Shown here: one piece after another, positions 1 through 64,000 of the stretch | How positions within the stretch are numbered: the first letter of the stretch is position 1 | Layout: the number at the start of each line of letters is the position of its first letter | Source of the DNA: Escherichia coli | Lineage (GTDB): Bacteria > Pseudomonadota > Gammaproteobacteria > Enterobacterales > Enterobacteriaceae | DNA: 64,000 nucleotides | Strand: one strand, 5' to 3' | Assembly (NCBI RefSeq): GCF_016026235.1 | Contig: NZ_CP065613.1 | Notes under the pieces: generated by a model | What the model was told of the DNA's origin: nothing | Databases searched by the model: none | Seen by the model: only the letters and a program-made list of their open reading frames with translations | Made by a program: the position numbers and the translations under genes

Positions 1-468
1 CTCACCCGGGCGATGTCGGAAATCGGCCACTGCGCCGATTGCCGCACTTTCACCGAACAGGAAGTCTGTAACATCTGTTCGAATCCGCGTCGTCAGGAAA
101 ACGGTCAAATCTGTGTGGTGGAGAGTCCGGCGGACATCTACGCCATTGAGCAGACGGGGCAGTTTTCAGGCCGTTATTTTGTGTTGATGGGGCACCTGTC
201 ACCGCTGGACGGCATCGGTCCGGATGATATCGGCCTTGATCGTCTGGAACAGCGTCTGGCAGAGGAAAAAATCACTGAAGTGATCCTCGCCACCAATCCC
301 ACGGTTGAAGGTGAAGCTACCGCTAACTACATTGCCGAGCTTTGCGCGCAATATGACGTGGAAGCCAGCCGAATCGCTCATGGCGTACCGGTTGGCGGCG
401 AACTGGAAATGGTCGATGGCACCACGCTGTCACACTCCCTTGCTGGGCGTCATAAGATTCGTTTTTAA
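1..468 (+). CDS. recR: Recombination protein RecR, C-terminal part (5' end lies upstream of window)
   Basis: Frame 1 is open from base 1 to the stop at 466-468; translation contains the Cys4 zinc-finger and Toprim region of RecR; the N-terminus is missing at the window edge. Confidence 0.9.
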
Positions 469-497
469 GCAAACGAGAGCAGGATCACCTGCTCTCG

Positions 498-526
498 CTT
501 GAAATTATTCTCCCTTGTCCCCATCT
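498..526 (+). promoter_or_regulatory. Sigma-32 heat-shock promoter of htpG (CTTGAAA -35 at 498-504, 14-bp spacer, CCCCATCT -10 at 519-526)
   Basis: Match to the sigma-32 consensus (CTTGAAA / CCCCATNT) about 50 bp upstream of the htpG ATG. Confidence 0.7.
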
Positions 527-577
527 CTCCCTCATCCTGTTTTTAACCTTAAAATGGCATTATTGAGGTAGACCTAC

Positions 578-2452
578 ATGAAAGGACAAGAAACTCGTGG
601 TTTTCAGTCAGAAGTGAAACAGCTTCTGCACCTGATGATCCATTCTCTCTATTCCAATAAAGAAATCTTCCTGCGTGAGCTTATCTCTAACGCCTCCGAT
701 GCGGCGGACAAGCTGCGTTTCCGTGCGCTATCTAACCCGGACCTGTACGAAGGTGATGGCGAACTGCGCGTTCGTGTCTCTTGCGATAAAGACAAGCGCA
801 CGCTGACCATCTCCGATAACGGCGTGGGGATGACCCGCGACGAAGTGATTGACCATCTGGGGACTATCGCTAAATCCGGTACCAAATCATTCCTCGAATC
901 CCTGGGTTCTGACCAGGCGAAAGACAGCCAGCTGATCGGTCAGTTTGGTGTTGGTTTCTACTCTGCGTTTATCGTGGCCGACAAAGTGACCGTGCGTACT
1001 CGCGCGGCAGGCGAAAAACCAGAAAACGGCGTCTTCTGGGAATCGGCTGGCGAAGGTGAATATACCGTTGCCGACATCACCAAAGAAGATCGTGGTACTG
1101 AAATCACCCTGCATCTGCGTGAAGGCGAAGACGAGTTCCTCGATGACTGGCGCGTGCGTTCCATCATCAGCAAATACTCCGACCATATCGCGCTGCCGGT
1201 AGAGATCGAAAAACGCGAAGAGAAAGACGGCGAAACCGTTATCTCCTGGGAGAAAATCAACAAAGCGCAGGCGCTGTGGACTCGTAACAAGTCGGAAATC
1301 ACCGATGAAGAGTACAAAGAGTTCTACAAACACATCGCCCACGACTTTAATGATCCGCTGACCTGGAGCCACAACCGCGTTGAAGGTAAGCAGGAGTACA
1401 CCAGCCTGCTGTACATCCCGTCCCAGGCTCCGTGGGATATGTGGAACCGTGATCATAAACACGGCCTGAAACTGTACGTCCAGCGTGTGTTCATCATGGA
1501 CGACGCAGAACAGTTCATGCCGAACTATCTGCGCTTCGTGCGTGGTCTGATTGACTCCAGCGATCTGCCGCTGAACGTTTCCCGTGAAATCCTCCAGGAC
1601 AGCACGGTAACGCGTAACCTGCGCAATGCGCTGACCAAGCGTGTGCTGCAAATGCTGGAAAAACTGGCGAAAGACGACGCGGAAAAATACCAGACCTTCT
1701 GGCAACAGTTTGGCCTGGTACTGAAAGAAGGTCCGGCGGAAGATTTCGCTAACCAGGAAGCGATCGCCAAACTGCTGCGTTTTGCTTCTACTTATACCGA
1801 TTCTTCTGCGCAGACCGTGTCTCTGGAAGACTACGTTTCCCGCATGAAAGAAGGGCAGGAGAAAATCTACTACATCACTGCAGACAGCTATGCGGCAGCG
1901 AAGAGCAGCCCGCACCTGGAACTGCTGCGTAAGAAAGGCATCGAAGTTCTGCTGCTTTCCGACCGCATCGATGAGTGGATGATGAACTATCTGACTGAGT
2001 TCGACGGTAAACCGTTCCAGTCGGTGTCTAAAGTTGACGAGTCGCTTGAAAAACTGGCTGACGAAGTTGATGAGAGCGCGAAAGAAGCGGAGAAAGCACT
2101 GACTCCGTTCATCGACCGTGTGAAAGCCCTGCTCGGCGAGCGCGTGAAAGATGTCCGTCTGACTCACCGTCTGACCGATACGCCAGCGATCGTTTCGACC
2201 GACGCGGACGAAATGAGCACTCAGATGGCGAAACTGTTCGCTGCGGCGGGCCAGAAAGTGCCAGAAGTGAAATACATCTTCGAACTGAACCCGGATCACG
2301 TACTGGTGAAACGTGCGGCAGATACTGAAGATGAAGCGAAGTTCAGCGAGTGGGTAGAACTGCTGCTGGATCAGGCGCTGCTGGCAGAACGCGGCACGCT
2401 GGAAGATCCGAACCTGTTTATTCGTCGTATGAACCAGCTGCTGGTTTCCTGA
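578..2452 (+). CDS. htpG: Hsp90-family molecular chaperone HtpG
   Basis: 624-aa ORF with a GHKL ATPase N-terminal domain; sequence recognised as E. coli HtpG; heat-shock promoter upstream. Confidence 0.97.
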
Positions 2453-2456
2453 TGTC

Positions 2457-2495
2457 ATGCCGGATGACCTTTGTGTCATCCGGCATTTTTCTTTT
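2457..2495 (+). terminator. Rho-independent terminator of htpG
   Basis: Perfect 11-bp stem (atgccggatga / tcatccggcat) with an 8-nt loop, followed by TTTTTCTTTTC, 5 bp after the htpG stop. Confidence 0.8.
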
Positions 2496-2560
2496 CATCA
2501 TCTGCACTTTCCGCAAATTATCTCGCCATTAACCGTTTCAGCCTCAGGTGCCTTTCTTGA

Positions 2561-3277
<717 letters not shown>

Positions 3278-3298
3278 TTCGAAAGCGCGCACGGACAG

Positions 3299-3345
3299 TC
3301 CCCTCGCCCCCTCGGGGAGAGGGTTAGGGTGAGGGGAACAGGCCC
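3299..3345. repeat. GC-rich C-tract/G-tract element containing a G-quadruplex-type motif (GGGG-AGA-GGG-TTA-GGG-TGA-GGGG at 3314-3336)
   Basis: Read directly from the sequence; four G-runs of at least 3 separated by 3-nt loops, preceded by a complementary C-rich run. Confidence 0.5.
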
Positions 3346-3371
3346 GCACAAGCAAACTTATCAGCAATCTC

Positions 3372-3396
3372 AGGCCGGATATTCATTCGGCCTTTT
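3372..3396 (+). terminator. Hairpin (aggccg / cggcct) followed by a T-run, downstream of adk
   Basis: 6-bp GC stem with a 10-nt loop followed by TTTT. Confidence 0.5.
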
Positions 3397-3512
3397 ACAA
3401 AAACCTCAATCTGCGCTATTCCTTTTTCTGATTTGACCTCTCACAGCAATTAGTTCTTCTTCCTCACTTTTCCGCTACAATTATCAACAAGTTGAATCGA
3501 TAAGAGGCGGTA

Positions 3513-4475
3513 ATGCGTCAGACTAAAACCGGTATCCTGCTGGCAAACCTGGGTACGCCCGATGCCCCCACACCTGAAGCGGTAAAACGCTATCTGAAAC
3601 AATTTTTAAGCGACAGACGCGTGGTTGATACCCCACGGTTGTTATGGTGGCCGTTGCTGCGCGGCGTGATTTTGCCGCTGCGCTCGCCGCGTGTGGCGAA
3701 GCTGTACGCCTCGGTCTGGATGGAAGACGGCTCGCCGCTGATGGTTTACAGCCGCCAGCAACAGCAGGCGTTGGCACAACGTTTACCGGATACGCCCGTA
3801 GCGCTGGGCATGAGCTACGGCTCGCCATCACTGGAAAGCGCCGTCGATGAACTCCTGGCAGAGCATGTAGATCATATTGTGGTGCTGCCGCTTTATCCGC
3901 AATTCTCCTGTTCTACGGTCGGTGCGGTATGGGATGAACTGGCACGCATTCTGGCGCGCAAACGTAGCATTCCGGGGATATCGTTTATTCGTGATTACGC
4001 CGATAACCACGATTACATTAATGCACTGGCGAACAGCGTACGCGCTTCTTTTGCCAAACATGGCGAACCGGATCTGCTGCTGCTCTCTTATCATGGCATT
4101 CCCCAGCGTTATGCAGATGAAGGCGATGATTACCCGCAACGTTGCCGCACAACGACTCGTGAACTGGCTTCCGCATTGGGGATGGCACCGGAAAAAGTGA
4201 TGATGACCTTTCAGTCGCGCTTTGGTCGGGAACCCTGGCTGATGCCTTATACCGACGAAACGCTGAAAATGCTCGGAGAAAAAGGCGTAGGTCATATTCA
4301 GGTGATGTGCCCGGGCTTTGCTGCGGATTGTCTGGAGACGCTGGAAGAGATTGCCGAGCAAAACCGTGAGGTCTTCCTCGGTGCCGGCGGGAAAAAATAT
4401 GAATATATTCCGGCGCTTAATGCCACGCCGGAACATATCGAAATGATGGCTAATCTTGTTGCCGCGTATCGCTAA
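3513..4475 (+). CDS. hemH: Ferrochelatase
   Basis: 320-aa ORF recognised as E. coli HemH. Confidence 0.95.
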
Positions 4476-5431
4476 AGCTGAGCGGTAAAGAACTGAGCGC
4501 CGTCGCGAAGAGCCTCGTCGGCGGTTTTCATCATCCGTGAATAATGCAAAAAGGCGTGCAGCGTGCCTGGGTAGAGTTTGAACTCACAGGGCTGCTGATG
4601 CGCCGCTAACGTCTGGTAAAGCAGACGGCTGTCATCCAGCAGCGGATCGAACTCCGCCCCGGCAATAAAACAGGGCGGAACTTCGCGAGTGAGATCATTA
4701 TTAAACAGACAGTAATACGGCGACTCGCGGTCCGCGTCGTTGCTTAAATACGCCTCTTCATACATCTGCAAATCCTGTTGCGTTAAGCCATCCCAGACAC
4801 CGCCCAACAGACGACGAGTCACGGAATCCCGTAATCCGTAAAGCCCATACCACAGCAAAACACCCGCAATTTTACCGCAATCGATCTGTTTATCACGCAA
4901 CCACAACGCACTGGCGAGCGCCAGCATGGCACCTGCGGAATCACCGGCAAAGCCAATGCGGGACATATTGATTTGATAATCCTCCGCCTGTTGGTGGAAA
5001 TGACAACAAGCAGCCACAATTTCCTCTATCGCTTGCGGAAAACGTGCTTCAGGTGAAAGGGTGTAATCAATACCAATCACCGTACATTGGCTGTAGCTTG
5101 CCAGCAGGCGCATGATGCGATCGTGGGTATCGAGATTGCCGAGAATAAAACCGCCTCCATGCAAATAAAATAGCGTCGCTGGGCTATCTGGCTGCGGACA
5201 AAAGAGACGTGTTTCCACCTGCCCATATTTTGTTGGAACCATGTAAGCTCTGGTTGCCATTTCTGGAGCGCCCGCATTCCAGAATCGGCGCTCAAGCGTG
5301 TAATACTGTCGTTGCTCAGCAATCGTTCCCGTTGCGGGCCAGGGCGGTAAATCAGGCTGAAGAGTATTCACAACGGTCTTCATTTCAGCAGAAATAAGGT
5401 CCAGAACAGGTAATTTGTTTTCCGGCTTCAT
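4472..5431 (-). CDS. aes: Acetyl esterase (alpha/beta hydrolase, HSL family)
   Basis: 319-aa ORF with HGGG and GDSAG esterase motifs; its 3' end overlaps the hemH stop by 4 bp (convergent). Confidence 0.93.
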
Positions 5432-5582
5432 ACAAAAACTCCTTTCAAATTACGTCATTGTAAGGAACCACTGCCATGAAAATGCGATCCCGCCTGCTGA
5501 TATTGAAACTGGCTGCGTCTCGCGCGCTCCCGTCAGATTGTGTTAACATTCGCCGCTCAGTTAACCACCCGTAAAAACAACC

Positions 5583-6887
5583 ATGAAATTTCCCGGTAAA
5601 CGTAAATCCAAACATTACTTCCCCGTAAATGCACGCGATCCGCTGCTTCAGCAATTCCAGCCAGAAAACGAAACCAGCGCCGCCTGGGTCGTAGGTATTG
5701 ACCAGACGCTGGTCGATATTGAAGCGAAAGTGGATGATGAATTCATTGAGCGTTATGGATTAAGCGCCGGGCATTCACTGGTGATTGAGGATGACGTAGC
5801 CGAAGCGCTTTATCAGGAACTAAAACAGAAAAACCTGATTACCCATCAGTTTGCGGGTGGCACTATTGGTAACACCATGCACAACTACTCGGTGCTCGCG
5901 GACGACCGTTCGGTGCTGCTGGGCGTCATGTGCAGCAATATTGAAATTGGCAGCTATGCCTATCGTTACCTGTGTAACACCTCCAGCCGTACCGATCTTA
6001 ACTATCTACAAGGCGTGGATGGCCCGATTGGTCGTTGCTTTACGCTGATTGGCGAGTCCGGGGAACGTACCTTTGCTATCAGCCCTGGCCACATGAACCA
6101 GCTGCGGGCTGAAAGTATTCCGGAAGATGTGATTGCCGGAGCCTCGGCTCTGGTTCTCACCTCTTATCTGGTGCGTTGCAAGCCGGGTGAACCCATGCCG
6201 GAAGCAACCATGAAAGCCATTGAGTACGCGAAGAAATATAACGTACCGGTGGTGCTGACGCTGGGAACTAAGTTTGTCATTGCCGAGAATCCGCAGTGGT
6301 GGCAGCAATTCCTCAAAGACCACGTCTCTATCCTTGCGATGAACGAAGATGAAGCCGAAGCGTTGACCGGAGAAAGCGATCCGTTGTTAGCATCTGACAA
6401 GGCACTGGACTGGGTTGATCTGGTGCTGTGCACCGCAGGGCCAATCGGCTTGTATATGGCGGGCTTTACCGAAGACGAAGCGAAACGTAAAACCCAGCAT
6501 CCGCTGCTGCCGGGCGCTATAGCCGAATTCAACCAGTATGAGTTTAGCCGCGCCATGCGCCACAAGGATTGCCAGAATCCGCTGCGTGTCTATTCGCACA
6601 TTGCGCCGTACATGGGCGGGCCGGAAAAAATCATGAACACCAACGGAGCAGGGGATGGCGCACTGGCAGCGTTGCTGCATGACATTACCGCCAACAGCTA
6701 CCACCGTAGCAACGTACCAAACTCCAGCAAACATAAATTCACCTGGTTAACTTATTCATCGTTAGCCCAGGTATGTAAATATGCTAACCGTGTGAGCTAT
6801 CAGGTACTGAACCAGCATTCACCTCGTTTAACGCGCGGCTTGCCGGAGCGTGAAGACAGCCTGGAAGAGTCTTACTGGGATCGTTAA
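5583..6887 (+). CDS. gsk: Inosine-guanosine kinase
   Basis: 434-aa ORF recognised as Gsk (PfkB-type sugar kinase fold). Confidence 0.95.
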   Translation: MKFPGKRKSKHYFPVNARDPLLQQFQPENETSAAWVVGIDQTLVDIEAKVDDEFIERYGLSAGHSLVIEDDVAEALYQELKQKNLITHQFAGGTIGNTMHNYSVLADDRSVLLGVMCSNIEIGSYAYRYLCNTSSRTDLNYLQGVDGPIGRCFTLIGESGERTFAISPGHMNQLRAESIPEDVIAGASALVLTSYLVRCKPGEPMPEATMKAIEYAKKYNVPVVLTLGTKFVIAENPQWWQQFLKDHVSILAMNEDEAEALTGESDPLLASDKALDWVDLVLCTAGPIGLYMAGFTEDEAKRKTQHPLLPGAIAEFNQYEFSRAMRHKDCQNPLRVYSHIAPYMGGPEKIMNTNGAGDGALAALLHDITANSYHRSNVPNSSKHKFTWLTYSSLAQVCKYANRVSYQVLNQHSPRLTRGLPEREDSLEESYWDR

Positions 6888-6901
6888 GTTATCGTCGGTT
6901 C

Positions 6902-6985
6902 GTAGGCCAGCTAAGGCGTTCACGCCGCATCTGGCATTTTGCTCTCAATGCCTGATGCGACGCTGGCGCGTCTTATCAGGCCTAC
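6902..6985. repeat. REP/BIME palindromic units (two, opposite orientation)
   Basis: gcctgatgcgacgctggcgcgtcttatcaggcctac and a degenerate inverse copy between convergent gsk and ybaL. Confidence 0.85.
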
Positions 6986-7016
6986 ATATCCGCGCCTATT
7001 ATCCGGCAACCACCGT

Positions 7017-8693
7017 TTACCCCGTCACCACTTCACCCGCCGGTGGCGTTTCCAGCAGTTCCAGCATAGTACGGGCAATTTCACGCTCGCCCATCACTAC
7101 CTGATTCGCACCACGTTCGGTGATATACGCCACTTCATCGTCATAATGGGCGCGGGCAATAATCTCAATATCCGGATTTTTCGCGCGGGCAGATGCCACA
7201 ATCTCACCCGCTTCATAACCGTTGGGGATCGTCAGGATCAGCCATTTTGCACATTCCAGATGCGCCAGTTGCATAATTTCTTCGTTCGCTGCATTGCCCA
7301 ATACTGCGCGGACCCCGCGCTCTCGCAGCTCATCAACACGGGTTCGTGACGTCTCAATCACCACCAGCGGAATATCAGAGGCGAGCAATTTCTCCCCCAG
7401 CAGGCTGCCTACACGACCGTAACCCACCAATAGCGCATGGTTGCAAATATCCACTGGGATCTGCTTCTCTTCTTCGATTGCCTCTTCCAGCGTCTGCTCT
7501 TCCAGCGTTTCGGTCTTCGCCAGATATTTCTCCAGCAGCGCAAACAGGACCGGATTGAGCATAATCGACAAAATCGCACCTGCCAGTACCAGGTTCTGCC
7601 CGGCTTGCGGCAACAGATCCAGCGCCATGCCCAGTCCCGCCAGGATAAACGCGAACTCACCAATTTGCGCCAGGCTGGCGGCGATAGTTAATGCCGTACG
7701 TTGGGAGTGACCAAACAGTCGCACCAGGAAAAATGCGGCTAACGACTTACCAAACAGAATAATCGCCAGCGTCGCCAGCACTGCCAGCGGTTGCTGAATC
7801 AGAATTAACGGATCAAACAACATCCCGACGGAGACAAAAAACAGCACCGCAAACGCGTCGCGCAATGGCAGCGTATCGTGGGCGGCACGGTGACTCAGTT
7901 CAGACTCGTTCAGTACCATCCCGGCAAAGAACGCACCGAGTGCAAAGGAGACATCAAACAGCTCTACCGCACCAAAGGCAATCCCTAACGCCAGCGCCAG
8001 CACCGACAGGGTAAACAGCTCGCGAGAACCGGTTGCCGCGCTGCGTGCCATAATCCACGGCACCAGACGGCGACCTACCAGCATCATAATGGCGATAAAC
8101 GCGATCACTTTGCCGATGGTGATCCCCATATCGACTGCAAGAGTGGCAAAGCCCACATCGCCCTGTTCCATCATTCCTGCCACTGCGGGCAGCAACACCA
8201 GCGTCAGAACCATTACCAGGTCTTCCACAATCAACCAACCGATGGCGATTTGCCCACGCTGACTGTCAATTAATTGCCGTTCTTCAAGTGCGCGCAGTAA
8301 CACCACGGTACTGGCGGTGGAAAGACATAAACCGAACACGATACCGGTCATTAACGACCAGCCCAGCACGGCAGAGAGCGCCATACCCAGCAGCGTCGCC
8401 ACGGCTATCTGGGCGATCGCACCGGGAATGGCGATGGCCTTTACCGCCATCAAATCCTTCAGCGAAAAGTGCAGACCCACGCCAAACATCAACAGAATGA
8501 CGCCCAGTTCAGCCAGTTCCGGCGCAAGCTTGGTATCGGCAACAAAGCCCGGAGTGAATGGTCCTGCCAGCACACCCGCTAACAGATATCCCACCAGAGG
8601 AGAAATACGTAGTTTATTGGCCAGCATGCCGAGGATAAAGGCGAGCACAAGGCCGCCAACAATGGTGGTGATAAGCGGGGTGGCGTGATGCAT
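7017..8693 (-). CDS. ybaL: CPA2-family K+/H+ antiporter with C-terminal TrkA-N (RCK) domain
   Basis: 558-aa ORF, polytopic membrane N-terminus plus GxGxxG Rossmann C-terminus; recognised as YbaL (KefB-like). Confidence 0.9.
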   Translation of the reverse strand: MHHATPLITTIVGGLVLAFILGMLANKLRISPLVGYLLAGVLAGPFTPGFVADTKLAPELAELGVILLMFGVGLHFSLKDLMAVKAIAIPGAIAQIAVATLLGMALSAVLGWSLMTGIVFGLCLSTASTVVLLRALEERQLIDSQRGQIAIGWLIVEDLVMVLTLVLLPAVAGMMEQGDVGFATLAVDMGITIGKVIAFIAIMMLVGRRLVPWIMARSAATGSRELFTLSVLALALGIAFGAVELFDVSFALGAFFAGMVLNESELSHRAAHDTLPLRDAFAVLFFVSVGMLFDPLILIQQPLAVLATLAIILFGKSLAAFFLVRLFGHSQRTALTIAASLAQIGEFAFILAGLGMALDLLPQAGQNLVLAGAILSIMLNPVLFALLEKYLAKTETLEEQTLEEAIEEEKQIPVDICNHALLVGYGRVGSLLGEKLLASDIPLVVIETSRTRVDELRERGVRAVLGNAANEEIMQLAHLECAKWLILTIPNGYEAGEIVASARAKNPDIEIIARAHYDDEVAYITERGANQVVMGEREIARTMLELLETPPAGEVVTG

Positions 8694-8931
8694 TCCGTCT
8701 CCTTTTCCTGGTGGTTATTGTCCATTTTTGGCCGGGGAAACCAAAATTACAGGTAATAGTTTATGACAATTTCATTGATGATGTTCATGAATAATTATTG
8801 AATTTTGCAGAAAAATGGAATTAGCTGCAAAAAAAAGCACGGATCGGAAAACAGAAGGCGGTTTAACAGAGGAAAGGCTTATGGCGACTGTAAAACGATG
8901 CAGCCAAAGTTTGCCTTTGGCTGCAATGAAA

Positions 8932-10152
8932 TCAGTCTTTATGCCGGTTATCAGGCAGGAATATGGTCAACATCCCCAATAGTGGCAGGAAAGCACAGAT
9001 TTTATAGACTAACTCGATGCTGGTGTGATCGGCGATAAGCCCCAGAACTGCCGCTCCCAGACCTCCCATGCCAAAAGCAAAACCGAAAAAGAGTCCAGAA
9101 ACCATACCGATACGTCCTGGAAGCAGCTCCTGAGCGTAGACTAGAATGGCAGAGAATGCCGAAGCGAGGATAAATCCAATAATCACCGTTAAAACCCCCG
9201 TCCAGTGCAGGCTGGCGTAGGGTAAAATCAGCGTAAACGGCGCAACGCCGAGGATAGAGCCCCAAATCACATATTTCCGCCCAATTTTATCCCCTACAGG
9301 CCCGCCGATCACCGTACCTGCCGCAACGGCAAACAGGAAGGCAAACAGATGAAGCTGAGCATTCTGGATAGATAATCCGAATTTTTGCATCAGATAAAAG
9401 GTGTAATAGCTGCTGATGCTCGCCATATAGAAATATTTCGAGAAAATGAGGATTAACAGAATGCTGACCGCCAGTACAACTTTATTGCGCGGCAGTGGAT
9501 TGATAATCGTCGCTTTGGGTTTTCCTTTATTCATTCGGTGCTGTGCCGAGTACCAACGGCTGATTTGCGCCAACACCACGATCGCCAGCAGTGCCGCAAG
9601 CACAAACCAGGCAACGTTGCCTTTGCCATAAGGCGCGATAATCACCGCCGCCAGCAAGGGTCCCAGGGAACTGCCAAAGTTGCCGCCGACCTGAAAGATT
9701 GATTGCGCCAGGCCATGCCGCCCGCCGGACGCCATACGGGCCACGCGAGAAGATTCCGGATGAAAGACCGATGAACCGGTACCGACCAGCGCCGCCGCCA
9801 GCAGAACTGCGCCAAAACTGCCTGCCAGCGCAAGCAGCACCAGACCACTTAAGGTAAAGCACATGCCAATTGGCAACGACCACGGCATCGGATATTTATC
9901 GGTCCAGTAGCCGACCACTGGTTGCAGTAGCGAAGAGGCGAGCTGGAAGGTGAGGGTTATCATGCCAATCTGCATAAATGTCAGAGAAAATTCTGACTGA
10001 AGCAGCGGATAAATCGCCAGAATCAGCGATTGGATCATATCGTTCAGCAGATGTGAGAGGCTGATAGCACCTAAAATACCAAACGATGTTCGGGCCTTGG
10101 TCGTTGACGCAGCCGCGCCCGCCACAGGCTGGGTTTGTTCACTCATTGCCAT
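8932..10152 (-). CDS. fsr: MFS transporter, fosmidomycin resistance protein
   Basis: 406-aa 12-TM-type ORF recognised as Fsr. Confidence 0.9.
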   Translation of the reverse strand: MAMSEQTQPVAGAAASTTKARTSFGILGAISLSHLLNDMIQSLILAIYPLLQSEFSLTFMQIGMITLTFQLASSLLQPVVGYWTDKYPMPWSLPIGMCFTLSGLVLLALAGSFGAVLLAAALVGTGSSVFHPESSRVARMASGGRHGLAQSIFQVGGNFGSSLGPLLAAVIIAPYGKGNVAWFVLAALLAIVVLAQISRWYSAQHRMNKGKPKATIINPLPRNKVVLAVSILLILIFSKYFYMASISSYYTFYLMQKFGLSIQNAQLHLFAFLFAVAAGTVIGGPVGDKIGRKYVIWGSILGVAPFTLILPYASLHWTGVLTVIIGFILASAFSAILVYAQELLPGRIGMVSGLFFGFAFGMGGLGAAVLGLIADHTSIELVYKICAFLPLLGMLTIFLPDNRHKD

Positions 10153-10276
10153 AGGAAAGTCACTTTTTCAGGGTTGCGATGTAAAGAATGATCTTATTTG
10201 TGATTATTACCCGACTAACATACCTGTATGCGCCGCCTGAAGGAAGTCTCAACGCTGAATACAGAATTTCTAATCT

Positions 10277-10313
10277 GGATGCAGATTTATCTTCACCGGA
10301 CGCAGACTTGTCT
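10277..10313 (+). promoter_or_regulatory. Two 16-bp imperfect direct repeats (ggatgcagatttatct / ggacgcagacttgtct) 21 bp apart in the fsr-ushA divergent region
   Basis: 13/16 identity, two helical turns apart, abutting a TATGAT -10-like hexamer at 10313-10318 upstream of ushA. Confidence 0.35.
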
Positions 10314-10369
10314 ATGATGTCGCGTCATACTATTTTTCAACACGTTGAAATCAGGTCAGGGAGAGAAGT

Positions 10370-12022
10370 ATGAAATTATTGCAGCGGGGCGTGGCGTTAG
10401 CACTGTTAACCACATTTACACTGGCGAGTGAAGCTGCTCTGGCGTATGAGCAGGATAAAACCTACAAAATTACAGTTCTGCATACCAATGATCATCATGG
10501 GCATTTTTGGCGCAATGAATATGGCGAATATGGTCTGGCGGCGCAAAAAACGCTGGTGGATGGTATCCGCAAAGAGGTTGCGGCTGAAGGCGGTAGCGTG
10601 CTGCTACTTTCCGGTGGCGACATTAACACTGGCGTGCCCGAGTCTGACTTACAGGATGCCGAACCTGATTTTCGCGGTATGAATCTGGTGGGCTATGACG
10701 CGATGGCGATCGGTAATCATGAATTTGATAATCCGCTCACCGTATTACGCCAGCAGGAAAAGTGGGCCAAGTTCCCGTTGCTTTCCGCGAATATCTACCA
10801 GAAAAGTACTGGCGAGCGCCTGTTTAAACCGTGGGCGCTGTTTAAGCGTCAGGATCTGAAAATTGCCGTTATTGGTCTGACGACGGATGACACAGCGAAG
10901 TTAGGCAATCCAGAAAACTTCACCGATATTGAGTTCCGTAAGCCCGCCGATGAAGCGAAGCTGGTGATTCAGGAGCTGCAACAGACAGAAAAGCCAGACA
11001 TTATTATCGCGGCGACACATATGGGGCATTACGATAACGGCGATCACGGTTCTAACGCACCGGGCGATGTGGAGATGGCACGCGCGTTGCCTGCCGGATC
11101 GCTGGCGATGATTGTCGGCGGTCACTCGCAAGATCCAGTCTGTATGGCAGCGGAAAATAAAAAGCAGGTAGATTACGTTCCGGGTACGCCATGCAAACCG
11201 GATCAACAAAACGGCATCTGGATTGTACAGGCGCATGAGTGGGGCAAGTACGTTGGTCGGGCCGACTTTGAGTTTCGCAACGGCGAAATGAAAATGGTTA
11301 ACTACCAGCTGATTCCGGTGAACCTGAAGAAGAAAGTGACCTGGGAAGACGGGAAAAGCGAGCGCGTGCTGTACACCCCGGAAATCGCTGAAAACCAGCA
11401 AATGATCTCGCTGTTATCACCGTTCCAGAACAAAGGCAAAGCGCAGCTGGAAGTGAAAATAGGCGAAACCAATGGTCGTCTGGAAGGCGATCGTGACAAA
11501 GTGCGTTTTGTACAGACCAATATGGGGCGGTTGATTCTGGCAGCACAAATGGATCGCACTGGTGCCGACTTTGCGGTGATGAGCGGAGGAGGAATTCGTG
11601 ATTCTATCGAAGCTGGCGATATCAGCTATAAAAACGTGCTGAAAGTGCAGCCATTCGGCAATGTGGTGGTGTATGCCGACATGACCGGTAAAGAGGTGAT
11701 TGATTACCTGACAGCCGTCGCACAAATGAAGCCAGATTCAGGTGCCTACCCGCAATTTGCCAACGTTAGCTTTGTGGCGAAAGACGGCAAACTGAACGAC
11801 CTGAAAATCAAAGGCGAACCGGTCGATCCGGCGAAAACTTACCGTATGGCGACATTAAATTTCAATGCCACCGGCGGTGATGGCTATCCGCGCCTTGATA
11901 ACAAACCGGGCTATGTGAATACCGGCTTTATTGATGCCGAAGTGCTGAAAGCGTATATCCAGAAAAGCTCGCCGCTGGATGTGAGTATTTATGAACCGAA
12001 AGGTGAGGTGAGCTGGCAGTAA
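10370..12022 (+). CDS. ushA: Periplasmic UDP-sugar hydrolase / 5'-nucleotidase
   Basis: 550-aa ORF with N-terminal signal peptide and metallophosphatase motifs (DHH, GNHEF). Confidence 0.95.
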   Translation: MKLLQRGVALALLTTFTLASEAALAYEQDKTYKITVLHTNDHHGHFWRNEYGEYGLAAQKTLVDGIRKEVAAEGGSVLLLSGGDINTGVPESDLQDAEPDFRGMNLVGYDAMAIGNHEFDNPLTVLRQQEKWAKFPLLSANIYQKSTGERLFKPWALFKRQDLKIAVIGLTTDDTAKLGNPENFTDIEFRKPADEAKLVIQELQQTEKPDIIIAATHMGHYDNGDHGSNAPGDVEMARALPAGSLAMIVGGHSQDPVCMAAENKKQVDYVPGTPCKPDQQNGIWIVQAHEWGKYVGRADFEFRNGEMKMVNYQLIPVNLKKKVTWEDGKSERVLYTPEIAENQQMISLLSPFQNKGKAQLEVKIGETNGRLEGDRDKVRFVQTNMGRLILAAQMDRTGADFAVMSGGGIRDSIEAGDISYKNVLKVQPFGNVVVYADMTGKEVIDYLTAVAQMKPDSGAYPQFANVSFVAKDGKLNDLKIKGEPVDPAKTYRMATLNFNATGGDGYPRLDNKPGYVNTGFIDAEVLKAYIQKSSPLDVSIYEPKGEVSWQ

Positions 12023-12029
12023 TCCGAAA

Positions 12030-12053
12030 GTGCCGGATATTTGCATCCGGCAC
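12030..12053. terminator. Palindromic hairpin between convergent ushA and ybaK
   Basis: 9-bp stem gtgccggat / atccggcac with a 6-nt loop, immediately after the ushA stop and before the ybaK stop; no strong T-run. Confidence 0.45.
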
Positions 12054-12058
12054 AATGC

Positions 12059-12553
<495 letters not shown>

Positions 12554-12659
12554 TTAAACAAAAAAACGAAGCAAGCATACGCCTGATGGCGGTCCAAAAA
12601 AAAGAGTCATCTTGCCTAAGAGTATTGGCAGGATGGTGAGATTGAGCGACAATCGAGTT

Positions 12660-12743
12660 ACACCGTCGCTTAAAGTGACGGCATAATAATAAAAAAATGA
12701 AATTCCTCTTTGACGGGCCAATAGCGATATTGGCCATTTTTTT
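12660..12743 (+). ncRNA. chiX: ChiX (MicM/SroB) Hfq-dependent small RNA
   Basis: Sequence acaccgtcgcttaaagtgacggcataataat...gggccaatagcgatattggccattttttt matches my recollection of ChiX; TTGGCA-17bp-GACAAT promoter at 12625-12653; terminal hairpin plus T-run overlapping the ybaP stop. Confidence 0.8.
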
Positions 12744-13536
12744 AGCGCAACATTTGCGGTAAATTCCCTTCTCCATACAGGTGTAGTGCACCGACCGCGA
12801 CCACATATCGCCCCGGCGGCATGGCGCGTAATTTATCCCGCCAGGTGAGATTTCGCTGATGCATCAGCACATCGTACAGCGACTGACTGAACGTATTGGG
12901 CAGCGTTATTTCATTATTTTGCGGCGGCGCATTCAGCCACCAGCTCATCATTTGTTGCAGCAACCGTGCGTTGGTATGCCAGTGGGTCAGCGTATCGTCC
13001 AGCAGCGCCAGTCCTTTGTCAGGGAGCTGGAGCAACATGGCAATCTGGTTTTCAGCCCCTTCCAGTTCAATCACGGGTTTATGTTGTTGCTTCGCCGCCT
13101 GCAATAGCTGGTAATCGATACCGTATTCTGCCCGCAGCCCCAGTTTTTGCGCCTGCGTCGCCTGAAGAACCATCGCGATTTGCCACAGCGGTTGGGTAGA
13201 AAAGAGTGAGGGAGAAATGCCCATCTCCTGGCTAATGTGCTGCAGATTTTGGAGTTGCTCCTCGCTAATGCGCTCTTCCAGCGCCTCGCAGGCAGGCAAA
13301 TTAGCAAAAGGCGTATCGCTGGTGGAAACATCCGCCTCGACGATCAGCGCATCGGCGTTTTTGAGCTTTTTGAGCAAACGGGTGGGCAGGGGAGCCATAT
13401 CGTGGCTACCCATATGAATACTGCCAATCAGATGAAAATGGCGATTGCCGGGAAGGGTGATATCGATGGCAGGCCAGGTGTAATGATTACCGCGCAGCGC
13501 GGCCCAAAGCGTTTTTACCCGGTACAACAGATCCAT
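12742..13536 (-). CDS. ybaP: TraB-family protein
   Basis: 264-aa ORF recognised as YbaP. Confidence 0.85.
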   Translation of the reverse strand: MDLLYRVKTLWAALRGNHYTWPAIDITLPGNRHFHLIGSIHMGSHDMAPLPTRLLKKLKNADALIVEADVSTSDTPFANLPACEALEERISEEQLQNLQHISQEMGISPSLFSTQPLWQIAMVLQATQAQKLGLRAEYGIDYQLLQAAKQQHKPVIELEGAENQIAMLLQLPDKGLALLDDTLTHWHTNARLLQQMMSWWLNAPPQNNEITLPNTFSQSLYDVLMHQRNLTWRDKLRAMPPGRYVVAVGALHLYGEGNLPQMLR

Positions 13537-13673
13537 ACGACCTCCCTTTGTGAAATATCATGCTAGCGCGCGGTGAGGGATGGCGCAAATGGAGTTGGGG
13601 ACTTGTTTAATGTGTTTGTATGATTCAGTATGTTCTTGTATCGCTATTCACAGGGAAGCAACAGTTAAAAACT

Positions 13674-14015
13674 ATGAAACAGGCAACAAGAAAACCGACG
13701 ACACCCGGAGATATTCTTCTCTATGAATATCTGGAACCGCTCGCTTTGAAAATCAATGAGTTAGCAGAGTTGCTGCATGTTCATCGTAATAGCGTCAGTA
13801 CACTGATCAATAATAATCGTAAACTCACCACTGAAATGGCATTCCGTCTGGCGAAAGTTTTTGATACCACAGTCGATTTTTGGCTAAACCTTCAGGCGGC
13901 AGTTGATCTTTGGGAAGTTGAAAACAACATGCGCACCCAGGAAGAATTGGGACGGATTGAAACAGTGGCTGAATATTTGGCACGCCGTGAAGAGCGTGCA
14001 AAAAAGGTCGCGTAA
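13674..14015 (+). CDS. ybaQ: HigA-like XRE-family HTH DNA-binding protein (solitary antitoxin-like regulator)
   Basis: 113-aa ORF from MKQATRKP; helix-turn-helix with C-terminal HigA-type region; upstream in-frame ATG at 13620 is probably not used. Confidence 0.8.
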   Translation: MKQATRKPTTPGDILLYEYLEPLALKINELAELLHVHRNSVSTLINNNRKLTTEMAFRLAKVFDTTVDFWLNLQAAVDLWEVENNMRTQEELGRIETVAEYLARREERAKKVA

Positions 14016-14037
14016 GGCCAAAACATCGCTTCATCTC

Positions 14038-14275
<238 letters not shown>

Positions 14276-14330
14276 TCATGCGTCGATGCCAAATGCGCCA
14301 CCCTAAAGCAGCGCATCCGCAATGACATAC

Positions 14331-16835
14331 TTATTCCTTCGGTTTAAACCGCAGCAACCGGTTGGCGTTACTCACTACGGTAATCGACGAGAGCGCCATT
14401 GCCGCTCCGGCAACTACCGGGTTAAGCAGTGTTCCAGTAAACGGCCACAAAATACCGGCGGCGACCGGAATACCGATACTGTTGTAGATAAACGCGCCGA
14501 GCAGGTTCTGCTTCATGTTGCGCAGCGTTGCGCGGGAAATAGCGAGCGCATCCGCAACGCCCATCAGGCTATGGCGCATCAGGGTAATCGCCGCGGTTTC
14601 AATAGCAACATCACTGCCGCCACCCATCGCAATGCCGACATCCGCCTGAGCCAGCGCTGGCGCGTCGTTAATGCCGTCGCCCACCATTGCCACCTGACGT
14701 CCTTCACTTTGCAGGCGTTTAATCGCTTCGGCTTTACCGTCCGGCAGCACCCCGGCTATCACCTCATCAATCCCTGCTTCTTTGGCGATTGCATTGGCGG
14801 TGGTTGGGTTATCCCCGGTCAACATCACCAGACGATATCCCGCTTTATGCAGGCGTTGCAGCGCCGCCACGCTATCACTACGCAATGGATCGCGTACAGC
14901 CAGCAGGGCTACCGCTTTCCCGTCAACCGCCAGCAGCACAGGCGTTGCCCCTTGCGATGCCTGAGCAGTAATCTCCGCTTCGATAGCTTTGGTATCAACC
15001 TGTTGCTCATTTAACAACGCCTGATTACCCAGCAATAACGCATGACCTTCTGCTTCACCGCTCACGCCCAGCCCGCGCAATGTGCGGAAATCGTTGACCT
15101 GCGGCAGCTGCATATCGCCTGCTTTATCGAGGATCGCTCGTGCCAGCGGATGGCTGGAACCTTGCTCCAGCGCCGCCGCCAGACGCAATGCTTGCGCTTC
15201 ATCAACATCAGCAAATGTTTTTACTGCGACAACCTGCGGCTTCCCTTCGGTCAGCGTCCCGGTTTTATCGAACACTACGGTATCGAGTGTACTGGCGCGT
15301 TGCAGCGCGTCGGCGTCCCGCACCAGCACGCCAAACTCAGCCGCCCGCCCGACGCCGGAAATAATCGACATTGGCGTCGCCAGCCCCAGCGCACACGGAC
15401 AGGCAATAATCAGCACCGTGGTGGCTATCACCAGGGTATAGACAATCTGCGGTGCCGGACCAAAGAAATACCAGATTGCTGCACTGATCAGCGCAATCAC
15501 CACTACTACCGGCACAAATACGGCTGAGATTTTATCCGCCAGCTGACCGATTTCTGGCTTGCTGCTCTGGGCCTGGCGCACCATGCGAATGATCCGTGAC
15601 AGCGTGGTATGGCTGCCAACCGCACTGGCACGAAACAGCACACTGCCGTCCTGTACCACTGTCCCGGCATGGACGCTATCGCCTTCGCCTTTTTGCTGCG
15701 GGATTGGTTCGCCCGTCAGCATCGCTTCATCCAGCCATGCTTCGCCCTGGGTAATCTCACCATCTACCGGCACGCGATCGCCGGTCGTCAGGCGCAGTAA
15801 CATCCCAGGCTGAACTTCCGCCAGCGGCACGCTTTTTTCACCCTCTGCGGTGACCACTCGCGCCGTCGGTGGGGTTAAATCGAGTAATTTCTCCAGCGCC
15901 TTAGAAGAACGCTGACGCGCGCGCGCTTCCAGCATATGGCCGAGATTAATCAGACCGATAATCATCGCACTGGCTTCATAGTAAAGATGCCGCGCTTCCA
16001 TCGGGAACCACTGCGGCCACAGGTTGACGCTCATCGAATAGAGCCACGCCACACCCGTACCCAGCGCCACCAGCGTATCCATCGTCGCCGCACCGTTCAG
16101 CAGGCTTTTCCACGCGCTGCGGTAAAAATGGCCGCCGGCGAAAACCATTACCGCCAGGGTTATCAGGCCGATAACTAACCACAAGCTGCGGTTGTCAGCG
16201 GTGACCATCATGTTATCGCCGATCATCCCCCAGACCATTACCGGGATACCCACAGCCAGTGCAACAATTGCCTGCCAGCGGAAGCGCTTCATCGTAGCTA
16301 CGGCGGTTTCTTGCTGGCGCTCGCGGCGTTTAGCGTCATCTTCAATCGCTTCCGCACCGTAGCCCGCTTTTTCCACCGCCTGCACTAAATCTTGTGGGGA
16401 GGCACTGCCCATCACCAGCGCAGTACGCTCCGCCAGGTTTACCCGTGCCTGAGTGACGCCCGGTACGCTTTGCAGCGCATTTTGTACGCGGGTGACACAG
16501 CTGGCGCAGCTCATGCCGCTCAGCAGCAACTGCTGGCTGTCATCGTCATCGGCGGTCGCTGCCGGAAGCGCCTCAGAAACCGCTGTCAGTGCTTCCGACG
16601 GGATTGATGACTCCGCCAGCGGTTTAGCCTTTGGGTGGCTTACAGATGCGTCATAACCCGCTTGTTTGATGGTTTCGATCAGCTGTTCTGCACTGGCAGT
16701 CCCGGTAACGTGCGCTTCAGTGATAGACACATCCGCTTGTTCCACATCCGGGCGCTGTTCGAGACTTTCTTTCACGCGTTTAACGCAGTGACCGCAGGAC
16801 AGGCCGTCCAGGGTCAGGTCGATAGTTTGTGACAT
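14331..16835 (-). CDS. copA: Cu(I)-exporting P1B-type ATPase
   Basis: 834-aa ORF with two N-terminal GxxCxxC metal-binding domains, CPC, DKTGT and GDGxND motifs. Confidence 0.97.
16629..16635 (-). other. copA: Slippery heptamer C_CCA_AAG inside copA (programmed -1 frameshift site yielding the CopA(Z) chaperone)
   Basis: Heptamer at codons H-P-K about 69 codons into copA; a -1 shift reads CCC AAA GGC TAA, terminating immediately; matches the described copA frameshift as I recall it. Confidence 0.6.
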
Positions 16836-16874
16836 AAAACACTCCTTTAAGACAGTTTTGACTGGCTGTGATAA

Positions 16875-16905
16875 AGGTTAAACCTTCCAGCAAGGGGAAG
16901 GTCAA
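16875..16905 (-). promoter_or_regulatory. copA promoter with CueR (MerR-type) operator: TTGACC -35, 19-bp spacer containing CCTTCC-N7-GGAAGG, TAACCT -10
   Basis: Inverted repeat ccttccagcaaggggaagg at 16883-16901 sits inside a 19-bp spacer, the hallmark of MerR-family promoters; cueR is encoded nearby. Confidence 0.8.
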
Positions 16906-17096
16906 GAAATTAATAAACCAGGCGAGTAAAAGTCCGTAAAGATTAAAAAATTGGCTCAATTTGCATCAGGATTAGACATTTATCTCTTTGTTTTCCTGTA
17001 GTTAAGTTGCGGGTGCTAAGTTAAATCAGGATGCCTGAAAATCGGCACCGGGGTGAGGAATTACCTCCCGCATCTATAAAAAGGAGTTAACAAAAG

Positions 17097-18029
17097 ATGT
17101 TAGATGCAAACAAATTACAGCAGGCAGTGGATCAGGCTCACACCCAATTTCACTCACTTAACGGCGGACAAAATGCCGATTACATTCCCTTTCTGGCGAA
17201 TGTGCCTGGTCAACTGGCAGCAGTGGCTATCGTGACCAGCGATGGCAACGTCTATAGTGCGGGTGACAGTGATTACCGCTTTGCGCTGGAATCCATCTCG
17301 AAAGTCTGTACGTTAGCCCTTGCGTTAGAAGATGTCGGCCCGCAGGCGGTACAGGACAAAATTGGCGCTGACCCGACCGGATTGCCCTTTAACTCAGTTA
17401 TCGCCTTAGAGTTGCATGGCGGCAAACCGCTGTCGCCACTGGTAAATGCTGGCGCTATTGCCACCACCAGCCTGATTAACGCTGAAAATGCCGAACAACG
17501 CTGGCAGCGAATTTTACATATCCAACAGCAACTGGCTGGTGAGCTGGTAGCGCTCTCTGACGAAGTCAACCAGTCGGAACAAACAACCAACTTCCATAAC
17601 CGGGCCATTGCCTGGCTGCTGTACTCCGCCGGATATCTCTATTGTGATGCAATGGAAGCCTGTGACGTGTACACCCGTCAGTGCTCCACGCTCATCAATA
17701 CTGTTGAACTGGCAACGCTTGGCGCGACGCTGGCGGCGGGTGGTGTGAATCCGTTGACGCATAAACGCGTTCTTCAGGCCGACAACGTGCCGTACATTCT
17801 GGCCGAAATGATGATGGAAGGGCTGTATGGTCGCTCCGGTGACTGGGCGTATCGTGTTGGTTTACCGGGCAAAAGCGGTGTAGGTGGCGGTATTCTGGCG
17901 GTCGTCCCTGGAGTGATGGGAATTGCCGCGTTCTCACCACCGCTGGACGAAGAAGGCAACAGTGTTCGCGGTCAAAAAATGGTGGCATCGGTCGCTAAGC
18001 AACTCGGCTATAACGTGTTTAAGGGCTGA
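17097..18029 (+). CDS. glsA: Glutaminase 1
   Basis: 310-aa ORF recognised as GlsA/YbaS (serine-dependent glutaminase). Confidence 0.93.
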   Translation: MLDANKLQQAVDQAHTQFHSLNGGQNADYIPFLANVPGQLAAVAIVTSDGNVYSAGDSDYRFALESISKVCTLALALEDVGPQAVQDKIGADPTGLPFNSVIALELHGGKPLSPLVNAGAIATTSLINAENAEQRWQRILHIQQQLAGELVALSDEVNQSEQTTNFHNRAIAWLLYSAGYLYCDAMEACDVYTRQCSTLINTVELATLGATLAAGGVNPLTHKRVLQADNVPYILAEMMMEGLYGRSGDWAYRVGLPGKSGVGGGILAVVPGVMGIAAFSPPLDEEGNSVRGQKMVASVAKQLGYNVFKG

Positions 18030-18031
18030 TC

Positions 18032-19324
18032 ATGATGAACACGGAAGGTAATAACGGTAACAAACCCCTCGGTCTATGGAATGTCGTTTCCATCGGTATT
18101 GGGGCAATGGTGGGGGCGGGGATCTTCGCGCTGCTGGGGCAGGCTGCGTTGCTAATGGAAGCCTCGACCTGGGTCGCCTTTGCTTTTGGCGGTATTGTGG
18201 CGATGTTTTCCGGTTATGCCTATGCGCGTCTGGGGGCGAGCTATCCCAGCAATGGCGGCATTATCGACTTCTTTCGTCGCGGATTAGGCAACGGCGTCTT
18301 TTCGCTGGCGCTCTCGTTACTGTACCTGTTGACGCTGGCGGTGAGCATCGCCATGGTCGCCCGTGCTTTTGGCGCTTATGCCGTGCAGTTTTTGCATGAA
18401 GGCAGCCAGGAGGAGCACCTTATTTTGCTCTACGCGTTGGGGATCATTGCGGTGATGACGCTTTTCAACTCCTTAAGCAACCATGCGGTAGGGCGGCTGG
18501 AAGTGATCCTCGTCGGCATTAAAATGATGATCCTGTTATTGCTGATTATTGCCGGTGTCTGGTCGCTGCAACCGGCGCATATTTCCGTCTCTGCGCCCCC
18601 CAGCTCCGGTGCGTTCTTCTCCTGTATCGGGATAACCTTCCTTGCCTATGCGGGCTTTGGCATGATGGCGAACGCGGCGGATAAAGTGAAAGATCCGCAG
18701 GTCATTATGCCACGGGCGTTTCTGGTGGCGATTGGCGTTACCACGTTGCTTTACATCTCGCTGGCGCTGGTTTTGCTTAGCGATGTATCGGCATTAGAGT
18801 TAGAAAAATATGCCGATACCGCCGTAGCGCAGGCAGCTTCTCCGCTGCTCGGGCATGTGGGTTATGTGATCGTCGTCATCGGCGCTTTACTGGCGACGGC
18901 TTCAGCCATCAACGCGAACCTGTTCGCCGTGTTTAACATCATGGACAACATGGGCAGCGAACGCGAACTGCCGAAGCTAATGAATAAATCCCTGTGGCGG
19001 CAGAGTACCTGGGGCAACATCATTGTCGTGGTGTTGATTATGCTGATGACGGCGGCATTAAATTTAGGCTCACTCGCCAGCGTTGCCAGCGCCACCTTTT
19101 TGATTTGCTATCTGGCGGTGTTTGTGGTGGCGATCCGCCTGCGTCATGATATTCACGCCTCGTTGCCGATTCTTATCGTAGGTACGTTGGTGATGTTGTT
19201 GGTGATCGTTGGCTTTATCTACAGCCTGTGGTCCCAGGGCAGCCGTGCGTTGATATGGATTATTGGCGCAATCTTACTCAGCCTTATTGTGGCAATGGTC
19301 ATGAAGCGCAATAAAACCGTATAA
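18032..19324 (+). CDS. ybaT: APC-family amino-acid permease
   Basis: 430-aa polytopic ORF, 2 bp downstream of glsA (same operon). Confidence 0.9.
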   Translation: MMNTEGNNGNKPLGLWNVVSIGIGAMVGAGIFALLGQAALLMEASTWVAFAFGGIVAMFSGYAYARLGASYPSNGGIIDFFRRGLGNGVFSLALSLLYLLTLAVSIAMVARAFGAYAVQFLHEGSQEEHLILLYALGIIAVMTLFNSLSNHAVGRLEVILVGIKMMILLLLIIAGVWSLQPAHISVSAPPSSGAFFSCIGITFLAYAGFGMMANAADKVKDPQVIMPRAFLVAIGVTTLLYISLALVLLSDVSALELEKYADTAVAQAASPLLGHVGYVIVVIGALLATASAINANLFAVFNIMDNMGSERELPKLMNKSLWRQSTWGNIIVVVLIMLMTAALNLGSLASVASATFLICYLAVFVVAIRLRHDIHASLPILIVGTLVMLLVIVGFIYSLWSQGSRALIWIIGAILLSLIVAMVMKRNKTV

Positions 19325-19448
19325 CATCTCTCTGTGCGCAGTACTTCCTGTATTATTGTGGTGGCGGTCGATATTCGCACTGGCAAAAAAACGTGCTTGA
19401 ATATCTGTTGAAACCCTTTAACAAAGCACAGGAGGCGTTGCGCGAACG

Positions 19449-19856
19449 ATGAACATCAGCGATGTAGCAAAAATTACCGGCCTGACCAGCAAAGCCATTC
19501 GCTTCTATGAAGAGAAGGGGCTGGTGACGCCGCCGATGCGCAGCGAAAACGGTTATCGCACCTACACGCAGCAGCATCTCAACGAACTGACCTTACTGCG
19601 CCAGGCACGGCAGGTGGGCTTTAACCTGGAAGAGAGCGGCGAGCTGGTGAATCTGTTTAACGACCCGCAGCGGCACAGCGCCGACGTCAAACGGCGCACG
19701 CTGGAGAAGGTGGCGGAGATCGAACGACACATTGAGGAGCTGCAATCCATGCGCGACCAGCTGCTGGCACTGGCGAATGCCTGCCCTGGCGATGACAGCG
19801 CCGACTGCCCGATTATCGAAAATCTCTCCGGCTGCTGTCATCATCGGGCAGGGTGA
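19449..19856 (+). CDS. cueR: Cu-responsive MerR-family transcriptional regulator
   Basis: 135-aa ORF with N-terminal HTH and C-terminal CxxxxxxxC metal-binding loop. Confidence 0.95.
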
Positions 19857-20315
19857 TTAAGACGAGACGGCTCGGATATGTAGGGTTATCCCTTCTATCG
19901 CAATGACTTCAACATGCGTACCTGCACCGAGATCCTCGCTGGCGCTGACAGGCCATGAACTGTCACCGACGCGCATATGACCGCGCCCGTTGACCAGCGG
20001 AGATTCCAGCACAAAACGTCGGCCAATCAGCTGCTGCCCGCGCTGGTTTAAATGACTGTCGCTGTGCTTTTGTTCGCGCACCCGCCGCGACAACCATTTC
20101 CACCACAGCCAGGCGGCGAGCAGCGTCAGGACGGCAAACATCACCCCTTGCCACTCCCAACCCAGCGGCACCAGCCAGACCACCAGGCCGGTAATCACCG
20201 CTGCCACGCCACTCCACAACAAATAACCATTTCCGCCCAGCATCTCGGCTGCCAGCAGCAAACCGCCGAGACTGAGCCAGAAAATATGTGGATGAACGAC
20301 CATTAACTCCATCAT
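19857..20315 (-). CDS. ybbJ: NfeD-family membrane protein
   Basis: 152-aa ORF with a membrane N-terminus and OB-fold C-terminus; overlaps the qmcA stop by 4 bp. Confidence 0.85.
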
Positions 20316-21229
20316 GGCTGAGTCCGTTTGTTGGCGCTGTCTTTCACCAGCTCAGCAATCCCGGCAATCGACCCCATCAGGCTGCTGGCCTCTAATGGCA
20401 TCATCACCACTTTGCTGTTACTGGACGAACCGATCTGCTGTAACGCTTCGGTGTATTTCTGCGCTACGAAGTAGTTCACCGCCTGAATATCACCGGAGGC
20501 GATGGCTTCAGACACCATTTTGGTGGCGCGGGCTTCTGCTTCAGCGGAACGTTCACGCGCTTCAGCCTGTAAAAACGCCGACTGACGTTCGCCTTCCGCT
20601 TTCAGGATTTGCGACTGTTTTTCACCTTCGGCTTTGAGGATTTCCGCCTGACGGATCCCTTCCGCTTCAAGAATGTAAGCGCGTTTGGTACGTTCCGCTT
20701 TCATCTGCGCGTTCATTGAAGAGATAAGCTCTGCCGGTGGGCGCACGTCGCGAATTTCAATACGGGTGACTTTAATCCCCCACGGGTTAGTGGCTTCATC
20801 GACAATACGCAGCAGGCGTGAGTTGATGCTGTCGCGCTGAGAGAGCATTTCGTCAAGTTCCATTGAACCCAGCACGGTACGGATGTTAGTCATGGTCAGG
20901 TTGATGATCGCCAGCTCCAGATTGCTGACTTCATAAGCCGCGCGCGGCGCATCAATCACCTGAATAAAGCACACGGCGTCGATGGTAACGTTGGCGTTAT
21001 CTTTCGAGATAACTTCCTGGGAAGGGATATCGAGCACTTGCTCCATCATATTGATCTTGCGACCAATGCGATCCATAAACGGCACCACCAGACTGAGCCC
21101 CGGCTGTAACGTTTTGGTATAGCGACCAAAACGTTCTACCGTCCATTGATAGCCCTGCGGCACGATTTTGACGCCCGCGCCGACAATGACCAGCGCGACA
21201 AAAATGAGAATCGGGATAAAGATAAGCAT
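20312..21229 (-). CDS. qmcA: SPFH/stomatin-family membrane protease-modulator
   Basis: 305-aa ORF with an N-terminal TM segment and SPFH domain. Confidence 0.9.
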
Positions 21230-21374
21230 CGGAAAAACCTCCTGTTGTACCGTCCATAATCAGCAAAATTGCTGCTTGATTAAACAAATTATACCTGATT
21301 ACTGAAAGAGAGTTCCCCCTTATTCCTGCGAAGGATAAACTGTTTTTAGTAAAAATCAGAAAAAGGGAACAGCG

Positions 21375-22052
21375 ATGCAGGAAAATAGTCCTTTGCTTCA
21401 GCTACAAAACGTAGGATATCTGGCGGGTGATGCGAAGATTCTTAATAACATCAATTTTTCGCTGCGTGCTGGCGAATTTAAGTTAATTACCGGTCCTTCT
21501 GGTTGTGGCAAAAGTACGTTGCTAAAAATAGTTGCTTCATTGATCAGCCCAACCAGCGGAACGTTACTGTTTGAAGGTGAGGATGTCAGCACACTAAAGC
21601 CAGAAATCTACCGCCAGCAAGTTTCTTACTGCGCCCAGACGCCGACGCTGTTTGGCGATACGGTATACGATAACCTGATTTTTCCCTGGCAGATCCGTAA
21701 CCAGCAGCCTGACCCGGCCATTTTTCTCGATTTTCTCGAACGCTTCGCTTTGCCGGACAGCGTTTTGACGAAGAATATCGCCGAGCTATCTGGTGGTGAA
21801 AAACAACGCATCTCATTGATTCGTAACCTGCAATTTATGCCGAAGGTTTTATTGCTGGATGAAATAACCAGTGCGCTGGATGAAAGTAATAAACATAACG
21901 TCAATGAGATGATCCATCGTTATGTGCGCGAGCAAAATATTGCCGTGCTGTGGGTGACACACGATAAAGACGAAATTAATCATGCGGATAAAGTGATTAC
22001 ACTGCAACCGCATGCCGGAGAAATGCAGGAAGCACGCTATGAACTCGCATAA
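21375..22052 (+). CDS. fetA: ABC transporter ATP-binding protein (iron export)
   Basis: 225-aa ORF with Walker A GPSGCGKST and LSGGE signature. Confidence 0.85.
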   Translation: MQENSPLLQLQNVGYLAGDAKILNNINFSLRAGEFKLITGPSGCGKSTLLKIVASLISPTSGTLLFEGEDVSTLKPEIYRQQVSYCAQTPTLFGDTVYDNLIFPWQIRNQQPDPAIFLDFLERFALPDSVLTKNIAELSGGEKQRISLIRNLQFMPKVLLLDEITSALDESNKHNVNEMIHRYVREQNIAVLWVTHDKDEINHADKVITLQPHAGEMQEARYELA

Positions 22053-22818
22053 TATTACTAACGAATCATTAGCACTGGCATTAATGCTGGTGGTGGTGGC
22101 AATCTTAATTAGCCATAAAGAAAAACTGGCGCTGGAGAAAGATATTCTCTGGAGCGTCGGGCGAGCGATAATTCAGCTGATTATTGTCGGCTATGTGCTG
22201 AAGTATATTTTCAGCGTGGATGATGCCTGCCTGACATTATTGATGGTGTTATTTATCTGCTTTAATGCGGCGTGGAACGCGCAAAAACGCAGTAAATATA
22301 TTGCTAAAGCTTTTATCTCATCGTTTATTGCCATTACGGTCGGGGCGGGAATTACCCTGGCGGTGCTGATTCTCTCTGGGTCGATTGAATTTATCCCGAT
22401 GCAGGTGATCCCTATCGCCGGGATGATTGCCGGTAACGCCATGGTAGCGGTGGGGTTGTGTTACAACAATTTAGGGCAACGGGTCATTAGCGAACAGCAA
22501 CAGATTCAGGAGAAACTGAGTCTTGGTGCGACGCCGAAGCAGGCTTCAGCGATATTGATTCGCGACAGTATTCGCGCGGCTTTAATTCCGACGGTCGATT
22601 CAGCAAAAACGGTTGGCTTAGTGAGTTTACCTGGAATGATGTCCGGGCTGATATTTGCCGGGATTGATCCGGTGAAGGCGATTAAATATCAGATTATGGT
22701 GACCTTTATGCTGCTCTCAACCGCCAGCTTGTCGACCATTATTGCCTGCTATTTAACCTATCGTAAGTTTTATAATTCGCGCCACCAGTTGGTGGTGACG
22801 CAATTGAAGAAGAAATGA
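22039..22818 (+). CDS. fetB: ABC transporter permease (iron export)
   Basis: 259-aa polytopic ORF from the ATG at 22039, overlapping the fetA 3' end by 14 bp. Confidence 0.8.
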   Translation: MNSHNITNESLALALMLVVVAILISHKEKLALEKDILWSVGRAIIQLIIVGYVLKYIFSVDDACLTLLMVLFICFNAAWNAQKRSKYIAKAFISSFIAITVGAGITLAVLILSGSIEFIPMQVIPIAGMIAGNAMVAVGLCYNNLGQRVISEQQQIQEKLSLGATPKQASAILIRDSIRAALIPTVDSAKTVGLVSLPGMMSGLIFAGIDPVKAIKYQIMVTFMLLSTASLSTIIACYLTYRKFYNSRHQLVVTQLKKK

Positions 22819-22824
22819 TGCGAT

Positions 22825-22850
22825 GCCGGATGCGCAGCATCGCATCCGGC
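22825..22850. terminator. Palindromic hairpin between convergent fetB and cnoX
   Basis: 10-bp stem gccggatgcg / cgcatccggc with a 6-nt loop. Confidence 0.5.
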
Positions 22851-22880
22851 GTTGTGGTTCATGTGCCGATCAACGGAATA

Positions 22881-23777
<897 letters not shown>

Positions 23778-23795
23778 TTAAGCGCGCGCTTCAAC

Positions 23796-24605
23796 TCACC
23801 CCTGCAATATTTTGTCCATCACGCGCCCCGGCAGCAGGCGCTTAAGCACCATTACCGCCCAGGTCACCAGCGTCACCGGATAGCGCATCTTCGGCTTCTC
23901 GCTAATAAAAGCATGGCGTACTTTGTCCACCACCGCTTCCGGTCCCAACGTAAAGCGGGCGGCGATGCCGGGATTTTCGACTGGTTTATCACTTTGCGTC
24001 TGGTTGACGTTGTCGGTGAAGCGAGTACGAATGGGACCGGGTTCGATCAGGCTGACTTTAATTCCGCTGTGGCGCAGCTCCATGCGCAGTGCGTCTGACC
24101 ACGCCTCCAGCGCATATTTACTGGCCGCGTAAGCGCCACGACCCGGCGTGGAGATTAATCCCATCACCGATGATGTCATCACAATACGCCCTTCACCGTG
24201 CGGTAACATCGCGGGTAACAGGCGCATGGTGAGCTGGTGTGCGCCGAAAAAGTTGGCGGAAAACTGCTGTTCCATCTGCGCACGGCTGATGGTGGAAAGG
24301 GGGCCATACATGCCGAATCCGGCATTGTTAAAGATCCCATACAGACAATTATCGGTCAGGGCGATCACCTCGTCGGCTGCGCGATCAACACTTTCTGGTG
24401 AATCCAGATCGATCAACACGCCGGTAAATCCCATGCTGTTCATGCGCTCAACATCATCCGGTTTCCGGCAACCTGCCAGCACATGAAAACCCTGGCGTTT
24501 TAATTCGAGCGCGCTTTCCAGGCCAATTCCACTGGAACATCCGGTAATTAAGACCGATTTTTGCATAACTTTACCTGTCAGGATCTCCGTTGCTTTATGA
24601 GTCAT
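23796..24605 (-). CDS. ybbO: Short-chain dehydrogenase/reductase (NADP-dependent)
   Basis: 269-aa ORF with TGxxxGIG Rossmann motif and YxxxK catalytic motif. Confidence 0.85.
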   Translation of the reverse strand: MTHKATEILTGKVMQKSVLITGCSSGIGLESALELKRQGFHVLAGCRKPDDVERMNSMGFTGVLIDLDSPESVDRAADEVIALTDNCLYGIFNNAGFGMYGPLSTISRAQMEQQFSANFFGAHQLTMRLLPAMLPHGEGRIVMTSSVMGLISTPGRGAYAASKYALEAWSDALRMELRHSGIKVSLIEPGPIRTRFTDNVNQTQSDKPVENPGIAARFTLGPEAVVDKVRHAFISEKPKMRYPVTLVTWAVMVLKRLLPGRVMDKILQG

Positions 24606-25221
24606 GATTTACTAAAGGCTGCAACTGCTTCGCCATCCAGTCGGCAATAAACGGCTGGGCGTCGTGGTTGGGATGAATACCGTCATCCTGCATCCATTGT
24701 GGCTTGAGGTAGACCTCTTCCATAAAAAAGGGCAGCAGCGGAACATCAAACTCTTTGGCGAGTTTGGGGTAAATGGCGCTAAAGGCTTCATTATAACGGC
24801 GACCATAGTTTGCAGGCAGACGTATTTGCATTAACAATGGTTCAGCGTTGGCGGCTTTGACATCCTGCAAAATCTGGCGCAGCGTTTGCTCGGTTTGCTG
24901 TGGCTGAAAACCACGCAAACCGTCATTGCCGCCCAGTTCAACCAGCACCCAGCGCGGCTGATGCTGTTTCAGCAGAGCCGGAAGGCGCGCCAGCCCTTGT
25001 TGCGAAGTGTCGCCGCTGATGCTGGCATTAACTACCGACGTTTTACTCTGCCACTTATCATTCAACAAGGCAGGCCAGGCCGCGCTGGCAGACATTCGAT
25101 ACCCAGCGCTCAGGCTATCACCCAGAATCAATAACGTGTCCGCTGCGGCGGCACGGAAGGTTAACAGGACCAGGAACAGGAAGGGCAAATGCCAGCGGAA
25201 AACATTGTTGAAGTTCATCAT
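24595..25221 (-). CDS. tesA: Acyl-CoA thioesterase I / lysophospholipase L1 (SGNH hydrolase, periplasmic)
   Basis: 208-aa ORF from MMNFNN with signal peptide and GDSLS motif; overlaps the ybbO start region. Confidence 0.9.
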   Translation of the reverse strand: MMNFNNVFRWHLPFLFLVLLTFRAAAADTLLILGDSLSAGYRMSASAAWPALLNDKWQSKTSVVNASISGDTSQQGLARLPALLKQHQPRWVLVELGGNDGLRGFQPQQTEQTLRQILQDVKAANAEPLLMQIRLPANYGRRYNEAFSAIYPKLAKEFDVPLLPFFMEEVYLKPQWMQDDGIHPNHDAQPFIADWMAKQLQPLVNHDS

Positions 25222-25875
25222 CTTAAGAAGTCCGTCGGTCAGGGGGAGCATGAACTCTCCATCCTCACCGGAGTTGAGCTGGTTGTCAAACGTGGCGAGA
25301 CCATCGCACTGGTGGGCGAGTCGGGATCGGGTAAGTCAACCTTGCTGGCGATCCTCGCCGGGCTGGATGACGGCAGCAGTGGCGAAGTGAGTCTGGTGGG
25401 ACAACCGCTACATAATATGGACGAAGAAGCGCGGGCAAAGTTGCGCGCGAAGCACGTAGGCTTTGTTTTTCAGTCATTTATGTTAATTCCTACCCTTAAC
25501 GCGCTGGAAAACGTCGAGCTTCCGGCGCTGCTGCGCGGTGAGAGTAGCGCGGAAAGTCGTAACGGAGCGAAAGCGTTGCTCGAACAGTTAGGTCTGGGTA
25601 AACGTCTGGATCATCTTCCGGCACAGCTTTCCGGCGGTGAACAGCAACGAGTGGCGCTGGCACGAGCCTTTAACGGTCGACCTGATGTGCTGTTTGCCGA
25701 CGAACCCACCGGCAACCTTGACCGCCATACCGGCGATAAAATTGCCGACCTGCTGTTTTCCCTCAACCGTGAGCATGGCACCACGTTGATTATGGTGACC
25801 CACGACCTGCAACTGGCGGCACGCTGCGACCGCTGCTTACGGCTGGTGAACGGGCAGTTGCAGGAGGAAGCATGA
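25189..25875 (+). CDS. ybbA: ABC transporter ATP-binding protein (LolD-like)
   Basis: 228-aa ORF with Walker A GESGSGKST and LSGGEQQR signature. Confidence 0.85.
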   Translation: MPAENIVEVHHLKKSVGQGEHELSILTGVELVVKRGETIALVGESGSGKSTLLAILAGLDDGSSGEVSLVGQPLHNMDEEARAKLRAKHVGFVFQSFMLIPTLNALENVELPALLRGESSAESRNGAKALLEQLGLGKRLDHLPAQLSGGEQQRVALARAFNGRPDVLFADEPTGNLDRHTGDKIADLLFSLNREHGTTLIMVTHDLQLAARCDRCLRLVNGQLQEEA

Positions 25876-28286
25876 TTGCACGTTGGTTCTGGCGCGAATG
25901 GCGTTCGCCGTCGCTATTAATTGTCTGGCTGGCGCTAAGCCTGGCGGTGGCCTGCGTGCTGGCGCTGGGCAATATCAGCGATCGCATGGAGAAGGGCTTA
26001 AGCCAGCAAAGCCGTGAGTTTATGGCGGGCGATCGGGCGCTGCGCAGTTCGCGCGAAGTGCCGCAAGCGTGGCTGGAGGAAGCGCAAAAGCGCGGCCTGA
26101 AAGTCGGCAAGCAGCTGACTTTCGCCACCATGACATTTGCAGGCGACACACCGCAGCTGGCGAACGTTAAAGCGGTGGATGATATCTACCCGATGTATGG
26201 CGATCTGCAAACCAATCCCCCTGGCCTGAAACCGCAGGCGGGCAGCGTATTGCTGGCCCCACGCCTGATGGCACTGCTTAACCTGAAAACGGGCGACACC
26301 ATTGACGTGGGCGATGCCACCTTGCGGATTGCCGGAGAAGTGATTCAGGAACCGGATTCCGGTTTTAACCCCTTCCAGATGGCTCCGCGTCTGATGATGA
26401 ATCTGGCGGATGTCGATAAAACCGGAGCCGTGCAGCCGGGGAGTCGGGTCACCTGGCGCTATAAATTCGGCGGCAGCGAGAACCAGCTCGACAGCTATGA
26501 GAAATGGTTGTTACCTCAGCTTAAACCCGAACAACGCTGGTACGGTCTGGAACAGGACGAAGGCGCGCTGGGGCGATCGATGGAACGCTCGCAACAGTTC
26601 CTGCTGCTTTCGGCGCTTCTGACCTTGCTGCTGGCAGTGGCAGCGGTGGCGGTAGCGATGAATCATTACTGTCGCAGTCGCTACGATCTGGTGGCGATCC
26701 TCAAAACACTGGGGGCAGGGCGAGCGCAACTGCGTAAGCTAATCGTCGGTCAGTGGTTGATGGTGCTGACGCTTTCAGCCGTTACCGGTGGGGCGATAGG
26801 CCTGTTGTTCGAAAACGTGTTGATGGTGCTGCTCAAGCCCGTTCTGCCTGCTGCACTACCGCCAGCCAGCCTCTGGCCGTGGCTGTGGGCGCTTGGCACC
26901 ATGACGGTCATCTCGCTGCTGGTGGGGCTACGACCATACCGCTTGTTGCTGGCAACGCAGCCTTTACGCGTATTACGTAATGATGTGGTAGCGAACGTCT
27001 GGCCGCTGAAGTTTTATCTGCCGATTGTCAGTGTGGTGGTTGTGCTGCTGCTCGCCGGATTAATGGGTGGCAGCATGCTGCTTTGGGCGGTGCTGGCGGG
27101 CGCGGTAGTACTGGCTTTGCTGTGCGGTGTGCTGGGCTGGATGCAGCTGAATGTACTTCGCCGCATGACGCTGAAATCGCTACCTCTGCGCCTGGCGGTT
27201 AGCCGCCTGTTACGTCAGCCGTGGTCAACGTTAAGCCAGCTTTCGGCATTTTCGCTCTCCTTTATGCTGCTGGCGCTGTTGCTGGTATTGCGTGGCGATC
27301 TGCTCGACCGCTGGCAGCAGCAGCTACCGCCAGAAAGCCCGAACTACTTTTTAATTAACATCGCCACAGAACAGGTAGCACCGCTAAAAGCGTTCCTCGC
27401 GGAACATCATATAGTCCCGGAATCGTTTTATCCGGTGGTGCGGGCGAGACTGACGGCGATTAACGGCAAGCCGACAGAAGGCAATGAAGATGAGGCGCTC
27501 AATCGCGAACTCAATCTTACCTGGCAAAATACGCGGCCCGATCATAATCCGATTGTCGCCGGTAACTGGCCGCCAAAAGCCGATGAAGTATCGATGGAAG
27601 AGGGGCTGGCGAAACGCTTAAACGTTGCCCTCGGTGATACCGTGACTTTTATGGGCGATACCCAGGAGTTCCGCGCTAAAGTGACCAGCCTGCGCAAAGT
27701 GGACTGGGAAAGTCTGCGGCCTAATTTCTATTTTATTTTCCCTGAAGGGGCATTAGACGGGCAACCGCAGAGCTGGCTTACCAGTTTCCGCTGGGAGAAT
27801 GGCAACGGCATGTTGACGCAACTCAACCGCCAGTTCCCGACCATTAGCCTGTTAGACATTGGCGCGATTTTAAAACAGGTCGGCCAGGTGCTGGAGCAGG
27901 TAAGTCGGGCGCTGGAGGTGATGGTGGTGCTGGTCACCGCCTGCGGTATGTTGCTGTTGCTGGCACAGGTGCAGGTGGGAATGCGTCAGCGTCATCAGGA
28001 GCTGGTGGTGTGGCGCACACTCGGTGCGGGGAAAAAACTGCTGCGTACCACGTTGTGGTGTGAGTTCGCCATGCTTGGGTTTGTTTCTGGCCTGGTGGCC
28101 GCAATTGGTGCGGAAACGGCACTGGCAGTGTTGCAGGCGAAAGTGTTTGATTTTCCGTGGGAGCCAGACTGGCGATTGTGGATTGTTCTGCCGTGCAGCG
28201 GTGCGCTGCTGCTGTCGCTTTTCGGCGGCTGGCTGGGCGCGAGACTGGTTAAGGGTAAGGCGCTGTTCAGGCAGTTTGCGGGGTGA
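25872..28286 (+). CDS. ybbP: FtsX-like ABC transporter permease
   Basis: 804-aa polytopic ORF overlapping the ybbA stop by 4 bp. Confidence 0.85.
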   Translation: MIARWFWREWRSPSLLIVWLALSLAVACVLALGNISDRMEKGLSQQSREFMAGDRALRSSREVPQAWLEEAQKRGLKVGKQLTFATMTFAGDTPQLANVKAVDDIYPMYGDLQTNPPGLKPQAGSVLLAPRLMALLNLKTGDTIDVGDATLRIAGEVIQEPDSGFNPFQMAPRLMMNLADVDKTGAVQPGSRVTWRYKFGGSENQLDSYEKWLLPQLKPEQRWYGLEQDEGALGRSMERSQQFLLLSALLTLLLAVAAVAVAMNHYCRSRYDLVAILKTLGAGRAQLRKLIVGQWLMVLTLSAVTGGAIGLLFENVLMVLLKPVLPAALPPASLWPWLWALGTMTVISLLVGLRPYRLLLATQPLRVLRNDVVANVWPLKFYLPIVSVVVVLLLAGLMGGSMLLWAVLAGAVVLALLCGVLGWMQLNVLRRMTLKSLPLRLAVSRLLRQPWSTLSQLSAFSLSFMLLALLLVLRGDLLDRWQQQLPPESPNYFLINIATEQVAPLKAFLAEHHIVPESFYPVVRARLTAINGKPTEGNEDEALNRELNLTWQNTRPDHNPIVAGNWPPKADEVSMEEGLAKRLNVALGDTVTFMGDTQEFRAKVTSLRKVDWESLRPNFYFIFPEGALDGQPQSWLTSFRWENGNGMLTQLNRQFPTISLLDIGAILKQVGQVLEQVSRALEVMVVLVTACGMLLLLAQVQVGMRQRHQELVVWRTLGAGKKLLRTTLWCEFAMLGFVSGLVAAIGAETALAVLQAKVFDFPWEPDWRLWIVLPCSGALLLSLFGGWLGARLVKGKALFRQFAG

Positions 28287-28300
28287 TGACTGGTGTTAGA

Positions 28301-28603
<303 letters not shown>

Positions 28604-28632
28604 GAACAGTGTGCATTTTGGCAATAAATCTG

Positions 28633-28657
28633 AAACCAACTGTCATGTCGGTTTTTT
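28633..28657. repeat. 25-bp direct-repeat copy A (aaaccaactgtcatgtcggtttttt), 24/25 identical to copy B at 29109-29135
   Basis: Read directly from the sequence; the two copies bracket the small-ORF module. Confidence 0.7.
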
Positions 28658-28658
28658 A

Positions 28659-28687
28659 AAGGCCGAAGGTGGTAAACCTTCGGCCTT
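28659..28687 (-). terminator. Strong hairpin (11-bp stem aaggccgaagg / ccttcggcctt) 17 nt downstream of the small-ORF stop
   Basis: Perfect stem with a 7-nt loop; on the minus strand it is followed by a second weaker hairpin with a U-rich tail (copy A). Confidence 0.5.
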
Positions 28688-28703
28688 AGCTACGTTTCCT
28701 CAG

Positions 28704-28787
28704 TTATTCAATAAACTGACGGATCAGTTCCAGCAGCGCGATTAGCGCCTTAAGCACGATGAGAACTTTATCGAGAAAAGTTTTCAT
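28704..28787 (-). CDS. Candidate 27-aa type I toxin-like peptide (DinQ/TisB-like), MKTFLDKVLIVLKALIALLELIRQFIE
   Basis: ATG with a GGGAG RBS 8 nt upstream; amphipathic single-helix peptide; the LIALLELIR stretch matches my memory of E. coli DinQ; structured 3' end; candidate antisense RNA nearby. Confidence 0.45.
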   Translation of the reverse strand: MKTFLDKVLIVLKALIALLELIRQFIE

Positions 28788-29012
28788 CCGTTGCTCCCTT
28801 AAGGGAGAAAGACAATCACAGCTTACCCTTACGTTGCCTGTAACTATGATTTTCTTCATGTGCTAGATGAGGACTGCCTCTCTCCAAATTAGAGCACCAG
28901 AATCAGCACCACCTGTATCCTGACCAGGACTTAAAAGTACTTTTCCGCACTGCGGTAATCCCTTGAGGCAGTATCACTACTAGCGTCGGGATTGTATCGC
29001 CAACATAGCTGT

Positions 29013-29135
29013 TTGAATATGTAGGCATCCTGACTTATAATTCACTTGCTAGATGAGGACTGTTTCATTTCTGCCCGGAACCACCAAGTCTTGGGCGGAA
29101 AAAATAAAAAAACCGACTGTCATGTCGGTTTTTTT
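29013..29135 (+). ncRNA. Candidate small RNA: TTGAAT-17bp-TATAAT promoter (29013-29041), predicted start near 29048, terminator hairpin plus T7 at 29111-29135
   Basis: Near-consensus sigma-70 promoter and intrinsic terminator bracket about 88 nt with no ORF; the 5' end carries a 16-nt core (tgctagatgaggactg, 29047-29062) identical to 28861-28876 in the presumed leader of the toxin-like ORF. Confidence 0.35.
29109..29135. terminator. Bidirectional A-tract/hairpin/T-tract terminator (also terminates selU); direct-repeat copy B
   Basis: aaaaaaaccgac-tgtcat-gtcggttttttt; 63 nt downstream of the selU stop on the minus strand. Confidence 0.65.
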
Positions 29136-29198
29136 ATATCTGTATTCTGGTGCAACCATTCTGTTCTCACGACAATCGCCGTTTCAGAATACCGCCCA

Positions 29199-30308
<1,110 letters not shown>

Positions 30309-30361
30309 TCAAATCAGCTTGCGCGCTATTTTACGCGCCAACGCGCAAGGAAACTTGATTT

Positions 30362-31288
30362 TTAACTGCGTGGGTTGCCGAAAATTTCTAAAAATCCGCT
30401 GATTTCCGGCCTGCGCTGGGTAAACAAGGTCACAATATCTTCTACCGCTTTGCCGCTGCCAAATTTGCGCCATGCCAGACTCAATGGCGAAGGAGGGCGC
30501 ATCGTTGGGATTACCCGGCTGACCAGTTGTTGATTATCGATCATTGACTGGCAAAGCGATTTTGGCAAAAAACCAATGCCAACGCCCGCCAGATGGGCGG
30601 CGATTTTCGTTTCCATATCGGGAACAATAATCTCTTTTTGACCCGGCAATCGCCAGGCGACGCGTTTGGTTAAGGTGCGGGCGCTGTCTTCAATATTGAC
30701 CGCCGGAAAGCGCCGCAACTGCGCTTCTGTTAACGGCTCTTCAACGTTCGCCAGCGGATGATCCGCCGCCATGACAAATCGCCATTGCACCGATCCTAAG
30801 GGATCAAGACTAAAGGTATTTGCCAGCGCCTCAGTTCCCGTGACGCCGATAGCCAGCGAAAAACCTTCGTACAATAGCGAGTCCCAGACTCCCATATAGA
30901 TTTGTCGAGAGATGTGAAACTGGGTAAAGGGGTAACGTTCATTCAGCCACGCCAGCAACTGGGCGACGGCCTGGGGGTTGTAGAGCAGGTTGTTGATGAC
31001 AATATTCACCTGGCGTTCCACGCCATCATTCACCTGTTGCAGCTCGCTTGGCATACTTTCCAGCCAGCTCAGCCAGTCTCTGGCCTGGGAAAGTAGATGC
31101 TCGCCAGCCGCTGTCAACGTCACGCTACGAGTCGTGCGGAAAAACAGCGCTACTCCGGTATTCTCTTCCAGAAGTTTAATGCGATAACTGATCGTCGCCG
31201 TGGTTTTACATAATCGTTCTGCCGCTTTTGAAAAACTTCCTGTTTCAGCAACCGCAATGAAAGTCCGCAAGGTTTCTGGATCGAACAT
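30362..31288 (-). CDS. allS: LysR-family activator of allantoin catabolism
   Basis: 308-aa ORF with N-terminal HTH and LysR substrate-binding domain; divergent from allA. Confidence 0.9.
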
Positions 31289-31395
31289 CTTCAGGTATCC
31301 CCTTTTAAATCCGCAAGTTGCGTGATTTTCTTATCCTCTGATTTATCAGTATTTTTACATGATAACCCTGTTCAATTTGTGGACTAAATCTAGTT

Positions 31396-31412
31396 TTGGA
31401 AAAATATTCCAA
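31396..31412. promoter_or_regulatory. AllR-type operator TTGGAAAAATATTCCAA in the allS-allA intergenic region
   Basis: Imperfect palindrome with TTGGAA/TTCCAA arms, the same core as the site upstream of gcl. Confidence 0.65.
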
Positions 31413-31517
31413 CTTTTGTATTGATGTTGTTCTCTTAAGGTTTTAGATTGCCTGTTATTGAAACCAAGCTGACCGGTCGGCGGTGGTTGAACGGAATTAT
31501 GTTACAAGGACAAAAAG

Positions 31518-32000
31518 ATGAAACTTCAGGTATTACCGTTAAGTCAGGAAGCCTTTAGTGCTTATGGCGACGTAATCGAAACGCAGCAACGGGATTTTTT
31601 CCATATTAACAATGGCCTGGTGGAGCGTTACCACGATTTGGCGCTGGTTGAGATTCTTGAGCAAGACCGTACGCTTATCAGCATTAACCGCGCGCAACCG
31701 GCGAATCTGCCGCTGACCATTCACGAACTCGAACGTCATCCGCTGGGTACTCAGGCCTTTATCCCGATGAAAGGTGAGGTGTTTGTGGTGGTCGTGGCGT
31801 TAGGTGACGACAAACCAGACCTGTCAACCCTGCGGGCGTTTATTACCAACGGCGAACAGGGAGTGAATTACCATCGTAACGTCTGGCATCACCCACTTTT
31901 CGCCTGGCAGCGTGTCACCGATTTTCTGACCATCGATCGCGGCGGCAGTGACAACTGTGATGTTGAAAGTATTCCTGAACAGGAACTCTGTTTTGCGTGA
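31518..32000 (+). CDS. allA: Ureidoglycolate lyase
   Basis: 160-aa ORF recognised as AllA. Confidence 0.93.
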
Positions 32001-32077
32001 CGCCTGCAACCGACTTGCATAAGATAAACTAATTGTTCATTGTTTATGCTCACTTGTAGGTCGGAGTTAACGTAGGT

Positions 32078-32893
32078 ATGACGGAAGTTAGACGGCGCGG
32101 CAGGCCAGGACAGGCGGAGCCTGTGGCACAGAAGGGCGCACAGGCATTAGAGCGGGGAATTGCGATTCTGCAATATCTGGAAAAAAGTGGGGGAAGTTCG
32201 TCGGTTAGCGATATTTCTCTCAATCTGGATTTGCCGCTCTCCACGACCTTTCGCTTGCTGAAGGTTTTACAGGCAGCGGATTTTGTCTATCAGGACAGTC
32301 AGTTAGGCTGGTGGCATATAGGATTAGGTGTCTTTAACGTCGGTGCAGCGTACATCCATAACCGCGATGTCCTCTCCGTCGCCGGGCCGTTTATGCGCCG
32401 CCTGATGTTACTTTCCGGCGAAACGGTCAATGTCGCGATCCGTAACGGCAATGAAGCGGTATTAATTGGTCAGTTAGAGTGTAAATCGATGGTCAGGATG
32501 TGTGCTCCACTGGGCAGTCGTCTGCCACTGCATGCTTCCGGTGCGGGCAAAGCGCTGCTTTATCCGCTGGCGGAAGAGGAGTTGATGAGCATCATTCTGC
32601 AAACCGGTTTGCAGCAGTTTACGCCAACTACGCTTGTGGATATGCCCACTCTGCTGAAGGACCTGGAACAAGCGCGTGAACTGGGCTATACCGTAGATAA
32701 AGAAGAGCATGTTGTAGGTCTGAATTGCATAGCTTCAGCAATTTACGATGATGTAGGTAGCGTTGTTGCCGCTATCTCCATCTCCGGGCCTTCATCAAGA
32801 CTGACAGAAGATCGTTTTGTCAGTCAGGGTGAGCTGGTCAGAGACACCGCCCGCGATATCAGCACGGCGTTGGGACTGAAAGCACATCCATAG
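32078..32893 (+). CDS. allR: IclR-family repressor of the allantoin regulon
   Basis: 271-aa ORF with IclR-type HTH and effector domain. Confidence 0.93.
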
Positions 32894-32945
32894 TGTCTGT
32901 CGCATCCCGCTCTGCGGAGCGGGTTTTTTTGACAAAATTTGAAAG

Positions 32946-32962
32946 TTGGAAAATTTTTCCAA
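32946..32962. promoter_or_regulatory. AllR-type operator TTGGAAAATTTTTCCAA upstream of gcl
   Basis: Perfect 8-1-8 palindrome 21 bp upstream of the gcl ATG. Confidence 0.7.
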
Positions 32963-32982
32963 TTAATAGGGGTAGGAATAAA

Positions 32983-34764
32983 ATGGCAAAAATGAGAGCC
33001 GTTGACGCGGCAATGTATGTGCTGGAGAAAGAAGGTATCACCACCGCCTTCGGCGTTCCGGGAGCTGCAATCAATCCGTTCTACTCAGCGATGCGTAAGC
33101 ACGGCGGTATTCGTCACATTCTGGCGCGTCATGTGGAAGGTGCTTCGCACATGGCGGAAGGTTATACCCGCGCAACGGCAGGGAATATCGGCGTATGTCT
33201 GGGGACTTCCGGTCCTGCGGGCACGGACATGATCACCGCGCTCTATTCCGCTTCTGCTGATTCCATTCCTATTCTGTGCATTACCGGCCAGGCACCGCGC
33301 GCCCGTCTGCATAAAGAAGATTTTCAGGCTGTTGATATTGAAGCAATTGCTAAACCGGTCAGCAAAATGGCGATTACAGTACGTGAAGCGGCGCTGGTGC
33401 CTCGCGTGCTGCAACAGGCATTTCACCTGATGCGTTCTGGTCGTCCGGGTCCGGTACTGGTGGATTTACCGTTCGACGTTCAGGTTGCGGAAATCGAGTT
33501 TGATCCTGATATGTACGAACCGCTGCCGGTCTACAAACCTGCTGCCAGCCGTATGCAGATCGAAAAAGCTGTAGAAATGTTAATCCAGGCCAAACGTCCG
33601 GTGATTGTTGCCGGGGGCGGGGTAATTAATGCTGACGCAGCTGCACTGTTACAACAGTTTGCTGAACTGACCAGCGTTCCGGTGATCCCAACGCTGATGG
33701 GCTGGGGCTGTATCCCGGACGATCATGAACTGATGGCCGGGATGGTGGGTCTGCAAACCGCGCATCGTTACGGTAACGCAACGTTGCTGGCGTCCGACAT
33801 GGTGTTTGGTATCGGTAACCGTTTTGCTAACCGTCATACCGGTTCGGTAGAGAAATACACCGAAGGGCGCAAAATCGTTCATATCGATATTGAGCCGACG
33901 CAAATTGGTCGCGTGCTGTGTCCGGATCTCGGCATTGTCTCTGATGCTAAAGCGGCGCTGACACTGCTGGTTGAAGTGGCGCAGGAGATGCAAAAAGCGG
34001 GTCGTCTGCCGTGTCGTAAAGAATGGGTCGCCGACTGCCAGCAGCGTAAACGCACTTTGCTGCGCAAAACCCACTTCGACAACGTGCCGGTGAAACCGCA
34101 GCGCGTGTATGAAGAGATGAACAAAGCCTTTGGTCGCGATGTTTGTTATGTCACCACCATTGGTCTGTCACAAATCGCTGCGGCACAAATGCTGCATGTC
34201 TTTAAAGACCGCCACTGGATCAACTGTGGTCAGGCTGGTCCGTTAGGCTGGACGATTCCGGCTGCGCTAGGGGTTTGTGCCGCTGATCCGAAACGCAATG
34301 TGGTGGCGATTTCTGGCGACTTTGACTTCCAGTTCCTGATTGAAGAGTTAGCTGTTGGCGCGCAGTTCAACATTCCGTACATCCATGTGCTGGTCAACAA
34401 CGCTTATCTGGGGCTGATTCGCCAGTCGCAGCGCGCGTTTGATATGGACTACTGCGTGCAACTCGCTTTCGAGAATATCAACTCCAGCGAAGTGAACGGT
34501 TACGGCGTCGACCACGTAAAAGTAGCGGAAGGTTTAGGTTGTAAAGCGATTCGCGTCTTCAAACCGGAAGATATTGCGCCAGCCTTTGAACAGGCGAAAG
34601 CCTTAATGGCGCAATATCGGGTACCGGTAGTCGTGGAAGTTATTCTCGAGCGTGTGACCAATATTTCGATGGGCAGCGAACTGGATAACGTCATGGAATT
34701 TGAAGATATCGCCGATAACGCAGCGGACGCACCGACTGAAACCTGCTTCATGCACTATGAATAA
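32983..34764 (+). CDS. gcl: Glyoxylate carboligase (ThDP-dependent)
   Basis: 593-aa ORF from MAKMRAV; ThDP-enzyme fold; track start at 32893 is an upstream extension. Confidence 0.95.
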
Positions 34765-34776
34765 GGGAGATAAATA

Positions 34777-35553
34777 ATGTTACGTTTCTCTGCTAATTTA
34801 TCGATGTTATTTGGAGAATATGATTTTCTCGCCCGTTTTGAGAAAGCTGCGCAGTGTGGTTTTCGCGGCGTTGAATTTATGTTTCCTTATGACTACGACA
34901 TTGAAGAATTAAAACAGGTGCTGGCGAGTAATAAACTCGAACATACGCTGCACAATTTACCGGCGGGTGACTGGGCGGCGGGGGAGCGCGGTATTGCCTG
35001 TATTCCTGGCCGTGAAGAAGAGTTTCGGGATGGCGTAGCAGCAGCGATTCGTTATGCCCGTGCGCTGGGTAATAAAAAAATTAACTGTCTGGTCGGTAAA
35101 ACGCCGGCTGGTTTCAGCAGTGAACAGATTCACGCAACGCTTGTAGAAAACCTGCGTTATGCCGCGAATATGCTGATGAAAGAAGATATTTTATTACTGA
35201 TTGAACCTATTAACCATTTTGATATTCCTGGTTTCCATCTCACCGGAACTCGGCAGGCGCTGAAATTGATTGATGATGTTGGTTGCTGCAATTTGAAAAT
35301 TCAGTATGACATTTATCACATGCAGCGGATGGAAGGTGAATTAACCAACACCATGACTCAGTGGGCTGATAAAATTGGTCACCTGCAAATTGCCGATAAT
35401 CCGCATCGCGGCGAACCGGGAACCGGAGAAATTAATTATGATTATCTCTTTAAGGTAATCGAAAATTCTGACTACAACGGTTGGGTTGGGTGTGAATATA
35501 AACCCCAAACCACCACGGAAGCCGGTTTACGCTGGATGGATCCGTACCGTTAA
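34777..35553 (+). CDS. hyi: Hydroxypyruvate isomerase
   Basis: 258-aa ORF (xylose-isomerase-like TIM barrel). Confidence 0.93.
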   Translation: MLRFSANLSMLFGEYDFLARFEKAAQCGFRGVEFMFPYDYDIEELKQVLASNKLEHTLHNLPAGDWAAGERGIACIPGREEEFRDGVAAAIRYARALGNKKINCLVGKTPAGFSSEQIHATLVENLRYAANMLMKEDILLLIEPINHFDIPGFHLTGTRQALKLIDDVGCCNLKIQYDIYHMQRMEGELTNTMTQWADKIGHLQIADNPHRGEPGTGEINYDYLFKVIENSDYNGWVGCEYKPQTTTEAGLRWMDPYR

Positions 35554-35652
35554 AACGTAACGCTATTCAGACAATGCTTTTTTAGGCCGCTAAGTTGGCA
35601 GGGGATCGTGTTGTCTGAATTCAGGAAAAGCGAAATTTAAAAGAGGTTAATT

Positions 35653-36531
35653 ATGAAACTGGGATTTATTGGCTTAGGCATTATGGGTACACCGATGGCC
35701 ATTAATCTGGCGCGTGCCGGTCATCAATTACATGTCACGACCATTGGACCGGTTGCTGATGAATTACTGTCACTGGGTGCCGTCAGTGTTGAAACTGCTC
35801 GCCAGGTAACGGAAGCATCGGACATCATTTTTATTATGGTGCCGGACACACCTCAGGTTGAAGAAGTTCTGTTCGGTGAAAATGGTTGTACCAAAGCCTC
35901 GCTGAAGGGCAAAACCATTGTTGATATGAGCTCCATTTCCCCGATTGAAACTAAGCGTTTCGCTCGTCAGGTGAATGAACTGGGCGGCGATTATCTCGAT
36001 GCGCCAGTCTCCGGCGGTGAAATCGGTGCGCGTGAAGGGACGTTGTCGATTATGGTTGGCGGTGATGAAGCGGTATTTGAACGTGTTAAACCGCTGTTTG
36101 AACTGCTCGGTAAAAATATCACCCTCGTGGGCGGTAACGGCGATGGTCAAACCTGCAAAGTGGCAAATCAGATTATTGTGGCGCTCAATATTGAAGCGGT
36201 TTCTGAAGCCCTGCTATTTGCTTCAAAAGCCGGTGCAGACCCGGTACGTGTGCGCCAGGCGCTGATGGGCGGCTTTGCTTCCTCACGTATTCTGGAAGTT
36301 CACGGTGAGCGCATGATTAAACGCACCTTTAATCCAGGTTTCAAAATTGCGCTGCACCAGAAAGATCTCAACCTGGCACTGCAAAGTGCGAAAGCACTTG
36401 CGCTGAATCTGCCAAACACCGCGACCTGCCAGGAGTTATTTAATACCTGTGCGGCAAACGGTGGCAGCCAGTTGGATCACTCTGCGTTAGTGCAGGCGCT
36501 GGAATTAATGGCGAATCATAAACTGGCCTGA
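35653..36531 (+). CDS. glxR: Tartronate semialdehyde reductase
   Basis: 292-aa ORF with N-terminal GxGxxG (3-hydroxyisobutyrate dehydrogenase family). Confidence 0.93.
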   Translation: MKLGFIGLGIMGTPMAINLARAGHQLHVTTIGPVADELLSLGAVSVETARQVTEASDIIFIMVPDTPQVEEVLFGENGCTKASLKGKTIVDMSSISPIETKRFARQVNELGGDYLDAPVSGGEIGAREGTLSIMVGGDEAVFERVKPLFELLGKNITLVGGNGDGQTCKVANQIIVALNIEAVSEALLFASKAGADPVRVRQALMGGFASSRILEVHGERMIKRTFNPGFKIALHQKDLNLALQSAKALALNLPNTATCQELFNTCAANGGSQLDHSALVQALELMANHKLA

Positions 36532-36699
36532 TACCCGCAATAAAAATGGCCGATATCAGAATATGAATCGGCCAGCAATATTAAAAAAGAAAGCAGCCAA
36601 AGATGTTGCTTCAGTATTAAAAATAATATTTTTATTTTATTTGTTCCTCATAGCTAGATTAAAACAACGTTATTCGATACGTGAAATTAAGAGGGATTT

Positions 36700-38154
36700 A
36701 TGGAACATCAGAGAAAACTATTCCAGCAACGCGGCTATAGCGAAGATCTATTGCCGAAAACGCAAAGCCAGCGGACCTGGAAAACATTTAACTATTTTAC
36801 CTTATGGATGGGTTCGGTTCATAACGTTCCCAATTATGTGATGGTCGGCGGCTTTTTTATTCTCGGCTTGTCTACCTTTAGTATTATGCTGGCAATTATC
36901 CTCAGCGCCTTTTTCATTGCCGCGGTAATGGTATTAAACGGCGCTGCGGGCAGTAAATACGGCGTACCGTTTGCCATGATCCTGCGTGCTTCTTACGGCG
37001 TACGTGGCGCACTGTTTCCCGGATTATTAAGAGGCGGTATTGCTGCCATTATGTGGTTTGGCCTGCAATGTTACGCGGGGTCACTGGCCTGCTTGATTCT
37101 GATTGGCAAAATCTGGCCGGGATTTTTAACTCTCGGTGGTGATTTCACGCTGTTAGGGCTTTCTCTACCGGGCTTAATTACTTTCTTACTCTTCTGGCTG
37201 GTCAACGTTGGTATAGGTTTTGGCGGTGGCAAAGTTTTAAATAAATTCACTGCCATTCTTAACCCGTGCATCTATATCGTTTTCGGCGGTATGGCGATTT
37301 GGGCGATTTCGCTGGTCGGGCTCGGTCCAATCTTTGACTACATTCCGAGCGGTATTCAGAAAGCAGAAAACAGTGGCTTCCTGTTCCTGGTGGTGATAAA
37401 CGCGGTAGTTGCGGTCTGGGCGGCACCGGCGGTGAGCGCATCCGACTTTACGCAAAACGCCCACTCGTTTCGTGAGCAAGCGCTGGGGCAAACGCTGGGT
37501 TTAGTTGTGGCCTATATTCTGTTTGCGGTCGCGGGGGTATGTATTATTGCCGGAGCCAGTATTCATTACGGCGCTGATACCTGGAACGTGCTGGATATTG
37601 TTCAGCGTTGGGACAGCTTGTTCGCCTCGTTCTTTGCGGTACTGGTTATTCTGATGACGACTATCTCCACTAACGCCACCGGTAATATTATTCCTGCCGG
37701 TTATCAGATTGCCGCTATTGCACCGACGAAACTGACTTATAAAAACGGCGTACTGATTGCCAGTATTATCAGCCTGCTGATCTGCCCGTGGAAATTAATG
37801 GAAAATCAGGACAGTATTTATCTGTTCCTCGATATTATCGGCGGAATGCTTGGTCCGGTAATTGGTGTCATGATGGCGCATTATTTTGTGGTGATGCGTG
37901 GGAAAATTAATCTTGATGAACTGTATACCGCACCTGGCGATTATAAATATTACGATAACGGTTTTAACCTCACTGCGTTTTCAGTAACTCTGGTGGCCGT
38001 TATTTTATCTCTTGGCGGTAAGTTTATTCCCTTTATGGAACCGTTATCGCGTGTTTCATGGTTTGTCGGCGTCATCGTCGCCTTTGCGGCCTACGCCTTA
38101 TTAAAGAAACGTACAACAGCAGAAAAAACAGGAGAGCAAAAAACCATAGGTTAA
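36700..38154 (+). CDS. ybbW: NCS1-family putative allantoin permease
   Basis: 484-aa polytopic ORF within the allantoin cluster. Confidence 0.9.
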   Translation: MEHQRKLFQQRGYSEDLLPKTQSQRTWKTFNYFTLWMGSVHNVPNYVMVGGFFILGLSTFSIMLAIILSAFFIAAVMVLNGAAGSKYGVPFAMILRASYGVRGALFPGLLRGGIAAIMWFGLQCYAGSLACLILIGKIWPGFLTLGGDFTLLGLSLPGLITFLLFWLVNVGIGFGGGKVLNKFTAILNPCIYIVFGGMAIWAISLVGLGPIFDYIPSGIQKAENSGFLFLVVINAVVAVWAAPAVSASDFTQNAHSFREQALGQTLGLVVAYILFAVAGVCIIAGASIHYGADTWNVLDIVQRWDSLFASFFAVLVILMTTISTNATGNIIPAGYQIAAIAPTKLTYKNGVLIASIISLLICPWKLMENQDSIYLFLDIIGGMLGPVIGVMMAHYFVVMRGKINLDELYTAPGDYKYYDNGFNLTAFSVTLVAVILSLGGKFIPFMEPLSRVSWFVGVIVAFAAYALLKKRTTAEKTGEQKTIG

Positions 38155-38213
38155 TTAATCCCGATATTGAACATTGAGTTAAAAACCAATCTGTATTTTA
38201 CAAGGAGTTTGTT

Positions 38214-39575
38214 ATGTCTTTTGATTTAATCATTAAAAACGGCACCGTTATTTTAGAAAACGAAGCTCGCGTTGTAGATATCGCCGTTAAAGGCGGAAAA
38301 ATTGCTGCTATCGGTCAGGATCTGGGCGATGCAAAAGAAGTTATGGATGCGTCTGGTCTGGTGGTTTCGCCGGGCATGGTTGATGCGCACACCCATATTT
38401 CTGAACCGGGTCGTAGCCACTGGGAAGGTTATGAAACCGGTACTCGCGCAGCGGCAAAAGGTGGTATCACCACCATGATCGAAATGCCGCTCAACCAGCT
38501 GCCTGCAACGGTTGACCGCGCTTCAATTGAACTGAAGTTCGATGCCGCTAAAGGCAAGCTGACTATCGATGCGGCACAACTCGGTGGCCTGGTGTCTTAC
38601 AACATCGACCGTCTGCATGAGCTGGATGAAGTGGGCGTTGTCGGCTTCAAATGCTTCGTTGCGACCTGTGGCGATCGCGGTATCGACAACGACTTCCGTG
38701 ATGTAAACGACTGGCAGTTCTTCAAAGGTGCGCAGAAGCTGGGCGAACTGGGGCAGCCGGTGTTGGTGCACTGCGAAAACGCGCTGATCTGTGACGCACT
38801 GGGCGAAGAAGCGAAACGTGAAGGTCGCGTAACTGCCCATGACTATGTGGCTTCGCGTCCGGTATTTACCGAAGTGGAAGCGATTCGCCGCGTGCTGTAT
38901 CTGGCGAAAGTTGCCGGTTGCCGTCTGCACGTTTGCCATATCAGCAGCCCGGAAGGTGTTGAAGAAGTGACTCGTGCACGTCAGGAAGGTCAGGATGTTA
39001 CCTGTGAATCCTGCCCGCATTACTTTGTACTGGATACCGATCAGTTCGAAGAAATCGGCACTCTGGCGAAGTGTTCACCGCCGATCCGCGATCTGGAAAA
39101 CCAGAAAGGCATGTGGGAAAAACTGTTTAACGGTGAAATCGACTGCCTGGTTTCCGACCACTCACCATGCCCTCCGGAAATGAAAGCCGGCAACATCATG
39201 GAAGCATGGGGCGGTATTGCCGGTCTGCAAAACTGTATGGACGTGATGTTCGATGAAGCGGTACAGAAACGCGGAATGTCTCTGCCAATGTTCGGCAAAT
39301 TAATGGCGACTAACGCAGCAGATATTTTCGGTCTGCAGCAAAAAGGCCGTATCGCCCCAGGAAAAGATGCCGACTTCGTCTTCATTCAGCCGAATAGCAG
39401 CTATGTTCTTACCAATGACGATCTGGAATATCGCCACAAAGTCAGCCCGTATGTTGGCCGTACCATTGGCGCGCGTATCACGAAAACCATCTTACGTGGT
39501 GATGTGATTTACGACATCGAACAGGGCTTCCCTGTTGCGCCGAAAGGTCAATTTATCCTTAAACATCAGCAGTAA
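38214..39575 (+). CDS. allB: Allantoinase
   Basis: 453-aa ORF (cyclic amidohydrolase with metal-binding His residues). Confidence 0.95.
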
Positions 39576-39631
39576 TCTGGCCCCTGCAATGCCCGTCCTT
39601 GCGGCGGGCATTCTCCGGTTAAGGTGTGTTT

Positions 39632-40933
39632 ATGTTCAATTTTGCAGTCAGCCGCGAAAGCCTGTTATCAGGATTTCAGTGGTTTTTCTTTATTTTTTGC
39701 AACACGGTTGTGGTTCCTCCTACGCTACTTTCTGCTTTTCAGTTGCCGCAAAGTAGCCTGCTTACACTCACACAATATGCTTTTCTTGCTACCGCACTGG
39801 CCTGCTTCGCTCAGGCGTTCTGTGGCCATCGTCGCGCTATTATGGAAGGGCCGGGGGGCCTGTGGTGGGGAACCATCCTAACTATCACCCTTGGCGAAGC
39901 ATCGCGCGGGACACCGATCAACGATATCGCCACCAGCCTGGCAGTGGGGATTGCGCTCTCCGGCGTGCTGACGATGTTGATTGGTTTTAGCGGATTAGGC
40001 CATCGCCTGGCACGGTTATTTACGCCGTCGGTGATGGTCTTGTTTATGTTGATGCTGGGCGCACAGCTGACCACTATCTTTTTCAAAGGTATGCTCGGGC
40101 TGCCGTTTGGCATAGCCGACCCAAATTTTAAAATTCAGTTACCACCGTTCGCGCTCTCGGTGGCGGTGATGTGCCTGGTACTGGCGATGATTATTTTCCT
40201 GCCGCAACGTTTTGCCCGTTATGGCCTGCTGGTCGGTACGATAACCGGCTGGTTGTTGTGGTACTTTTGCTTTCCTTCTTCGCATTCGCTCTCCGGTGAG
40301 TTGCACTGGCAGTGGTTTCCGCTCGGCAGTGGCGGTGCTTTGTCGCCGGGAATTATTCTGACGGCGGTGATTACAGGTCTGGTAAATATCAGCAATACCT
40401 ACGGTGCGATTCGGGGCACGGATGTTTTTTATCCGCAGCAGGGCGCGGGGAATACGCGTTATCGTCGTAGCTTTGTGGCGACCGGATTTATGACACTGAT
40501 AACCATACCGCTGGCGGTAATTCCATTTTCACCGTTTGTTTCATCCATTGGTTTATTAACCCAGACTGGCGATTACACGCGGCGTTCGTTTATTTATGGC
40601 AGCGTTATTTGCCTGCTGGTGGCGCTGGTTCCTGCACTCACGCGACTGTTTTGCAGTATCCCTTTACCCGTGAGTAGTGCGGTCATGCTGGTTTCTTATC
40701 TGCCTTTACTCTTTTCCGCGCTGGTGTTTAGCCAGCAAATAACGTTTACCGCTCGCAATATTTATCGACTCGCATTGCCGTTATTTGTCGGCATATTTTT
40801 AATGGCATTACCGCCTGTGTATCTGCAAGACCTTCCATTAACGCTTCGTCCTCTGCTCAGTAACGGCTTATTGGTCGGGATTTTACTGGCTGTTCTTATG
40901 GATAACCTTATTCCGTGGGAACGCATCGAATAA
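39632..40933 (+). CDS. ybbY: NCS2-family putative purine/xanthine permease
   Basis: 433-aa polytopic ORF from the ATG at 39632 (AAGG RBS 7 nt upstream); the track start at 39626 is a GTG two codons earlier. Confidence 0.85.
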   Translation: MFNFAVSRESLLSGFQWFFFIFCNTVVVPPTLLSAFQLPQSSLLTLTQYAFLATALACFAQAFCGHRRAIMEGPGGLWWGTILTITLGEASRGTPINDIATSLAVGIALSGVLTMLIGFSGLGHRLARLFTPSVMVLFMLMLGAQLTTIFFKGMLGLPFGIADPNFKIQLPPFALSVAVMCLVLAMIIFLPQRFARYGLLVGTITGWLLWYFCFPSSHSLSGELHWQWFPLGSGGALSPGIILTAVITGLVNISNTYGAIRGTDVFYPQQGAGNTRYRRSFVATGFMTLITIPLAVIPFSPFVSSIGLLTQTGDYTRRSFIYGSVICLLVALVPALTRLFCSIPLPVSSAVMLVSYLPLLFSALVFSQQITFTARNIYRLALPLFVGIFLMALPPVYLQDLPLTLRPLLSNGLLVGILLAVLMDNLIPWERIE

Positions 40934-40954
40934 TTTGTTGAAAAAGGATTGATA

Positions 40955-42100
40955 ATGAAGATTGTCATTGCGCCAGACTCTTTTAAAGAGAGCTTAAGTG
41001 CAGAAAAATGTTGTCAGGCAATTAAAGCCGGGTTTTCGACCCTCTTTCCCGATGCGCACTATATCTGTTTACCGATAGCGGATGGCGGCGAAGGGACAGT
41101 GGATGCGATGGTCGCCGCGACGGGCGGCAACATCGTGACACTTGAAGTCTGCGGGCCGATGGGCGAAAAAGTGAATGCTTTTTATGGCCTTACCGGCGAC
41201 GGGAAAACGGCGGTGATTGAGATGGCGGCAGCAAGTGGCCTGATGCTGGTCGCACCTGAAAAGCGTAATCCGTTGCTGGCCTCCAGTTTTGGTACGGGGG
41301 AGTTAATTCGTCATGCGCTGGATAACGGCATTCGCCATATTATTCTCGGCATTGGCGGCAGTGCGACGGTCGACGGCGGTATGGGCATGGCGCAGGCGCT
41401 TGGTGTGCGTTTTCTCGATGCCGACGGTCAGGTGCTGGCAGCTAACGGCGGCAATTTAGCGCGCGTGGCAAGCATTGAGATGGAGGAATGCGATCCGCGT
41501 CTGGCGAACTGCCATATTGAAGTAGCATGTGACGTTGATAACCCGCTGGTAGGGGCACGCGGCGCGGCGGCGGTGTTTGGCCCGCAAAAAGGGGCAACGC
41601 CGGAGATGGTCGAAGAGCTGGAACAGGGGCTGCAAAATTACGCCCGTGTTTTACAACAGCAAACTGAAATTAATGTCTGTCAGATGGCGGGCGGCGGCGC
41701 TGCGGGCGGTATGGGTATTGCGGCGGCGGTATTCCTCAATGCGGATATTAAACCGGGTATTGAGATTGTACTGCGGGCGGTCAACCTGGAGCAGGCGGTG
41801 CAGGGCGCAGCACTGGTGATCACAGGGGAAGGGCGCATCGACTCGCAAACGGCAGGCGGTAAAGCGCCGCTGGGCGTTGCGTCGGTGGCGAAGCAGTTTA
41901 ATGTACCGGTGATTGGGATTGCTGGCGTATTGGGTGATGGCGTGGAAGTGGTACACCAGTACGGCATTGATGCGGTATTCAGCATTTTGCCACGTCTGGC
42001 ACCTTTAGCCGAAGTGCTCGCCAGCGGTGAAACCAATCTCTTCAACAGCGCGCGAAATATTGCCTGCGCCATTAAAATAGGTCAGGGAATTAAAAACTGA
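40955..42100 (+). CDS. glxK: Glycerate kinase
   Basis: 381-aa ORF from [11 protein letters not shown] (AAGGA RBS). Confidence 0.93.
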
Positions 42101-42117
42101 CCCTTACCTTTAAAGCG

Positions 42118-42144
42118 GATGCGATTTATTTCGCATCTTTTTTT
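42118..42144 (+). terminator. Rho-independent terminator of glxK
   Basis: Stem gatgcga / tcgcatc with loop tttatt, followed by 7 T. Confidence 0.75.
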
Positions 42145-42147
42145 ACC

Positions 42148-42156
42148 TGAATTTAC
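42148..42156. repeat. Target-site duplication TGAATTTAC (left) of the IS1 insertion
   Basis: Identical 9-mer at 42925-42933 directly flanking the other IS1 end. Confidence 0.9.
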
Positions 42157-42211
42157 GGTAATGCTGCCAACTTACTGATTTAGTGTATGATGGTGATTTT
42201 AAGGTGCTTGC

Positions 42212-42487
42212 GTGGCTTCCATTTCCATCAGATGTCCTTCCTGCTCCGCTACTGAAGGCGTGGTGCGTAACGGCAAAAGCACTGCCGGACATCAGCGCTA
42301 TCTCTGCTCTCATTGCCGTAAAACATGGCAACTACAGTTCACTTACACCGCCTCTCAGCCCGGTACGCACCAGAAAATCATTGATATGGCCATGAATGGC
42401 GTCGGATGTCGCGCCAGTGCACGCATTATGGGCGTTGGCCTCAACACGGTTTTACGTCACTTAAAAAACTCAGGCCGCAGTCGGTAA
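42212..42487 (+). CDS. insA: IS1 InsA (transposition inhibitor / N-terminal part of transposase)
   Basis: 91-aa ORF, GTG start, zinc-finger CxxC...CxxC and HTH; recognised as InsA with several substitutions relative to the K-12 copies as I recall them. Confidence 0.9.
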
Positions 42488-42909
42488 CCTCGCGCATACA
42501 GCCGGGCAGTGACGTCATCGTCTGCGCTGAAATGGACGAACAGTGGGGCTACGTCGGTGCTAAATCACGTCAGCGCTGGCTGTTTTACGCGTATGACAGG
42601 ATACGGAGGACGGTTGTGGCGCACGTCTTCGGTGAACGCACTCTGGCCACACTGGAGCGTCTTCTGAGCCTGCTGTCGGCCTTTGAGGTCGTGGTATAGA
42701 TGACGGATGGCTGGCCGCTGTATGAATCACGCCTGAAGGGAAAGCTGCACGTTATCAGCAAGCGTTACACTCAGCGCATTGAGCGACATAATCTGAATCT
42801 GAGACAACATCTGGCAAGGCTGGGACGGAAGTTACTGTCGTTCTCAAAATCGGTGGAGTTGCATGACAAGGTCATCGGGCATTATCTGAACATAAAACAC
42901 TATCAGTAA
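42406..42909 (+). pseudogene. insB: IS1 insB frame interrupted by an in-frame amber codon (TAG at 42697-42699)
   Basis: The -1 frame relative to insA is open from 42406 but stops at TAG 42697-42699 (...AFEVVV* then MTDGW...); canonical IS1 has TGG (Trp) there as I recall. Confidence 0.7.
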
Positions 42910-42924
42910 GTTGGAGTCATTACC

Positions 42925-42933
42925 TGAATTTAC
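42925..42933. repeat. Target-site duplication TGAATTTAC (right) of the IS1 insertion
   Basis: Identical to 42148-42156. Confidence 0.9.
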
Positions 42934-42936
42934 TAC

Positions 42937-42963
42937 AAAAAAAGCCACGGTATAAACCGTGGC
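42937..42963 (-). terminator. Rho-independent terminator of allE
   Basis: On the minus strand: stem gccacgg / ccgtggc with loop, followed by 7 T (A-run at 42937-42943 on plus). Confidence 0.7.
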
Positions 42964-43005
42964 AAAATCCAACATAGCTAAAAATAATCAGGCGAGTGGT
43001 ATGAC

Positions 43006-43791
43006 TTAAATCTCTACGTCGCGGTTGCAATCTTTCGAGTAAATATAGCTGAACGCTTCACCACGCCCTACGCCATAACCAGCCTGTAAAGAATAAGCGC
43101 CCATAAAGATGTAATCGCCTTTTTTCACCGGGATCCAGTTATTGTCGAGGTTATAAACCCCCTGACCGGAAAGAATATAGGCACCGTGTTCCTGAACGTG
43201 TGTTTCGATATAACCATGGCTGGCACTTGGTGCAAAAGAGAGGATATGCATGTTCATATCAAAACCTAACTCTTTGGGCAGAAAATCCAGCAGGATCACA
43301 TCATCCATACCTTCATAGTGAATGCGTTCCAGTTCGCTGGCATTGCCAGAAACCAGCCACGGTGCATGGCCTTCTACCGGAACATAGCGGCGCTTATATA
43401 AAAAGATTTGGCTGTCTTCGGACTGGGCGTTAACAAACGTCATTAAGGAGCCTGGCGGGCAATAAAGATAGCCACCTTCGCTTAAGGCAAATGTTTTGCC
43501 TTCGGCTTTGGCAGTGATATTTCCAGAGATCACATACAGGAACGTTTCAATGCCTTCGCCACCGAAGCCCTGTTGGTTGCCACCGTTTTGATGCAGTGTG
43601 ACCAGATAATCAACAAAAGAGGCACCCAGCTTTGGCGTGGAGAGGATTGTCGCGTCACAATTTTCAAAGCCCGGAATAATATTTTTTACCAGACCGTCTG
43701 GTGTTAACAGTGCGAAATTACCGTGTTTCACAATCGCACGGTTAGCCAGTAAATCATCGCGGTAACCGGTGACGTTATTTAAATATCCCAT
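43006..43791 (-). CDS. allE: (S)-ureidoglycine aminohydrolase (bicupin)
   Basis: 261-aa ORF recognised as YlbA/AllE. Confidence 0.9.
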   Translation of the reverse strand: MGYLNNVTGYRDDLLANRAIVKHGNFALLTPDGLVKNIIPGFENCDATILSTPKLGASFVDYLVTLHQNGGNQQGFGGEGIETFLYVISGNITAKAEGKTFALSEGGYLYCPPGSLMTFVNAQSEDSQIFLYKRRYVPVEGHAPWLVSGNASELERIHYEGMDDVILLDFLPKELGFDMNMHILSFAPSASHGYIETHVQEHGAYILSGQGVYNLDNNWIPVKKGDYIFMGAYSLQAGYGVGRGEAFSYIYSKDCNRDVEI

Positions 43792-43801
43792 TTATGACTC
43801 C

Positions 43802-45037
43802 TTATTTCTGCCAGGCAAGTTGATAAAGCATGAGTGCCAACGTTTTGACCCCTTCGGCAAGGTCGGTAATATTGGTGCGTTCCGCCGGGTTATGGCTGAT
43901 CCCGTTGATGCTGGGGATAAAAATCATGCAGGTTGGTACGCGAGGCGCGAAAATTTGCGCGTCGTGCCCGGCACCACTGTGCATCACCCGGTAATTCAGT
44001 TTTTCACTTTCACACAATTCTGTCAGGGTGGCGACCAGGTCCTTATTCATCGGCACGGGTTCTTCGTCCATCCATAAATCGATATCAATACCAATGTCCA
44101 TTTCATCGCAAATCGCCCGCATGTCGTTTTCTAACTGTTGGGTGAAATCATGCAGCACGGCGGCGTCGGTATGACGACAATCAATGGTGAACGTGGTTTT
44201 ACCCGGCACCACATTCACCGTATTCGGGCGCGGCTCTACTTTCCCAAAGGTCAGAACCAGCGGATCGCCCATCTTTTTCGCTTTTTCGATCGATTGATGG
44301 CAAATGCGACTGAAAGCGTAAACCGTATCACGACGATAACCCATCGGCGTGGTGCCTGCATGGTTTGATTCGCCGTTCAGCGTCACCGTATAGCGACGTT
44401 GCCCGACAATTGCATTCACCACGCCAATTGATTGCCCATTACTTTCCAGCACACAGCCCTGTTCGATATGCAGTTCGACAAAGGCTTTAATATCCTGACG
44501 CGGAGTTAGCGGGGCGTCCGGCAGAGTAAATCCGCAAGCCTTCATCGCATCGACAAAACTATTTCCTTTGGCATCACAGATATTCCGCACGTCGTCAGGA
44601 TTCGCCAGTCCAAAGATATTTTTACTGCCCCAGAAAACATACGGGAAGCGGCTGCCTTCTTCTTCCGCCATCGCCACCACTTCAACCGTACGCAGCGGTG
44701 CGCCGTATTGAGTTTTCAGCCAGTCAATTGCCAGCCACGCCGCCAGCGCGCCGAATTGCCCGTCGAGGTTACCGCCGTTAACCACGGTATCGATATGCGA
44801 ACCGCTCAGAACCACTTCCTGTGGATATTCGGTGCCATTCAGGCGACCGTATAAATTCCCCACTTCATCGAAACGTGTTTCCAGCCCGCTTGCTGCCATT
44901 CTTTTTTTAAATTGCTGCTGGGTTTCCAGCCATTCCGGCGAATAAAGTAAACGGGTCATCCCACCCGTTGGGTCAGCGCCAAATGAGGAAAGCCAGGGCA
45001 GCGCTTCTTCTATGGCTTGACGAAAATGTGTAATCAT
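43802..45037 (-). CDS. allC: Allantoate amidohydrolase (M20 peptidase family)
   Basis: 411-aa ORF from the ATG at 45037 (AGGA RBS); the track start at 45055 is an upstream TTG. Confidence 0.9.
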   Translation of the reverse strand: MITHFRQAIEEALPWLSSFGADPTGGMTRLLYSPEWLETQQQFKKRMAASGLETRFDEVGNLYGRLNGTEYPQEVVLSGSHIDTVVNGGNLDGQFGALAAWLAIDWLKTQYGAPLRTVEVVAMAEEEGSRFPYVFWGSKNIFGLANPDDVRNICDAKGNSFVDAMKACGFTLPDAPLTPRQDIKAFVELHIEQGCVLESNGQSIGVVNAIVGQRRYTVTLNGESNHAGTTPMGYRRDTVYAFSRICHQSIEKAKKMGDPLVLTFGKVEPRPNTVNVVPGKTTFTIDCRHTDAAVLHDFTQQLENDMRAICDEMDIGIDIDLWMDEEPVPMNKDLVATLTELCESEKLNYRVMHSGAGHDAQIFAPRVPTCMIFIPSINGISHNPAERTNITDLAEGVKTLALMLYQLAWQK

Positions 45038-45058
45038 AAGAAAGTCCTGTCTCAATAA

Positions 45059-46108
45059 TTATTGCGCAAAGGGATTTTTCGTTTCGTATGACGTGTTATA
45101 AAGCGCGTCGGAAATTAAATACTGGTAAATATCATCAACAATTTCGATGCCTTCGACGGCGGCTTTGCGTTGTTTAATATCCTGATCCTGTCCGGGATAA
45201 TAAACCTGATTAAAACCGGGCGCGGGGGTAATGGCATTTAATTCGCGCATGGTCTGGCTAAGATGTTGACGGAATAATTCGCTGGAGGAGAAAAAGTTCG
45301 GGTTAATAACTACATGTAATTGCCCCAAATTACGCCCGGCGTGTAAATCGTCATACATCGAACTAACCTGTCGCCCGAACGGTAAGCCGAGTAAGACGCC
45401 TGAGAGGACGTCAATCATCATCATCAGGCCATACCCTTTCGGCCCGGCTGCGGGGAGCAGAGCATGTACCGCGAACGGATCGGTTGTTGGTGCACCGTTT
45501 TTATCGACCGCCCAGGTATCCGGGATAGACATATTACGCGAGCGGGCGTCGAGCACTTTTCCCCATGCCTGTACGGTAGTCGCCATATCAAAGGTAAGGA
45601 TCTCGTCGCCTTCTCCCGGCGCGGCAAAGGCCAGTGGGTTAGTACCGTAGTAAATTTCCGCGCCGCCAAACGGCACCACCATTGGATCGGACTGGCACAT
45701 CGAAATGCCAATTAATCCGGCGCGGGCTGCCTGCTGCACAAAATAAGAGATTGCGCCGCTGTGACCCATCCGGCTGATACCGACCACCGCAACGCCATTT
45801 TGCTGGGCGGTTTCGATGGCATGTTCCATACCCATTTTCGCCGCGACCTGTCCGGCGGCATTGTCGGCATGTAAAATTGCCGAGCACGGCCCGGTTTCCT
45901 CAAGACGAAACTCCGGTTCGCGGTTGGTGCCGCCTTTTGAAATGCGTTCCGCGTAGTATTCCACGCGCACCGCGCCATGAGAGTGGATCCCTCTGGCATC
46001 GGCGTAAACCAATACTTCAGCCACGGTTGCAGCGTGCTCACGTTTTAACCCAGCCTGGCAGAGTTTATTCTCAATTAGCTGGTGGAGTGTTTCCCGACTG
46101 ATTTTCAT
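45059..46108 (-). CDS. allD: Ureidoglycolate dehydrogenase
   Basis: 349-aa ORF (Ldh2/malate-sulfolactate dehydrogenase family). Confidence 0.9.
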   Translation of the reverse strand: MKISRETLHQLIENKLCQAGLKREHAATVAEVLVYADARGIHSHGAVRVEYYAERISKGGTNREPEFRLEETGPCSAILHADNAAGQVAAKMGMEHAIETAQQNGVAVVGISRMGHSGAISYFVQQAARAGLIGISMCQSDPMVVPFGGAEIYYGTNPLAFAAPGEGDEILTFDMATTVQAWGKVLDARSRNMSIPDTWAVDKNGAPTTDPFAVHALLPAAGPKGYGLMMMIDVLSGVLLGLPFGRQVSSMYDDLHAGRNLGQLHVVINPNFFSSSELFRQHLSQTMRELNAITPAPGFNQVYYPGQDQDIKQRKAAVEGIEIVDDIYQYLISDALYNTSYETKNPFAQ

Positions 46109-46167
46109 CTGTCTTCCTTTTTAACGACGGTGTGAAGCATGACTGCAATTAACATACAGGGAAAATA

Positions 46168-46187
46168 TCTGGATTATGTGATCCAGA
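46168..46187. promoter_or_regulatory. Perfect palindrome TCTGGAT-N6-ATCCAGA in the allD-fdrA divergent intergenic region
   Basis: 7-bp arms with a 6-bp spacer, about 60 bp upstream of the allD start; candidate operator, for example for the LysR-type activator AllS. Confidence 0.4.
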
Positions 46188-46424
46188 CAGGCAAAAAAAT
46201 ATAGTTAGAATTTATTTGATAATCTTCGCGCTTTTAACCTGGTTTTTAAAACAACCATGCTTATTAAAAAATAACGCGTAATAGTCTGGCGGTTATTTGA
46301 ATTCTTTTGTTAATAATCCCTGTGTGATATTCATCACCTTATTTACCCGTTGTCATCGATACCGTAATCGCCACATTAACACTGCTCGTGCAATTGCCAT
46401 GGGTGCAATTTTTAAGGAGTTGTT

Positions 46425-48092
46425 ATGATCCACGCCTTTATTAAAAAAGGGTGTTTTCAGGATTCGGTCAGTTTAATGATTATTTCACGAAAACTCAGCG
46501 AATCAGAAAATGTTGATGATGTTTCCGTAATGATGGGTACGCCCGCCAATAAAGCGTTATTAGATACCACAGGTTTCTGGCATGACGATTTTAATAACGC
46601 CACGCCGAACGATATTTGCGTGGCAATTCGTAGCGAAGCGGCGGATGTGGGGATCGCGCAGGCGATTATGCAGCAGCTTGAAGAGGCGCTAAAACAACTG
46701 GCGCAGGGGTCAGGCAGCAGCCAGTCCTTGACGCAGGTGCGTCGCTGGGACAGTGTCTGTCAGAAATTACCCGATGCCAATCTGGCGCTGATTTCAGTGG
46801 CTGGCGAGTATGCGGCGGAGCTGGCGAATCAGGCGCTGGATCGCAACCTCAACGTGATGATGTTCTCCGATAACGTCACGCTGAAAGATGAAATCCAACT
46901 TAAAACCCGCGCGCGAGAAAAAGGCTTGCTGGTGATGGGGCCGGACTGCGGTACGTCGATGATTGCCGGCACGCCGCTGGCTTTTGCTAACGTGATGCCG
47001 GAAGGCAATATTGGCGTCATTGGCGCTTCCGGTACCGGGATTCAGGAGCTGTGCTCGCAGATTGCGCTGGCAGGGGAGGGAATTACTCACGCGATTGGCC
47101 TTGGCGGCCGCGACCTCAGCCGTGAAGTGGGCGGCATCAGTGCGCTAACAGCGCTGGAAATGCTCAGTGCAGACGAGAAAAGCGAAGTGCTGGCATTTGT
47201 TTCAAAACCACCTGCCGATGCTGTGCGTCTGAAAATTGTTAATGCCATGAAAGCAACCGGCAAACCGACGGTGGCGCTGTTTTTAGGTTATACCCCGGCG
47301 GTGGCCCGTGACGAGAATGTCTGGTTTGCCTCCTCGCTGGATGAGGCCGCACGCCTGGCTTGCCTGCTTTCACGCGTTACGGCGCGACGTAACGCGATAA
47401 CGCCAGCCAGCAGCGGATTTATTTGCGGTTTGTATACCGGCGGTACGCTGGCTGCCGAAGCGGCGGGATTACTTGCCGGACACCTTGGCGTGGAAGCCGA
47501 TGATGCCCATCATCACGGCATGATGCTCGACGCCGATGGTCACCAGATTATTGACCTCGGCGATGATTTCTACACAGTCGGGCGTCCCCATCCGATGATC
47601 GACCCAACCTTACGCAACCAGTTAATTGCCGATCTCGGCGCTAAACCGCAAGTGCGTGTGCTGCTGCTTGATGTCGTGATTGGCTTCGGTGCGACTGCCG
47701 ATCCTGCCGCCTCGCTGGTAAGCGCCTGGCAAAAAGCCTGTGCTGCGCGTTCAGACAATCAACCACTGTATGCCATTGCCACGGTGACAGGCACTGAACG
47801 TGACCCGCAATGCCGCTCGCAGCAAATCGCCACGCTGGAAGATGCGGGGATTGCGGTCGTGAGTTCGCTACCGGAAGCCACCTTGCTGGCGGCAGCGTTA
47901 ATTCATCCGCTCTCACCTGCCGCACAGCAACACACACCGTCATTACTGGAAAACGTCGCCGTGATTAACATCGGATTACGCAGTTTTGCGCTGGAGCTAC
48001 AAAGCGCCAGCAAACCGGTTGTGCATTACCAATGGTCGCCAGTCGCCGGCGGCAATAAAAAACTGGCTCGTTTATTAGAACGTTTGCAATAA
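46425..48092 (+). CDS. fdrA: FdrA (CoA-binding / succinyl-CoA synthetase alpha-like domain protein)
   Basis: 555-aa ORF recognised as FdrA. Confidence 0.85.
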   Translation: MIHAFIKKGCFQDSVSLMIISRKLSESENVDDVSVMMGTPANKALLDTTGFWHDDFNNATPNDICVAIRSEAADVGIAQAIMQQLEEALKQLAQGSGSSQSLTQVRRWDSVCQKLPDANLALISVAGEYAAELANQALDRNLNVMMFSDNVTLKDEIQLKTRAREKGLLVMGPDCGTSMIAGTPLAFANVMPEGNIGVIGASGTGIQELCSQIALAGEGITHAIGLGGRDLSREVGGISALTALEMLSADEKSEVLAFVSKPPADAVRLKIVNAMKATGKPTVALFLGYTPAVARDENVWFASSLDEAARLACLLSRVTARRNAITPASSGFICGLYTGGTLAAEAAGLLAGHLGVEADDAHHHGMMLDADGHQIIDLGDDFYTVGRPHPMIDPTLRNQLIADLGAKPQVRVLLLDVVIGFGATADPAASLVSAWQKACAARSDNQPLYAIATVTGTERDPQCRSQQIATLEDAGIAVVSSLPEATLLAAALIHPLSPAAQQHTPSLLENVAVINIGLRSFALELQSASKPVVHYQWSPVAGGNKKLARLLERLQ

Positions 48093-48101
48093 GGGGTTCC
48101 C

Positions 48102-49361
48102 ATGTTTACATCAGTGGCGCAAGCCAATGCTGCGGTTATCGAACAAATTCGTCGCGCTCGTCCACACTGGCTGGATGTGCAACTGGCTTCTTCACTTATC
48201 AGCGAACTACACCCGGGCAAAACACTGCTTCACGCCGGGCCGCCAATGCGCTGGCAGGAGATGACCGGACCCATGAAAGGGGCGTGCGTGGGCGCATGTC
48301 TGTTCGAAGGTTGGGCGAAAGATGAAGCGCAGGCGCTGGCAATACTGGAGCAGGGGGAAGTGAACTTCATTCCTTGTCACCATGTGAATGCCGTCGGGCC
48401 AATGGGCGGTATTACTTCTGCCAGTATGCCGATGCTGGTGGTCGAGAACGTGACCGACGGCAACCGGGCGTACTGCAACCTCAACGAAGGTATCGGCAAA
48501 GTGATGCGTTTTGGCGCTTACGGCGAAGATGTCCTGACTCGCCATCGCTGGATGCGCGATGTGTTAATGCCAGTATTAAGCGCGGCGCTGGGGCGCATGG
48601 AGCACGGTATCGATCTCACGGCGATGATGGCGCAGGGCATTACCATGGGCGATGAGTTCCATCAACGCAATATTGCTTCCTCAGCACTGTTAATGCGTGC
48701 GCTGGCCCCACAAATTGCTCGCCTCGATCATGATAAACAGCACATCGCGGAAGTGATGGATTTCCTCAGCGTGACCGATCAGTTCTTCCTCAACCTTGCG
48801 ATGGCTTACTGCAAGGCGGCGATGGATGCTGGCGCGATGATCCGCGCAGGCAGCATCGTCACGGCTATGACCCGCAACGGCAATATGTTCGGGATTCGGG
48901 TAAGCGGGCTGGGCGATCGCTGGTTTACTGCGCCTGTAAACACTCCGCAAGGTCTGTTTTTCACCGGCTTCTCGCAGGAGCAGGCGAACCCGGATATGGG
49001 CGATAGCGCGATTACCGAAACCTTTGGTATCGGAGGTGCGGCAATGATCGCAGCGCCTGGCGTAACGCGCTTTGTCGGTGCGGGTGGCATGGAAGCCGCC
49101 AGAACGGTATCTGAAGAGATGGCGGAAATTTACCTTGAACGCAATATGCAGTTGCAGATCCCTGGCTGGGATTTCCAGGGCGCGTGCCTGGGGCTGGACA
49201 TTCGTCGCGTGGTAGAAACCGGCATTACGCCACTCATCAATACCGGTATCGCCCATAAAGAGGCGGGGATCGGGCAGATTGGCGCAGGCACCGTGCGGGC
49301 ACCGCTGGCGTGTTTTGAACAGGCCCTGGAAGCACTGGCTGAAAGTATGGGGATTGGTTGA
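48102..49361 (+). CDS. ylbE: DUF1116-family protein YlbE (intact)
   Basis: Uninterrupted 419-aa ORF 9 bp after fdrA. Confidence 0.85.
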
Positions 49362-49371
49362 GGAACGCACA

Positions 49372-50187
49372 ATGACGATCATCCATCCTCTGCTTGCCAG
49401 TAGTAGCGCACCGAATTATCGCCAGTTCTGGCGGTTAGCGGGAGTGTGGCGGCGGGCGATTAACCTGATGACGGAAAGCGGCGAACTGTTAACGCTGCAT
49501 CGTCAGGGTAGTGGTTTCGGCCCCGGAGGATGGGTGCTTCGCCGCGCGCAATTCGATGCGTTATGCGGTGGATTATGCGGCAATGAACGACCACAGGTTG
49601 TGGCTCAAGGGATTCGCCTCGGACGTTTCACGGTTAAACAGCCACAGCGTTATTGTTTGCTGCGTATTACGCCGCCTGCGCATCCTCAACCGCTTGCAGC
49701 TGCATGGATGCAACGCGCGGAGGAAACCGGGCTTTTCGGGCCACTGGCGTTGGCGGCAAGCGATCCGCTGCCCGCTGAATTACGCCAGTTTCGTCACTGT
49801 TTTCAGGCCGCGCTCAATGGCGTTAAGACCGACTGGCGGCACTGGCTGGGTAAAGGCCCCGGATTAACGCCAAGTCATGATGACACGCTGAGCGGAATGC
49901 TGCTGGCGGCCTGGTATTATGGTGCTTTAGATGCGCACTCCGGTCGTCCGTTTTTTGCCTGTTCCGACAATCTTCAACTCGTTACCACAGCGGTGAGCGT
50001 CAGTTATTTACGTTATGCCGCGCAAGGATATTTCGCCTCGCCACTCCTGCATTTTGCTCATGCTCTGAGTTGCCCGAAACGTACCGCTGTTGCGATTGAT
50101 TCGCTGCTGGCGCTGGGGCATACGTCAGGGGCAGATACGCTGCTGGGGTTCTGGCTTGGTCAACAATTATTACAAGGAAAACCATGA
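49372..50187 (+). CDS. ylbF: YlbF (DUF2877-type) protein
   Basis: 271-aa ORF from MTIIHPLL (GAGGAA RBS); the track start at 49279 is an upstream extension overlapping ylbE. Confidence 0.85.
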
Positions 50188-51077
50188 AAACACTGGTTGT
50201 AGCTCTTGGGGGCAACGCCTTACTCCAGCGCGGTGAGGCGCTGACGGCGGAAAATCAATATCGCAATATCGCCAGTGCTGTCCCCGCGCTGGCGCGCCTG
50301 GCCCGTTCTTATCGGCTGGCGATTGTTCACGGCAACGGGCCGCAGGTGGGGCTGCTGGCATTACAGAATCTGGCGTGGAAAGAGGTAGAACCGTATCCGC
50401 TGGATGTGCTGGTAGCGGAAAGTCAGGGGATGATTGGCTATATGCTGGCGCAGAGTTTGAGCGCACAGCCGCAGATGCCGCCTGTCACGACGGTGCTGAC
50501 GCGCATTGAAGTTTCGCCTGATGATCCGGCGTTTTTGCAGCCAGAGAAGTTTATCGGTCCGGTTTATCAGCCAGAAGAACAAGAGACACTAGAAGCGGCT
50601 TACGGCTGGCAGATGAAACGTGATGGTAAATATTTACGCCGGGTGGTGGCGTCTCCGCAACCGCGTAAAATTCTCGACAGCGAAGCCATCGAGTTGTTGC
50701 TCAAAGAGGGGCATGTGGTGTTTTGCAGTGGCGGCGGCGGTGTGCCTGTGACGGATGACGGAGCAGGGAGTGAAGCAGTGATTGATAAAGATCTCGCCGC
50801 TGCGTTGCTCGCCGAGCAGATTAATGCCGATGGACTGGTGATCCTCACCGATGCTGATGCGGTATATGAAAACTGGGGAACGCCGCAGCAACGTGCCATT
50901 CGCCATGCCACACCGGATGAGTTAGCGCCATTTGCCAAAGCCGATGGTTCGATGGGGCCGAAGGTAACGGCGGTGAGTGGTTATGTCAGAAGCCGTGGTA
51001 AACCCGCGTGGATTGGGGCGTTATCGCGAATTGAAGAGACGCTGGCGGGCGAAGCGGGGACCTGTATTTCGCTGTAG
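50184..51077 (+). CDS. ybcF: Carbamate kinase-like protein
   Basis: 297-aa ORF of the amino-acid kinase family; overlaps the ylbF stop by 4 bp. Confidence 0.88.
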
Positions 51078-51085
51078 TGATGAGA

Positions 51086-51198
51086 GCATCCGGCAATCGG
51101 CGCACCATGCCTGATGCGACGCTTGACGCGTCTTATCAGGCCTACAATGGGTACCGGATCGGTGTAGGCCGGATAAGGCGTTCACGCCGCATCCGGCA
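51086..51198. repeat. REP/BIME units between convergent ybcF and purK
   Basis: gcctgatgcgacgcttgacgcgtcttatcaggcctac and gtaggccggataaggcgttcacgccgcatccggca. Confidence 0.9.
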
Positions 51199-51215
51199 AT
51201 CAAATGAGCACCAGG

Positions 51216-52283
51216 TTAACTGAACTTACTCTGTGCCCACATCACGCCGCTGGCATACTCCGGCGGCAGCAGCGGGATTAAGGCTTCCAGCGTCGCGGAC
51301 AGACGCGATGTGTCGCTGTCGGTCAAATTCAGATGCCCCACTTTACGGCCCGGACGGACTTCTTTGTCGTACCAGTGCAGATGCACCAGCGGCAGTTTCA
51401 GCCAGTCATAATTCACATCGCTACCAATCAGATTGATCATCACCGACGGATTATTCACCACTGGTTGCGGTAACGGCAGATCGGTAATCGCCCGCAGATG
51501 TAGCTCAAACTGGCTGATGCTGGCACCGTTTTGTGTCCAGTGACCGCTGTTATGCACACGCGGTGCCAGTTCGTTGATCAACAGACCTTGCGGGGTGACA
51601 AAACACTCCATTGCCATCACGCCTACATAGCCCAGCTCCTGCATAATCGCCGAAAGCATCTCTTCGGCTTGCGCTTGCTGCTGCGCATTGGCCTGCGGGA
51701 AAGCGACGCTGGTGCGCAAAATACCGTCCTGATGCAGGTTATGCGTCAGCGGATAAAACACGGTGCTGCCATCAAAGCCGCGCGCGCCAACCAGCGACAC
51801 TTCACCAGAGAAGTTTATGCCCTGCTCGACAATACATTCGCCGTAGCATTCAGCCGGTAACTGTTCGGTTTCATCGGCGCGTAAACGCCATTGACCGCGT
51901 CCGTCATAGCCACCAGTGCGACGCTTAACAATCGCCAGCTCACCTAAACGATCAAACACCGCAGGCCACTCGCTGCGTTCGGCAAGTAACTGCCACGGTG
52001 CAGTCGGCAGGTGGAGCTTATCGAAAAGCTGCTTCTGAGTCAGACGGTCAGCAATAATCGGGAACACATCGCGGTTCACAAAGGCCGGATGGCGCGCCAG
52101 CTCGCGGGTTAATGCGGTTTCCGGCCAGCGTTCGATCTCAGCGGTAATCACGCTTTGTTGAAAAGGCACCGCCGCCGGTTCAGCGTCCAGCCCGACCGGC
52201 CAGACAGCAATGCCTAACGGTTCGCCGGCCTGGCGCAACATACGGCCTAACTGCCCGTTCCCGAGGACGCAAACCTGTTTCAT
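51216..52283 (-). CDS. purK: N5-carboxyaminoimidazole ribonucleotide synthase
   Basis: 355-aa ATP-grasp ORF recognised as PurK. Confidence 0.95.
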
Positions 52284-52789
52284 GCCGCACCTCGCGGGTC
52301 CGGGTTTTCCAGCACTTCGTCGGTCTGGGCTTTGCGCCAGTCATTCAGACGCTGGTGCAGTTCTTTATCATGAGTCGCAAGAATTTGTGCTGCCAGTAAC
52401 GCCGCGTTTGCCGCGCCAGCTTTACCAATCGCCAGCGTACCCACCGGAATGCCACGCGGCATTTGTACGATAGAGTAGAGGCTATCGACACCGCTCAGTG
52501 CGGCGCTCTGTACTGGCACGCCCAGCACTGGCACCAGCGTTTTGGCGGCAATCATGCCTGGCAGGTGCGCTGCGCCGCCTGCGCCCGCAATAATCACCTG
52601 ATAACCGTTCTCTTCGGCGCTTTCGGCGAAGCTGAACAGTTTATCGGGGGTGCGGTGAGCAGAAACCACTTCAACGTGGTGCGGGACATTCAGGATTTCG
52701 AAGATTTCGGCGGCGAACTGCATGGTAGCCCAGTCGCTTTTGGACCCCATCACGATGGCGACACGCGCCGGATTATTGCGGGAAGACAT
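52280..52789 (-). CDS. purE: N5-CAIR mutase
   Basis: 169-aa ORF from [16 protein letters not shown]; overlaps the purK start by 4 bp. Confidence 0.95.
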
Positions 52790-52860
52790 GCGTCTTAAAA
52801 CTCCTGTGGTGCACAACTCTCGGCTTTAGAGGGCACAGAGAATAGCACGGAAAGAGAGCA

Positions 52861-52876
52861 AGGAAAACGGTTGCGT
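52861..52876 (-). promoter_or_regulatory. PurR box (ACGCAACCGTTTTCCT on the coding strand) upstream of purEK
   Basis: Close match to the pur-operator consensus ACGCAAACGTTTTCGT, about 72-87 nt upstream of the purE start. Confidence 0.65.
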
Positions 52877-52906
52877 GGCTGTGAAATCAGCAAAGTTGCG
52901 GGTTTT

Positions 52907-53629
52907 TTAAAACGGAAAATGAATTAGCTCAACGTCATCCGCCGTGACTTTCACCATCGAACCTTCCGTATGCCAGGCACCCAGTACCACGCGAAAAGCA
53001 GGTTGCTGATTGGCGATAAGTTCATGCACCGCCGGGCGATGGGTATGCCCGTGGATCAGCCATTGCACCTGATGTTTTTCCATCGCACTGACTACCGCGT
53101 TTTGGTTAACGTCCATGATCGCCAGCGATTTACTGCTGTTGGCTTCTTTACTGTTCGCGCGCATTCGCGCGGCAATGCGTTTGCGCATAAACAACGGCAG
53201 AGCGAGGAATAGCGTTTGCAGCCAGGGTTTGTGGACTTTGGTGCGAAAAGCCTGATAACCCGCGTCATCGGTGCACAGCGTGTCGCCATGCATAATCAAC
53301 ACCCGACGACCATAAAGTTCGAGCACCTTTTCTTCCGGCAATAACGTCATGCCGCTTTCACGGGCAAAGCGTTTGCCGAGCAGAAAATCACGGTTGCCAT
53401 GAATGAAATAACAGGGAACGCCGGAATCGGACACCGCTTTGATCGCTGCCGCCATCTGGCGATGGAGTGGGTTGGGATCGTCGTCGCCAATCCACGCTTC
53501 AAACAGATCGCCAAGAATATACAGCGCGTCGGCCTTGCGAGCTTCCCCCGCTAAAAAACGCAGAAAACCGGCGGTGATCGCCGGTTCTTCCACGCAGAGA
53601 TGAAGATCTGCAATAAAGAGTGTCGCCAC
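52907..53629 (-). CDS. lpxH: UDP-2,3-diacylglucosamine pyrophosphatase
   Basis: 240-aa calcineurin-like metallophosphatase ORF. Confidence 0.93.
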
Positions 53630-53631
53630 GA

Positions 53632-54126
53632 TTACTCGCTAACGGTCACGCTTTCAATGATAACGTCTTCTTTTGGCACGTCCTGGTGCATACCGCTACG
53701 ACCGGTTGCAACACCTTTGATTTTGTCTACCACGTCCATGCCTTCAACCACTTCAGCAAACACGCAGTAGCCCCAACCTTGCAGGCTTTCGCCAGAGAAG
53801 TTCAGGAAGTCGTTATCAACCACGTTGATGAAGAACTGTGCAGTTGCAGAGTGCGGAGCCTGAGTACGGGCCATTGCCAGCGTACCACGGGTATTTTTCA
53901 GGCCGTTGTTGGCTTCGTTTTTGATCGGTTCTTTGGTGGCTTTTTGTTTCATGCCCGGTTCAAAACCGCCGCCCTGAATCATAAAGCCGTTGATAACACG
54001 GTGGAAAATGGTGTTGTTGTAAAAACCTTCGCGGCAGTAGTCCAGGAAGTTTTTAACTGTTTCAGGTGCTTTATCGTCAAAAGTTTTGATGACAATATCG
54101 CCGTGATTGGTGTGGAAAGTAACCAT
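53632..54126 (-). CDS. ppiB: Peptidyl-prolyl cis-trans isomerase B (cyclophilin)
   Basis: 164-aa cyclophilin ORF. Confidence 0.95.
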
Positions 54127-54299
54127 TTTTGCATCCTGTTCCGTTTGATTGGTGCTTCAACCCGGTTCGGGTCATATATAGGGTGGTGTTATAGCATAAC
54201 CGCACGATCGGATCATCACGCAATGTATGCTGATTCGCGCGGGAAATATGGGTATTATACGCAACTCAATTACCCACACATGTATAAACGGAATCTTCG

Positions 54300-55685
54300 A
54301 TGCTAAAAATCTTCAATACTCTGACACGCCAAAAAGAGGAATTTAAGCCTATTCACGCCGGGGAAGTCGGCATGTACGTGTGTGGAATCACCGTTTACGA
54401 TCTCTGTCATATCGGTCACGGGCGTACCTTTGTTGCTTTTGACGTGGTTGCGCGCTATCTGCGTTTCCTCGGCTATAAGCTGAAGTATGTGCGCAACATT
54501 ACCGATATCGACGACAAAATCATCAAACGCGCCAATGAAAATGGCGAAAGCTTTGTGGCGCTGGTGGATCGCATGATCGCCGAAATGCACAAAGATTTTG
54601 ATGCGTTGAACATTCTGCGCCCGGATATGGAGCCGCGCGCGACGCACCATATCGCAGAAATTATTGAACTCACTGAACAACTGATCGCCAAAGGTCACGC
54701 TTATGTGGCGGACAACGGCGACGTGATGTTCGACGTCCCGACCGATCCAACTTATGGCGTGCTGTCGCGTCAGGATCTCGACCAGTTGCAGGCTGGCGCG
54801 CGCGTTGACGTGGTTGATGACAAACGCAACCCGATGGACTTCGTTCTGTGGAAGATGTCGAAAGAGGGCGAACCGAGCTGGCCGTCTCCGTGGGGCGCGG
54901 GTCGTCCTGGCTGGCACATTGAATGTTCGGCAATGAACTGCAAGCAGCTGGGTAACCACTTTGATATCCACGGCGGCGGTTCTGACCTGATGTTCCCGCA
55001 CCACGAGAATGAAATCGCGCAGTCCACCTGTGCCCATGATGGTCAGTATGTGAACTACTGGATGCACTCCGGGATGGTGATGGTTGATCGCGAGAAGATG
55101 TCCAAATCGCTGGGTAACTTCTTCACCGTGCGTGATGTGCTGAAATACTACGACGCGGAAACCGTGCGTTACTTCCTGATGTCGGGCCACTATCGCAGCC
55201 AGCTGAACTATAGCGAAGAGAACCTGAAGCAGGCGCGTGCGGCGCTGGAGCGTCTCTACACTGCGCTGCGCGGCACAGATAAAACCGTTGCGCCTGCCGG
55301 TGGCGAAGCGTTTGAAGCGCGCTTTATTGAAGCGATGGACGACGATTTCAACACCCCGGAAGCCTATTCCGTGCTGTTTGATATGGCGCGTGAAGTGAAC
55401 CGTCTGAAAGCAGAAGATATGGCAGCGGCGAATGCAATGGCATCTCACCTGCGTAAACTTTCCGCTGTATTGGGCCTGCTGGAGCAAGAACCGGAAGCGT
55501 TCCTGCAAAGCGGCGCGCAGGCAGATGACAGCGAAGTGGCTGAGATTGAAGCGTTAATTCAACAGCGTCTGGATGCCCGTAAAGCGAAAGACTGGGCGGC
55601 GGCAGATGCGGCGCGTGACCGTCTTAACGAGATGGGGATCGTGCTGGAAGATGGCCCGCAAGGGACCACCTGGCGTCGTAAGTAA
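54300..55685 (+). CDS. cysS: Cysteine--tRNA ligase
   Basis: 461-aa class I aaRS ORF with HIGH and KMSKS motifs. Confidence 0.97.
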
Positions 55686-55696
55686 TTGCGCTGTTG

Positions 55697-55720
55697 CCGG
55701 ATGCGAGTTTTCGCATCCGG
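55697..55720. terminator. Palindromic hairpin between convergent cysS and ybcI
   Basis: 9-bp stem ccggatgcg / cgcatccgg with loop agtttt. Confidence 0.55.
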
Positions 55721-56242
55721 TTATCGTCTGCGCCACCACAACATTCCCATCAGTAGCATCCCCGGCAACCACACCCACATCAATTCAGAAATAATCACCT
55801 GATGCCCGTACGCTGTGGTGTAACGAGACAATGCAAACGGCGCGACTTTAATCACCTGCCAGGGAGCGAAAAAGCGTTCATCTGACCACGGCCACAGCCA
55901 GCCAACACCCTTACCGCCAGTGGTTACCGAATCCAGCATGCTGTGCGATAGCAACGAGACGGTTAAAAACAGCCAGCAGCGAATCAGCCCAGCCCTGAAC
56001 CATCGGCGTCCAATCAGCACACATAACAGCGGGACAACAAACGCAAACACCAGCGAATGGGTAAACCCGCGATGACCAAAAACATTGCCGTAAGCAACGC
56101 CAAATTTAAACGACAATACGTCGGCATCGGGCAGCATCGCCAGGATGATTCCGGCAAATAAAAGACGCGGAGGGATGACTTTCGAACCCAACCCTAAACC
56201 AATGCAAAGGGGAACGGCGGCGTGCGTAATAACGGTTGGCAT
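55721..56242 (-). CDS. ybcI: DUF457 membrane-bound metal-dependent hydrolase
   Basis: 173-aa polytopic ORF. Confidence 0.85.
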   Translation of the reverse strand: MPTVITHAAVPLCIGLGLGSKVIPPRLLFAGIILAMLPDADVLSFKFGVAYGNVFGHRGFTHSLVFAFVVPLLCVLIGRRWFRAGLIRCWLFLTVSLLSHSMLDSVTTGGKGVGWLWPWSDERFFAPWQVIKVAPFALSRYTTAYGHQVIISELMWVWLPGMLLMGMLWWRRR

Positions 56243-56349
56243 GATGGTCGCTTCGGCAAAATGTCGATGCTATCAGCATGGATGAACGGGGCGTAGAGGG
56301 CAAAAGTCTGAAAAGAGAACCGGCCTGTTGATACAGGCCGGGAAAGGGA

Positions 56350-56562
56350 TCAGGCAACAACCTGTACGCTGTGACCTGCAAAACTCACTGTCTGCCCGGC
56401 GACGATTTTGCAGCGTTTGCGCGTTTCAACCGCACCGTCGACTTTCACCTGGCCTTCGGCAATCGCGATTTTCGCCTGCGCGCCGCTTTCGCTCCAGCCT
56501 TCCAGTTTCAGCAAGTCGCACAGCTCAACGTGCGGATGTTTACCTAAAGAAAATGTCGCCAT
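56350..56562 (-). CDS. ybcJ: S4-domain RNA-binding protein
   Basis: 70-aa ORF from MATFSLGK, immediately after the folD stop; the track ORF is an 18-codon upstream extension into folD. Confidence 0.8.
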   Translation of the reverse strand: MATFSLGKHPHVELCDLLKLEGWSESGAQAKIAIAEGQVKVDGAVETRKRCKIVAGQTVSFAGHSVQVVA

Positions 56563-56563
56563 G

Positions 56564-57430
56564 TTACTCACCCTGTGGATCATGATATTCAACGCACGCC
56601 TGAAGCGTGTTTTCAATCAGCGTGGCAACCGTCATCGGGCCAACGCCGCCCGGAACAGGCGTAATGTATGAGGCGCGTTTAGCCGCGTCTTCAAACACGA
56701 CGTCGCCCACAACTTTGCCATTTTCCAGACGGTTGATGCCGACATCAATCACAATTGCGCCTTCTTTGATCCAGTCACCGGGAATAAAACCTGGCTTACC
56801 GACGGCAACGATCAACAGATCGGCATTTTCTACGTGATGACGCAGATTTTTAGTGAAGCGGTGAGTCACGGTAGTGGTGCAACCTGCGAGCAACAGTTCC
56901 ATGCTCATTGGACGACCGACGATATTCGATGCGCCAATCACCACTGCGTTGAGGCCGAAGGTATCAATGTTGTAACGCTCAAGCAGCGTGACAATACCGC
57001 GCGGGGTGCAGGGACGCAGACGCGGCGCGCGCTGGCACAGGCGACCGACGTTATAAGGATGGAAACCGTCCACGTCTTTGTCCGGATGAATACGTTCCAG
57101 CACTTTGACGTTATCAATACCCGCCGGTAACGGCAGTTGAACCAGAATGCCATCGATGGTGTTGTCGGCATTCAGCGCATCGATAAGCTCCAGCAGCTCC
57201 GCTTCGCTGGTGGTTTCCGGGAGGTCATAAGAGCGGGAGACGAACCCGACTTCTTCACAAGCCTTGCGTTTGCTTGCGACATAAATTTGCGATGCAGGGT
57301 TACTACCCACCAGCACAACGGCCAGTCCTGGTGCCCGCAGTCCGGCTGCAATACGCGCCTGAACTTTTTGAGCAACTTCAGAGCGCACCTGCTGCGCAAT
57401 CGTTTTACCGTCAATAATCTTTGCTGCCAT
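56564..57430 (-). CDS. folD: Bifunctional methylenetetrahydrofolate dehydrogenase / methenyl-THF cyclohydrolase
   Basis: 288-aa ORF recognised as FolD. Confidence 0.95.
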
Positions 57431-57900
57431 CAGAGAGAGGATTCCATCTGTTACGTTGGTCGAAGGGGATGCGCCTATTTTGTCAGAAGCGGGGCGCGCT
57501 GTCAGGTTTCGTTTCAGATTTATCGCGTGAAGCGACCTCTTGCGAAGGTGAGGCGCACTGTCGCTGAGATTGAAAGCTTCATTTTTCGTCCATGATGGCG
57601 TTGTAAATCTGGAACTGACTTATTTCCTTGTCAAAGGATTAAGATAATTTAAGAAATACCTGACAATATAAAAAGAATTTTCAGCCTGGTAATTTACCGC
57701 TTCAGGTCTATATTTGTGTTGAATATATTTTGCGCGGAAGTATTCATCTAACGGGGCTCTCTATTTTTTAGAATAGAGTGCATATTTTCAATTAAGACAT
57801 TCTTAGAGGATAAAAAGGAATTTACTACTATCAGTGTCTTAAATAAAGTAATCGGTTATATACGGATGTGGAGTCGATAAATGAGATTGAAGGAATATAT

Positions 57901-58443
57901 ATGAAATTAAGATTTATTTCGTCTGCGCTGGCTGCCGCACTATTCGCCGCTACGGGTAGTTATGCTGCCGTTGTAGATGGCGGTACAATTCACTTTGAAG
58001 GCGAACTGGTGAATGCTGCCTGTTCAGTGAATACTGACTCGGCAGACCAGGTTGTCACACTCGGTCAATATCGTACCGATATTTTCAATGCTGTTGGTAA
58101 TACCTCTGCATTAATTCCATTCACTATACAGTTGAACGACTGCGATCCTGTTGTTGCCGCTAATGCTGCCGTTGCATTTTCTGGTCAGGCTGATGCAATC
58201 AATGATAATTTATTGGCCATTGCATCCAGTACCAATACAACAACAGCAACGGGTGTCGGTATTGAAATACTTGATAATACATCCGCAATTCTCAAACCTG
58301 ATGGGAATAGCTTCTCAACCAACCAGAACTTGATCCCCGGGACCAACGTTCTTCATTTTTCTGCACGTTATAAAGGCACCGGTACAAGTGCATCAGCAGG
58401 GCAAGCAAATGCTGACGCGACTTTTATTATGAGATACGAATAA
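57901..58443 (+). CDS. sfmA: Type 1-like fimbrial major subunit
   Basis: 180-aa ORF from MKLRFISS with signal peptide and pilin fold (GAAGGAA RBS); the track start at 57868 is an upstream GTG. Confidence 0.85.
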
Positions 58444-58662
58444 TCAAAACCACGTTGTTTTGAATTATATATCACGTCTTATAACAAAGTAATGTACCGG
58501 TTGTCTGAAGCGGTATGGTGGCAATGTAAATCGAAATCATGTTCACTTTGTATCATGCCGCTTTATTAAATGAAAAGGGAATGATGTGTTGTAAGAAACC
58601 AAAGCAATCATTTCTTTATATTTCTTATTTTTGCCGTCAGGAATACACAAGGCGTATTAACT

Positions 58663-59355
58663 ATGATGACTAAAATAAAGTTATTGATGCTCATTATATT
58701 TTATTTAATCATTTCGGCCAGCGCCCATGCTGCCGGAGGGATCGCATTAGGTGCCACGCGTATTATTTATCCCGCTGATGCTAAACAGACTGCGGTATGG
58801 ATTAGAAATAGCCATACCAATGAGCGTTTTCTGGTCAATTCGTGGATTGAAAACAGCAGCGGTGTAAAAGAAAAGTCATTCATCATTACACCGCCACTAT
58901 TTGTTAGTGAACCCAAAAGCGAAAATACTTTGCGTATTATTTACACCGGTCCACCGCTGGCGGCAGATCGTGAGTCTCTGTTCTGGATGAATGTTAAGAC
59001 GATCCCTTCGGTAGATAAAAATGCATTGAACGGCAGGAATGTTTTGCAACTGGCGATTTTATCGCGCATGAAGTTATTTCTCCGTCCAATTCAATTACAA
59101 GAATTACCCGCAGAAGCGCCGGACACACTCAAGTTTTCGCGATCCGGTAACTATATCAATGTTCATAATCCATCACCTTTTTATGTCACCCTGGTTAACT
59201 TACAAGTGGGCAGCCAAAAGTTGGGGAATGCTATGGCTGCACCCAGAGTTAATTCACAAATTCCCTTACCCTCAGGAGTGCAGGGAAAGCTGAAATTTCA
59301 GACCGTTAATGATTATGGTTCAGTAACCCCGGTCAGAGAAGTGAACTTAAACTAA
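58663..59355 (+). CDS. sfmC: Periplasmic fimbrial chaperone (PapD-like)
   Basis: 230-aa ORF with signal peptide. Confidence 0.9.
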
Positions 59356-59385
59356 CCGAATCATCTGACAATATCAGAGCTAATT

Positions 59386-61995
59386 ATGAAAATACCCACT
59401 ACTACGGATATTCCGCAGAGGTATACCTGGTGTCTGGCCGGAATTTGTTATTCATCTCTTGCCATTTTACCCTCCTTTTTAAGCTATGCGGAAAGTTATT
59501 TCAACCCGGCATTTTTATTAGAGAATGGCACATCCGTTGCTGATTTATCGCGCTTTGAGAGAGGTAATCATCAACCTGCGGGCGTGTATCGGGTGGATCT
59601 CTGGCGTAATGATGAGTTCATTGGTTCACAGGATATCGTATTTGAATCGACAACAGAAAATACAGGTGATAAATCAGGTGGGTTAATGCCCTGTTTTAAC
59701 CAGGTACTCCTTGAACGAATTGGCCTTAATAGCAGTGCATTTCCCGAGTTAGCCCAGCAGCAAAATAATAAATGTATCGATTTACTGAAAGCTATACCTG
59801 ATGCCACAATTAACTTTGATTTTGCAGCGATGCGCCTGAACATCACTATTCCACAGATAGCGTTGCTGAGTAGCGCTCACGGTTACATTCCGCCTGAAGA
59901 GTGGGACGAGGGTATTCCTGCTTTACTCCTGAATTATAATTTCACCGGTAACAGAGGTAATGGTAACGATAGCTATTTTTTTAGTGAGCTCAGCGGGATT
60001 AATATTGGCCCGTGGCGTTTACGCAACAATGGTTCCTGGAACTATTTTCGCGGAAATGGATATCATTCAGAACAGTGGAATAATATTGGCACCTGGGCAC
60101 AGCGCGCCATTATTCCGCTGAAAAGTGAACTGGTAATGGGAGACGGCAATACAGGAAGTGATATTTTCGATGGTGTTGGATTTCGTGGTATACGGCTTTA
60201 CTCTTCCGATAATATGTATCCTGATAGCCAGCAAGGGTTTGCCCCAACGGTACGTGGGATTGCCCGTACGGCGGCCCAGCTAACGATTCGGCAAAATGGT
60301 TTTATTATCTATCAAAGCTATGTTTCCCCCGGCGCTTTTGAAATTACAGATTTGCACCCGACATCTTCAAATGGCGACCTGGACGTCACCATCGACGAGC
60401 GCGATGGTAATCAGCAGAATTACACAATTCCGTATTCAACAGTGCCAATTTTACAACGCGAAGGGCGTTTCAAATTTGACCTGACGGCGGGCGATTTTCG
60501 TAGCGGTAATAGTCAGCAATCATCGCCTTTCTTTTTTCAGGGCACGGCACTCGGCGGTTTACCACAGGAATTTACTGCCTACGGCGGGACGCAATTATCT
60601 GCCAATTACACCGCCTTTTTATTAGGGCTGGGGCGCAACCTCGGGAACTGGGGCGCAGTGTCGCTGGATGTGACCCATGCGCGCAGCCAGTTAGCCGACG
60701 ACAGTCGTCATGAGGGGGATTCCATTCGCTTCCTCTATGCGAAATCGATGAACACCTTCGGCACCAATTTTCAGTTAATGCGTTACCGCTATTCGACACA
60801 AGGTTTTTATACCCTTGATGATGTTGCGTATCGTCGAATGGAGGGGTACGAATATGATTACGATTACGACGGTGAGCATCGCGATGAACCGATAATCGTG
60901 AATTACCACAATTTACGCTTTAGCCGTAAAGACCGTTTGCAGTTAAATATTTCACAATCACTTAATGACTTTGGCTCGCTTTATATCTCTGGTACCCATC
61001 AAAAATACTGGAATACTTCGGATTCAGATACCTGGTATCAGGTGGGGTATACCAGCAGCTGGGTTGGCATCAGTTATTCACTCTCATTTTCGTGGAATGA
61101 ATCTGTAGGGATCCCCGATAACGAACGTATTGTCGGACTTAATGTTTCAGTGCCTTTCAATGTTCTGACCAAACGTCGCTACACCCGGGAAAATGCGCTC
61201 GACCGCGCTTATGCCTCCTTTAACGCCAACCGTAACAGCAACGGGCAAAATAGCTGGCTGGCAGGTGTAGGTGGGACCTTACTGGAAGGCCACAACCTGA
61301 GTTATCACGTAAGCCAGGGTGATACCTCGAATAATGGGTATACGGGCAGCGCCACGGCAAACTGGCAGGCCACTTACGGTACGCTGGGGGTCGGGTATAA
61401 CTACGACCGCGATCAACATGACGTTAACTGGCAGCTGTCTGGCGGTGTGGTCGGGCATGAAAATGGCATAACGCTGGGCCAGCCTTTAGGGGATACCAAT
61501 GTTTTGATTAAAGCGCCTGGCGCAGGCGGTGTACGCATTGAAAATCAAACTGGCATTTTAACCGACTGGCGCGGCTATGCGGTGATGCCGTATGCCACGG
61601 TTTATCGGTATAACCGTATCGCGCTTGATACCAATACGATGGGGAATTCCATCGATGTTGAAAAAAATATTAGCAGCGTTGTGCCGACGCAAGGCGCGTT
61701 GGTTCGTGCCAATTTTGATACCCGCATAGGCGTGCGGGCGCTCATTACCGTTACCCAGGGCGGAAAACCGGTGCCGTTTGGATCACTGGTACGGGAAAAC
61801 AGTACCGGAATAACCAGTATGGTGGGTGATGACGGGCAAGTTTATTTAAGTGGTGCGCCATTGTCTGGTGAATTACTGGTTCAGTGGGGAGACGGCGCGA
61901 ACTCACGCTGCATTGCGCACTATGTATTGCCGAAGCAAAGCTTACAGCAAGCCGTCACTGTTATTTCGGCAGTTTACACACATCCTGGCTCATAA
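59386..61995 (+). CDS. sfmD: Fimbrial outer-membrane usher
   Basis: 869-aa usher-family ORF. Confidence 0.9.
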
Positions 61996-62007
61996 AGGAA
62001 ATTATCA

Positions 62008-63015
62008 ATGAAGATAATCTGCAGATTATTATTGGCAATGGCATGTTTGTGTCTGGCAAACATATCCTGGGCTACTGTTTGTGCAAATAGTACTGGCGTA
62101 GCAGAAGATGAACACTATGATCTCTCAAATGTCTTTAATAGCACCAATAATCAGCCAGGGCAGATTGTTGTTTTACCGGAAAAATCCGGCTGGGTAGGTG
62201 TGTCAGCAATTTGTCCACCCGGCACGCTGGTGAATTATACATACCGTAGTTATGTCACCAACTTTATTGTTCAGGAAACTATCGATAATTATAAATATAT
62301 GCAATTAAATGATTATCTATTAGGTGCGATGAGTCTGGTTGATAGCGTGATGGATATTCAATTTCCCCCGCAAAATTATATTCGTATGGGAACAGATCCT
62401 AACGTTTCGCAAAACCTTCCGTTCGGGGTGATGGATTCTCGTTTGATATTTCGTTTAAAGGTTATTCGGCCCTTTATTAACATGGTGGAGATCCCCAGAC
62501 AGGTGATGTTTACCGTGTATGTGACATCAACGCCTTACGATCCGTTGGTTACACCTGTTTATACCATTAGTTTTGGTGGCCGGGTTGAAGTACCGCAAAA
62601 CTGCGAATTAAATGCCGGGCAGATTGTTGAATTTGATTTTGGTGATATCGGCGCATCGTTATTTAGTGCGGCAGGGCCGGGTAATCGACCTGCTGGTGTC
62701 ATGCCGCAAACCAAGAGCATTGCGGTCAAATGTACGAATGTTGCTGCGCAGGCTTATTTAACAATGCGTCTGGAAGCCAGTGCCGTTTCTGGTCAGGCGA
62801 TGGTGTCGGACAATCAGGATTTAGGTTTTATTGTCGCCGATCAGAACGATACGCCGATCACGCCTAACGATCTCAATAGCGTTATTCCTTTCCGTCTGGA
62901 TGCAGCTGCGGCAGCCAATGTCACACTTCGCGCCTGGCCTATCAGTATTACCGGTCAAAAACCGACCGAAGGGCCGTTTAGCGCGCTGGGGTATTTACGC
63001 GTCGATTATCAATGA
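62008..63015 (+). CDS. sfmH: Fimbrial adhesin-like subunit
   Basis: 335-aa ORF with signal peptide (FimH-like two-domain architecture). Confidence 0.85.
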   Translation: MKIICRLLLAMACLCLANISWATVCANSTGVAEDEHYDLSNVFNSTNNQPGQIVVLPEKSGWVGVSAICPPGTLVNYTYRSYVTNFIVQETIDNYKYMQLNDYLLGAMSLVDSVMDIQFPPQNYIRMGTDPNVSQNLPFGVMDSRLIFRLKVIRPFINMVEIPRQVMFTVYVTSTPYDPLVTPVYTISFGGRVEVPQNCELNAGQIVEFDFGDIGASLFSAAGPGNRPAGVMPQTKSIAVKCTNVAAQAYLTMRLEASAVSGQAMVSDNQDLGFIVADQNDTPITPNDLNSVIPFRLDAAAAANVTLRAWPISITGQKPTEGPFSALGYLRVDYQ

Positions 63016-63025
63016 GGTACGGAGA

Positions 63026-63541
63026 ATGAGAAGAGTACTCTTTAGCTGTTTCTGCGGGCTACTGTGGAGTTCCAGTGGATGGGCAGTTGACCCTTTAGGA
63101 ACGATTAATATCAATTTGCACGGTAACGTTGTTGATTTCTCCTGTACCGTAAACACAGCGGATATTGATAAGACGGTAGATTTAGGCAGATGGCCTACGA
63201 CACAATTACTGAACGCTGGCGATACCACGGCACTCGTCCCTTTTAGCCTGCGGCTGGAGGGATGTCCTCCGGGTTCAGTTGCGATTTTATTTACGGGAAC
63301 GCCGGCATCTGATGCCAACCTGCTGGTTCTGGATGATCCCGCAATGGCACAAACCGTTGCCATCGAATTACGTAATAGCGATCGCTCCCGGCTCGCACTG
63401 GGGGAGGCGAGCCCGACTGAGGAAGTAGATGCAAATGGCAATGTCACACTAAACTTTTTTGCCAATTATCGAGCGTTAGCCAGCGGTATTCGGCCAGGTG
63501 TGGCGAAAGCGGATGCGATATTTATGATCAATTATAATTAA
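63026..63541 (+). CDS. sfmF: Fimbrial minor subunit
   Basis: 171-aa ORF from MRRVLFSCF (GAGG RBS), 10 bp after the sfmH stop. Confidence 0.85.
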   Translation: MRRVLFSCFCGLLWSSSGWAVDPLGTININLHGNVVDFSCTVNTADIDKTVDLGRWPTTQLLNAGDTTALVPFSLRLEGCPPGSVAILFTGTPASDANLLVLDDPAMAQTVAIELRNSDRSRLALGEASPTEEVDANGNVTLNFFANYRALASGIRPGVAKADAIFMINYN

Positions 63542-63543
63542 TA

Positions 63544-64000
63544 TTATATTAATTCGTATAATTTGGCGTAGTCGATAAGCTCTACAATTGAATGCAAACC
63601 TAGCTTGCCATAAATATTAGATTTATGCGCACTAACTGTTTTATTGCTAAGTAATAACTTATCGGCAATTTCTTTATTAGATAATCCGCTGACCAGATAA
63701 CGTAATATCGTCACTTCACGATTAGATAGCACAGTGATCGTTGAACTATTCGTACTACATTTATTGCTTTTTATATAGTTGAGCGTTTCGCTGGGAAAAA
63801 AAGTGTATCCGGAGAGGATCATCTGAACGGCATGAAAAATATCATTCTGATCATTGCATTTACTGACAAAACCGTTAGCACCAGCTTGTATCGCTCTGCC
63901 AGCATAAAAGCATTCTGATTTCGATGATAAAAATAACACTTTCACTGTGCTCTGGATTTGTTTGATCCTTTTCAGGAAGGTAAAACCGTCTGTTCCGGGC
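63544..64000 (-). CDS. fimZ: LuxR/NarL-family response regulator FimZ, C-terminal part (5' end beyond window)
   Basis: Frame is open to the window edge; C-terminal LuxR-type HTH (…LSNREVTILRYLVSGLSNKEIADKL…); the N-terminal receiver domain lies past base 64000. Confidence 0.85.
   Translation of the reverse strand, partial: PGTDGFTFLKRIKQIQSTVKVLFLSSKSECFYAGRAIQAGANGFVSKCNDQNDIFHAVQMILSGYTFFPSETLNYIKSNKCSTNSSTITVLSNREVTILRYLVSGLSNKEIADKLLLSNKTVSAHKSNIYGKLGLHSIVELIDYAKLYELI

Follow-up and report, generated by a model that had tools for sequence, protein, structure and literature searches.

An IS1 element between two convergent terminators

The glxK and allE genes of this Escherichia coli genome converge on a short intergenic spacer that is occupied by an IS1 element. 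Within the window, by which we mean the whole 64-kb stretch of DNA that was analysed, the two genes, their terminators and the parts of the element are arranged as follows.

40955–42100, + strand: glxK (glycerate 3-kinase), intact open reading frame ending in TGA at 42098–42100; named from the 99.9% identical FDAARGOS_943 record
42117–42144, + strand: predicted glxK intrinsic terminator, intact, an 8-pair hairpin and a run of 7 T; terminator scan and fold
42148–42156, no strand: left copy of the target-site duplication, 9 bp, TGAATTTAC; single-copy in the empty site of E2865
42157–42924, + strand: IS1F-type IS1 element, 768 bp; 99.5% identity (4 mismatches) to fec-linked IS1F and 91.3% (67 mismatches) to IS1A
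42157–42179, + strand: IRL, the left terminal inverted repeat, GGTAATGCTGCCAACTTACTGAT; 20 of 23 positions equal the reverse complement of the right end
42212–42487, + strand: insA, intact, 91 aa, zinc-finger/HTH DNA-binding protein; open reading frame and NCBIfam matches
42406–42909, + strand: insB' reading frame, interrupted by an amber codon; translation
42463–42469, + strand: A6C (AAAAAAC) −1 programmed frameshift motif, intact, at IS position 307
42902–42924, + strand: IRR, the right terminal inverted repeat, ending in ATCAGTAAGTTGGAGTCATTACC
42925–42933, no strand: right copy of the target-site duplication, 9 bp, TGAATTTAC
42937–42963, − strand: predicted allE intrinsic terminator, intact, an 8-pair hairpin (6 G–C pairs) and a run of 7 T; terminator scan and fold
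43006–43791, − strand: allE ((S)-ureidoglycine aminohydrolase), intact open reading frame, 261 aa; named from the FDAARGOS_943 record

Both hairpins with their T-runs qualify as intrinsic (Rho-independent) terminators, at which termination itself is predicted. The glxK structure folds at −12.2 kcal/mol (z = −4.6) and the allE structure at −15.4 kcal/mol (z = −4.45), and in each case 0 of 200 shuffled sequences folded as well. The original gap between the two terminators was 15 bp, ACC-TGAATTTAC-TAC, and the element now lies 3 bp past the glxK T-run (ACC) and 3 bp ahead of the allE terminator (TAC, then the A-run). These positions, taken from the terminator scan, agree with the first-pass annotation, which had placed the insertion between convergent terminators, 3 bp from each, in a spacer of about 15 bp. 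IS1 is known to prefer AT-rich targets and to generate duplications of 8–9 bp (PMC5009759). At a GC content of 20%, the 25-mer centred on the target falls in the most AT-rich 0.3% of 25-mers from the surrounding 5 kb (0.7% for the window), in keeping with this preference.

The junctions read ...TTCGCATCTTTTTTTACC TGAATTTAC / GGTAATGCTGCC on the left and GGAGTCATTACC / TGAATTTAC TACAAAAAAAGCCACGG... on the right. The 9-mer TGAATTTAC occurs just twice on both strands of the 64-kb window, and the distance between its two copies is exactly 768 bp. InsA is identical to the InsA of IS1A at 87 of 92 positions (the stop codon counted as one position), and it matches positions 1–81 of NCBIfam NF033558 (transpos_IS1) as well as the NF050000 zinc-binding domain. 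The insB' translation, with its stop read as W, matches the full Pfam DDE_Tnp_IS1 model (PF03400; E = 1.1e-73, residues 37–167), and the InsA, InsB-N and InsB-C fragments cover positions 1–81, 75–153 and 156–199 of NF033558, respectively. The element thus belongs to the IS1 family by its length, its ends, its insA/insB' organization with the A6C motif, its protein homology and a 9-bp duplication that is single at the empty site, and the 768-bp IS1 originally called at 42157–42924 is borne out in its coordinates, inverted-repeat ends, genes and protein-family matches.

An empty site carrying a single TGAATTTAC, which had been proposed as a check in reference genomes, was found in E. coli E2865: the reconstructed 309-bp empty site is identical there at 309 of 309 positions and reads ...CATCTTTTTTTACCTGAATTTACTACAAAAAAAGCC..., with one TGAATTTAC. 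The perfect 9-bp target duplication claimed from the letters of the window is therefore genuine, being present on both sides of the element and once at the empty site. A repeat finder reported a longer direct repeat of 14 nt, TTACCTGAATTTAC, at 42143–42156 and 42920–42933, and we rejected it as a 14-bp duplication. The additional 5 nt, TTACC, stand immediately left of the duplication and also form the terminus of the IS1 right end; since the empty site has a single TTACC, the second one belongs to the element, which leaves a true duplication of 9 bp. Weak end-to-target homology has been reported for IS1, and the extra 5 nt may represent either such homology or chance.

An IS1F variant with an interrupted transposase frame

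The element is identical at 764 of 768 positions to the fec-linked IS1F copy of STEC17-190. Two features within it bear on its subtype and history.

42501–42519, + strand: four clustered synonymous differences from pure IS1F, at IS positions 345, 357, 360 and 363, all IS1A-like
42697–42699, + strand: in-frame TAG amber codon in insB', in place of the Trp codon TGG that IS1A and intact IS1F-like copies have

The element belongs to the IS1F subtype by its nucleotide identity of at least 99% to fec-linked IS1F and by the amber codon that it has in common with that copy. An autonomous element would encode a complete InsAB', whereas here the TAG ends the fusion after 162 of its 232 aa, close to position 62 in the 131-position DDE_Tnp_IS1 model. 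On these sequence grounds the element is an IS1F variant, a defective IS1-family member that is predicted to be non-autonomous. The original label of 'IS1' therefore holds at the level of the family and needs amending at the level of the subtype, which is IS1F with an in-frame TAG and not consensus or autonomous IS1. The RefSeq annotation of FDAARGOS_943 carries the same description ('IS1-like element IS1F family transposase; programmed frameshift; internal stop'). The full 768-bp sequence is matched at 100% only in FDAARGOS_943, and its best match on PLSDB plasmids is 99.3% identical.

We considered, and ruled out, that the TAG arose recently and only in the window copy. The 79 nt around the codon recur at 100% identity in 2303 records, MG1655 included, making it a hallmark of IS1F. 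The TAG-bearing copies of STEC17-190, ATCC 8739, E2865 and Nissle 1917 are all the static fecIR-ykiE-IS1F, annotated with 'internal stop'. The fec-linked IS1F of STEC17-190, the only such copy whose flanks were read, has no target duplication.

The four clustered IS1A-like nucleotides probably represent a gene-conversion patch. FDAARGOS_943 has pure IS1F at this locus, and the patch is borne instead by a copy between idi and yqfG; because the patch thus occupies different loci in the two genomes, at least one conversion between IS1 copies must have followed their split. The same 101-nt stretch is also present in other IS1 types, namely IS1X2-like and plasmid IS1 copies, which rules out the patch as a unique marker. 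IS1 is known as a mosaic element, and the presence of the stretch in other IS1 types fits this. The locus would accordingly offer a natural example of short-patch exchange between IS1 copies by gene conversion.

A rare junction in a recurrent target

The empty site was found uninterrupted, in one place, in 5305 of 5426 complete E. coli genomes, contrary to the possibility, raised in the first-pass annotation, that all reference strains carry IS1 here. A 300-nt query across the left junction was matched at full length and 100% identity in 1 of the 5426 genomes, that of FDAARGOS_943, and the exact 30-nt left junction had no matches in species-representative genomes or in JGI metagenomes. The first-pass view that MG1655 has no IS1 at this position was correct in that none lies between its glxK and allE genes, but MG1655 does not offer a simple empty site: its 227-bp spacer is a REP-containing variant that lacks both TGAATTTAC and the glxK T-run because a segment of about 116 bp with REP-like palindromes replaces CTTTTTTTACCTGAATT. 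The longer, REP-type spacer was present in about half of the evenly spaced rows sampled from the empty-site search.

Over 7.3 kb, the window and FDAARGOS_943 differ at 7 positions, 4 of which are within the IS, and the window is without two elements of FDAARGOS_943, an IS1A in allB and an IS5-family element in fdrA. Because the insertion is common to the window and FDAARGOS_943, it predates the split of these two genomes; it is also older than the later IS1A and IS5-family insertions of FDAARGOS_943 and than the 4-nt conversion patch. Its presence in both genomes qualifies the first-pass description of the insertion as recent enough for intact duplications. The insertion could act as a lineage marker for the FDAARGOS_943 group.

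The spacer has been entered by IS1 more than once. A left-junction search identified 21 genomes with IS1 just downstream of glxK, and the precise mapping of 13 loci yielded at least 14 independent IS1 events. Those in the spacer are listed below.

IS1F, + strand, duplication TGAATTTAC: window and FDAARGOS_943, in the spacer
IS1A, − strand, duplication CTGAATTTA: STEC388, in the spacer, 1 bp from the IS1F site
IS1A, + strand, duplication CGCATCTTT: CX12 and CX08, 12 bp upstream, in the glxK T-run
IS1A, duplication TAAGAGTGC: EC06, in the REP-type spacer
Truncated IS1 with TEM-1: JE86-ST05 and JE86-ST02, in the spacer
IS1-bounded deletions starting in the spacer: Ec1120, ET846/600029 and EcPF16/KFu022

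Six further IS1 events, with differing duplications, lie in the interior of allE. At least 8 independent events thus have a junction in the 128–227-bp spacer, against 6 in the approximately 420–520 bp of allE in which they are detectable, which gives the spacer an event density about 3–5 times that of allE (rough binomial P = 0.002–0.08, by the spacer length assumed). As controls we took two other spacers, gsk-ybaL (6798–7106) and ybcF-purK (50992–51300), with the same 309-bp design; both contain REP-type repeats (median of 10 and 38 places per genome, respectively), and their interruption counts are not comparable with those of the glxK–allE spacer because these multi-copy repeats lie inside them.

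Taken together, these counts describe the spacer as a recurrent, permissive, AT-rich IS1 target and not as a demonstrated hotspot. A stronger reading, in which the spacer is a true IS1 hotspot specified by its sequence or structure, is in our view possible but doubtful. It would account for the eight or more spacer events, which include an IS1A in the opposite orientation only 1 bp off (STEC388) and another 12 bp upstream (CX12), but selection against insertions in allE and not against those in the spacer could produce the same excess on its own, and we estimate a probability of about 0.1 that two of the four short-spacer events fall within 1 bp of each other by chance. Mutation-accumulation data, moreover, reveal no favoured region and no IS1 target motif past AT-richness (PMC5009759). 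Short AT-rich gaps between convergent terminators appear to gather mobile DNA, with several IS1 elements here and a REP-containing segment in K-12.

Mobilization of the element and its place among known IS1 copies

We reasoned that the element is most likely to have been moved by a transposase other than its own, given that its InsAB' stops at the amber codon after 162 of 232 aa. The source copy was already TAG-bearing, because the window copy has the TAG, 677T and 703T in common with the K-12-type fec-linked IS1F. By contrast, an intact IS1F-like element, identical in M21170 and on a Shigella dysenteriae plasmid, has TGG and differs at 677 and 703. In FDAARGOS_943, the copy between idi and yqfG is a second one, 100% identical to the window copy with the TAG included, and is flanked by its own 9-bp duplication, GGAATAGAG. 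The defective element has therefore moved at least twice in this lineage. FDAARGOS_943 has IS1 in at least 40 places, among them an intact IS1A that is a possible helper, and no other IS1, hence no helper copy, lies within the 64-kb window.

Published work describes both the immobility of IS1F and the conditions under which it moves. In K-12, IS1F is essentially immobile, and no IS1-mediated insertions were obtained from a strain whose IS1 copies were IS1B, C, D and F alone (PMC12428005); in mutation-accumulation lines, the consensus class accounted for 233 new insertions and the single-copy divergent IS1 class for 3 (PMC5009759). When InsAB' was supplied in trans, IS1F accounted for 44% of 48 sequenced insertions, and the same study reports that the IS1 transposase acts mainly in cis and that its action in trans needed overexpression in the laboratory (PMC12903888).

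The account that we favour, and consider likely as a whole, is that a TAG-bearing IS1F moved into the AT-rich gap, most probably in trans, and has since been a neutral passenger. An IS1F, a defective and divergent IS1 that normally remains immobile beside the fec operon, would have transposed into the 15-bp AT-rich gap, where repair of the staggered 9-bp cut usual for IS1 would have produced the TGAATTTAC duplication. A putative helper, another IS1 copy of the same cell, most likely supplied the transposase that acted in trans on the intact IS1F ends. The insertion would then have been inherited vertically, most likely as a neutral passenger, by the lineage common to the window and FDAARGOS_943, and gene conversion would later have passed a short patch between the element and another IS1 copy. 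Against this account stand the absence of a helper copy from the window, the preference of the IS1 transposase for acting in cis and the conversion seen in the lineage, which could in principle have written the TAG into a once-intact copy after insertion.

That possibility belongs to an alternative in which the element was autonomous at insertion, an intact (TGG) IS1F-like IS1 that became defective later by point mutation or by conversion from fec-linked IS1F. Intact IS1F-like copies that differ from the window copy by only 7 nt exist and are mobile with their own duplications (M21170, in allE; S. dysenteriae ATCC 12021, on a plasmid), and gene conversion among IS1 copies is seen in this very lineage, in the 4-nt patch by which the two genomes differ at this locus. 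Nevertheless, we regard such a later loss as improbable. Apart from the TAG, positions 677 and 703 of the window copy also hold the two further bases specific to K-12 IS1F, and the idi–yqfG copy of FDAARGOS_943 is identical to the window copy. Later loss would therefore require conversion over a long tract at each of two separate loci, and a source that already had the TAG would only have to be copied.

In this favoured account of an IS1F moved from a TAG-bearing source, the insertion is most likely neutral for the flanking genes, a judgement drawn from the flanking features: glxK, allE and both terminators are whole, as the initial verdict of 'probably neutral' had anticipated. The outward promoter activity suggested at the same time was not supported, as a promoter scan returned no promoter-like site across either junction at the scan threshold. 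Within the IS, the scan recovered the expected insA promoter region in IRL (42164–42191) and a weak promoter-like site at 42764–42792 (9 of 12 matches) that faces allE; by eye, the hybrid candidates at the ends are poor (left, TTGGCA-17-GGTAAA; right, TTGGAG-17-TACAAA). Read on the + strand, the allE hairpin runs into AAAATCC instead of a T-run, so rightward transcripts from the IS would meet no efficient intrinsic terminator. The IS1 promoter in IRL is weak and is repressed by InsA.

That the insertion is functionally important and selected, through antisense transcription into allE-allC-allD from IS or hybrid promoters or through altered termination of the convergent operons, is very unlikely: insA and insB' are oriented toward allE, the site at 42764–42792 points outward, the + strand hairpin would be a poor stop and FDAARGOS_943, the sister genome, shows decay of its allantoin cluster, but the junctions carry only the poor hybrid candidates, both native terminators are untouched, the IRL promoter would be held down by an insA that is intact in the window copy, and an occurrence in 1 of 5426 complete genomes plus the window gives no sign of spread.

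In conclusion, the insertion is genuine and rare, yet it belongs to an ordinary and well-known class of event, and the RefSeq annotation of the sister genome already includes it. Our analysis adds to the first-pass annotation a nonsense-bearing IS1F that probably moved in trans, a conversion patch, a spacer that differs in K-12 and repeated hits in that spacer. For the biology of the allantoin genes the insertion is of little consequence, because both genes and both terminators are untouched. For IS1, it would be a natural example of a nonsense-mutant IS1F that still spreads, with two new sites and clean duplications in one lineage, and would complement the recent laboratory work in which IS1F moves only with transposase in trans. 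A broader proposition, that in IS1-rich natural lineages 'dead' IS1F is regularly amplified by the transposase of other copies and that the glxK–allE gap is in addition a genuine IS1 hotspot, is speculative, and we would sooner bet against the pair than for it; if it were true, the locus would be the natural counterpart of the laboratory finding that IS1F is the most mobile non-consensus IS1 when transposase is provided in trans.

Among known elements, the closest is IS1F of K-12 (the divergent 'type 4' IS1, at fecIR/ykiE), which is likewise 768 bp long, with identical ends and 764 of 768 positions in common, and which shares with the window copy the amber codon in insB', the intact insA and the A6C motif. 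The window copy differs from the fec-linked IS1F in its location between glxK and allE, in its perfect 9-bp duplication, which the fec-linked copy is without, and in its four clustered IS1A-like synonymous bases. Consensus IS1 (IS1A/IS1E of K-12, autonomous) has the same length, insA/A6C/insB' layout and terminal repeats, and likewise makes a 9-bp duplication and prefers AT-rich targets (PMC5009759). Compared with IS1A, however, the window copy has 67 nucleotide differences (91.3% identity), its IRL starts with GGTAATG and not GGTGATG, and its transposase frame, open in IS1A, is closed by the TAG. The intact IS1F-like IS1 of Shigella plasmids and E. coli M21170 is 99.1% identical and has the same ends, but it has TGG in place of TAG, C in place of T at 677 and 703, a full-length InsB' frame and no IS1A-like patch. 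Finally, the miniIS1 cassette (PMC12903888) also combines intact ends with the lack of a functional transposase of its own and is moved by that of another copy, as was probably the case for the window copy; unlike the cassette, the window copy is full length, keeps insA and is disabled by one nonsense codon and not by an internal deletion.

Variants of the glxK–allE spacer and recurrent IS1 insertion

In K-12 and B strains, the spacer between glxK and allE is 227 bp long (5322–5548 of the MG1655 locus, and likewise in BL21), whereas in the window it comprises 42101–42156 plus 42934–43005, on either side of IS1F. In the 227-bp spacer, around 116 bp with REP-like palindromes stands in place of CTTTTTTTACCTGAATT; as a result, the glxK hairpin has no T-run and the 9-mer targeted by IS1F is absent. 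This REP-type spacer was found in about half of the genomes sampled. Two other short convergent spacers of the window contain multi-copy repeats, presumably REP/BIME-type elements, for which the median number of matching sites in an E. coli genome is given:

Window 6888–7016: gsk–ybaL spacer, median 10
Window 51078–51215: ybcF–purK spacer, median 38

Two further genomes carry copies of the consensus element IS1A close to the IS1F insertion point, and these insertions are independent of the window event (positions are those within each strain's locus):

STEC388, 1449–2216: IS1A, opposite orientation to IS1F, 1 bp from its insertion point, duplication CTGAATTTA
CX12, 1435–2202: IS1A, same orientation as IS1F, 12 bp from its insertion point, duplication CGCATCTTT, inserted within the glxK T-run

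The spacer is also the starting point of IS1-bounded deletions in Ec1120, ET846 and EcPF16, which have removed either allE–allC–allD up to fdrA or part of allE and allC, leaving at each locus a single IS1 without a matching duplication. In JE86-ST05, a truncated IS1 followed by a TEM-1 β-lactamase gene and a recombinase gene (1452–2901 of its locus) lies within a REP-type glxK–allE spacer, so that this intergenic region has also received a resistance insertion in the chromosome.

Direct repeat, probable conversion patch and the sister genome

Immediately left of the target, the native sequence TTACC is identical to the final 5 nt of the IS1 right end, which extends the direct repeat around the window IS1F from 9 to 14 nt (42143–42156 and 42920–42933); this match may reflect chance or end-to-target homology. 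The window copy also carries four clustered, synonymous IS1A-like bases (42501–42519; IS positions 345, 357, 360 and 363) that are missing from the glxK–allE IS1F of the sister genome FDAARGOS_943 and present in its idi–yqfG copy. Judged from these sequences, the distribution implies that one IS1 copy converted another once the two genomes had diverged.

In FDAARGOS_943 the allantoin cluster is undergoing decay, and all three affected genes are intact in the window (FDAARGOS_943 positions are those within its locus):

allB, FDAARGOS_943 1431–3569 (window 38214–39575): split by IS1A
allE, FDAARGOS_943 7000–7785 (window 43006–43791): internal stop
fdrA, FDAARGOS_943 10419–12300 (window 46425–48092): split by an IS5-family element

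The amber codon and an intact relative

The ATG directly 3′ of the IS1F amber codon (window 42697–42702) encodes the Met of the conserved MTDGW, and re-initiation there could conceivably yield a separate C-terminal fragment, predicted at 69 aa. A strain that retained only non-consensus IS1 copies gave zero IS1-mediated insertions (PMC12428005), which argues against autonomous IS1F activity.

Intact IS1F-like elements, identical in sequence and with separate duplications, occur at two loci:

E. coli M21170, chromosomal locus, 1807–2574: 8-bp duplication GAAAATCC
Shigella dysenteriae ATCC 12021, plasmid locus, 301–1068: 9-bp duplication AACAAGGGG

This element, which differs from the window copy at 7 nt and has TGG where the window has TAG, is likely to be an active progenitor of IS1F.

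Follow-up and report, generated by a model that had tools for sequence, protein, structure and literature searches.

Between two convergent genes of Escherichia coli, an IS1 copy carries an in-frame amber codon in the frame that encodes the catalytic part of its transposase. This arrangement, seen in a 64,000-nt stretch of DNA (hereafter the window), raises the question of whether the stop is peculiar to this copy, and of how a copy interrupted in this way came to occupy its present site. The feature is a long-catalogued IS1F pseudogene allele, already known. We regard the copy itself as very probably an IS1F with a fixed TGG-to-TAG nonsense mutation, non-autonomous and inserted by transposase supplied in trans.

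A complete IS1 element in the glxK-allE spacer

Positions 42157-42924 of the window hold a complete 768-bp IS1, whose ends and internal features were checked by sequence comparison and which aligns from end to end, without gaps, with both the IS1A and the IS1F copies of K-12. It displays the characters of the IS1 family, namely a length of about 768 bp, imperfect inverted repeats of about 23 bp beginning with GGTRATG (20 of the first 23 positions match), a target-site duplication of 8-9 bp (here the 9-mer found on both sides), matches to the Pfam families PF03811, PF12759 and PF03400, and the A6C motif. No second IS1 was found within the 64-kb window. The locus is composed of the following features.

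42117..42146, plus strand: terminator-like hairpin with a T-run, downstream of glxK (hairpin inspection)
42148..42156: left target-site duplication, 9 bp, TGAATTTAC (identical 9-mers directly flank the element)
42157..42924, plus strand: complete 768-bp IS1, IS1F subtype (6 nt from K-12 IS1F, 67 nt from K-12 IS1A)
42157..42179, plus strand: IRL, left terminal inverted repeat, GGTAATGCTGCCAACTTACTGAT (20/23 positions agree with the reverse-complemented right end)
42212..42487, plus strand: insA, GTG start, 91 aa, open; Zn ribbon and HTH (ORF list, Pfam)
42463..42469, plus strand: A6C (AAAAAAC) programmed -1 frameshift motif, intact (sequence)
42466..42696, plus strand: part of the insB' frame lying between the frameshift site and the amber codon; fused to insA codons 1-85, it yields an InsAB' cut short at 162 aa (conceptual fusion)
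42501..42519, plus strand: four synonymous IS1A-like bases, a probable short gene-conversion tract (alignment, variable-site table)
42697..42699, plus strand: amber codon TAG, in frame, replacing Trp163 (InsAB' numbering; sequence, ORFs, alignment)
42700..42909, plus strand: last 69 codons of insB' (MTDGW...HYQ, then TAA), second half of the DDE domain (ORF list, Pfam)
42902..42924, minus strand: IRR, right terminal inverted repeat, ...AAGTTGGAGTCATTACC (inverted-repeat comparison)
42925..42933: right target-site duplication, 9 bp, TGAATTTAC (perfect match to the left 9-mer)
42944..42963, minus strand: terminator-like hairpin, downstream of allE (hairpin inspection)

The element lies between the convergent glxK (end 42100) and allE (end 43006, minus strand). 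It disrupts no coding sequence, since it sits between the two convergent terminator-like hairpins, just after that of glxK, in agreement with the ORFs and with the synteny with K-12 and FDAARGOS_943. When the empty site was rebuilt with a single TGAATTTAC, the resulting 240 nt were recovered at 100% identity from many E. coli strains (O26, O111, O103 and others), and at 99% identity or more from 1534 records. The glxK-allE copy is thus a simple IS1 insertion. It would have entered the spacer by normal IS1 transposition, making the 9-bp duplication in the process.

K-12 was unusable as an empty-site reference, its glxK-allE spacer containing an extra REP-like segment of about 120 bp. This segment (L010:2570-2700) is found at almost the same point as the IS1 (window 42139-42160). 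The gap between the glxK and allE terminators seems to tolerate insertions repeatedly.

Comparison with Rfam revealed a full-length match to the enterobacterial sRNA STnc480 at 42933-42999 on the plus strand (87.1 bits, for a gathering score of 72). The first base of the match is also the final one of the right target duplication, which places the IS1 immediately against the modelled 5′ end of this RNA, where it replaces the sequence formerly located upstream; the match also overlaps the allE terminator hairpin on the opposite strand. Matches to naRNA4, the REP325-type nucleoid-associated RNA repeat, were obtained at 6905-6982, 14041-14219 and 28370-28548, two of them being tandem pairs, and these copies account for the internal repeats in the BLAST comparison. 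The other RNAs of the window are sroB (12660-12743), AgrB from the dinQ region (29049-29137) and ES036 (28324-28366).

The amber codon and its predicted effect on the transposase

The insB'-frame ORF runs from the ATG at 42406 to position 42699 and ends ...LLSAFEVVV at the TAG of 42697-42699, which corresponds to IS positions 541-543. The ATG at 42700 then opens a 69-codon ORF, closing at TAA 42907-42909. An earlier reading of this DNA, made from the sequence alone, had located the stop and the following ATG correctly, and the AAAAAAC that it reported as an intact A6C motif is indeed present at 42463-42469. The TGG that it gave as the canonical codon was borne out by the ungapped alignment with K-12 IS1A (NC_000913.3 19796-20563), in which ...VVIWMTDGW stands against ...VVV(stop)MTDGW in the window copy. 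The codon at this site is TGG (Trp) in IS1A and also in intact IS1F-type copies, and the apparent restart ATG is the conserved Met164 codon, the same ATG being present in IS1A.

The sequence-only reading had further presented the stop as a peculiarity of one copy relative to "the K-12 sequence". This framing did not hold, as K-12 IS1F (insB7, b4576) has the same TAG. Only 6 of 768 nt separate the window element from K-12 IS1F, with which it shares the stop, as against 67 nt (8.7%) from K-12 IS1A, and position 4 of the IRL is A as in IS1F, instead of the G of IS1A. A copy located between yqfG and uacT in E. coli FDAARGOS_943 is 100% identical to the window element and bears the PGAP label [quoted passage not shown]; near-identical copies are likewise labelled "internal stop" by RefSeq/PGAP. 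Judged by its sequence, the element belongs to the IS1F lineage, already catalogued in E. coli, as a full-length copy, and the stop in insB' is the hallmark of that lineage. As for the supposedly diverged insA, five of the 91 residues do differ from the InsA of IS1A (V4I, S7R, D15E, T69S and I79V), but they simply make up an IS1F-type InsA and are in no way peculiar.

Conceptual fusion by a -1 frameshift gives the 232-codon architecture of InsAB', with the stop at codon 163. Analysis with Pfam placed Zn_ribbon_InsA at residues 1-36 and HTH_Tnp_IS1 at residues 43-86 of the insA product. The 162-aa product keeps both of these DNA-binding domains and only positions 1-61 of the 131 positions of the DDE_Tnp_IS1 profile, and the 69-aa remainder matches positions 63-131, the split falling at 61/62. 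The proposed truncation of InsAB' was thereby supported, with the stop halving the DDE_Tnp_IS1 domain. The continuous InsAB' frame of an autonomous IS is missing from the window copy, being interrupted inside this domain after codon 162. We take the second catalytic Asp to be that of the "TDGW" motif, three codons past the stop, and the catalytic Glu to be that of "RIERHN", a placement based on the D-D-E motif that Ohta et al. 2002 reportedly described for the IS1 transposase and on the split of the Pfam domain.

The truncated InsAB' is predicted to lose this Asp and this Glu, and hence catalysis. Normal InsA, comprising the Zn ribbon and the HTH, would still be made and would act as a repressor binding the inverted repeats. 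Rare -1 frameshifting at the A6C motif would yield the 162-aa InsAB' fragment, in which the DNA-binding domains are followed by the initial half of the DDE domain. As neither the Asp of "TDGW" nor the Glu region further downstream is present, this fragment would be unable to catalyse transposition. Both the ends and the cis sites inside the element are preserved, and the copy should therefore behave as a non-autonomous element.

Distribution and mobility of the amber allele

A 32-nt probe, built so that every 28-nt seed word includes the TAG, was searched in 5426 complete E. coli genomes. The TAG allele was present in 2956 of them (54%), at 3816 places, with a median of one copy per genome and a maximum of 5; 35 of these places are on plasmids. 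The TGG version of the probe was found in 3312 genomes and at least 17972 places, a figure that is an undercount, with a median of 3 copies, a maximum of 46 and 2419 places on plasmids. Plasmids account for about 1% of the TAG places versus about 13% of the TGG places. This contrast in copy number and plasmid share is the pattern expected if the TAG abolishes autonomous mobility, and it gives a population-scale view of the cost of the stop.

Among 100,044 species represented by one genome each, the 32-nt context was matched 60 times, in species of Mixta, Siccibacter, Yersinia, Pantoea, Klebsiella and Kluyvera among others. As TGG was present in 59 of the 60 matches, the TAG is the derived allele. 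The lone TAG among these representatives lies on a 547-bp contig (NZ_JPMI01000182.1, L046) of Archangium violaceum Cb vi76 and most likely represents E. coli contamination of the assembly.

The TAG allele was also found in 41 of 72,556 PLSDB entries and on 34 metagenome contigs. Some of the metagenome TAG copies show indels, truncation or end duplication, and their indels and truncations are consistent with decay, as for pseudogenes. The exact InsA protein of the window copy was found on 856 public contigs. Identical TAG-bearing IS1 copies, without target duplications, occur on plasmids pEk140_mcr-10 (Enterobacter roggenkampii, L075) and pEGY2 (E. coli, L076). Their haplotype (276A, 636C, 677C, 703C) is a different one, which indicates that the amber allele has moved by recombination to other IS1F-like backbones and is spread by conjugative plasmids.

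The fec-side junction was detected in 2552 genomes, at 2589 places. Even if a TAG copy stood at each of these, some 1200 or more of the 3816 TAG places would lie elsewhere. The fec-linked TAG copy is ancestral-looking. The fec copies of K-12 and strain 504838 differ only by H34P, in the Zn ribbon, and T52K, both nonsynonymous; with so few sequences, domestication of InsA was considered unsupported. The InsA of strain 503025 carries an R-to-H change in the HTH. The InsA changes in K-12 and 503025 look like relaxed constraint, in a sample too small for a test.

The defective form was found at new sites, the TAG copies at glxK-allE, yqfG and ybhM each having their own 9-bp duplication (GGAATAGAG for the yqfG-uacT copy of FDAARGOS_943 and GTCGCCATA for the ybhM copy of WCHEC035148). 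A mosaic TAG copy at metagenome locus L097, also with its own target duplication, is a fourth such case. Defective TAG copies thus do reach new sites, but rarely.

In K-12 BW25113, every sequenced IS1 insertion derived from IS1A or IS1E, and IS1 transposition was undetectable in a K-12 strain in which only IS1B, C, D and F were left (PMC12428005). IS1F was the source of 44% of 48 sequenced Bgl+ insertions under overexpression of InsAB' in trans; the effect in trans was low at native InsAB' levels, mobilisation requiring overexpression (PMC12903888). In both papers, the immobility of IS1F is put down to unspecified substitutions and the stop codon is nowhere mentioned (PMC12428005, PMC12903888). 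No explicit description of the insB amber codon (insB7/b4576) was found in the literature searched. The natural insertions of TAG copies agree with the 2025 experiments in which K-12 IS1F was mobilised by transposase supplied in trans (PMC12903888). The proposal of the sequence-only reading that the copy is non-autonomous yet mobilisable in trans is accordingly supported by the TAG/TGG copy-number contrast, by the clean 9-bp duplications and by these published experiments on K-12 IS1F. We infer that the transposase for the glxK-allE insertion was supplied in trans, most likely by an intact IS1 of the IS1A type or the IS1F type present in the same cell.

The closest complete genome, that of E. 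coli FDAARGOS_943, is collinear with the window at 99.9-100% and has the same glxK-allE insertion. It differs from the window by an IS1A in allB, another IS1A between hyi and gcl, and an IS5 in fdrA (window points 34783-34790, 39227-39235 and about 46561; loci L014/L015). The two additional IS1A insertions indicate that IS1A has been active recently in this lineage. Its allE has an internal stop, versus an intact 261-codon ORF in the window, and in the FDAARGOS_943 lineage the region for allantoin utilisation is undergoing erosion by IS elements. An intact IS1F-type TGG copy (WP_226342153.1), flanked by the duplication CCATCAATT, is located near gltA in the same genome. A search for helpers thus returned intact IS1A and IS1F-type copies in FDAARGOS_943 and none among the 64 kb of the window. 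We infer the helpers of the window copy from this closest complete genome, its own source being represented by 64 kb only.

An alternative is that an intact TGG copy of the IS1F type inserted autonomously at glxK-allE and received the TAG later, by conversion from a resident copy such as the fec-linked one, in which case the amber copy never moved. The presence of the TAG on more than one haplotype, together with the IS1A-like patch of the window copy, indicates that gene conversion operates among IS1 copies, and the TAG could consequently have arrived after insertion. In this patch, IS positions 345, 357, 360 and 363 are G, C, C and C, as in IS1A, instead of the usual A, T, G and T of IS1F, a pattern suggestive of gene conversion over a short tract (19 to 78 bp). 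The patch is absent from the copy of FDAARGOS_943 at the same glxK-allE site, which has the usual IS1F bases, and present in the yqfG copy of that genome; among the 5426 genomes, only FDAARGOS_943 gave a 100% match to the window variant. Three or more haplotype backgrounds carry the TAG (677T/703T; 677C/703C/636C/276A on plasmids; the IS1A/X2-like mosaic of L097), and intact IS1F-type copies exist, such as the malM copy of strain 203740, one base from K-12 IS1F, and the gltA copy of FDAARGOS_943.

However, later conversion requires an extra event for each of the duplication-flanked TAG copies (glxK-allE, yqfG, ybhM and L097). In addition, both examined IS1F-TAG copies of the FDAARGOS_943 lineage have 677T/703T, as does the TAG clade, whereas the gltA copy, which is intact, has 677C/703C, and a conversion tract would therefore have to span at least 162 bp, from position 542 to position 703. 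As a simpler route is available in the mobilisation in trans demonstrated for K-12 IS1F (PMC12903888), we consider later conversion unlikely and retain the insertion of the amber copy itself by transposase supplied in trans.

Useful decoding of the UAG, by a suppressor tRNA or by context-dependent readthrough, would provide full-length InsAB' and make the element weakly autonomous. Such decoding would fit with the new, duplication-flanked insertions of TAG copies and with the 69 codons that are still open past the TAG in the window copy. Against it stand the K-12 strain with only IS1B, C, D and F, which showed no detectable IS1 transposition (PMC12428005), the copy numbers of the TAG allele (a median of 1 and a maximum of 5, versus 3 and 46 for TGG) and the indels in some TAG copies. 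Amber suppression of the supE type, which the sequence-only reading had left as a way out, found no support: the 64-kb window has no tRNA gene and, at the supE locus, to which this second observation is confined, the tRNA-Gln(CUG) of FDAARGOS_943 has the wild-type CTG anticodon and is the sole CUG-type tRNA in its cluster. Productive reading of the codon thus has only a slim chance of being correct. Finally, the TAG differs from TGG by a single base, but a sequencing or assembly error, the refutation that the sequence-only reading had foreseen, or a recent private mutation of one copy is excluded, because K-12 IS1F carries the same TAG and the identical allele with its 32-nt context is found in 2956 independent complete genomes, K-12 MG1655 among them, on 41 plasmids and on 34 metagenome contigs, the exact 97-aa and 69-aa ORF products each being encoded on at least 1000 public contigs.

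With regard to annotation, the element should be labelled as an IS1F with an insB pseudogene, not as an unusual or suppressor-dependent transposase; otherwise the feature matters little. Together with the yqfG and ybhM copies, the insertion between glxK and allE provides a natural case of a nonsense-mutant IS1 that reached new sites with clean duplications. It is conceivable, although we hold it to be very unlikely, that the amber IS1F owes its persistence in some half of E. coli genomes to a braking effect on IS1, acting as a host-favoured "immunity" allele and not simply as a dead copy. Were this true, InsA and the 162-aa fragment would bind the inverted repeats without catalysis and could inhibit active IS1 in trans.

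Comparison with known IS1 elements

K-12 IS1F (NC_000913.3 4518472-4519239; insA7 b4294, insB7 b4576 pseudogene) is identical to the window copy at 762 of 768 nt. Common to both are the TAG at 541-543, the inverted repeats with A at position 4, the A6C motif and a Ser-to-Leu change at IS position 677. K-12 IS1F is located at fecI-yjhU, without target duplication, whereas the window copy occupies the glxK-allE spacer and is flanked by a perfect 9-bp duplication. The InsA of K-12 IS1F has H34P and T52K, both absent from the window InsA, which is nearer to the consensus, and the window copy differs by its IS1A-like 4-nt patch (IS positions 345-363). K-12 IS1F is immobile alone and mobilised by InsAB' in trans (PMC12428005, PMC12903888), a behaviour with which we equate that of the window copy. 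The TAG copy at ybhM in WCHEC035148 (L077:2482-3249) is one base from K-12 IS1F, a C to A change at IS position 313 that converts A6C into A7.

The "consensus" elements IS1A and IS1E, which are the active copies of K-12, have the same 768 bp, the same order IRL-insA-A6C-insB'-IRR, 9-bp duplications and the same Pfam domains. The IS1F subtype has diverged from them by about 9%. IS1A differs from the window copy by 67 nt, by TGG in place of TAG, by five InsA residues and by a functional 232-aa InsAB'.

Intact elements of the IS1F family (WP_225379934.1 in 203740, WP_223718721.1 in 2017C-4109 and WP_226342153.1 in FDAARGOS_943) share the backbone and ends of the window copy but have TGG, the InsAB' ORF being complete; presumably autonomous, they constitute candidate helpers. 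E2863 also has an intact copy of this family, and the intact malM copy of 203740 and gltA copy of FDAARGOS_943 each have 9-bp duplications. The former (L011:1262-2029) is set apart from K-12 IS1F by one base only, TGG for TAG; it is a revertant of the amber allele, or else the form from which that allele directly arose. The chromosome of 203740 also carries a TAG copy, and IS1 occupies at least 40 places on it. A copy in O157:H7 has kept the TGG but acquired another stop, GAA to TAA, at IS position 382.

The IS1X2-type mosaic is IS1F-like over its 3′ two-thirds, from about IS position 293, and its insB' protein is that of the window copy except at the stop and at the S/L of position 677. Its 5′ third is, in contrast, IS1A-like, it has TGG, and 36 nt separate it from the window copy. 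Lastly, MITE-like elements mobilised in trans likewise combine intact ends with the lack of a functional transposase of their own and depend on a related autonomous copy. Unlike such deletion derivatives, the window copy is full-length, is interrupted by one nonsense codon and still encodes the InsA repressor.

Follow-up and report, generated by a model that had tools for sequence, protein, structure and literature searches.

The inverted repeat that lies between the divergent genes allD and fdrA (also called allF) of Escherichia coli appears to overlap an asymmetric element of the allD promoter, a class II site of the CRP type, and the palindrome is probably not itself a functional unit. We hold this reading, which comes from comparing sequences, with moderate confidence. 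Only one side of the repeat is conserved among related species; that side is a strong CRP half-site, it stands at a constant distance from an invariant TAnnnT, and the same spacing is found at the CRP-bound site of the neighbouring allF promoter.

Under this reading, the fdrA-side arm and most of the spacer (TCTGGATCACAT, 46187..46176) would form one consensus half of a site for a CRP-type activator, centred at 46184.5. Lying about 41 bp upstream of the predicted allD start, the site would be of class II and would stand in for a -35 element. The allD-proximal arm would fall in unconstrained DNA that separates the activator site from the -10 hexamer, and its complementarity to the other arm would be an accident limited to Escherichia. 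AllS and ArcA would exert their effects from more distant upstream positions.

The repeat and its setting

Throughout, the window is the whole 64,000-nucleotide stretch of DNA that was analysed, which holds the entire allantoin cluster. An earlier account, made from the letters alone (the sequence-only reading), had described a perfect 20-bp palindrome about 60 bp upstream of allD and about 240 bp upstream of fdrA, and had suggested that it might bind AllS or another dimeric regulator. The bases reported there, TCTGGATTATGTGATCCAGA, are indeed those of the window, and the distances are right, ORF coordinates giving 60 bp between the repeat and the start codon of allD and 238 bp between it and that of fdrA. 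The two gene names are borne out by the RefSeq annotation, and the repeat does sit in the regulatory DNA of the divergent allD and fdrA (allF) promoters. The term perfect 20-bp palindrome, on the other hand, overstates the symmetry: the element is a 7+6+7 interrupted inverted repeat, whose spacer, TATGTG, is not self-complementary. A repeat search returns two arms of 7 nt each (46168-46174 and 46181-46187), 100% complementary and 6 nt apart, which the flanking A46167 and C46188 do not lengthen.

The intergenic region is 316 bp long. Across 45900-46700 the DNA shows 99.8% identity to E. coli strain SCU-316, and 5402 of 5426 complete genomes carry this region. In K-12 MG1655 the repeat occupies positions 546423-546442. 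Table 1 collects the features discussed below.

Table 1. Features of the allD-fdrA intergenic region and its flanking genes (window coordinates; A1 is the alignment of 25 intergenic regions described in the text).
Feature	Position	Strand	Basis or remark
allD CDS (ureidoglycolate dehydrogenase)	45059..46108	-	ORF and RefSeq annotation
Predicted allD -10 hexamer TATGTT	46151..46156	-	TAnnnT invariant in A1 (T278, A279, T283)
Inverted repeat TCTGGAT-TATGTG-ATCCAGA, 7-bp perfect arms, 6-bp spacer	46168..46187		Unchanged in K-12
allD-proximal arm, not conserved outside Escherichia	46168..46174		0.69 bits; at most 4/7 in 33 loci
Conserved core TCTGGATCACAT, candidate CRP-type half-site and flank	46187..46176	-	Invariant GATCACA in A1; PWM
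Putative asymmetric CRP-type 16-mer TGTGA-TCCAGA-CAGGC, centre 46184.5	46177..46192		One half consensus, other half non-cognate
Conserved block GATTATCAAATAAATTCTAAC(TAT), upstream of the core	46201..46224	-	1.25 bits mean; at about -57 to -80 relative to the predicted start of allD
AllS-bound fragment (EMSA, crude lysate), without the repeat	46222..46281		PMC12535856
Complete CRP site TGTGATATTCATCACC, centre 46330.5, for the allF (fdrA) promoter	46323..46338		Top PWM score in the window, 18.4 bits
Predicted allF -10 hexamer TACCGT	46360..46365	+	TAnnnT invariant
fdrA / allF CDS	46425..48092	+	ORF and RefSeq annotation

A conserved candidate half-site upstream of allD

One genome per species carrying AllD was scanned, giving 80 loci, and in 34 of these fdrA lies divergently, 295-507 bp upstream of allD. 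Twenty-five of these allD-fdrA intergenic regions were aligned (A1), and the complementarity of the two arms was scored in 36 Enterobacterales loci. On the allD strand, GATCACA (46183..46177) is invariant in A1, and the surrounding TCTGGATCACAT is largely conserved. This core falls within 160 nt of the allD ATG in 35 of the 36 Enterobacterales loci; in the remaining one, from Serratia Ag1 (L025), it is found further upstream, 205 nt from the ATG. Some of the records with an enterobacterial type of allD-fdrA region (L011, L012, L045 and others) carry odd organism titles, among them a 'Sporobacter termitidis' MAG and 'Chryseobacterium sp. 18061', which suggests contamination or mislabelling of those assemblies.

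The other side of the repeat behaves differently. All seven positions of the arms are complementary in E. coli only, six of the seven in E. whittamii, and between one and four in the 33 loci from outside Escherichia. Where E. coli has ATCCAGA in the allD-proximal arm (allD strand), Citrobacter has TTAGATT, Klebsiella TTAAGTT and Serratia ATTCCCC. Mean information content is 0.69 bits in this arm, compared with 1.69 bits in the spacer, 1.46 bits in the distal arm and 0.88 bits over the whole intergenic region. A palindromic operator should have both arms conserved, or co-varying, in orthologous promoters, and neither pattern is seen among the 36 loci. Since only one arm is conserved, a symmetric operator for a dimer is not supported, and the two arms probably match by coincidence, in Escherichia alone. 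The suggestion that a dimeric regulator acts here survives in part: CRP may well bind at this position, but the idea of two symmetric arms serving as the operator fails on the allD-proximal arm.

In order to score CRP-type sites we used a position weight matrix (PWM) built from 39 Footprint-seq sites (PMC12871828 Table 1), leaving out the allD/fdrA entry. By this matrix the conserved half scores 12.17 of a maximum of 13.42 bits and ranks second among the 127,962 half-positions in the window. The core agrees with the consensus tctaGATCACAt at all but one of 12 positions; the part of the CRP consensus concerned is its centre together with its right half (tctaGATCACAttt). It contains at least one consensus CRP half-site with its preferred flanks (GA-TCACA-ttt). 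Its 3' flank is A/T-rich in most species, the Proteus loci being an exception; a preference of CRP sites for A/T-rich flanks is described in PMC12871828.

The full site is a different matter. The 16-mer as a whole scores 1.19 bits (rank 245 of 63,981), compared with 9.78-21.92 bits for the training sites. Its other half, GCCTG, scores -10.97 with the PWM, matches TGTGA at none of five positions, and is not conserved in any species or lineage. A canonical CRP site would have both halves near consensus and a full score in the known range, and the 16-mer has neither. We conclude that the allD element is a single strong half-site and not a canonical CRP site. Its centre of symmetry under the CRP-type reading, 46184.5, also differs from that of the repeat, 46177.5. 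The weakest CRP sites are reported to lean mainly on one half-site, and TCCGCtggagaTCACAttt, with a poor left half, is listed with a Kd of 10 nM (PMC12871828). In Table 1 of that paper, a single CRP site is given for allD/fdrA, on the allF side. The accessible literature yielded no report of CRP dependence of allD, neither the repeat sequence nor the phrase 'allD promoter' was found in the literature searched, and a search for work linking allD with FNR, ArcA or ChIP returned nothing useful.

Twenty nucleotides downstream of TCACA lies the invariant TAnnnT of allD, whose invariant positions are the key positions of a -10 hexamer. The hexamer reads TATGTT in E. coli, TATTTT in Klebsiella, TACATT in Serratia and Proteus, and TACTAT in a Photobacterium. 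From this sequence we infer an allD start near 46143-46144, which would put the centre of the 16-mer 40.5-41.5 bp upstream of it. The arrangement ATCAC[A/G]-N19-21-TAnnnT is present upstream of allD in 46 loci, spanning the Enterobacteriaceae, Yersiniaceae, Erwiniaceae, Budviciaceae and Morganellaceae and one Photobacterium (Vibrionaceae); it occurs in 89 of 4000 shuffled upstream regions (2.2%), and in none of the Firmicutes loci. A scan with the sigma-70 consensus, in which both hexamers were required, detected no promoter on the allD strand, a result that fits an activator-dependent promoter.

Such an arrangement has a known counterpart in galP1, where the consensus half is promoter-proximal and the distal half is degenerate. 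Like class II promoters of the galP1 type, allD has one consensus half (GATCACA with an A/T-rich flank) next to the promoter, a degenerate distal half, a centre about 41 bp upstream of the start (a predicted start, in the case of allD) and no recognisable -35. Unlike them, it has a distal half with no match at all to TGTGA, and its promoter also needs AllS and is active only anaerobically.

The allF promoter, its regulators and a possible AllS site at allD

On the other side of the intergenic region, the allF promoter has a complete CRP site, TGTGATATTCATCACC, about 150 bp from the allD element. When coordinates are matched, its centre falls at K-12 546585.5, in agreement with the 'novel CRP site' at K-12 546586 to which purified CRP bound with a Kd of 9.8 nM in Footprint-seq (PMC12871828 Table 1). 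GTGA-N6-TCAC is found in 31 of 34 loci, followed 21-22 nt on by TAnnnT, and this arrangement implies a predicted allF start near 46372, with the CRP site at -41.5. The two elements share the orientation of TCAC relative to their own gene, a distance of 20-22 nt to an invariant TAnnnT, and the depth of their conservation. They differ in that the allF site has both halves, scores 18.4 bits and is bound by CRP, whereas the allD element has one half and scores 1.19 bits as a full site. That CRP rather than another protein would bind the allD element is our inference, as is any effect on allD expression.

Transcription of allF requires AllS and ArcA (Kim & Kim 2025, PMC12535856). The authors of that study centred a predicted AllS motif (PRODORIC) on -181 from the allF ATG, or about 46244 in the window, and showed that a 60-bp fragment, -203/-144 (46222-46281), was shifted by an AllS-containing lysate. 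The AllS band shift was done with crude lysate only, with an unrelated protein as the control. A second fragment, -142/-83 (46283-46342), was shifted by a lysate containing ArcA-P. We observe that the strong CRP site TGTGATATTCATCACC lies inside this second fragment, and CRP in the crude lysate could contribute to the ArcA shift. The same study predicted SoxS and OxyR motifs at -237 and -224 (about 46188 and 46201, the SoxS motif being at the edge of the repeat); deletion of either regulator gene only slightly raised allF expression, under anaerobiosis, and both candidates are set aside on this ground. Deletion of allR left allF expression unchanged (PMC12535856).

Within the intergenic region, conservation is lowest in the fragment to which AllS was assigned (0.69 bits), and 9 of the 13 differences that set the strain apart from K-12 fall there. 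One of these is in a mini-palindrome, AACCTGGTT, where G46242 is A in K-12. Further repeats lie immediately upstream of the allF ribosome-binding site, at 46388-46410, where a direct repeat of GTGCAATT (two copies) accompanies the inverted repeat AATTGC-N7-GCAATT; both overlap a hairpin (46383-46405) that resembles a terminator. From Escherichia to Klebsiella and Superficieibacter the inverted repeat AATTGCAcccatTGCAATT is kept, though not in Serratia, and it may be a leader structure or an allF operator.

Between the published AllS fragment and the repeat is the conserved block 46201-46224, which reads GATTATCAAATAAATTCTAACTAT on the allD strand. A similar sequence, GATTATTAAC, is found at 46319..46310, adjoining the predicted ArcA motif. 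AllS and ArcA are both candidates to bind the block; read as an ArcA direct repeat, it is a poor match by eye.

This block and the core together allow a different account of the allD promoter, in which the LysR-type AllS has its promoter-proximal 'activation' site in the core and its 'recognition' site in the block, with AllS and not CRP occupying the allD -35 region. We regard this as rather unlikely. The two conserved stretches are centred near -69 and -38 if the start is at about 46144, which is where LysR-type regulators typically have their two sites. They also share ATCA[A/C]ATAA in E. coli. Expression of allD is strictly dependent on AllS (Rintoul 2002, as cited in PMC12535856). The poor conservation of the published fragment agrees with this account as well, and because the band shift relied on crude lysate and an unrelated control protein, the true AllS site may lie elsewhere. 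However, the sole experimental binding data place AllS at 46222-46281, a fragment that leaves out the repeat and starts 35 bp beyond it, and the proposal of the sequence-only reading that the repeat is an AllS site is at odds with this result. The repeat has the intergenic region and the regulon in common with the AllS site, and an account of allD activation has to include the two, but no T-N11-A dyad is centred on the element; a symmetric T-N11-A, which is 13 bp long and centred on a base, cannot fit the repeat because the latter has 20 bp and its centre falls between two bases. Furthermore, GATCACA stays unchanged all the way from Escherichia to Proteus and a Photobacterium; over such a distance one would expect a LysR regulator dedicated to one pathway to change together with its site. 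The specificity of CRP is unchanging, and such invariance is a better fit to a global factor. Finally, the same TCAC-to-TAnnnT spacing recurs at the proven CRP site 150 bp away.

It is unlikely that the conserved bases are instead a core-promoter element recognised by RNA polymerase alone, such as a weak -35-like ATCACA or part of a CAWWWT -10, with the repeat again coincidental. ATCACA matches TTGACA at four of six positions, and an alternative -10 for allD, CAWWWT at 46178..46173 (CATAAT in E. coli), is nearly as conserved as TAnnnT, following directly on GATCA in 24 of the 25 aligned genomes. Yet ATCACA stands 20 nt from TAnnnT, a longer distance than an ordinary sigma-70 spacer covers; seven invariant bases together with a semi-conserved TCTG upstream are more than a -35 or -10 hexamer needs; and the scan of the allD strand described above did not find a consensus-like promoter.

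Significance of the palindrome and of the half-site

Perfect inverted repeats with 7-bp arms are not rare in this DNA. The window has 89 with spacers of 0-10 (in 19 of these the spacer is exactly 6), compared with about 53 in first-order Markov simulations; when intergenic regions of 316 bp and this composition were simulated, one or more such repeats turned up in 28% of them. The repeat is neither longer nor better than chance would give. The sequence-only reading had proposed looking for the motif elsewhere, and, allowing up to two mismatches, no second copy was found in the 64-kb window. At this frequency, and lacking a second copy, the repeat alone is no evidence of function. A sequence inside allE (43290-43309, GCAGGATCACATCATCCATA) resembles it with three mismatches and includes the GGATCACAT core; this is probably a chance match.

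Nor does its fixation within the species carry much weight. Of 5318 matching E. coli genomes, 4953 keep an identity of 99% or more over the 101 bp around the repeat, but the whole of 46109-46224 is likewise nearly invariant in the species and is identical between K-12 and this strain; the 13 differences between the two all fall within 46225-46347. E. coli GCEC19 (L082, NZ_CP137765.1) carries an IS1 in the spacer of the repeat, at the equivalent of window positions 46172-46180. The insertion has a 9-bp target duplication, GATTATGTG, and parts the conserved GATCACA from the predicted allD -10.

The conserved activator half-site with its -10 would be an ordinary kind of element, one that seems so far undescribed at allD. 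A more far-reaching reading, in which GATCACA-N20-TAnnnT is not a CRP site but the target of the factor confining allD (allDCE) to anaerobiosis, or in which a palindromic operator specific to the Escherichia lineage lies on top of it, seems to us quite unlikely.

Very unlikely, too, is the simpler proposal that the 7+6+7 repeat of E. coli is the true operator of a dimeric regulator, for example a repressor keeping allD off in air. Both arms are perfect and are fixed in K-12 and in practically every E. coli genome. Expression of allD is confined to anaerobic growth, a restriction for which PMC12535856 names no factor at allD. Moreover, if CATAAT were the -10, the repeat would span about -21 to -2, a classic position for a repressor. 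Against the proposal stand results given above: the allD-proximal arm keeps 6/7 complementarity in E. whittamii and no more than 4/7 in the 33 other loci, a repeat of this quality is expected at chance level and has no second copy in the window, and its fixation is uninformative in a stretch that is identical in the two strains compared. VirtualFootprint put a SoxS motif at -237, bordering the repeat, but loss of soxS had only the slight effect on allF noted earlier.

Three known kinds of element were compared with the repeat and set aside. The sequence-only reading was right that it does not resemble the AllR operator (TTGGAA-N5-TTCCAA): AllR-type operators are found in the window only at 31396-31412 (TTGGAAAAATATTCCAA) and 32946-32962 (TTGGAAAATTTTTCCAA), and although the AllR operator (TTGGAAAA-N-TTTTCCAA) is, like the repeat, a palindromic element of the same gene cluster, the two sequences are unrelated. 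As an FNR site (TTGAT-N4-ATCAA), the repeat offers TGGAT-N6-ATCCA, spaced by 6 and not 4, and its invariant bases are TCAC, of the CRP type, and not TCAA; no FNR motif was found in the region by the authors of PMC12535856. As a sigma-54 promoter it offers GG-N10 with CC or TC after it in place of GC, and A1 shows no conservation of this pattern.

We give almost no credence to an RNA hairpin in the allD leader, or a terminator, as the role of the repeat: the minus-strand RNA can form a 9-bp stem (-11.2 kcal/mol, z = -3.8) that is followed by TTTTCCC and was flagged by a terminator scan, but the pairing arm is not conserved in the 36 loci, no gene ends upstream on the allD strand, the best Rfam match scores 14.6 bits against a threshold of 40, with no family assigned, and, given a predicted allD start at about 46144, the repeat is probably not transcribed.

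The restriction of allantoin use by E. coli to anaerobic conditions has so far been explained only in part, and as for how the allD operon is controlled, the need for AllS is all that is established. Returning to the proposed class II CRP-type half-site at allD, we regard it as a modest refinement of a known regulon and not as a new kind of element. It also carries a warning, namely that the fragment used in the published ArcA band shift contains a strong CRP site. If the reading is true, the divergent allDCE and allFGHK promoters (the oxamate branch) would share one design, each with a CRP-type site at -41.5 and with AllS and ArcA acting from a common upstream region, and this shared design would tie the scavenging of purine nitrogen to carbon status.

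Follow-up and report, generated by a model that had tools for sequence, protein, structure and literature searches.

The window analysed here, a 64-kb (64,000-nucleotide) stretch of an Escherichia coli genome, carries four tightly linked genes on the plus strand: fdrA (allF; positions 46,425–48,092, ATG to TAA, 555 aa), ylbE (allG; 48,102–49,361, ATG to TGA, 419 aa), ylbF (allH; 49,372–50,187, ATG to TGA, 271 aa) and ybcF (allK; 50,184–51,077, ATG to TAG, 297 aa). The genes stand in the order F-G-H-K on a single strand, diverge from allD and are joined by short or overlapping junctions, namely 9 bp between fdrA and ylbE (48,093–48,101), 10 bp between ylbE and ylbF (49,362–49,371), and a 4-bp ATGA overlap (50,184–50,187) in which the ybcF start lies over the ylbF stop. 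This layout was read from the list of open reading frames and by direct comparison with K-12, and it agrees with the initial annotation of the region, which had described four linked genes with 9-bp, 10-bp and overlapping junctions diverging from allD. The longest open frame for ylbF begins with a TTG at 49,279; the ATG at 49,372, with a GAGG Shine-Dalgarno sequence upstream of it, agrees with the K-12 annotation. The G+C content of the operon is 56%. Direct comparison with MG1655 (NC_000913.3) reveals no internal stops or indels in any of the four genes, which are 97.8–98.3% identical to their MG1655 counterparts at the nucleotide level and differ from them by 11 (fdrA), 7 (ylbE), 3 (ylbF) and 3 (ybcF) amino acids. 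Because dN/dS relative to K-12 is only 0.06–0.17 and the cluster is found across E. coli genomes, fdrA, ylbE, ylbF and ybcF can be taken as genuine conserved genes rather than chance open reading frames. The allantoin cluster of the window as a whole is under purifying selection, with all of its genes intact.

Profile searches assign each of the four products to a family. AllF (FdrA) contains the Pfam domains CoA_binding (PF02629, residues 193–287) and Ligase_CoA (PF00549, residues 336–491), both over their cut-offs, and matches the NCBIfam model NF004760 FdrA over its full length (residues 1–555) with 1039.4 bits against a cut-off of 433. It also matches PDB entry 3DMY, ‘Protein fdrA’, with an E value of 4e-303, and 544 of its 555 residues are the same as in K-12. 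AllF is thus the predicted large subunit of oxamic transcarbamylase (OXTCase), with succinyl-CoA-synthetase-alpha-like domains and a second Ligase_CoA domain. The 419-aa open frame of AllG (YlbE) matches PF06545 ‘AllG’ with 326.8 bits against a cut-off of 27. AllH (YlbF), the predicted small subunit of the enzyme, matches PF11392 ‘AllH’ with 100.8 bits against a cut-off of 25 and shares 268 of 271 residues with K-12. The window protein has both motifs that are invariant in this family, GxGxGLTPxxDD (residues 160–171) and GHxSGxD (residues 249–255), and all of the invariant residues are kept (G160, G162, G164, T166, P167, D170, D171, G249, S252, G253, D255 and G259); its AlphaFold model has a pLDDT of 94.7. 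The folds of AllG and AllH have no relatives in the PDB except for an uncharacterised AllG homologue, 3CLQ, which is the structure of a DUF1116 protein from Enterococcus faecalis. The last product, AllK (YbcF), is placed among the carbamate kinases (EC 2.7.2.2) at the level of equivalog models, with 617.3 bits against 416 for NF006926 and 422.9 against 358.25 for TIGR00746 arcC. It matches solved carbamate kinases with E values from 4e-89 to 1e-36, and 294 of its 297 residues are the same as in K-12 YbcF, for which kinetics have been measured.

Upstream of the operon lies allD (45,059–46,108, minus strand), a 349-aa open reading frame for ureidoglycolate dehydrogenase that opens the divergent allDCE unit and is also annotated in K-12. 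It is 99.1% identical to K-12 allD at the nucleotide level, with 4 amino-acid differences and no stops. The divergent regulatory region between allD and allF (46,109–46,424; 316 bp, 36% G+C) has the same length in K-12 and differs from it by 13 substitutions. Binding of AllS and ArcA has been mapped to this region with an allF'-'lacZ fusion and EMSA (PMC12535856). The fusion rises from 15–19 Miller units under aerobic conditions to about 4,000 under anaerobic conditions with allantoin, and is down to about 100 in allS or arcA deletion mutants (PMC12535856), and in 2025 allFGHK was reported to be activated by AllS and ArcA (PMC12535856). A single promoter in the 316-bp region would drive all four genes, and AllS and ArcA would switch it on during anaerobiosis with allantoin. 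When the published coordinates are transferred to the window (PMC12535856), the equivalent of the 60-bp fragment bound by AllS falls at 46,222–46,281 (plus strand; −203 to −144 from the allF ATG), with the predicted AllS motif centred at −181, and that of the 60-bp fragment bound by ArcA-P at 46,283–46,342 (plus strand; −142 to −83). Nine of the 13 substitutions fall inside the predicted AllS fragment (9 of its 60 positions), including an A>G at −183 within the TTAACCTGATTTTTAA core of the predicted motif, and three fall inside the predicted ArcA-P fragment. The possibility that the nine changes make for an unusual promoter was ruled out, as 616 E. coli genomes carry essentially the window's allele (at least 99% identity) and it is K-12, at 95.9%, that stands apart. 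A scan for consensus promoters and terminators yielded sites no more numerous than in shuffled sequence.

At the other end, allK and purK converge on an intergenic region (51,078–51,215) with REP-type palindromic units. This spacer is 138 bp in the window versus 194 bp in K-12, the window being one palindromic unit shorter. The REP-type region is likely the end of the operon; no canonical intrinsic terminator was found in it by scan. Elsewhere in the allantoin cluster, a 768-bp IS1 lies between glxK and allE, in both the window and the genome of FDAARGOS_943. Damage to the cluster by this element was considered and ruled out: it is placed between two convergent 3' ends, is flanked by a clean 9-bp duplication and interrupts no gene.

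Taken together, the region is almost certainly allFGHK, the E. coli operon for the oxamate branch of allantoin breakdown under anaerobic conditions. In this branch, AllD would oxidise ureidoglycolate to oxalurate, the substrate consumed by the operon; AllFGH would split oxalurate with inorganic phosphate into oxamate and carbamoyl phosphate; and AllK would pass the phosphate to ADP, yielding ATP and carbamate, the latter then decaying to NH3 and CO2. Published experiments, some of them on the K-12 strain MC4100, supply the enzyme activities, the need for all three genes, the co-transcription and the regulators. The oxamic transcarbamylase FdrA-YlbE-YlbF was purified and given its new name, AllFGH, in 2024 (PMC11326118). 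The purified K-12 enzyme catalyses the reaction oxalurate + Pi <-> oxamate + carbamoyl phosphate (EC 2.1.3.5), with a KM of 1.3 mM and a Vmax of 15.4 U/mg for carbamoyl phosphate and a KM of 36.9 mM and a Vmax of 27.0 U/mg for oxamate (PMC11326118). Single deletions of allF, allG or allH abolish or nearly abolish oxamate and send flux to oxalate, with full rescue only by allFGH together. YbcF was identified in 2022 as the catabolic carbamate kinase AllK using the purified enzyme (PMC9843812), and RT-PCR in K-12 indicates that the four genes are transcribed together. A ybcF deletion in K-12 has no visible phenotype, and what the last step contributes in energy is therefore deduced from enzymology and not from growth. 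The initial annotation had anticipated much of this, proposing a route from oxalurate through carbamoyl phosphate to ATP, FdrA, YlbE and YlbF as an oxamate carbamoyltransferase, and a carbamate-kinase homologue as the last gene. The kinase assignment is confirmed by the NCBIfam equivalog models, and the route has been demonstrated in K-12 (PMC11326118, PMC9843812, PMC12535856). The functional proposal was right but not new, since the pathway has been shown in K-12 and the candidate genes had been picked out computationally already in 2012 (PMC3364942). Likewise, ‘poorly characterised branch’ is no longer an apt description, as the enzyme, kinase and regulators have been published and PF06545 and PF11392 are named AllG and AllH. 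The locus is an ordinary one that has already been explained, in papers of 2021–2025 that cover its function, its operon structure and its regulators.

A further claim, that ylbE is frameshifted in MG1655 but intact in the present strain, which may thus retain a functional pathway, was correct in one half. The 419-codon frame of the window is indeed uninterrupted, showing neither a stop nor an indel when compared with K-12, but NC_000913.3 also annotates ylbE (b4572) as an intact CDS of 1260 bp, the same length as in the window, and alignment of the two alleles gives no indel. An intact MG1655 ylbE is the very finding that the initial annotation had named as refuting its claim. The frameshift is confined to legacy K-12 records such as W3110 (NC_007779.1) and a few assemblies of reference length. 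A three-way alignment of the window, MG1655 version 3 and W3110 traces it to a G5 homopolymer at 48,353–48,357 (plus strand; ylbE nt 252–256, codons 84–86) from which one G is missing; in the window the run can be read directly as an intact G5. W3110 has G4 for G5 at nt 252–256, as well as A for G at nt 114, two differences that match the pair listed as ‘547,831 +G / 547,694 A>G’ relative to the old MG1655 reference. Among the matches listed, the exact G4 allele occurs in four records, W3110 and three assemblies of 4.54–4.64 Mb in which the site has the same coordinate, and of 5,416 E. coli records that match, no more than 5 lie in the band of at least 99% identity to this allele. The 2012 paper had already noted that no other E. 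coli has the ylbE frameshift and that it was probably a sequencing error (PMC3364942). The reference sequence in use before 2013 gave rise to the ‘ylbE pseudogene of K-12’ as an artefact, which persists in a few records, and an intact ylbE is therefore no strain-specific trait. A genuine difference from MG1655 in this gene can be ruled out given the equal length, the lack of an indel and the tracing of the frameshift to legacy records. The useful outcome is a corrective one, in that E. coli normally carries ylbE intact, as current MG1655 does, and an uninterrupted frame does not distinguish this strain.

Among 5,426 complete E. coli genomes, 5,423 contain the cluster, and in 5,407 at least 80% of its length is covered. 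The order AllF-AllG-AllH recurs in distant genomes in which AllH is only 27–31% identical; in one lineage a carbamate-kinase-family gene follows directly downstream, and in another such a gene lies close by upstream, on the opposite strand. It could be argued that the operon is silent or decaying in this particular lineage, a relic headed for loss as in its sister genome. FDAARGOS_943 (99.9% identity, and the only genome more than 99% identical) has an insertion sequence in fdrA and an internal stop in allE, and shares the IS1 beside allE, while the changes in the AllS fragment might be read in the same sense. However, 20 genes checked from selU to purE, the entire allantoin cluster included, give gapless alignments with K-12 and no internal stops; dN/dS across the operon is low; the IS1 interrupts nothing; and the window's promoter allele is a common natural variant. 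Decay in this lineage is thus highly improbable. A decaying, Shigella-like genome is not evident within the 64 kb either: of the flanking K-12 genes checked, 33 of 33 lack an internal stop and 32 of 33 align without gaps, with a 6-base gap in sfmD. Because the operon and the whole allantoin cluster have all their genes intact in the window, the pathway is expected to be functional and the operon to work as it does in K-12. While the identity, integrity, conservation and synteny of the genes can be seen directly, the activity of this strain's alleles, including the OXTCase activity of its AllFGH, is what we infer from 98–99% identity to the K-12 proteins.

An older annotation gives FdrA a different function, as an NDP-forming acyl-CoA synthetase, such as an oxamate:CoA ligase by which oxamate would be activated for further catabolism, or as a mere multicopy suppressor of ftsH mutations, with YlbE and YlbF as unrelated, functionally unassigned proteins. 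Its CoA_binding and Ligase_CoA domains and its matches to alpha subunits of succinyl-CoA synthetase are in keeping with this, its RefSeq name in most genomes is still ‘acyl-CoA synthetase FdrA’, and the 2012 CanOE paper favoured such a role (PMC3364942). Against it, the three proteins, purified as a complex, carry out the transcarbamylase reaction, oxamate production needs all three genes, and oxamate builds up as an end product and is not consumed. The sequence points the same way. The pairwise alignment of FdrA with E. coli SucD ends at SucD residue 239, short of the phosphohistidine loop (GHAGA, His247); the corresponding FdrA residues 291–299 are variable in three FdrA homologues, with a His in one and without it in two, including that of the window; and no GHAG motif occurs anywhere in the window's FdrA. 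On these pairwise and small alignments, which are suggestive, the loop that is the hallmark of NDP-forming CoA ligases appears to be missing. A Pfam scan finds no ATP-grasp domain in the products of the operon, so that FdrA, lacking in these alignments the loop and having no ATP-grasp partner there, would fall outside the NDP-forming acyl-CoA synthetase (SCS/ACD) class. The acyl-CoA synthetase reading has been largely refuted by the published enzymology and is very hard to sustain.

As an oxamic transcarbamylase, AllFGH can be compared with known systems. The closest is allFGHK of K-12 (b0518, b4572 [ylbE, formerly b0519], b0520 and b0521), which has the identical order, lengths, junctions and 316-bp intergenic region. 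The proteins are 98–99% identical, with 24 amino-acid substitutions overall, none of which falls at an invariant column of the AllG or AllH alignments; the window further differs by the 13 regulatory-region substitutions and has one REP unit fewer downstream. Nothing in these comparisons suggests a functional difference between the two operons. The second system is the superfamily of succinyl-CoA synthetase (SCS) and the NDP-forming acyl-CoA synthetases, of which SucD residues 66–239 align with FdrA residues 118–291. The second Ligase_CoA domain of FdrA (residues 336–491) includes the motif ‘LLLDVVIGFGA’, which by inspection resembles ‘VLVNIFGGIV’ of the SucC C-terminal domain, and on this likeness FdrA would fuse an SCS-alpha-like module to an SCS-beta-C-terminal-like one. 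The partners of AllF are AllG and AllH, as opposed to the beta subunit of succinyl-CoA synthetase. Both enzymes would nonetheless handle an intermediate of the acyl-phosphate type. A tentative reading, possible but on balance doubtful, is that AllFGH reuses the acyl-phosphate site (‘site I’) of the SCS superfamily, with phosphate or carbamoyl phosphate held in the FdrA pocket and the oxamate/oxalurate site given by AllG and AllH. The apparent loss of the phosphohistidine loop means that the pocket could hold free phosphate or carbamoyl phosphate, and the published gain-of-function substitution D296Y falls on the remnant of that loop; AllG and AllH could supply their site by means of the invariant GxGxGLTPxxDD and GHxSGxD motifs. 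This reading concerns the enzyme family, and the window itself holds nothing novel. The third comparison is with the classical transcarbamylases (ATCase PyrB, OTCase ArgI/ArgF and YgeW), which, like AllFGH, move a carbamoyl group reversibly between phosphate and a nitrogen acceptor; catabolic OTCase is, moreover, likewise coupled to a carbamate kinase for ATP synthesis. In contrast, there is no sequence relationship, and AllFGH has three different subunits where the classical enzymes are homotrimers. Because the three subunits match only the Pfam families listed above, they contain no classical carbamoyl-phosphate-binding or Asp/Orn-binding domain (Pfam scan, E ≤ 0.01), as the original authors likewise report (PMC11326118). 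AllFGH thus acts like a transcarbamylase while standing outside the classical family, and it is as a transcarbamylase unrelated to that family that it is of some general interest.

The four genes fdrA (46425-48092, 555 aa), ylbE (48102-49361, 419 aa), ylbF (49372-50187, 271 aa) and ybcF (50184-51077, 297 aa), also known as allF, allG, allH and allK, all lie on the plus strand. The ORF list and a base-by-base comparison with K-12 MG1655 (NC_000913.3) agree on the tight linkage described in the initial annotation, with spacers of 9 bp and 10 bp at the first two junctions and a 4-bp overlap (ATGA) at the third. The operon does diverge from allD (45059-46108, minus strand), from which it is separated by an AT-rich gap of 316 bp (36% G+C vs 56% for the operon). 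Each gene has the same length as its MG1655 counterpart at 97.8-98.3% nucleotide identity, and the search for indels or internal stops relative to MG1655 found none in any of the four. Amino-acid changes number 11 in fdrA, 7 in ylbE, 3 in ylbF and 3 in ybcF; the corresponding dN/dS values against K-12 (0.14, 0.17, 0.09 and 0.06) point to purifying selection on all of them. FdrA carries Q363H in the window (47509-47517, residues 362-364), creating an HHH run; the adjacent H362 is invariant in three aligned FdrA homologues, and Q363H is probably neutral.

An intact ylbE had been proposed as a contrast with K-12, in which the gene was said to be annotated as frameshifted. This holds for a legacy annotation, that of W3110 (NC_007779.1), where ylbE is still labelled "frameshifted" at 1259 bp, but not for the current MG1655 record, where ylbE (b4572, YP_009029994.1) is an intact 1260-bp gene. 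The contrast therefore falls away: MG1655 ylbE is equally intact, and aligning the window's gene to it to locate a frameshift revealed neither an indel nor an internal stop. When the window, MG1655 v3 and W3110 alleles are aligned together, W3110 differs from MG1655 v3 at two positions: an A for G at nt 114 and a missing G in the G5 run that spans nt 252-256 (48353-48357 in the window), a loss with which the reading frame ends after codon 86. These are the differences reported between the old MG1655 reference and MG1655-derived strains as "547,694 A>G" and "547,831 +G". An intact ylbE has also been described in NCM3722, another K-12 strain (PMC3045373). A 63-base probe for the shortened (G4) allele was searched across E. 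coli records, and at most 5 of the 5,416 matching records reach at least 99% identity. Among the matches listed, four records are exact, namely W3110 and the assemblies CIT, LIM and CAR, each of 4.54-4.64 Mb, and the three assemblies share with W3110 the coordinate of the G4 site. The other genomes among the matches listed, including an independently sequenced MG1655, give a 64-base match with 98.4% identity, as would be expected with the additional G. The sole added value of the present analysis is to show cleanly that only legacy K-12 records carry the "ylbE frameshift".

FdrA has Pfam CoA_binding and Ligase_CoA domains, reaches 1039 bits in the NCBIfam FdrA subfamily (cut-off 433) and has a solved structure (3DMY). 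YlbE (PF06545) and YlbF (PF11392) belong to families presently named "Oxamate carbamoyltransferase subunit AllG" and "Oxamate carbamoyltransferase subunit AllH"; a YlbE homologue, 3CLQ, is solved though uncharacterised, and a sequence search for a solved relative of YlbF found none. YbcF (Pfam AA_kinase) was correctly recognized as a carbamate-kinase homologue, since it exceeds the cut-offs of two NCBIfam carbamate-kinase equivalogs and matches solved carbamate kinases. Residues 118-291 of FdrA align with 66-239 of SucD, the alpha subunit of E. coli succinyl-CoA synthetase (SCS), leaving the phosphohistidine loop (GHAGA, His247) just beyond the aligned part. Three FdrA homologues vary over the counterpart of this loop (291-299), and a GHAG motif was not found anywhere in FdrA. 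The reported activity-enhancing change D296Y (PMC8550087) falls within this remnant of the apparently missing loop. A second Ligase_CoA domain (336-491), which by inspection resembles the SCS beta C-terminal domain, contains a strongly conserved IIDLGDDxYTxGRPHPMIDP stretch. One possible reading is that FdrA has retained the SCS superfamily's acyl-phosphate pocket while dispensing with phosphohistidine chemistry.

The energy-conserving route suggested for these genes, from oxalurate via carbamoyl phosphate to ATP, is correct and already established by the published enzymology of AllFGH and YbcF, with candidate genes named computationally in 2012 (PMC3364942). With any one of allF, allG or allH deleted, oxamate formation from allantoin is lost or almost lost and flux goes to oxalate instead, full rescue requires all three together, and purified AllF-AllG-AllH converts oxamate and carbamoyl phosphate to oxalurate (PMC11326118), as expected of the oxamate carbamoyltransferase subunits they had been proposed to be. 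Purified YbcF is a carbamate kinase with KM values of 0.47 mM (carbamoyl phosphate) and 0.43 mM (ADP) (PMC9843812). An allF'-'lacZ fusion is off under aerobic conditions (15-19 Miller units) vs ~4,000 units anaerobically with allantoin, and drops to ~100 units without AllS or ArcA, activators whose 60-bp binding fragments lie at -203/-144 and -142/-83, respectively (PMC12535856). Nine of the 13 intergenic differences between the window and K-12 lie in the AllS fragment (46222-46281), one inside the predicted core. The idea that these substitutions mark an unusual promoter was rejected: they are ordinary polymorphism, with the window's intergenic allele common (at least 99% identity in 616 E. 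coli genomes) and the K-12 allele among the most divergent (95.9%).

Of 5,426 complete E. coli genomes, 5,423 carry the 4.65-kb cluster, with at least 80% coverage in 5,407. The AllF-AllG-AllH order is kept in distant genomes with AllH only 27-31% identical; a carbamate-kinase-family gene follows directly in one such lineage (two contigs) and lies upstream on the opposite strand in another, and both have an MFS transporter gene before allF. Collinearity with K-12 498,000-564,304 (~98.4% identity) holds throughout the window with two exceptions, the absence of the rhsD region and a 768-bp IS1 between glxK and allE. No gaps or internal stops relative to K-12 were found in the 20 genes checked from selU to purE, including the entire allantoin cluster, and the 33 flanking genes checked have no internal stops and a single gap of 6 bases in sfmD. 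The allK-purK intergenic region (51078-51215) is 138 bp vs 194 bp in K-12 because it has one REP-type palindromic unit fewer.

Only FDAARGOS_943 exceeds 99% identity to the window's cluster (99.9%). In this strain (our L002, 5001-7586 and 1582-2367), an insertion sequence interrupts fdrA ~138 bp from its start (window equivalent ~46563) and allE has an internal stop, so that this sister strain is losing the oxamate branch. Neither lesion is present in the window, where the branch is intact. FDAARGOS_943 alone also matches the IS1 junction as one uninterrupted alignment (99.7%). The IS1 (42157-42924) occupies the space between glxK and allE, whose 3' ends converge, and is flanked by 9-bp target duplications (42148-42156 and 42925-42933, TGAATTTAC), and its transposase is probably dead because insB has an in-frame TAG (42697-42699). 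An Rfam STnc480 sRNA match (42933-42999, 87 bits, gathering score 72) abuts the right end of the element, just downstream of allE. At 28290-29196, where the K-12 rhsD-ybbC-ylbH-ybbD-ylbG block (~7.3 kb) is missing, we observed REP/BIME-type repeats (Rfam naRNA4 matches), a DinQ-like hydrophobic 27-aa ORF (MKTFLDKVLIVLKALIALLELIRQFIE, within ORF 28704-28859, minus strand) and an Rfam AgrB antisense-RNA match (29049-29137). The arrangement resembles a type I toxin-antitoxin paralogue of the dinQ/agrB kind, at a locus other than that of K-12.

Among known systems, AllFGH stands outside the ATCase/OTCase family because a Pfam search of AllF, AllG and AllH for an ATCase/OTCase domain found none, an exclusion made likewise by the original authors (PMC11326118). 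In function, allFGHK works like the catabolic transcarbamylase and carbamate kinase pair of the arginine deiminase pathway. The locus in the window is a plain member of this already known operon.

Follow-up and report, generated by a model that had tools for sequence, protein, structure and literature searches.

The purEK operon considered here lies within a stretch of 64,000 nucleotides of Escherichia coli contig NZ_CP065613.1, referred to below as the window. The genes lpxH, purE and purK are all encoded on the minus strand, with lpxH separated from purE by a spacer of 117 nt. The mechanical open reading frame of purE opens at a TTG codon at 52816, and the RefSeq annotation gives the gene a length of 510 nt, which makes the ATG at 52789 the start codon and therefore places the PurR box discussed here 72-87 nt upstream of it. 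By window position, and in the order in which they are read on the minus strand, the features of the locus are as follows:

53629-52907, minus strand: lpxH (Pfam Metallophos)
52861-52876, minus strand: pur box ACGCAACCGTTTTCCT, the PurR operator (-45 to -30, with the purE transcription start as +1)
52862-52867, minus strand: hexamer TTTTCC at the -35 position, -36 to -31, matching TTGACA at 3/6 positions, placed by its spacing
52839-52847, minus strand: extended -10 element TGCTATTCT, conserved at a fixed distance from the box
52847-52846, minus strand: TG of the extended -10 element, -16 and -15
52844-52839, minus strand: -10 hexamer TATTCT, -13 to -8
52831, minus strand: purE transcription start (+1), from the start of Kim et al. 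(2012) mapped by way of the motif coordinates of Cho et al. (2011)
52790-52830, minus strand: purE 5' leader, with the Shine-Dalgarno sequence AGGAG at 52801-52805 and no unusual structure
52280-52789, minus strand: purE, encoding N5-CAIR mutase (RefSeq, 510 nt; Pfam AIRC, E = 2.7e-64)
51216-52283, minus strand: purK (RefSeq), second in the operon and sharing 4 nt with purE

On the plus strand the box reads AGGAAAACGGTTGCGT, the reverse complement of the sequence given above for the coding strand of purE. It is an imperfect palindrome of 16 bp with a CpG at its centre, composed of the left half ACGCAACC and, on the other strand, the right half AGGAAAAC, and in this form it conforms to the consensus ACGNAAACGTTTGCNT of E. 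coli-type PurR operators. When set against the perfect palindrome ACGCAAACGTTTGCGT, the box agrees at 13 of 16 positions and has three mismatches. Both C8 and G9 of the central step (positions 8-9) are there, and this CpG was invariant in 112 of 112 species among the matches listed. In the 1994 crystal structures of PurR with the purF operator by Schumacher et al., the hinge-helix leucines are reportedly intercalated at the central CpG.

Searching the 64-kb window with ACGCAAACGTTTGCGT and up to three mismatches returned one match where 0.57 were expected, and at least one match was obtained in 48 of 100 shuffles, so that this search is not significant taken alone; for this reason a leave-one-out matrix was used instead. 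For the position weight matrix, the PurR motifs listed by Cho et al. (2011; PMC3159470, Table 1) other than that of purE were used, 27 in all. Scored in this way, the purE box reached 19.5 bits and was the top match across both strands of the window, with an exact tail probability of 1.6e-7 per position, which corresponds to 0.02 matches expected per window; inside the 117-nt spacer between lpxH and purE, about 3e-5 would be expected. Dinucleotide-preserving shuffles of the window attained 19.5 bits in 13 of 300 cases. Under the same leave-one-out treatment the published PurR sites ranged from 7 to 25 bits, with purE mid-range.

A sequence-only reading of the window had proposed a PurR box upstream of purEK at 52861-52876, closely matching the pur operator consensus and starting codon-proximally about 72-87 nt before the ATG of purE. 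The sequence it quoted is exactly that of the coding strand, its strand, coordinates and distance are correct, and the near-match to the consensus is upheld by the palindrome agreement and the matrix score; the box itself is borne out by this score, by its conservation and by the identical 16-mer in the published literature.

The published evidence for PurR binding at this site is of several kinds. In the ChIP-chip data of Cho et al. (2011), the PurR region for purE-purK spans MG1655 positions 552127-552626, with a log2 enrichment of 2.08 with adenine vs. 0.86 without it, and the motif assigned to this peak, at 552395-552410, is identical to the 16-mer of the window (PMC3159470). The same 16-mer is one of the 15 known PurR sites of RegulonDB (Table 2 of PMC2585596). 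Purified PurR has also been observed to shift a purE promoter fragment in EMSA, a result resolved at the level of the fragment, with guanine or hypoxanthine strengthening the binding, and this corepressor enhancement was gone in a Y73A/R190A/T192A ligand-pocket mutant (PMC12858057, 2026). At base level, the case for these 16 bp being needed rests on the ChIP motif assignment together with the RegulonDB curation. Deletion of purR led to derepression of the purine-synthesis genes, and the same study ties PurR control of these genes to how E. coli survives in blood (PMC12858057). In published data, purEK is counted among the directly repressed PurR genes. Comparison with the known purE operator and a PurR EMSA were the two checks named in the sequence-only reading, and on both of them these published results speak in its favour.

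The box is located at the promoter of this purine-synthesis operon, with purE as the downstream gene. The transcription start table of Kim et al. (2012) places the purE start at NC_000913 552365 on the minus strand, supported by 32 reads and followed by a 5' UTR of 42 nt, and the string given upstream of this start, CAGCCACGCAACCGTTTTCCTTGCTCTCTTTCCGTGCTATTCTCTGTGCCC, is identical in the window (PMC3415461). With +1 at 52831, the 42-nt leader up to the ATG at 52789 is recovered. The hexamer TTTTCC lies 17 nt upstream of the -10 hexamer and entirely within the 3' half of the operator, and its distances from the conserved -10 and from the published start point to it as the hexamer occupying the -35 position. 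Within the extended -10 element, each of T, G, T, A, T and the last T is the same in 111-112 of the 112 species (matches listed, anchored on the box). A generic sigma-70 scan of 52600-53100 returned no promoter, as the weak -35 and extended -10 fall below the thresholds of such a scan, and the promoter assignment therefore rests on the published transcription start and on conservation. A riboswitch or leader RNA in E. coli was considered as well and was rejected, given that an Rfam scan of both strands of 52650-53050 returned no family and that the purE leader folds no better than its shuffles (z = 0.61).

To assess conservation across the Enterobacterales, a degenerate pattern of purE codons 14-26, which leaves the box outside, was run against a single genome of each species. 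At least 120 Enterobacterales loci were matched, and the 112 loci described here are those among the matches listed that have at least 300 nt of upstream flank. The best match to the PurR matrix scored 17.1-25.3 bits and had the same orientation in all 112 of these listed loci, at a distance of 108 to 198 nt from the purE coding pattern. With the listed loci anchored on the box, the mean information content per column was:

45 nt upstream of the box: 0.21 bits
16-bp box: 1.9 bits
13 nt directly after the box: 0.64 bits
C-r-TGnTATnnT block: 1.53 bits
about 10 nt around the start (cTg.GcCCTc): 1.05 bits
further downstream of the start: 0.21 bits

Inside the box, appreciable variation among the 112 listed loci was confined to position 1 (A/G) and position 7 (C/T/A). 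The footprint of the purE promoter across species is made up of the box, a variable stretch of 16 nt ending in TG, and then the -10 hexamer TATTCT.

Two further observations concern the region downstream of this footprint. The stretch G.GCCCTC across the purE transcription start, at 52829-52836 on the minus strand, is conserved in most of the 112 species among the matches listed, with its C, C and T positions fixed in 110-111 of them; it is G+C-rich and discriminator-like, and judging by its sequence it may be of relevance to ppGpp/DksA control. In Yersinia, Pectobacterium, Symbiopectobacterium, Rouxiella, Dickeya and Hafnia, the purE leader is around 80-130 nt long rather than 42 nt, and these longer leaders (loci L044, L058, L059, L021, L061, L036, L039, L041 and L075) open with a conserved stem, GCCAG...CTGGC(C)GACGC, soon after the predicted start. 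No leader family was returned by Rfam for longer leaders from Yersinia, Pectobacterium, Edwardsiella and Hafnia (L044, L021 and L075 included). The locus of Yersinia artesiana (L044) does carry a match to the sRNA Ysr224 (RF02770, 103.7 bits) at 1966-2072 on the plus strand, which lies downstream of the match to the purE pattern by around 1.6 kb and is unrelated to the pur box.

Within E. coli, the 301 nt around the site were found in 5425 of 5426 complete genomes, annotated as lpxH / purE. The window is chromosomal E. coli DNA. In 4159 genomes a 65-nt stretch about the box is the same as in the window, and two more haplotypes, of B2-type strains, account for 416 and 452 genomes with the box intact in both, so that at least 5027 of the 5426 complete genomes carry one of three haplotypes of 65-66 nt in which the box is identical throughout. 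The strain of the window departs from K-12 ER3413 by one base in lpxH, which is upstream of the box. In E. albertii as in B2-type E. coli, the DNA upstream of the box gives way to another gene, a hypothetical ORF of 330 nt lying between lpxH and purE (WP_001188440/WP_001188438). It occupies positions 967-1296 of the locus from E. coli S65EC (L124), corresponding to around 52877-52906 of the window, and is also seen in APEC O18, Nissle 1917, ATCC 11775 and E. albertii L002; a Pfam search with the inserted 109-aa ORF of the B2 strains returned no match. In the genomes that carry this ORF, homology to the window restarts 1-3 nt upstream of the box, which shows the conserved promoter module to have the box as its upstream edge.

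Taken together, these observations leave very little doubt that the element is the PurR operator of the E. coli purEK operon, and no evidence contradicting this was found in the present analysis. The operator is already known, a standard example of the feedback control of de novo purine synthesis, and the present analysis changes nothing that is known about it; rather, a textbook operator was correctly recognised from raw sequence. PurR, a dimer of the LacI/GalR family, binds the 16-bp operator once it carries hypoxanthine or guanine as corepressor, and both this binding and the regulation are established by the published data. At -45 to -30, the operator covers the -35 position of a promoter that appears to combine a weak -35 with an extended -10, and bound PurR would most likely stop RNA polymerase from engaging the purE promoter or from forming a productive complex there. 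Transcription of purEK goes down with a plentiful supply of purines and up with a scarce one. The position of the box across the -35 fits repression by blocking of RNA polymerase, and occlusion of the -35 as the means of repression is suggested by the geometry of box and transcription start.

The purEK operator of E. coli K-12 at MG1655 552395-552410 has the same 16-mer, position and flanking promoter, and the element of the window is without differences from it. The operators of cvpA-purF (AAGAAAACGTTTGCGT), purL, purMN, purHD, purC and purT are, like that of purE, imperfect palindromes of 16 bp with a central CpG, at which PurR acts with hypoxanthine or guanine. The purE box differs from these other initiation-type pur operators in having C rather than A at position 7 and TTTTCC in its right half, and its matrix score of 19.5 bits compares with 25.2 bits for purT and 22.0 bits for purF. 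Cho et al. (2011) counted 32 promoter regions under direct PurR regulation, and in 14 of them the motif lies between -35 and -10 (PMC3159470). The intragenic operators of purB and purR share both repressor and motif with purE, but these sites lie inside coding sequence and block elongation, whereas the purE site is at the promoter. The PurR of Bacillus subtilis belongs to an unrelated protein family and has a different DNA motif; the two systems are not homologous, and the PurR/PurBox system of that organism has only its name and the controlled pathway in common with E. coli PurR. A review describes B. subtilis PurR as PRPP-responsive and as having a binding site for PRPP, in contrast to E. 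coli PurR, whose corepressors are hypoxanthine and guanine.

Some additional roles for the box may be considered alongside that of an initiation operator. It is a minor possibility that the right half GTTTTCCT is doubly constrained, either as part of the -35 region or through tuning towards sub-maximal affinity, and that PurR might also block read-through from lpxH. Taken singly, a roadblock to lpxH read-through by PurR at the purE box, similar to that at purB, appears improbable, and it would in any case complement the main explanation rather than compete with it. A terminator scan of 52600-53100 found none, including in the stretch from the lpxH stop (52907) to the box, and with no terminator-like structure at 52877-52906 and lpxH co-oriented with purE, read-through into purEK is conceivable; roadblocking by PurR is documented for purB, as cited in Cho et al. 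(2011; PMC3159470). Set against this are the dedicated purE start, with its 32 reads (PMC3415461), and the presence of another gene between lpxH and purE in B2 strains.

It would be very surprising if the box were instead kept mainly for RNA polymerase, as a -35 or an upstream element, with PurR incidental or with another regulator of the LacI family as its main ligand. The 3' half of the box does coincide with the -35 position, and GTTTTCCT is invariant or nearly so in the 112 species among the matches listed despite its departure from TTTGCGT of the PurR palindrome, and both points speak for this reading. The 5' half ACGCAAC, however, lies at -45 to -39, upstream of any -35 hexamer, yet is equally conserved. 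This half is also G+C-rich, whereas the UP elements of sigma-70 promoters are A+T-rich. TTTTCC itself agrees with the -35 consensus at only three of six positions, all 16 bp of the box fit the PurR matrix, and the occupancy of the site by PurR responds to adenine. A fortuitous match that plays no part in regulation is so improbable as to be negligible: the yield of the palindrome search (1 match vs. 0.57 expected) and the 13 of 300 shuffled windows that reach the matrix score would allow for it, but the question is settled by a box that hardly varies across all 112 Enterobacterales species among the matches listed while its flanks have diverged to noise, and the box sits precisely where a purine-synthesis operon has its promoter, in a region to which the ChIP-chip peak, the RegulonDB listing and the EMSA all assign PurR.

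Apart from the purE operator, the second-best match to the PurR matrix in the window, GGTAAAACGATTGCGC, lies at 57394-57409 on the minus strand, with a score of 15.4 bits and 0.3 such matches expected per window. It covers codons 8-13 of folD (CDS 57430-56564), and the exact 16-mer is kept in 26 of 28 Enterobacterales folD genes. Ravcheev et al. (2002) reportedly mention folD as part of a predicted gamma-proteobacterial PurR regulon. A ChIP peak at folD is absent from the table of Cho et al. (2011; PMC3159470). Synonymous positions in folD codons 5-14 are 89-100% fixed across the 28 genes, with the exception of D7, compared with mostly 32-86% for codons 15-50, where one codon reaches 94%. From its sequence, the folD box could be an intragenic PurR operator of the purB kind, or its conservation could stem from the demands of translation initiation. 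Since the constraint extends beyond the box itself, PurR binding and translation-initiation constraints both remain candidate explanations for it.

What the first reader, a model, noticed from the sequence alone, without database searches (positions are those of the whole stretch)
57431..64000. sfm chaperone-usher fimbrial operon with a 470-bp AT-rich leader and adjacent fimZ
The folD-sfmA intergenic region is unusually long and AT-rich, typical of silenced (H-NS-bound) fimbrial promoters. The operon sfmACDHF is followed by the convergent regulator fimZ, whose N-terminus lies outside the window. No invertible switch or recombinase gene is visible in the leader.
Basis: partly seen in the sequence, partly recalled or inferred. 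Interest (0 to 1): 0.2.

Follow-up and report, generated by a model that had tools for sequence, protein, structure and literature searches.

The report
Known E. coli sfm fimbrial operon
This is the well-described, normally silent "Salmonella-like" (sfm) fimbrial gene cluster of E. coli with its AT-rich, H-NS-bound promoter region and its regulator fimZ; it is intact here but otherwise ordinary.

Summary
folD starts at 57430 on the minus strand and sfmA at 57901, so the gap is exactly 470 bp. Intact sfmA, sfmC, sfmD, sfmH and sfmF follow, then the last 151 codons of convergent fimZ.

All six proteins pass curated equivalog models. The stretch is 98.75% identical to E. coli K-12, and 4813 of 5426 complete E. 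coli genomes hold a match.

One correction: the gap is composite. The folD-proximal 170 bp has normal composition (52% GC). Its first 84 bp persist in strains lacking sfm and carry a folD promoter-like site. Only the sfmA-proximal 300 bp is AT-rich (30.7% GC, lowest 0.06% of 300-bp windows here).

There is no sign of phase variation:
- The longest inverted repeat is 8 nt, equal to the shuffle median.
- There are no GATC sites and no long simple repeats.
- There is no recombinase gene and no Rfam match.

Published ChIP data list this K-12 region as an H-NS-bound "promoter island". The cluster is the known ortholog of Salmonella fimAICDHF-fimZ, minus fimI, fimY and fimW. FimZ activation of sfmA is inferred from Salmonella, and the promoter region is poorly conserved.

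Verdict: already known, low interest.

The parts
57431..57514 (.). folD-proximal core segment of the gap. It is kept in E. coli strains that lack the whole sfm cluster and is largely conserved in Salmonella.
   Evidence: 97.6% identity over 84 bp to the folD-argU spacer of APEC E956, which has no sfm. About 80% identity to S. enterica subsp. diarizonae over the first 89 bp of its gap.
57477..57505 (-). Sigma-70 promoter-like site pointing at folD (CTGACA, 17-nt spacer, TG-CAAAAT).
   Evidence: Consensus scan. Both hexamers lie in columns that are invariant between E. coli and two Salmonella subspecies. It is a consensus match only; function is inferred.
57560..57568 (.). 9-bp unit GTCGCTGAG. 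It is single here and in K-12 and tandemly duplicated in other E. coli lineages, giving gaps of 479-480 bp.
   Evidence: Alignment A1; gap lengths.
57601..57900 (+). AT-rich sfmA regulatory region (30.7% GC). It corresponds to the published H-NS-bound 'promoter island' of K-12.
   Evidence: Composition. PMC3661553 Table 1 and Figure 7 text. 96-100% conserved in sfm-positive E. coli.
57624..57672 (+). Positional equivalent of the Salmonella PfimA FimZ-binding region (-98 to -47). It contains TTAAGATAATTTAAGAAAT and ATAAAAAGA.
   Evidence: Salmonella coordinates are from PMC3203922. They were located in L012 by its AAAATAAGA and ATTAAAAGA motifs and mapped through alignment A2. Identity in this block is only 48%, so this is inferred and not shown.
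57713..57713 (+). Positional equivalent of the Salmonella fimA transcription start. It would give an sfmA 5'UTR of about 188 nt.
   Evidence: Mapping through alignment A2. A TATATT hexamer lies at 57709-57714 (read). Inferred; no E. coli start-site data were consulted.
57901..58443 (+). sfmA, major fimbrial subunit (180 aa).
   Evidence: Pfam Fimbrial, 2.1e-29. NCBIfam NF011741 FimA equivalog, 317 bits against a cutoff of 140. Identical to K-12 SfmA. 72% identical to S. arizonae FimA over 156 aa, and 7 residues shorter just after the signal peptide.
58444..58662 (+). 219-bp AT-rich (33.8% GC) sfmA-sfmC spacer, at the position where Salmonella has fimI.
   Evidence: No tblastn or blastn trace of fimI in the spacer. 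RNA fold z-score -1.87, not remarkable. No terminator-like site found on the + strand in the spacer.
58663..59355 (+). sfmC, periplasmic PapD-like chaperone (230 aa).
   Evidence: Pfam PapD_N and PapD_C. NF011742, 477.7 bits against a cutoff of 327. Identical to K-12.
59386..61995 (+). sfmD, outer-membrane usher (869 aa).
   Evidence: Pfam PapC_N, Usher and PapC_C. NF011745, 1871 bits against a cutoff of 975. Two residues longer than K-12 through an extra in-frame GATTAC unit: YDYDYD at 60853-60870.
62008..63015 (+). sfmH, tip adhesin (335 aa) with a full signal peptide.
   Evidence: Pfam Fimbrial on residues 187-335. NF011746, 724.8 bits against a cutoff of 472. The only solved relative found by sequence is 5afo, labelled 'FIMBRIAE', at 2.7e-20. 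K-12 lacks this ATG because of a 1-bp deletion.
63026..63541 (+). sfmF, minor fimbrial subunit (171 aa). Codons 2 and 3 are both AGA.
   Evidence: Pfam Fimbrial. NF007402, 328.9 bits against a cutoff of 168. Codon count.
63544..64000 (-). fimZ, C-terminal 151 of 210 residues: the end of the receiver domain plus the LuxR/GerE helix-turn-helix. It is convergent with sfmF, with 2 bp between the stop codons.
   Evidence: Pfam GerE and Response_reg. One amino-acid difference from K-12 FimZ over the visible part. Full-length FimZ from the near-identical locus L001 scores 446.5 bits on NF007403 against a cutoff of 271.

Best explanation
The region is the chromosomal sfm ('Salmonella-like fimbriae') chaperone-usher gene cluster of E. 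coli, sfmACDHF plus fimZ. It sits between folD and the tRNA-Arg gene argU and is the ortholog of Salmonella fimAICDHF-fimZYW-fimU.

Shown here:
- All five structural genes are intact and full length.
- The gap is composite. About 85-170 bp is ordinary core DNA carrying a conserved folD promoter-like site. About 300 bp is 31% GC DNA that belongs to the sfm cluster.
- The whole ~6.8-kb cluster, from position 85 of the gap to about 104 bp upstream of argU, is present or absent as a block among E. coli lineages.
- The gap has none of the sequence hallmarks of inversion, Dam-methylation or slipped-strand phase variation.

Taken from the literature on K-12:
- H-NS occupies this AT-rich region.
- The operon is cryptic under laboratory conditions.

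Inferred by homology with Salmonella:
- Transcription starts about 190 nt upstream of the sfmA ATG.
- It is activated when the response regulator FimZ binds just upstream of the core promoter (about 57624-57672) and counteracts H-NS.
- Rare AGA/AGG codons (14 of 86 Arg codons, including AGA-AGA at the start of sfmF) make translation sensitive to the neighbouring argU tRNA.

The pilus would then be assembled by the standard route. Sec exports the subunits, the SfmC chaperone captures them, and polymerisation proceeds through the SfmD usher with SfmH at the tip.
For: - Gene calls and domains.
- RefSeq annotation of genomes 99-100% identical.
- 98.75% identity to K-12.
- Composition.
- Block presence or absence, and its borders.
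- Synteny and homology with Salmonella folD-fimA-fimI-fimC.
- Absence of switch signatures.
- Collinear single-piece matches of the gap in all 26 full-length genomes sampled across the ranking.
- H-NS occupancy of the K-12 region: PMC3661553.
- Orthology, absence from phylogroup B2, and lack of mannose binding: PMC3604780 and PMC3559732.
- Salmonella FimZ site and transcription start: PMC3203922, mapped.
- Rare codons.
Against: - The promoter part of the gap is only 40-48% identical to Salmonella. The mapped FimZ site and start site are therefore positional guesses.
[quoted passage not shown] None of the papers I read shows FimZ acting on sfmA.
- E. coli lacks fimY, which Salmonella needs for FimZ-dependent activation.
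- The promoter scan found no + strand sigma-70-like site in the gap, and the total number of sites equals the shuffle expectation.
- The H-NS consensus motif is at chance frequency.
- SfmA is 7 residues shorter at the N-terminus of the mature protein. PMC3604780 suggests this could impair donor-strand polymerisation.
Confidence: 0.9

Rival explanations
1. The long gap hides a fimS-like invertible promoter element that switches sfm ON and OFF.
For: Type 1 fimbriae of E. coli use such a switch (established knowledge). The repeat search lists several short inverted repeats, for example 8-nt perfect arms 57518-57525 and 57875-57882, 349 nt apart.
Against: - The longest perfect inverted repeat is 8 nt, the median of 300 shuffles.
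- There is no recombinase gene between folD and fimZ.
- All 26 full-length matches sampled across 4813 genomes are single collinear pieces.
- Salmonella fim, the ortholog, is stated to have no promoter inversion (PMC2408971).
Confidence: 0.02
2. Expression is phase-variable through a Pap-like Dam methylation/Lrp switch or through slipped-strand changes in a simple repeat.
For: Lrp binds Salmonella PfimA and both activates and represses it (PMC3203922). Many fimbrial operons use Dam/Lrp switches (established knowledge).
Against: There are no GATC sites anywhere in the 470 bp, and no homopolymer is longer than 6. The only length polymorphism seen is a 9-bp duplication in the GC-normal folD-proximal part. 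It is fixed within lineages rather than hypervariable.
Confidence: 0.03
3. The cluster is a decaying relic. It is permanently silent and no longer makes a functional fimbria, so the AT-rich 'promoter' is only accumulated silencing sequence.
For: - It has lost fimI, fimY and fimW relative to Salmonella.
- SfmA has a shortened N-terminal extension (PMC3604780).
- The cluster is lost from phylogroup B2.
- It is hit by IS elements in some genomes.
- K-12 has lost the sfmH start codon.
- Per PMC3604780, no natural expression had been reported, and artificial expression gave only small afimbrial structures.
Against: - All five ORFs are intact here.
- At least 80% of the stretch is present in 4077 of 5426 genomes at 95-100% identity.
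- SfmA and SfmC are identical to K-12.
- Published sfmA diversity is low (pi = 0.7%, dN much smaller than dS), which indicates purifying selection (PMC3604780).
Confidence: 0.15

Closest known systems
E. coli K-12 sfmACDHF-fimZ locus (b0530-b0535), including the folD/sfmA 'promoter island'
   Same: Same genes, order, flanks and 470-bp gap. 98.75% nucleotide identity over the 6570 bp. SfmA and SfmC are identical. The gap is 98.7% identical.
   Different: - The window keeps the upstream ATG of sfmH, giving 335 aa with a full signal peptide. K-12 has a 1-bp deletion there and is annotated at 325 aa.
- SfmD has one extra YD (GATTAC) unit and 12 substitutions relative to K-12.
- The closest relatives of the window have envY directly after argU, where K-12 has the DLP12 integrase intD. 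This lies outside the window.
Salmonella enterica type 1 fimbrial cluster fimAICDHF-fimZYW-fimU
   Same: - Same chromosomal position next to folD, with a long divergent gap of 544-546 bp.
- FimA is 72% and FimC 63% identical to SfmA and SfmC.
- NCBIfam equivalog models for FimA, FimC, FimD, FimH and FimZ are all passed.
- No inversion switch. The regulator fimZ and a tRNA-Arg gene lie downstream.
   Different: - There is no fimI and no trace of it.
- No fimY, fimW or stm0551 in E. coli relatives.
- The promoter region is only 40-48% identical and more AT-rich (PMC3661553).
- SfmA lacks 7 residues after the signal peptide.
- Sfm is reported not to bind mannose (PMC3604780), although the automatic annotation calls SfmH a 'D-mannose specific adhesin'.
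E. coli type 1 fimbriae (fimBE-fimS-fimAICDFGH)
   Same: A chaperone-usher pilus of the same broad class, with the same domain families.
   Different: It is non-orthologous, sits at a different locus, and is regulated by the FimB/FimE recombinases inverting fimS (PMC3604780). None of those elements is present here.

Membership tests
Sfm / Salmonella-type Fim chaperone-usher fimbrial cluster | Major pilin, PapD-like chaperone, usher, two-domain tip adhesin and minor pilin encoded in one co-oriented operon | tested here: met
   Pfam domains for all five. NCBIfam models NF011741, NF011742, NF011745, NF011746 and NF007402 all score above their curated cutoffs over full length.
Sfm / Salmonella-type Fim chaperone-usher fimbrial cluster | Chromosomal position between folD and tRNA-Arg (argU/fimU) | tested here: met
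   folD lies directly upstream and divergent. argU is beyond the window end but follows fimZ in genomes 99-100% identical to the window. Salmonella shows the same folD-fimA arrangement.
Sfm / Salmonella-type Fim chaperone-usher fimbrial cluster | fimI minor-subunit gene between the major subunit and chaperone genes (Salmonella form of the cluster) | tested here: not met
   Only a 219-bp non-coding spacer is present, and FimI tblastn and DNA blastn find no remnant. The same is true of K-12 sfm. This separates sfm from Salmonella fim; it does not exclude the window from sfm.
Sfm / Salmonella-type Fim chaperone-usher fimbrial cluster | Assembly of a surface fimbria with a defined receptor specificity | not testable with these tools
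   PMC3604780 reports no mannose affinity and only small afimbrial structures on artificial expression in K-12.
FimZ (NarL/FixJ-type response regulator of fimbrial genes) | Receiver domain plus C-terminal LuxR/GerE helix-turn-helix, matching the FimZ equivalog model | tested here: met
   The window part has GerE (9.3e-24) and the C-terminal half of Response_reg. It differs from K-12 FimZ at one residue. Full-length protein from L001 scores 446.5 bits against a cutoff of 271 on NF007403. The N-terminal 59 residues are outside the window.
FimZ (NarL/FixJ-type response regulator of fimbrial genes) | Partner regulators FimY and FimW encoded next to fimZ, as in the Salmonella circuit | tested here: not met
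   In near-identical E. coli genomes fimZ is followed directly by tRNA-Arg.
FimZ (NarL/FixJ-type response regulator of fimbrial genes) | Direct binding of FimZ upstream of the major-subunit promoter | not testable with these tools
   The Salmonella site (-98 to -47; PMC3203922) maps to 57624-57672 with 48% identity. That is suggestive only.
fimS-type invertible promoter switch | Inverted repeats flanking the promoter, beyond chance | tested here: not met
   Longest perfect inverted repeat is 8 nt; the shuffle median is 8 and the range 6-12. The imperfect pairs are short.
fimS-type invertible promoter switch | Adjacent site-specific recombinase gene(s) | tested here: not met
   No such ORF or domain lies between folD and fimZ.
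fimS-type invertible promoter switch | Both orientations found among genomes | tested here: inconclusive
   All 26 sampled full-length matches are single collinear pieces, and 4174 genomes have one place covering at least 80% of the gap. However, 50 extra 'places' in the 4813 records were not inspected individually.
Pap-like Dam/Lrp methylation switch | Pair of GATC sites within Lrp sites upstream of the promoter | tested here: not met
   Zero GATC sites in 57431-57900.
H-NS-silenced AT-rich promoter ('promoter island') | AT content far above the genomic background over some hundreds of bp | tested here: met
   30.7% GC over 57601-57900 against a window mean of 51.8%; lowest 0.06% of 300-bp windows.
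H-NS-silenced AT-rich promoter ('promoter island') | H-NS occupancy, and de-repression when hns is deleted | not testable with these tools
   Occupancy is published for the 98.7%-identical K-12 region (PMC3661553 Table 1). The H-NS consensus motif count is at chance.

The most novel reading that the evidence does not exclude
The predicted ~190-nt AT-rich sfmA 5' region may be more than a silenced promoter. It could act as a regulatory RNA or DNA element in its own right. One form would be a long 5'UTR that titrates CsrA, as cited for the Salmonella fimAICDHF transcript (Sterzenbach et al. 2013, seen only as a reference title). Another would be a 'promoter island' that traps RNA polymerase and emits short abortive RNAs (PMC3661553). 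Either could couple sfm to other fimbrial or motility circuits in E. coli. My evidence does not exclude this, but nothing found here points to it specifically: there is no Rfam match and conservation with Salmonella is weak.
Probability: 0.1. Interest if true: 0.3.

Novelty: already known. Interest (0 to 1): 0.06.

Why it matters
It matters little as a discovery. The locus, its synteny with Salmonella fim, its absence from phylogroup B2, its cryptic state and the H-NS occupancy of its promoter region are all published. It is useful for annotation in three ways. First, this strain carries an intact sfm cluster, including the full-length sfmH start that K-12 has lost. Second, the automatic label 'D-mannose specific adhesin FimH' is probably misleading for SfmH. 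Third, whether FimZ alone, without FimY, activates sfmA in E. coli is still unsettled in the papers I read, and the coordinates given here make it easy to test.

Tried and rejected
- Rfam scan of 56500-64000 at E <= 1: no match.
- Promoter and terminator scan of 57300-58800: counts equal the shuffle expectation, and there is no + strand promoter-like site in the gap.
- Repeat search in the gap: only short two-copy repeats. A shuffle test showed the best inverted repeat is at chance.
- H-NS consensus TCGATAAATT with up to 1 mismatch: one site in the gap (57874-57883), but the window-wide count equals chance. It was not used as evidence.
- Search for a fimI remnant in the sfmA-sfmC spacer by tblastn and blastn: nothing.
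- RNA folding of that spacer: z = -1.87, unremarkable.
- Genome-collection scan with a back-translated GGTIHFEG pattern. It gave only two relevant loci (S. enterica subsp. arizonae and diarizonae) among 52, the rest being chance hits in unrelated phyla. I therefore could not do broad phylogenetic footprinting of the promoter. The E. coli species representative was not hit. It may belong to a lineage without sfm, but I did not check this.
- One Python call returned no answer and was repeated.
- Structure prediction, large protein-database searches and metagenome scans were not run. The curated equivalog matches and near-identity to K-12 made them unnecessary.
Full report
**What is in the sequence**

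ORF listing and direct reading show folD on the minus strand, ending with its start codon at 57430. sfmA starts with ATG at 57901, preceded by an AAGGA ribosome-binding site at 57890-57894. The gap is therefore exactly 470 bp (57431-57900).

Downstream on the plus strand:

| Gene | Coordinates | Length |
|---|---|---|
| sfmA | 57901-58443 | 180 aa |
| sfmC | 58663-59355 | 230 aa |
| sfmD | 59386-61995 | 869 aa |
| sfmH | 62008-63015 | 335 aa |
| sfmF | 63026-63541 | 171 aa |

A convergent minus-strand ORF runs from 63544 to the window end. It encodes the C-terminal 151 residues of a LuxR-type response regulator.

Pfam gives the expected domains:
- Fimbrial for SfmA, the C-terminal half of SfmH, and SfmF.
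- PapD_N and PapD_C for SfmC.
- PapC_N, Usher and PapC_C for SfmD.
- Response_reg (C-terminal half) and GerE for the partial regulator.

NCBIfam models for FimA, FimC, FimD, FimH, 'fimbria assembly protein' and FimZ (the FimD model is of subfamily type, the others equivalogs) are all exceeded over full length. FimZ was taken full-length from the near-identical locus L001.

**Where it occurs**

The 6570-bp stretch finds a match in 4813 of 5426 complete E. coli genomes, and 4077 of them cover at least 80% of it at 95-100% identity. RefSeq annotates the same gene series, with argU (tRNA-Arg) after fimZ.

Identity to K-12 BW25113 is 98.75% with two gaps. The best match, FDAARGOS_943, is 100% identical but carries an IS5 in sfmF that the window lacks.

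**Composition of the gap**

The gap as a whole is 38.5% GC against 51.8% for the window, but it has two parts:
- 57431-57600 is 52.4% GC.
- 57601-57900 is 30.7% GC. Only 0.06% of 300-bp windows in the 64 kb are as low.

The sfmA-sfmC spacer (219 bp, 33.8% GC) and the fimZ end (36.5% GC) are the other AT-rich spots in the cluster. The operon itself is 45.9% GC.

The two-part structure has an evolutionary basis. About 640 genomes match only the first 84 bp of the gap. In one of them, APEC E956, folD is followed 270 bp later by tRNA-Arg, with no sfm genes at all. Its spacer matches gap positions 1-84, and then the 104 bp upstream of argU plus argU itself.

So the sfm-fimZ block, about 6.8 kb starting at window 57515, is present or absent as a unit. 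The first 84 bp belong to folD. A sigma-70-like site pointing at folD (CTGACA, 17-nt spacer, TG-CAAAAT; 57505 to 57477) lies in that segment. Both hexamers are invariant between E. coli and two Salmonella subspecies.

- The repeat search gives only short imperfect pairs.
- The longest perfect inverted repeat with arms at least 20 nt apart is 8 nt, the median of 300 shuffles (range 6-12).
- There are no GATC sites and no homopolymer above 6 nt.
- There is no Rfam match at E <= 1.
- There is no recombinase ORF between folD and fimZ.
- Across genomes the gap is 96-100% identical. All 26 sampled full-length matches are single collinear pieces.
- The only length variant seen is a 9-bp unit (GTCGCTGAG, 57560-57568). 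It is duplicated in some lineages and lies in the GC-normal part.

An inversion switch, a Pap-like methylation switch and slipped-strand control are therefore not supported.

**Comparison with Salmonella**

A pattern scan of species genomes returned two relevant loci, S. enterica subsp. diarizonae (L012) and subsp. arizonae (L013). They show folD, a 544-546-bp gap, then fimA, fimI and fimC.

SfmA is 72% identical to FimA over 156 residues and SfmC is 63% identical to FimC. SfmA lacks 7 residues just after the signal peptide. PMC3604780 noted such a deletion as a possible assembly defect. No trace of fimI survives in the sfmA-sfmC spacer. That spacer does not fold unusually well (z = -1.87).

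For S. Typhimurium, PMC3203922 places the FimZ-binding region at -98 to -47 from the fimA start. It gives AAAATAAGA at -100 to -92 and ATTAAAAGA at -51 to -43. Both motifs are present in L012 at a spacing consistent with a start at 10124, 194 nt before the fimA ATG.

Through alignment A2, the FimZ region maps to window 57624-57672 and the start to about 57713. Identity there is only 40-48%. The best conserved block is TAAGAA-N-TA...AT-AAAAGA-N-TTT. These positions are homology-based guesses, not findings.

**What the literature adds**

- PMC3661553 lists the K-12 folD/sfmA region as a 351-bp 'promoter island'. It interacts with H-NS in the Kahramanoglou and Oshima data sets, and the paper discusses its AT enrichment relative to Salmonella.
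- PMC3604780 and PMC3559732 establish three points. sfm is the ortholog of Salmonella fim at the same locus. It is absent from phylogroup B2. Sfm shows no mannose affinity and had no reported natural expression.
- PMC3559732 cites H-NS repression of cryptic chaperone-usher operons in commensal E. coli.
- PMC2408971 notes that FimZ is not known to regulate type 1 fimbriae in E. coli, and that Hha binds near fimZ and argU.
- PMC6527747 summarises the Salmonella FimZ/FimY/FimW/fimU circuit. E. coli retains only fimZ and the tRNA.

**Mechanism and confidence**

The identity of the locus is certain for practical purposes.

The regulatory model is partly published and partly inferred:
- H-NS silencing of the AT-rich 300 bp is published for K-12.
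- FimZ-dependent activation upstream of a promoter about 190 nt before sfmA is inferred from Salmonella.
- A possible translational dependence on argU is inferred from codon use. 14 of 86 Arg codons in the operon are AGA/AGG, including AGA-AGA at codons 2-3 of sfmF.

Points against the FimZ step:
- The regulatory DNA is poorly conserved.
- fimY is missing.
- No + strand consensus promoter was found.
- No paper I read shows FimZ acting on sfmA.

The main rival that is not mutually exclusive is that the cluster is a decaying relic. Intact ORFs in over 4000 genomes and published low non-synonymous diversity argue against that.

**Verdict**

Nothing here departs from the known sfm locus. Novelty: already known. 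Interest: low.

Noticed in passing
window 62005-62012 (sfmH start); L004 about 12071-12077: The window, strain D8 and FDAARGOS_943 read CAATGAAGATA, giving a 335-aa SfmH with a normal signal peptide (MKIICRLLLAMACLCLANISWA). K-12 BW25113 reads CAATAAGATA, a 1-bp deletion that destroys this ATG. K-12 SfmH is therefore annotated from a downstream ATG (325 aa) with a 12-residue stub in place of a signal peptide. K-12 may be a defective model for Sfm adhesin export.
   Followed up: partly
window 60853-60870 (inside sfmD): In-frame GATTAC repeat polymorphism. The window and strain D8 have YDYDYD, and K-12 has YDYD. This explains 869 against 867 residues.
   Followed up: yes
window 57560-57568: The 9-bp unit GTCGCTGAG is single here and in K-12. 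It is tandemly duplicated in strain 155 and PEC1011, giving gaps of 479-480 bp in many genomes.
   Followed up: yes
window 63029-63034 (sfmF codons 2-3) and the whole operon: sfmF begins ATG AGA AGA. 14 of 86 arginine codons in sfmACDHF are the rare AGA/AGG codons decoded by the argU tRNA, whose gene lies just beyond fimZ in related genomes.
   Followed up: partly
L002 9082-9926 (FDAARGOS_943), equivalent to about window 63452: The only genome 100% identical to the window over this stretch has an IS5-family element interrupting sfmF. Another close genome (DSM 103246) has an ISKpn26-like IS5 element in the cluster. The window copy is uninterrupted.
   Followed up: partly
L003 4085-4166 (APEC E956, folD-argU spacer): In the sfm-negative strain, about 82 bp between the two conserved flanks are largely unique. 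A weak 35-bp, 80% match to the 5' part of fimZ may be a deletion scar.
   Followed up: partly
window 62008-63015: RefSeq/PGAP and NCBIfam name SfmH 'type 1 fimbria D-mannose specific adhesin FimH'. PMC3604780 reports that Sfm shows no affinity for mannosides. The N-terminal ~185 residues have no Pfam domain, and the only solved relative found by sequence is 5afo.
   Followed up: partly
window 36501-36860 and 46041-46530: Two other stretches at or below 36% GC in 300-bp windows elsewhere in the 64 kb. They were not examined.
   Followed up: no
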